A stretch of 12,967 nt of DNA. Origin: Candidatus Jordarchaeia archaeon. Lineage in GTDB: Archaea > Asgardarchaeota > Jordiarchaeia > Jordiarchaeales > Jordiarchaeaceae. The DNA is taken from contig JAHQXB010000124.1 in the NCBI GenBank assembly GCA_029856435.1, forward strand, positions 1-12,967. The letters are read 5' to 3'. Shown one piece after another: positions 1-12,967 of this stretch. Numbering within the stretch: the stretch's first letter is position 1; each line of letters opens with the position of its first letter. The position numbers and the translations under genes are program-made. The notes under the pieces are model-generated. The model was not told where the DNA came from, ran no database searches, and was given only the letters and a program-made list of their open reading frames with translations.

Positions 1-774
1 GGCCCAAAAACACGAGATTTTGCGAATCTATCGCCTGGAATACGCCGGAATCCAAGTGATGGAGCCCTTCTGCACCCTAGAAATTTTCTGGTAGTAGGTG
101 TTGAAAATAGTGAGACATATGTCCGTCAGTTTTTCAACTAGTCTGCGCACCACTTCTGGCTCCGTAAAAAGGCTTTTCACTAGTTTCTGAGTTGCCAATC
201 GTAGCAACTAATACTAGCGTGGTCATATGCCACCATCCCTACGGCAGCTTTTCACTAGTTTCTGAGTTGCCAATCGTAGCAACCAGAGTCCCCTCCATAG
301 TGAAGGTCTGGGATTCCCACCAGAAAATTTCCTCCACAACCTCACAAACCCTGTCAATTAGTTCACACATAAACCTCCACCACTCATTATCCTCCCTGAG
401 AACAGGGTCATAGCCTGACAAATCCTCAAGAAAGGGTTCCGCCCAAGAGGTTCCCTCATCCATAAATGCCAGTTTCCCTCCCAGAAAAGCGGTGAAGGAA
501 TCCGGCCCAATATTAGGCATATAGTAGGGGATTGCGTCACCCATATAGAGAGTGTTTTCAAAGCCGTAATCAACCCAACTCCCCCTTGTACGGAACATAA
601 TCTATGTTTGTCCACTTTTCCTCCACACTTTGGGGAACCGGAAAATCCCAAAAGTTAGGAGTATCTTTGGGAGCAGTTAAATAACTCATAGGTCTCAAGA
701 ATTTCCCTATCCCGAAAAGCATCGAAGTGCTGCTTTATGGTTTCAAAATTAACCTCATCAAGATAAGACCTCAT
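1..774 (-). pseudogene. Frameshifted pseudogene, uroporphyrinogen decarboxylase/methyltransferase (URO-D-like TIM-barrel) superfamily-like protein; runs off the left edge
   Basis: Stitching minus-strand frames from ATG 774 gives MRSYLDEVNFETIKQHFDAFRDREILE/RPMSYLTAPKDTPNFWDFPVPQSVEEKWTNIDYV/..FENTLYMGDAIPYYMPNIGPDSFTAFLGG..TSWAEPF..DNEWWRFM..VVE/GNFLVGIPDLHYGGDS/LVATIG/QKLVKS[insert]LFTEPEVVRRLVEKLTDIC..KGSITWIPAYSR*. At least 5 frame changes are needed. The GDAxP..PNxGPD..AFLG, TSW, xNxWW, VGxxDLHxGxD and PExV pattern matches my recollection of this family. ORFs 239..598 and 358..651 are pieces or shadows of it. Confidence 0.6.
172..283. repeat. Two identical 37-bp direct repeats separated by a 38-bp unique spacer (single repeat-spacer-repeat unit)
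   Basis: GCTTTTCACTAGTTTCTGAGTTGCCAATCGTAGCAAC at 172..208 and 247..283 (37/37 identical; flanking bases differ on both sides). Spacer 209..246 is TAATACTAGCGTGGTCATATGCCACCATCCCTACGGCA. There is no third copy at +/-75 bp and no cas gene in the window. Confidence 0.95.
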
Positions 775-790
775 CCACACAGCTCCCAAA

Positions 791-810
791 ACCAATAGTG
801 AAATATTGGT
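791..810. promoter_or_regulatory. Inverted repeat between the pyrE stop and the pseudogene start (possible terminator, operator or RBS-sequestering stem)
   Basis: ACCAATA-GTGAAA-TATTGGT (7-bp arms, 6-nt loop). It can be extended by TCCC(783-786)/GGGA(811-814) with a 4-nt bulge, which on the minus strand would pair the GGGAG RBS-like motif of the downstream gene. Confidence 0.35.
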
Positions 811-842
811 GGGAAATTAGTTCAAAGGGCATAATGGTAACT

Positions 843-1361
843 TTAGAGTTTGAAGTCGTCTCGGTCAAAGATAGATTCGTGTTTAATGCCGTGTAACGCT
901 AGTCTCTCTTTGGCTCCCTCTAACAAGTCAACAATGGTTATGCTGTGTTCCACTTTGCACCCCGCTTCCCTTATAGTTTTGGCCACGTGGAGGAGTGACT
1001 CTCCGCTTGTGGCTACATCATCCACCAAGACTGCAACGTTTCCCAAGTTGCCTTCAATTAGCTCTCTTAAGCCATACTTTTGGGTTTGCTTCCGCACATA
1101 GAAACCGGGAATCCCACCCAGGGCACAAACGATTGAAATAATGGGAAGGGAACTGTCCTCGGTGCCACCCACACAGTCAGCCTCATACTGTTTAATTCTG
1201 GGAATCATAATGTCAGCAATCATTTTGCAGCCCACAGGGTCCAAGGCTATGGGCCTCAAGTTGAAGTAATAGGTGCTCATACGGGTACTTGAAAGAATTA
1301 TGGGTTTACCAGTAACAACTCCCTTCTTCAAAATCAGCTTTTTAAGCTCCTCTCTAGTCAC
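843..1361 (-). CDS. pyrE: Orotate phosphoribosyltransferase (type I PRTase), 172 aa
   Basis: PRPP-binding motif VLVDDVATSGES; N-terminal ILSS..STYYFNLR; flexible loop YVRKQTQKYG; C-terminal IVDLLEGAKERL. GTG start with GAGGCGG upstream. Confidence 0.85.
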   Translation of the reverse strand: MTREELKKLILKKGVVTGKPIILSSTRMSTYYFNLRPIALDPVGCKMIADIMIPRIKQYEADCVGGTEDSSLPIISIVCALGGIPGFYVRKQTQKYGLRELIEGNLGNVAVLVDDVATSGESLLHVAKTIREAGCKVEHSITIVDLLEGAKERLALHGIKHESIFDRDDFKL

Positions 1362-1411
1362 AAAACCGCCTCAAAAAAACCATATTCATAAACCTGAATG
1401 GTTAAAGGACA

Positions 1412-1419
1412 CTATTTAA
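1412..1419 (-). promoter_or_regulatory. Putative TATA box for pyrE
   Basis: Minus strand TTAAATAG about 58 nt upstream of the GTG start; the BRE match is weak. Confidence 0.35.
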
Positions 1420-1480
1420 GGAATACTTCTCTTAGAAATCTCTTAAAAAACTTTTCACAGAAGCAATGATTTAAACAGAT

Positions 1481-1502
1481 AAAAAAGCCGGATAAGAAAA
1501 AA
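1481..1502 (-). terminator. Putative archaeal oligo(U) terminator of the HAD/ECH gene
   Basis: Two T6 tracts on the minus strand (+ strand A6 at 1481..1486 and 1497..1502) 20-40 nt after the stop at 1521. Confidence 0.35.
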
Positions 1503-1520
1503 TAGGGGAAATTGAAGTTT

Positions 1521-3503
1521 TTATTTTCCTTTGAATTTGGGAAACCTTTTTTCCAAGAACGCGGTGGTGCCCTCTACCATGTCTTCTGTTCCGAAGAGAA
1601 CGCCGAAGACCCCTGACTCTACCATTAGTCCTATGTCCAGAGGCACCTCTGTTCCATAGTTTATGGCGTACTTGGCCATCTTTAAGGCGATTGGTGGACC
1701 TGCGGCGAGCCGTTTTGCAAAGTTTTTGACTTCTTCCTCAAACTTGTCTGGTGGGAATACCCTGTTAATTAGGCCCATTTTCTGAGCCTCTTCCACACTC
1801 ACCCGGTCTCCCAGCATAACCATTTCTTTTGCTCTGCCTAAGCCCACATATTTGGAAAGCCTCTGGGTTCCGCCTGCTCCTGGTATTATTCCCAAGAGTA
1901 TTTCGGGTTGCCCCACAAATGTTCCTTCCTTTGCGAGTCTAAAGTCGCAGGCCATAGCAATTTCCAGCCCGCCGCCTAGAGCAAAACCATTGAGTGCCGC
2001 TATTATGGGTTTTGGAAACTTCTCCATGCGGGTTGTGACCATTTGCAGCCTTCGGGTAGCCTCAAAACCCAGGTTTGGTGTTCCACCCTTAAATCCTGTA
2101 ATGTCCGCTCCTGCGCAAAAGGCTCTATCGCCAGCGCCGGTAATTATGAGAACCCTCACTTCCTCATCGTCCCACAGTTCGGTTAAGCAGTGGTCTAAGT
2201 CTGCTGTGAGGTCGGCGTTTATGGCATTTAGCCTCTGTGGCCGGTTTAAGATTAGCCACGCAAGTGGAGGCTCTCTCTTGAAGATTGTGGCCTTGTATGT
2301 GTATCCCGCACCTGCATAGTCGTAGAAGCCTTTTCCCGCCTTAACGCCAGTATGTCCTTTATTTACCATTTCGGTCAGTAGGGGGTCTACCTTGTAGTAG
2401 TCTCCATACTTGGCTTCCTTTTCCTTTAGAATGGTGACTATGCGGTCGATTCCCCACTCGTCAGCCAACTCGCAGAGACCCTTGGGATAGCCCAGTCCCA
2501 GCTTGACTCCCATATCTATGTCCTGGGGGTCTGCAACGTCGTTTCTAATAAGCCACGCTGCAGCGTTAACTACGGGGGCGAAGAGTGGTACTGGGTCAAA
2601 CTTTTCTCCCACACCAGCTGGTATTGATGGGCGGCCCTTGCTCCAGTCGTAGAATCCTTTCCCAGACTTCCATCCATACTCTCCTTTACTGGCTTTTTCC
2701 ACGAAGAGTTTCTGGGGTCCAGGAGCCATGGGGTCTCTCTTCTTTGTCTCCTCGGAAGCCTTAACTATGGTGTCTATGCCGCTGTAGTCCGCCACTAGGA
2801 AGACGCCCATTGGTAGCCCAACCTTGTAGGCTAGGGCGGAGTCTATTTCTTCCACTGTGGCTTCTCCCCGCTCCACGGTTCTTGCGGCTTCCGCAAGCAG
2901 TGGTCCCAGGAGTCTGTTCACTATGAATCCTGGAACATCCTTTCTGCACACGACCACCATTTTGCCCATTTTCTTTGCCATTTCCACTGTGGTTTGGGTG
3001 GTTTCATCATCAGTCTTTTCTCCCCGAATTATCTCCACCAGTGGCATAAGTGGCGGGGGATTGAAGAAGTGCATTCCTATAACTTTCTCGGGTCGCTTGG
3101 TTGCACCAGCTATTTCCGATATGGGAAGCGTGCTAGTGTTAGTTGCAAGTATGGCGTGTTTAGGCGTCTTCTCATCTAGTTCTTTAAAGGTCTTTTTCTT
3201 GAGGTCCATAACTTCTGGTATGGCTTCAATTACAAAGTCTGCGCCTTTAACGGCCTCATCAAAGTCCACAACGCCATGTAATCTTTTCCAGCTCTGATCC
3301 ATCATTTCTTGGGTGATTCTCTTTTTTTCGGCGAATTTTTCTAGGCTCTTCTTGATCATGCTCATTCCTTTGTCGACGAGCTCCTGGTTTATGTCTCTCA
3401 GGTAAGTCTCAAAGCCGGCTAGGGCTGCGAGTTCCGCGATTCCGTGACCCATAACTCCGGCGCCCAACACGGCTACCTTCTTAATCTCATCTATTTTGAC
3501 CAA
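1521..3503 (-). CDS. Bifunctional 3-hydroxyacyl-CoA dehydrogenase / enoyl-CoA hydratase, archaeal HAD-ECH domain order, 660 aa
   Basis: Rossmann motif VLGAGVMGHGIA; ATNTSTL; catalytic GMHFFNP..LVE; PGFIVNR; two HAD C-terminal repeats (GEYGWKSGKGFYDW, GHTGVKAGKGFYDY); crotonase domain LNRPQRLNA, AFCAGAD, GGGLE, GQPE, IPGAGGTQRL. TTG start with GGGGAG RBS. Confidence 0.95.
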   Translation of the reverse strand: MVKIDEIKKVAVLGAGVMGHGIAELAALAGFETYLRDINQELVDKGMSMIKKSLEKFAEKKRITQEMMDQSWKRLHGVVDFDEAVKGADFVIEAIPEVMDLKKKTFKELDEKTPKHAILATNTSTLPISEIAGATKRPEKVIGMHFFNPPPLMPLVEIIRGEKTDDETTQTTVEMAKKMGKMVVVCRKDVPGFIVNRLLGPLLAEAARTVERGEATVEEIDSALAYKVGLPMGVFLVADYSGIDTIVKASEETKKRDPMAPGPQKLFVEKASKGEYGWKSGKGFYDWSKGRPSIPAGVGEKFDPVPLFAPVVNAAAWLIRNDVADPQDIDMGVKLGLGYPKGLCELADEWGIDRIVTILKEKEAKYGDYYKVDPLLTEMVNKGHTGVKAGKGFYDYAGAGYTYKATIFKREPPLAWLILNRPQRLNAINADLTADLDHCLTELWDDEEVRVLIITGAGDRAFCAGADITGFKGGTPNLGFEATRRLQMVTTRMEKFPKPIIAALNGFALGGGLEIAMACDFRLAKEGTFVGQPEILLGIIPGAGGTQRLSKYVGLGRAKEMVMLGDRVSVEEAQKMGLINRVFPPDKFEEEVKNFAKRLAAGPPIALKMAKYAINYGTEVPLDIGLMVESGVFGVLFGTEDMVEGTTAFLEKRFPKFKGK

Positions 3504-3551
3504 TTCTTATTCTCCCCTAAAATCCTTTGAATCTAAGAGGATTCACTCCCA

Positions 3552-3566
3552 ATATAAAACTTTTCG
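3552..3566 (-). promoter_or_regulatory. BRE + TATA promoter of the HAD/ECH gene
   Basis: Minus strand CGAAAAG-TTTTATAT, with the TATA about 56 nt upstream of the start codon, leaving a short leader that contains the RBS. Confidence 0.6.
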
Positions 3567-3775
3567 CCAAAAAAGTTTACTGGGCGCCCCTAATATCTTT
3601 TTACTGGTTTATGGACGAATTTGAAAATGTGGGCACCTAATTTTTGGCCATTTCTATTTATCTTCACCTTCGATTATACCATCGGTGCCACTTATTTAAT
3701 TAATACATAGAGGGATTAAGTACAAATCGATTGACTCTTTGAGATTTGAACAATCCAAATTAATGACTGGTAATA

Positions 3776-5647
3776 CTAGATTTTTTCCAGAAATTTTTCT
3801 ATTTCTTCTTCTGCGTTATCTGCTCTGATGTATATTGGTACGTTTGCTAGTCCTGTGGCGATGTAGCTTGAGAGGAGCCAGTCTCCGGGCGTGAACTCCA
3901 AGGTTTTTTCCAGAATGTTTTTGTCTATCATGAAGGTGTTGCTGATTAGTCCTCGGTCGTATGGTCGGGGTAGGGTGCTTACAAAGTAGGTGTGTAGTTG
4001 TTGGAGGGCGCTGGTGTTTAGGTGGGCTATTCTTTGTGTGGCTATGCACCCTCCTAAGCCGTATTTTCTTCCCTGTCGTAGTAGTCTTTCGACTTCTTGG
4101 GAGCATTGTCGGTCTATTCCGGATACGTTTGCGGGGTTTGCTACGAATTCCTGTGCTTCGTCCCACACGAAGAGGGTGTATGGTTTTACTTTGAATTCTC
4201 TTTTTCTTTGGGCCAGGATGCTTTGGGTGAGGTCTATGACTACTTGTTTTATGGTTTGAGGGTCGCTTATAGTTATGCTGATGAGTCGTGTTTCTCCCTC
4301 TATTAGTTCTTGTATGGCTTCTGTGGTTAGTCCACCGCTGGTGTCGGTTTCTGTTTCGTGGAAGTAACGTGTCATGCGTTGTCTGGTTTCGAACCAGCCG
4401 TATAGTCCGCTTTTTTCGTGGATTTTGTAGGATGTGACTATGGTTGGTGCCGCATTTACCAGCTTGGTTACAAATTCTCGGTCTATTTCGTCGGTTTCAA
4501 TGTATCCTTTTTCAGACATGTATTTTGCGGTTAGTATTTCTACTTCGTTTAAGGCTTCCACATAGTTCAGTCTCCCCTGGTTTTCTGACTTTAGGAGGGC
4601 TACACTGTCCAGAAATTCCTTGAAGGTGGGGATTCTCAAAAATTCTTGCACATAGTGGGTGACCCTGTTTTGGGAAAATATTTTTTCCATTCCTTTAATT
4701 ACTCGAGGATCGTCTTCGAACAGTTTGGGTTTAACAATTGAGTTGTAGAATTCTCTCGCATTTTCAGCTTTGTGCTCGAGAATAATTTTTGAGGGTATTC
4801 TCTTGTCTGCGAACAAGTCCATTAAAAGGAAGGGGTACTCGCAGGATATGTCAAAAATCACCACTTTAGTGTCCGGGGTGTGTATAAGAAGCCTTCTCAA
4901 AATATTGGAGAGCATGTTGCTCTTACCCCCACCCGTGAAGGCAAAGATGCCGAAGTGGTACCTCACCAAGGAGTCATAGTCGACATATATGGGAATATTT
5001 TCGGCTGAAGCCTCAAACATTTTAATAGTTCCAAGGCGGGGATCCTTCCACGGATTACTGCTTGTTTCCTCAGAACTGAAACCTAGCTTCTCTAACACTT
5101 TGCGGTTGTACATGTCTTTAATCATTTCCTTGTTGAGGATGTAGACCCTCTCTCCAACAACGGGGTAGGAGAAGCCCCGCTCGTAACCAAATACGTGGTT
5201 CTCACCCGTCACCAAGTCATAGTTTATGGGGATTGCGGATATCTGAATAATCATTGTGGACTTGTCGCTGGTCTCCCAGTCGCCAACTGATTGCTCAATG
5301 ACTTCAAACTGCAGAGGGTAATACTGGTAGTCCTTTAAGCCCCTCAGGCCGAAATGTTCGGGCCAGAAACGCAGAATCTCCATTAGTGTGTATCTTTTTT
5401 TATCCGCCTCTTTGGTTCTGAAGTTCCTCACAGCCAGAAGCATTCCCGAGTCAATGAGCCTCATGAGGTCTCGGTCATACTCCGCAAGAACCCTGCAAGT
5501 GTAGGGTGAAGAAGTTCCAAATTCTTCGCTGGAGGTTTCACTGGTTGCAATAACTCTTCCCAGTCGGGCCCTGAATTTTCCACCAAAATCGGTAAAGTAA
5601 ATTTTAAGCTCCTCTTCTAAGCCGCTCAAACTCACCCCTCCGTTCAC
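3776..5647 (-). CDS. herA: HerA-like (FtsK-HerA superfamily, DUF87) ATPase/translocase, up to 623 aa; exact start uncertain
   Basis: Walker A GIFAFTGGGKSN; Walker B FVWDEAQEF; arginine-finger/Q motif RQGRKYGLGGCIATQR; N-terminal beta-rich HAS-barrel-like region. It overlaps the 3' end of the nurA-like gene; the true start may be a downstream GTG/TTG near 5635-5629. Confidence 0.9.
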   Translation of the reverse strand: MNGGVSLSGLEEELKIYFTDFGGKFRARLGRVIATSETSSEEFGTSSPYTCRVLAEYDRDLMRLIDSGMLLAVRNFRTKEADKKRYTLMEILRFWPEHFGLRGLKDYQYYPLQFEVIEQSVGDWETSDKSTMIIQISAIPINYDLVTGENHVFGYERGFSYPVVGERVYILNKEMIKDMYNRKVLEKLGFSSEETSSNPWKDPRLGTIKMFEASAENIPIYVDYDSLVRYHFGIFAFTGGGKSNMLSNILRRLLIHTPDTKVVIFDISCEYPFLLMDLFADKRIPSKIILEHKAENAREFYNSIVKPKLFEDDPRVIKGMEKIFSQNRVTHYVQEFLRIPTFKEFLDSVALLKSENQGRLNYVEALNEVEILTAKYMSEKGYIETDEIDREFVTKLVNAAPTIVTSYKIHEKSGLYGWFETRQRMTRYFHETETDTSGGLTTEAIQELIEGETRLISITISDPQTIKQVVIDLTQSILAQRKREFKVKPYTLFVWDEAQEFVANPANVSGIDRQCSQEVERLLRQGRKYGLGGCIATQRIAHLNTSALQQLHTYFVSTLPRPYDRGLISNTFMIDKNILEKTLEFTPGDWLLSSYIATGLANVPIYIRADNAEEEIEKFLEKI

Positions 5648-7520
5648 GGAAGCTGGTCATATAGTAAACAAACTTCTTTAATTCTTTATTTGTCATAATC
5701 CAATCCTTCGTGGTGTCAATAAGATTCTTAAACAGGCTGTAGTTCCACTTGGCCACATTATCCGCAATAAAGAGCGGTTTATTGTGCCCGAAAATTTCTG
5801 GAATAGTGGAACTGGTGGTGGCCGCCAGCGTCACCAGGATGAGGTTCTGAAGCTCATTTCTGATTTTCTCATTTTTAAGTATAAAGACATTTACGGGTTC
5901 TTCTCCCACATAAATTTGGTGGAAACGCTCAATATTCTCCTCCCTCATATCATACTCCGCGTAGGCAAGACGGTCTATGAGCAAAACATTGCTCCTCACC
6001 TTAGGGTCATGCTCCGCCGCCTGAAGTTGAACATAGGTTTTAAGAAACAACCTTTCCATAGTAATCTTATTCTTCCTTGCGCCCCTCACATATCTGGGGC
6101 CCTTATCTAGATCCGGAACAATGGTGGTGAATGCCGAGTCGTACTCAATCAAACTCCAAGGAGGATGGAGCGTATCACAACAGTTAAATGAGTAGTGTTG
6201 CAGAAGCATACGGTCAGTGTTGGGAAGATTTGAAAACAGTTCAGGCGGAACCACACAGCCAAAAATGTTACAGTTGGAGCATACTGGAACGAAGTGGTTT
6301 TTAAAATCGCTGGCTGCAGTATCCTTGGTTATTCCCAAAAGGAGAACCTTGCGTTTCCAGCACTCCTCAATGAGCATATAGAAGCAGAAAAGGGTAAGAA
6401 AAGCAATATCCAAAGTGGACAAGTACTGGGATGAGCCGTCCTCACGCTCAATAATCATCCTAATTCCCGAAGCCGACCCCTCCATCTCCTCCCTAAAAAT
6501 GTGCTCACCCAAAGTTCTAACCAGTTTTGAAATCCTATCCCAAGATTTTCTGTAACGGGGGTTGAGGAGATACTTGGAGTGGCTCTTAAGTACTACTTCT
6601 TCTCGAACCAAACTGTTAAGGTAGCGGCCAACTCTCTCCTCTCGAAGCGCATCCTTAATTTCCAACTCCTCGCAAATTTGTTTCAGGGTTAGTGGGGAAT
6701 CCTTCCTCTCCAAGAGGAGAATGAGGCTGTGCCTCAAAAAGTCTCCCCTAGCGGGCGGAAGCATTAATTCGGGATTCGAGACATAGTAGCGACCAATAAA
6801 TAGATCATTCTTATCTATGGGTTCGCCGTCAACCTTGAATCCCAGAATGGCACACTTTTTATCCCAGTAGGTTTTCTTTGAGGTTTCCTTGGCGATGGCC
6901 CGCTGGGTGCCCGAGAGGGAGCGGTCCATGAAAAGAATTCTTACTGGATCATTGGGGTCAGTCACCAGAAGGTAGGCCAGATAGTATTCGGCAAAGGTCA
7001 TAATCCAGTTCGCAATCTGAGAATTATCCGCGATTTCCTGCTCAGATAGGGGCTGAGTTAACAAACCCTCTGGGTCGTCTCCCTCGCTGAAAAAGGTCTG
7101 GTCAATTTCGGGAACCTCATTAATATAAACGGGAACGCAGCTGGAAATTCCCCTTCCCTCCTCTATATGCTTAGTGTAGTAATCCACAGTGGGTCTGGAA
7201 TCTTTATGGAACTGAATTTCGCCACTTGCAGCATAGGCACCGCCAAAAAAGAGGATAAAGTCAAAAAGTCTCTTTGAATACTCAGTTCCATCCACAGCCG
7301 CAAACCTAACACGATCAGACCCAAAAAAGTCAACCGCGGTACGGTAAGCCCTTTCAAAGTCTAAACCAGTAACCAAAAGTTTAGAGATAAAAGTGTTTAA
7401 CTCGTCAATTTGGGAGAAGCGATTCTTGTAATCCGTAAGCTGCCTCTCAACACCCTTCAACAAAATGTTGCTTATCCTACTAATCTGAGAACTCAGGAAG
7501 GATCTTCCCACTACAATCAC
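5604..7520 (-). CDS. nurA: NurA-like 5'-3' nuclease (RNase H fold), enlarged to 638 aa with an internal winged-helix-like insertion
   Basis: NurA motifs FAAVDGT (D77), LFMDRSL, LLGITKDT and C-terminal GHNKPLFIADNVAK; directly upstream of and overlapping herA. Inserted segment LLERKDSPLTLKQICEEL..RYLNSLVREEVVLKSHSKYLLNP looks like a wHTH. Confidence 0.8.
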   Translation of the reverse strand: MIVVGRSFLSSQISRISNILLKGVERQLTDYKNRFSQIDELNTFISKLLVTGLDFERAYRTAVDFFGSDRVRFAAVDGTEYSKRLFDFILFFGGAYAASGEIQFHKDSRPTVDYYTKHIEEGRGISSCVPVYINEVPEIDQTFFSEGDDPEGLLTQPLSEQEIADNSQIANWIMTFAEYYLAYLLVTDPNDPVRILFMDRSLSGTQRAIAKETSKKTYWDKKCAILGFKVDGEPIDKNDLFIGRYYVSNPELMLPPARGDFLRHSLILLLERKDSPLTLKQICEELEIKDALREERVGRYLNSLVREEVVLKSHSKYLLNPRYRKSWDRISKLVRTLGEHIFREEMEGSASGIRMIIEREDGSSQYLSTLDIAFLTLFCFYMLIEECWKRKVLLLGITKDTAASDFKNHFVPVCSNCNIFGCVVPPELFSNLPNTDRMLLQHYSFNCCDTLHPPWSLIEYDSAFTTIVPDLDKGPRYVRGARKNKITMERLFLKTYVQLQAAEHDPKVRSNVLLIDRLAYAEYDMREENIERFHQIYVGEEPVNVFILKNEKIRNELQNLILVTLAATTSSTIPEIFGHNKPLFIADNVAKWNYSLFKNLIDTTKDWIMTNKELKKFVYYMTSFRERRGEFERLRRGA

Positions 7521-7828
7521 CCAACACCAACAAGACAGGCTATCATAATAATTAGTGAATCAATCTTCAAGAGCGCCTGAATCCCCAATGCCAACCGTTA
7601 CAATAGAATATTGCTCCACCCAATTTAAAGGTTTCATAAAAATAGTGTCCAAAAAATTTTTCAGGAATTTATAACCCCAAATTTGCTGGGAATAATGCAA
7701 TGAATTCTATTTTAGCCCATTTAATTAATGGTGTTTTAAGTAATGATTATGGTTTTTTAATATTATTTTATGTTATTTAATATAGTAAACTTTTTCTCGT
7801 TTTGTGTAGACGACCCTCCCCCACCATC

Positions 7829-7900
7829 CATATGACTACATAAGGTAACATAGCATTCTAAAATTTCCATATGTAATACTTAATATCCTAATATACCATA
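7829..7900 (+). promoter_or_regulatory. Helically phased CATA/CWWA repeat array in the pstS upstream region
   Basis: CATA at 7829, 7839, 7849, 7868 and 7897; CTAA/CTTA at 7858, 7879 and 7888 (spacings 10,10,9,10,11,9,9). CATATG occurs twice and CATAAGG twice. It lies 60-130 nt upstream of the reconstructed pstS start. Confidence 0.35.
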
Positions 7901-7958
7901 AGGAAAAATCGTTAGACCGCCAAAAAATTGCCACAAAATTGAGAGGAGTGAAAAAAAG

Positions 7959-8614
7959 TTGTCTTCAATACTTACCAGTAGGTGATGCAGATTTATTCGG
8001 TTCCATCTCCCTAGTAAGGCTCCAAATCGTGAAAGAAGCCCTATAAACACCCCCTTTTTGAGGCGAAACCGAACAATTCTACATCACCCTTACCAGTAAA
8101 GGAATAGCCATATTTCTAGTAGCACTATTGGCAGGAGTTGGTGTGGGCACCTTCATCATTGCTCCAGTTGTGAACAGTAGCCAATAGCAGCAACAGAACC
8201 TAATTTTGGCTTATATTTTTGGTCAAGCGTCCGGCTCACTATACATTCCCGGTTCAACAGCGGTGCTACCGATAACAACTGAGATGGCTCCTGCCTTCAC
8301 AGCCCGGAATCCATTCATCACTATCCAAGCAGCGGGAGGAGGCTCAGGTGCAGGATACAGTGCAATAATTAAACCAGCAAACAGACATTGCAGCGGCGTG
8401 TAGAGAGCCGAAAAGCTCAGAAATTGCCAGCGCCACCGCAGCTGGTGTAAAACTCATAACATTGATTATTGGCGCAGACACAATAGTTGTAATCTACAAT
8501 TATCCCGCCTTGTCTGAAGGGAACTTAACTAGAGCACAGGTAGGACAGATATTTAATGCCTAGGCGAAAGGAACCGGACACGTTTATTGGGATGATTATG
8601 TACCGGGAGCTCTA
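7959..8614 (+). pseudogene. pstS: Phosphate ABC transporter substrate-binding protein (PstS) pseudogene, 5' portion only
   Basis: RBS GAGGAG then TTG at 7959. Removing 7981..8098 gives in-frame MSSILTSKGIAIFLVALLAGVGVGTFIIAP (signal/anchor helix), then TAG 8185 within a Gln run, then GSTAVLPI..AGGGSGAG, a +1 frameshift at ~8371, QTDIAAACREPKSSE..IGADTIVVIYN..LTRAQVGQIFN, TAG 8561, and truncation at the MITE. ORF 8206..8403 is a fragment of it. Confidence 0.85.
7981..8088. mobile_element. 108-bp MITE (family 1) with imperfect terminal inverted repeats and a 10-bp target-site duplication
   Basis: Left end GGTGATGCAGATTTATTCGGTT versus reverse complement of right end GGTGATGTAGAATTGTTCGGTT (19/22). 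Flanked by perfect CTTACCAGTA at 7971..7980 and 8089..8098. Excision restores the pstS reading frame. Confidence 0.88.
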
Positions 8615-8744
8615 TAGAGTTTCTCATTAATTTTTTCCTAAACCTATCCTTAACCAAGGTTATTTAAGGCTTCTTTCCCCAAAAAAAGGCGGAAAAAATC
8701 ATGTTCCCTGAAAACGAAAAGGAAAAAATTAATTGGAAAGTCTA
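8615..8744. mobile_element. 130-bp MITE (family 2, copy A), TA-flanked, IS630/Tc1-like
   Basis: TIRs TAGAGTTTCTCATTAATTTTTTCCT versus rc TAGACTTTCCAATTAATTTTTTCCT (22/25); TA on both sides (8613-14, 8745-46); about 85% identical to 10786..10914 (19 differences in 131 columns by manual alignment). The IS630 assignment is inferred from the TA flanks only. Confidence 0.85.
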
Positions 8745-8746
8745 TA

Positions 8747-8998
8747 CCGGAGGTTTCTTCTCTTCATCCCGTAGTTGGAGTACGATGTCCACCAGTTAGT
8801 CTGTTCTACCCATGGATTTCTCAGATTCTTCACATATTAAGAGATCATCTATGTTGCTGTTTGTCTTTGCTTCCCCACGGGCCACTGAGCCGAAAATAAC
8901 AACCGAAACCAGTTTCTCTCCAAACCTCGCAATCAAAAGCTCGATGAGCCTCCGAACTGTCCACCGATACTCCTCTTGGGGAATGGCCTTAATCCCAT
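8747..8998 (-). pseudogene. Minimal nucleotidyltransferase (MNT, MNT-HEPN antitoxin-type) remnant, 3'-truncated by a MITE
   Basis: Minus frame GIKAIPQEEYRWTVRRLIELLIARFGEKLVSVVIFGSVARGEAKTNSNIDDLLI has the GS..RG..S(D)xD MNT motif with D replaced by N. ATG 8998 is one base out of frame, there is an internal TAA at 8798..8796, and the sequence ends at the MITE. No HEPN partner is seen. Confidence 0.72.
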
Positions 8999-9163
8999 AT
9001 CTTAAACAAAACCACTTATAGTATCCGAAAGACTTTCTAAAAAACTTGTAGACATCACAATCATAATGAGAATAAGTCCTTAATTCTAGTTTTGGAAATT
9101 TGGGTGTGGGCAGGGCTTGAGTTTATGCGGTATATTTTTGGGTTGCTATCATCTTTGCGACAA

Positions 9164-10579
9164 TTAGTGGGTTTTTCTGTTACTTGGTGGTCTAGCGATG
9201 AGTTTCTCTACATCTTCTAAGTCATATGCGGAGTGATTTGTGTTTTGGAGTTGGCTTTTGTCTTGTATCTTTTTGGCTATTAGGATGTAGTGTTTCTTTT
9301 TTGTGGATTCTATTTTTTCTGTTTTTGCTTCTAGCTTCTGTAGGGTTGATTCTGCCTCTTTTTGTGAGAGGCTTGCCCAGCTAATTTCTGCAGTGATTAG
9401 TTGGTTGTTGCTGGCTACTATGTCTATTTCTGTTTCTTTATGCCACCATCTGCCCACTTCTAGGAGCGGTTCTCTGATGAGTTTCCTGAGAATGTATTTC
9501 CTACAAATGTTTTCGAAGGTTTCTCCAAGGTAGTTGTTAAACTCTTTTTTGAATTGGGACACGAATGATTCTAGGTTTCCGCTTTCAAGAATTCCCCTGT
9601 TGGGATATACGAAGCGGAACCAGAACCGGAAGTAGTTGTCTGTTATGGTGTATCTTCCTTTTTTTATTCTTGTTTTAGCTTTTATGCTGGAGAATGTGGG
9701 TAGTTCTCTTTCTACTATATTTAGACTTTGGAGAACTGACAGGTATTTGGAAACTAGGCTTTTATCCAGCTCCGTTTCGTTCACTATTTCACCGAAGGAT
9801 TCCTTTCCTGCTGCTATGGCTCTCAGGATAGTGAAGTAGTTTGCGGGTTTCCTCAACTCTTGCTTCAGGAGAATTTCGGCCTCCTCGTAAAGATAGCCTC
9901 CCTTGGAAAAAATGTTCTCAACAAGGTTTTCTTCAAATGTTTTTCTTGAATCAAAGCTTGCAAGGTAGCTCGGCACACCTCCAACCACACTATAAACCTT
10001 AACCAGATCCTCAGTGCTATAATTCGGAAAGAAGCCACCCACACTGAAGAAGTCCATTTCACGCAGCATCCATTGACCGGTTCTCCTACCGTAAAGGGGA
10101 CTCCTATATCCCAGAACCTCTGTTTCCATCATTCCAATGCTTGAACCACAAAGAACCAGAAACACATCCCTACGCTTTGACAGAAAGGCATCCCACAATC
10201 TCTGGAATATGGAAACCACAGGTTTATACCCCTCAATGAGAACTGGAAACTCGTCAATTATCAAAACAATCCTCTCAGACCCCTTACGCTGGAAAAACTC
10301 TTTGAACAGCGTCTCAAAGTCTCTTATATCCGCAAGCCTGAAGAGTTCGTCCCCCAAGTAGTCAGCAAAAAGCATTTTTAAATCTCTAACAGAATCCCAA
10401 GACGGCTTCTCAGTGGCCAAAAAATATATGTGAGGCTTGTTTTGAGCGAAACGCAAAAGAAGAGCTGTTTTTCCTATTCTCCTCCTCCCATAAATCACAA
10501 GGAGCTCCGGCTCACCTGAAGCATATCTCTCCTCCAGAAACTTTAACTCTCTCTCCCTATCAACAAAAAGTTGAAACAT
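9164..10579 (-). CDS. Archaeal P-loop ATPase (ATPase_2-type) with central wHTH and C-terminal DUF234 restriction-endonuclease-like domain, about 471 aa
   Basis: FVDRERE; Walker A YGRRRIGKT; Walker B LIIDEF; LCGSS; SPLYGRRT; VGGVPSYL; DNYFRFWFRFV; GRWW...EIDIVA. ATG 10579 is preferred over TTG 10594 because it sits 30 nt from the TATA box, consistent with a leaderless mRNA. Confidence 0.9.
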   Translation of the reverse strand: MFQLFVDRERELKFLEERYASGEPELLVIYGRRRIGKTALLLRFAQNKPHIYFLATEKPSWDSVRDLKMLFADYLGDELFRLADIRDFETLFKEFFQRKGSERIVLIIDEFPVLIEGYKPVVSIFQRLWDAFLSKRRDVFLVLCGSSIGMMETEVLGYRSPLYGRRTGQWMLREMDFFSVGGFFPNYSTEDLVKVYSVVGGVPSYLASFDSRKTFEENLVENIFSKGGYLYEEAEILLKQELRKPANYFTILRAIAAGKESFGEIVNETELDKSLVSKYLSVLQSLNIVERELPTFSSIKAKTRIKKGRYTITDNYFRFWFRFVYPNRGILESGNLESFVSQFKKEFNNYLGETFENICRKYILRKLIREPLLEVGRWWHKETEIDIVASNNQLITAEISWASLSQKEAESTLQKLEAKTEKIESTKKKHYILIAKKIQDKSQLQNTNHSAYDLEDVEKLIARPPSNRKTH

Positions 10580-10602
10580 GAGTATAATACTCAAGTTTCA
10601 AC
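10570..10602. promoter_or_regulatory. 33-bp near-perfect palindrome over the ATPase start codon and predicted TSS (candidate operator)
   Basis: GTTGAAACATGAGTAT-A-ATACTCAAGTTTCAAC: 16-bp arms, 15/16 complementary, 1-nt centre. Confidence 0.65.
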
Positions 10603-10616
10603 AAATAAACCTTTCC
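10602..10616 (-). promoter_or_regulatory. BRE + TATA promoter of the ATPase gene
   Basis: Minus strand GGAAAGG-TTTATTTG, with the TATA 5' end at 10609, 30 nt before ATG 10579. Confidence 0.55.
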
Positions 10617-10785
10617 AAAATTAAACTAATGCCCCATAGTAATTCGGATAAATTTTTATCATTTCTATTTAGATTTGGCTCAAACCGGGGGTTAAATTCT
10701 TCCCCTTTTTTTGGAAAAGGGGTACGAAAAGGACTGCCCAAATAGGGAAAGCGAAGAAAACGCCAAAAAATTTCATGAACCACCA

Positions 10786-10914
10786 TAGATTTTCTCACTA
10801 ATTTTTTCCTAAACCTCACCTTAACCCGGGGTTATTTAAAGCCTCTTTCCCCAAAAAAAGACGAAAAACCATACTTTCTGAAAGCGAAAAGGAAAAAATT
10901 AAATGGAAAGTCTA
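10786..10914. mobile_element. 129-bp MITE (family 2, copy B), same orientation as copy A
   Basis: TIRs TAGATTTTCTCACTAATTTTTTCCT versus rc TAGACTTTCCATTTAATTTTTTCCT (20/25). The right flank is TA (10915-16, the start of a TnpB Tyr codon) and the left flank is CA. About 85% identical to copy A. Confidence 0.85.
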
Positions 10915-11206
10915 TATACATCCCAAACCTTTCCGAGATGTGGATACATCGGTAAAGAAAACTGGGAGGGCTACACCTATTTCAAATGTATCAAATGCGG
11001 ATACGAAGCAGACAGAGACCGTGTGGCAAGCCTTAACATCGCCCTCAGGGCGGCTCCCAAAGTAGACATCCCCAAACGCTATTTCTGGAGCCAGACTCCT
11101 GAGGAAGGAGCCTCCGTCAGCAGGCTCATCTTGAAGGATGAAGGGTGCAGATGGCATCAAACCACTCAGAGCTTCAAGCCCAAGGATTTATCCGCGGGTA
11201 GCTGAC
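10915..11206 (+). pseudogene. tnpB: TnpB (IS200/IS605/IS607 OrfB) C-terminal remnant: zinc ribbon, RuvC-III and element right end
   Basis: YTSQT(F)PRCG..FKCIKCGYEADRDRVASLNIALR matches the TnpB YTSxxCxxCG..FxCxxCG..DRDxNAAxNI motif, with the first Cys changed to Phe. The N-terminal ~300 aa are missing, and the ATG of ORF 10903 comes from the MITE. Confidence 0.85.
11108..11206 (+). ncRNA. Putative TnpB omega-RNA (reRNA) scaffold core; guide would start at about 11207
   Basis: Hairpin GAGCCT(11108-13)/AGGCTC(11122-27) whose loop GTCAGC(11116-21) is the exact reverse complement of terminal GCTGAC(11201-06), i.e. a pseudoknot. Subterminal hairpin CCCaaGGA-TTTA-TCCgcGGG at 11179..11198. The 5' boundary is unknown. 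Confidence 0.62.
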
Positions 11207-11288
11207 CACTCGGCAATAGTTAAGTTAAACGCCTTATCCTCATTTCACCGTTAGCTGCTCAAGTTATGGTTCGAAAAAAGGCTGAATG

Positions 11289-12053
11289 TTAGATGATATA
11301 TATTCGTGATATGCAGAATGGTTCATATAGCGGTTCTAGTCTGTCGTAGTCCCAGAGGTAATTTGTGAACATACCTAAGTATTGGCAGACGGTTGCTATG
11401 GGTACACATCTTAGCCTGCCGTCATGGCGCTTCAAAAGGTTTTCTTGGTATGCTTTGAGGCAGCCATCCTTGTATGGACAGTTTGGAAATACAATGTCTA
11501 CGCTTCCATCGTTATTTTTCTTGTATCCCACTTTTGAGGGGCAAAATTTTATGGCAGTGGCAACGTCCCGAATATTCTTCAAAAGCTGGTCAATATTGAA
11601 CTCCCACTCTTCGTTCCCTGCATTTCTCTCGATCTTCAAGCCTTTGGCAAAGGATCTTGCCTCGATGGTTGTGCCTGCTCCCGTCTGTCCGTGGAAATCA
11701 TTTTCAGTTTTTGGTTGGGAATAAGGTATTGCTGCGTAGGGAGTGGAGTACCTGTCAGAAATAGATACTAGGTATTCTAGAAGCTGGCTCAATGTTTTAA
11801 TGTCTTTGGGTGGGGGTTCACCGATTTTTTGAGATATGAACTCTAGGGTGTACTTCACGAATTTTTCCGTGAACACTGGGCCGTATATTTTCGCTTCTTC
11901 CTCAATTCCTTTTAGTAGAAACTCTGTGGAGGTGCGGACGTCAGGCAAGTCGTAGGGGGCCTTCTCAAACATTACAAACTCAGACAAGTCGGGCGGTTCA
12001 ACAATTTCCCTTTTCTGAGTAATAATTTTTCCATTGCTACATGAGTTATCCAT
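11289..12053 (-). CDS. Hypothetical protein (about 254 aa) with a Cys-rich C-terminal domain, possibly V4R/methanogen-output-domain-like
   Basis: Long ORF; ATG 12053 preceded by GGAGAG and overlapping the upstream stop (translational coupling); T6 tract after the stop. The Cys pattern FCPS..NCPYKDGC..RC..VC..PFC suggests metal or ligand binding. The domain call is tentative. Confidence 0.7.
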   Translation of the reverse strand: MDNSCSNGKIITQKREIVEPPDLSEFVMFEKAPYDLPDVRTSTEFLLKGIEEEAKIYGPVFTEKFVKYTLEFISQKIGEPPPKDIKTLSQLLEYLVSISDRYSTPYAAIPYSQPKTENDFHGQTGAGTTIEARSFAKGLKIERNAGNEEWEFNIDQLLKNIRDVATAIKFCPSKVGYKKNNDGSVDIVFPNCPYKDGCLKAYQENLLKRHDGRLRCVPIATVCQYLGMFTNYLWDYDRLEPLYEPFCISRIYII

Positions 12054-12543
12054 CAACCAACTCTCCTATGAATGCTTCCATTACAGTTTTACACATTCTC
12101 TCAAAATTACTAAGATAAACCTGAGTCGAATACCACTCCAGCCAATCCCCATTCGTTCCATCCCCATTTTTGCTGGCTTCAAGTTCAATATCTTTAAACG
12201 CCACCTCAACCTCCCCGCACCTCTCAGCACCATAATTACCCACACACACAATTATCCGCTCGGGTACCACAACAACCCCTGAAGGATCCAATGCAATCAT
12301 CCCAGTTCCTTCAACCTCTAGGGCAAAACTTTTCACCCCCTCCAACATTTCCGTTGCCAAATCCAAATTATTGTGAGGCACCCTACGTGAAATGTACCCT
12401 TCTCCCCTCTCTCCAAAAAATATCTGAAAAGAAACCCTTTCCAATTTATAGAGCAGAGACTTAACCATACTCTTTAATGCACCTACCAAGATTTTGGAGG
12501 AAGCCTGTGGGAAACATAACCAGAACCTGTACATACCAATCAC
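12046..12543 (-). CDS. Hypothetical protein, 165 aa (start GTG 12543 or ATG 12534)
   Basis: Open frame with a TATA box (TTTATTAA, 12570..12563) about 30 nt upstream and its stop coupled to the next gene's ATG. I recognise no family motif. Confidence 0.55.
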   Translation of the reverse strand: MIGMYRFWLCFPQASSKILVGALKSMVKSLLYKLERVSFQIFFGERGEGYISRRVPHNNLDLATEMLEGVKSFALEVEGTGMIALDPSGVVVVPERIIVCVGNYGAERCGEVEVAFKDIELEASKNGDGTNGDWLEWYSTQVYLSNFERMCKTVMEAFIGELVDG

Positions 12544-12562
12544 TAATTTTCTAATTTCTCAA

Positions 12563-12576
12563 TTAATAAACTCCCC
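12563..12576 (-). promoter_or_regulatory. Putative BRE/TATA for the two-gene hypothetical operon
   Basis: Minus strand GGGGAG-TTTATTAA, 27-36 nt before the candidate start codons. Confidence 0.4.
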
Positions 12577-12630
12577 TACTAACTATCCGAGCTTAGAGCC
12601 CCCGCAAAAATTATCTAACAATTAGGTGCA

Positions 12631-12704
12631 TTTTGGGCAAAGAAGAAGAGTTCCTATTAACATGGCGTAGCTTATTGTGGGCAAGTTTTTTGGGCAAAGG
12701 AGAA
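12631..12704 (+). repeat. Short direct repeats (TGGGCAA x3) upstream of the tnpA remnant
   Basis: TGGGCAA at 12634, 12678 and 12691; copies 1 and 3 extend to TTTTGGGCAAAG(A/G)AGAA (16/17). Confidence 0.45.
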
Positions 12705-12816
12705 ATCGCGGTTTTAATGGTTAAGTGTTTAAGAAGCAGAGAGATACTAGCCTACGCTAACAGTCCTAAAATAGCGATGTTTAAATAGAATTACGCTGAA
12801 CTACACCCAGATGCCC

Positions 12817-12967
12817 ATGGAGCATTACACAACCCCAAAAGAGACAAAACAACCACTGGGCGTCACGACACAAACCATCCAGAAATAGAACAAACAGAAC
12901 AAGCTACAAACATTCACAACAGCCGGCATTCGAAAACGAAGTGAAATAAAGCAACTTCCCCACACCC
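12817..12967 (+). pseudogene. tnpA: Degenerate IS607-family TnpA (serine recombinase) N-terminal MerR-like HTH; runs off the right edge
   Basis: MEHYTTPKETKQPLGVTTQTIQK*NKQNKLQTFTTAGIRKRSEIKQL follows the IS607 TnpA pattern (PKE..Q.LG...T..W....K....T.GG..R...SEI), with the conserved Trp now TAG (12886-88). TTTAAATA at 12780 is a possible TATA. Not in the ORF track. Confidence 0.65.

Follow-up and report, generated by a model that had tools for sequence, protein, structure and literature searches.

A 38-nt insert between two copies of a 37-bp target in an archaeal pseudogene: a probable scar of off-array CRISPR spacer integration

Close to one end of an archaeal contig, two identical sequences of CRISPR-repeat length enclose an insert of spacer length inside the remains of a protein-coding gene, which raises the question of what process put them there. 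The stretch of DNA analysed here (the window, 12,967 nt) is the entire contig C63 of G000, a metagenome bin of 3.54 Mb in 181 contigs with 42% G+C, 97.8% completeness and 5.7% contamination. The gene content of the window (HerA, NurA and a DUF234 ATPase), together with the type I-A cas genes of the genome, fits an Asgard archaeon (Jordarchaeia/Freyarchaeia). An earlier note on this DNA had proposed the birth of a CRISPR unit, made by ectopic acquisition through the host Cas1-Cas2.

The exact 37-mer GCTTTTCACTAGTTTCTGAGTTGCCAATCGTAGCAAC is present twice in the window, at 172-208 and 247-283, and the 38-nt insert occupies positions 209-246 between the two copies, which confirms the arrangement as the note had described it. 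Since the bases that border the copies differ (171 g versus 246 a; 209 t versus 284 c), the boundaries are sharp and give exact lengths of 37 nt for the duplication and 38 nt for the insert. The whole unit covers 112 nt, with a net gain of 75 nt consisting of 38 nt of new DNA and the 37-nt target duplication. Neither the 37-mer nor the 38-mer has a second copy in the 3.54-Mb genome, where the best other matches of 13-14 nt are at chance level. The features of the locus are as follows.

172-208, minus strand: copy 1 of the duplicated 37-nt target, reading GTTGC...CTCAGAAAC...TGAAAAGC on the minus strand; coding sequence of the dead gene, holding the +1 frameshift base at 192/193.
209-246, no strand assigned: 38-nt insert, spacer-sized, single-copy in the genome, unlike both flanks and the orthologous gene.
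247-283, minus strand: copy 2 of the target, with the same 37-nt sequence as copy 1.
34-775 (ends approximate), minus strand: eroded, 3'-truncated pseudogene with weak URO-D similarity, the recipient of the insertion.
1-39, no strand assigned: end of a multi-copy element that is found in congeners too and at least eight times in G000; the homology to the orthologous gene breaks off here.

Two further statements of the note, that the 38-mer resembles neither flank and that the insert is no MITE, were borne out as well: no match was found in the adjacent DNA or in the intact ortholog, and terminal inverted repeats are absent from the insert, which contains an internal near-palindrome (GTGGTCATATGCCAC) only. 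Insertion of a MITE or IS element was ruled out on these grounds (single-copy insert, no terminal inverted repeats), and so was tandem duplication by slippage, because the 38-mer is unlike the flanks and the orthologous genes. A degenerate array was also ruled out, given that the repeat is conserved coding sequence. For a BHB intron, the minimum-energy fold of 150-305 (minus strand) gave hairpins inside each repeat copy and no BHB across the 75 nt; this is a weak test, and the gene is dead anyway.

The polarity of the event could be read from relatives. An ortholog of the host gene occurs in four genomes of the same genus, with 92% (G003), 88% (G001), 87% (G004) and 75% (G002) identity. In all four the site is single-copy and the insert absent, as the note had expected of orthologs, and taking out the 75 nt makes the G000 sequence colinear with them again. 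Because four congeners carry the empty site, the change is an insertion in G000, and the unit is confirmed as a lineage-specific insertion of 75 nt. The note had further called the host gene a dead URO-D-like gene, of which the first part stands and the second only weakly. The G003 ortholog is an intact ORF of 370 aa that scores 21.5 bits against URO-D, below the Pfam cut-off of 23.9, and the G000 fragment scores 14.5 bits. The decay of the G000 gene, on the other hand, is extensive: besides a frame-breaking extra base, it carries a 10-nt insertion (565-574) and deletions of 1 nt (~331) and 2 nt (~694), and its 3' end is cut off at ~34-39, where the multi-copy element begins. The extra base lies in both copies of the target (192/193 and 267/268) and in none of the four relatives; being common to both copies, it is older than the duplication, in agreement with the order of events given in the note. 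The host gene was already dead when the 75-nt insertion arrived.

The genome does hold cas1 and cas2, on which the earlier reading depended. One intact cas1-cas2-cas4 cluster lies on contig C51 beside a type I-A effector set (Cas7/Csa2, Cas5a, Csa5, Cas3', Cas3'' and CsaX), and every frame is open. The cas1 gene (350 aa, 285 bits) is the sole one found in the 97.8%-complete assembly. Each of five congeners (G001-G005) likewise has cas1 once, and the G000 protein is 87-96% identical to theirs (94-96% for G003/G001, 87% for G005). In the complete congener G005, the cas locus is ringed by arrays whose 37-nt repeat is CTTGCAAAAGAAGTTCCTCAGTAACGAGGATTGAAAG and whose spacers measure 35-41 nt with a mode of 37; the arrays of G001-G004 have the same 37-nt repeat family and spacers of 36-39 nt. 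The repeat consensus of the genus is CTTGCAAAAAGAGTTCCTCAG[C/A/T]AACGAGGATTGAAAG, of the form CTTGC...GGATTGAAAG. As judged from these arrays, the orthologous adaptation module natively has a geometry of 37 nt plus ~37-38 nt, exactly that of the unit in the window. The native lengths thus lie near 37/38, as the note had required, in arrays of the congeners; the G000 assembly itself yielded no member of the 37-nt repeat family when searched with up to nine mismatches. Its only array, on contig C173, has a 30-nt repeat in 81 copies, separated by spacers of 35-41 nt. None of the five congeners has this 30-nt repeat, and the 60-nt flank of the array has no match on other G000 contigs or in congeners, so that membership of C173 in the G000 genome is unproven. 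With the 37-nt array absent from the assembly and C173 unplaced, the pair of integrase and array that acted has to be deduced from relatives.

The sequence of the target resembles that of the native repeat as well. On the minus strand, the 37-mer reads GTTGC TACGATTGGCAA CTCAGAAAC TAGTGAAAAGC and ends in TGAAAAGC; the native repeat, in the variant of G004, reads CTTGC AAAAAGAGTTC CTCAGAAAC GAGGATTGAAAG. Four of the five bases at the 5' end are common to the two, the 9-mer core CTCAGAAAC is exact and one base out of register, and the 3' ends are similar. In an unbiased global alignment against random genomic 37-mers, the site ranks among the 1.3% that are most like the repeat. A motif definition picked after the data had been seen (the internal native 9-mer at most 2 nt from register, plus at least four of the five bases of CTTGC at the start) selects 108 of 7.06 million windows, both copies of this site among them. 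The comparison supports the view that the target is a pseudo-repeat mimicking the 37-nt CRISPR repeat of the lineage. Set against a canonical array of the genus, the unit has the identical period (37 + 38 = 75) and the identical 9-nt core, with a similar 5' pentamer and 3' end; it differs in that its 'repeat' is coding sequence of a conserved gene, in having one spacer, and in lacking an A-rich leader.

The unit in the window has counterparts elsewhere in the genome. G000 was scanned for exact direct repeats 40-130 nt apart and then with tolerance for mismatches, and tandem arrays were removed by an automated filter. After this filter, inserts of 35-38 nt were found in 7 of 11 exact two-copy units (binomial p = 9e-8 against a uniform distribution over 15-105 nt). 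The units are listed below with contig and position, length of the repeat (R) and length of the insert (S).

C63:172, R 37, S 38; the unit in the dead gene.
C115:7539, R 36, S 38.
C68:595, R 33, S 35.
C138:25359, R 32, S 36.
C90:1357, R 30, S 36.
C91:9573, R 30, S 37.
C49:9073, R 28, S 37.
C100:84, R 40, S 35; repeats 95% identical.
C19:4901, R 28, S 36; repeats 93% identical.
C38:11861, R 31, S 37; repeats 94% identical.
C123, R 25, S 42; outlier.
C76, R 25, S 46; outlier.

Seven exact and three slightly diverged units make at least ten with S of 35-38 nt and R of 28-40 nt (median R 30.5). R is near 37 in three of the ten and 28-33 in the other seven, close to the 30-nt repeat of C173. The sum R+S runs from 64 to 75 without compensation, S being tight and R varying; a process that adds a constant total was rejected on this account. 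The inserts of the ten units are single-copy and match neither one another nor native spacers nor any other part of the genome. For six units (C63, C138, C19, C90, C91 and C49) the empty site is present in congeners; for C115, C68 and C100 the orthologous locus was not found in congeners, and for C38 the locus of the relative differs in a complex way. In the wider list of twelve, three units (C138, C68 and the outlier C76) abut exactly on MITE termini, which might mean that the integrase favours structured DNA or that another (nicking) activity was involved. Since every member of the genus has cas1, the series cannot be contrasted with cas1-free congeners.

The ends of the duplications are not random in sequence. 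On each strand, the attacked nucleotide was taken to be the one at the 5' end of the duplication, and the preferences described here were noticed post hoc. The ten units have 20 such ends, of which 11 start with [G/C]T (genome frequency 0.115; p = 3e-6) and 8 with [G/C]TT (genome frequency 0.039; p = 4e-7), and G is the attacked base at 9 (p = 0.014). The native 37-nt repeat starts with CTT on both strands, and the 30-nt repeat with GTT and GTC. The [C/G]TT enrichment of the series matches native repeat termini, and the preference is strong, though post hoc.

As a control, the first 1.656 Mb of the complete genome G005 were scanned like G000. With true arrays and protein-coding tandem repeats set aside, a single clean unit was found, at 117642, with R 38 and S 38; its duplicated site contains CGAGATTGTGAAAGG (compare native CGAGGATTGAAAG). 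The phenomenon is thus present with the native geometry in a second, independently assembled genome, where it is much rarer than in G000.

No source of the insert was found in the collections searched. Its 26-nt core has no exact match in IMG/VR, JGI metagenomes or GTDB genomes, the full 38-mer has no match with up to three mismatches in 400 genomes of the phylum, and BLASTN against phage and plasmid records gave no match. The cores of the inserts of two other units have no match in viral contigs, and neither protospacer nor PAM was located in these collections for the three inserts. A search of JGI metagenomes for other alleles with the 36-nt flank returned no match. Templating of the insert from nearby or other DNA of the genome itself was rejected (best matches 13 nt), as was the idea that the inserts of the series are copies of native spacers (no match). 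No protospacer having turned up in these collections, the foreign origin that the note gave the 38-nt insert is a supposition.

We consider that the unit probably arose when Cas1-Cas2 integrated a CRISPR spacer at an ectopic (off-array) site, of which event it would be the scar. Several features that such a scar should display were found at this locus: a repeat-length duplication, a spacer-length insert, an empty site in relatives, intact cas1 and cas2 in the genome, and a repeat-like target. A different account would be a Cas-independent process, either a staggered break with long overhangs that were filled in and filler DNA that was captured, or an undescribed addition of ~65-75 nt, the CRISPR-like geometry then being a coincidence. 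The scatter of duplication lengths in the series (25-40 nt), the three units placed exactly at MITE termini and the failure to find a protospacer in the collections searched would all suit it, and so would the finding of one unit in 1.66 Mb of G005 despite the large active arrays of that genome. It does not, however, explain why S is tight at 35-38 nt while R varies and R+S ranges from 64 to 75 instead of being constant, why the inserts are distributed in length like native spacers, why the ends bear the [C/G]TT of native repeat termini, or why the unit in the window has the exact native length of 37 nt together with its likeness to the repeat. We regard such a process as unlikely.

Integration into the wrong place by an integrase other than that of C51, namely a module serving the 30-nt array of C173 (its cas1 not being in the bin) or a Cas1-Cas2 borne by a virus or plasmid, appears less probable still. 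It draws on the seven of ten duplications with 28-33 nt, near the length of the C173 repeat, whose spacers of 35-41 nt would fit equally; on the ends starting with GT, which match the termini of the 30-nt repeat; and on a weak similarity of some short-R units to that repeat (p 0.04-0.05 each). The unit in the window, however, is 37 nt long and resembles the 37-nt repeat more specifically than the 30-nt one, a single cas1 was found in the 97.8%-complete assembly, and C173 could be linked neither to the genome nor to any congener. That the unit is an artefact of assembly or library preparation, a chimeric read or a mis-join, seems very improbable to us, even though the bin is fragmented (181 contigs) and 5.7% contaminated and the unit lies 172 nt from the contig end, by a branch of the graph. 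Contigs of G000 typically overlap by 123 nt, positions 1-123 of the window being the end of contig C98, from which an assembler k of 124 follows; the 112-nt unit fits within a k-mer of this length. The same architecture moreover recurs, each time around another insert, at ten or more unrelated loci, and once in the independently assembled, complete G005. We know of no artefact that yields exact target duplications around an insert of fixed length, 35-38 nt.

Under ectopic integration, a Cas1-Cas2 integrase carrying a prespacer trimmed to ~38 nt would have attacked the two strands of a gene that was already dead, at the repeat-like site and at points 37 bp apart. Repair of the gaps would then have doubled the 37-bp target on either side of the insert and so produced the geometry of repeat, spacer and repeat. 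As the gene was dead beforehand, the scar would have been neutral and hence have survived. The ectopic acquisition by host Cas1-Cas2 that the earlier note had put forward is thereby supported circumstantially, by the geometry, the cas1-cas2 genes, the repeat-like site and the series. That Cas1-Cas2 was the catalyst, and which integrase acted, we infer from sequence comparison; the most likely enzyme would be the type I-A-associated Cas1-Cas2(-Cas4) of G000 itself. One may go further and suppose that the G000 lineage lost its cognate 37-nt arrays and kept the integrase, and that this homeless integrase, after the congeners had split off, has inserted spacers ectopically on ten or more occasions, following a 5'-[C/G]TT rule and a loose ruler of 28-40 bp, with the unit in the window as the closest approach to a newborn home array. 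We offer this scenario tentatively and think it rather doubtful.

To speak of the birth of a CRISPR unit, or of a neo-array seed, as the note did, was an over-statement, there being no leader and no third repeat. On both sides the unit is flanked by coding sequence of the pseudogene, and on reading the sequence the native A-rich leader ending in ...ATAACC was absent. Its features are also not those of a functional array: the genome has no further copy of the 37-mer, and the CCTC/GAGG stem that the native repeat of the genus has just 5' of its ATTGAAAG end is missing. Because this stem is lacking, processing of the unit by the native Cas6 would not be expected. The unit should be regarded as a neutral scar within a pseudogene rather than as a working CRISPR locus.

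The series provides a clean natural set of ten or more events, each with its own insert and six with empty sites in sister genomes, and allows the site rules of an archaeal type I-A-associated integrase to be read from nature, such as which of the two ends is specified and how much play the ruler has. On the reading as ectopic integration, the CRISPR adaptation machinery would be a real source of insertion mutations, which bears on the origin of new repeat families. The archaeon is uncultured, and if it is an Asgard archaeon, for which there is no genetics, genomic scars are the main view of its adaptation.

Among known systems, target-site duplication by MITEs, IS elements and casposons shares with the unit a direct duplication of the target around the inserted DNA; it differs in that the insert described here has 38 nt, is single-copy and lacks terminal inverted repeats, and the ten inserts of the series are mutually unrelated. 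Known target duplications of transposons are far shorter, those of casposons being about 14-15 bp. A closer counterpart is the Cas1-Cas2 of Pyrococcus furiosus, which in vitro performs off-target full-site integration at non-CRISPR plasmid sites that share positions with the repeat; the attacks fall on opposite strands with a spacing of tightly 30-31 bp, which is one repeat length, and the favoured base is G, followed by C (Grainy et al. 2019, PMC6698737). Repeat-like non-CRISPR sites, a spacing of about one repeat, G/C as the attacked base and an archaeal spacer of ~37 nt are common to both systems. Those reactions took place in vitro on plasmids, whereas the units of G000 are scars formed in vivo, with 37 bp at the locus in the window and 28-40 bp across the series. 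The 28-40 nt spread of R is wider than the one-repeat-length spacing of P. furiosus in vitro (PMC6698737) and speaks against the reading as ectopic integration.

In E. coli with type I-E CRISPR, over-expressed Cas1-Cas2 gave rise to 'neo-CRISPR' units through off-target integration (Nivala, Shipman & Church 2018, Nat Microbiol 3:310). The natural evidence in that study, according to a preprint that cites it, was circumstantial only and concerned two other species. As described in papers that cite the study, those units and that of the window are alike in the spacer-length insert, the repeat-length duplication at a non-CRISPR site and the presence of cas1-cas2 in the genome; the G000 case differs in being natural, archaeal and of type I-A, with empty sites in relatives, at least ten units in one genome and a variable R. 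The reaction is thus already known from the laboratory, and natural cases are rarely documented; set beside them, the unit of G000 represents a new and unusually well-supported natural case.

The genus-typical 37-nt CRISPR repeat is wholly missing from the 97.8%-complete assembly of the studied bin (G000), although this assembly has intact cas1-cas2-cas4 and type I-A genes. All five congeners carry this repeat, and more fragmented bins are among them. The following features of the window surround the repeat-insert-repeat unit in the URO-D-like pseudogene:

1-39, start of contig C63: end (~39 nt) of a multi-copy element with copies elsewhere in G000
565-574: insertion of 10 nt (CCGTAATCAA) that the pseudogene shares with none of the four orthologs
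1521-3503: fused 3-hydroxyacyl-CoA dehydrogenase/enoyl-CoA hydratase, adjoining the next pair
3776-7520, minus strand: overlapping genes for HerA-like (DUF87, 623 aa) and NurA-like (638 aa) proteins
8605-8746 and 10785-10916: a ~135-nt MITE, present twice, whose terminal inverted repeats read TATAGA..TTCTCA.TAATTTTTTCCT
9164-10594: DUF234/ATPase_2 protein, farther along from the HerA-like/NurA-like pair

The element end at the start of the contig is present in at least eight copies in G000 (among them on C90, C174, C134, C84, C57, C32 and C12), and the element was found in the congeners G003 and G004 as well. The homology of the pseudogene to its orthologs ends at this element, which has thus cut the gene short. 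The last 123 nt of contig C98 are identical to window positions 1-123, and the two contigs are therefore neighbours. The 10-nt insertion does not duplicate its flanks.

The two MITE copies in the window flank a TnpB-type fragment, and further copies of the same MITE occur at three sites:

C98 end: to the left of the window, 130-280 nt from its first base
C51, ~6.4 kb: just downstream of cas4
C138, 25225-25358: directly abutting the left edge of this contig's repeat-spacer-repeat unit

Altogether, one border of three repeat-insert-repeat units (C68:595, C76:3643 and C138:25359) lies within 0-3 nt of a MITE terminus. The C138 unit abuts the 135-nt MITE, and at the C68 and C76 units the element is a ~103-nt MITE (TIR GATGYAG..TTCGC.CGATT) with more than 50 copies. 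These positions may be accidental, or the integrase may favour structured ends, or a second activity may be involved. Another palindromic short repeat family (…AAAGGATGAAAACCT.AAG.TTTTTCATGGTAAAC…CATACGCTTACGC…) forms closely spaced copies on C145, C165, C40, C59, C8 and C82 of G000.

Two further duplications enclosing an insert were recorded:

G000, C175:4014-4176: exact 43-nt direct repeat around a unique 77-nt insert, about twice the usual insert length of the units
G005 (complete congener), C1:117642-117755: insert of 38 nt between two identical 38-nt copies of the target

The duplicated site in G005 includes CGAGATTGTGAAAGG, which resembles CGAGGATTGAAAG of the native repeat. In G000, contig C173 (5453 nt) consists of a CRISPR array throughout, with 81 copies of a 30-nt repeat, which reads GTTTTAATCGAACCATAGTGGAATTGAGAC in its likely crRNA orientation, and spacers of 35-41 nt. 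This array was absent from all five congeners, and no connection of C173 to any other contig was found; it represents either a second system of the same cell or a mis-binned contig. The duplications in seven of the ten putative integration scars of G000 are near 30 nt, comparable to the 30-nt repeat of C173.
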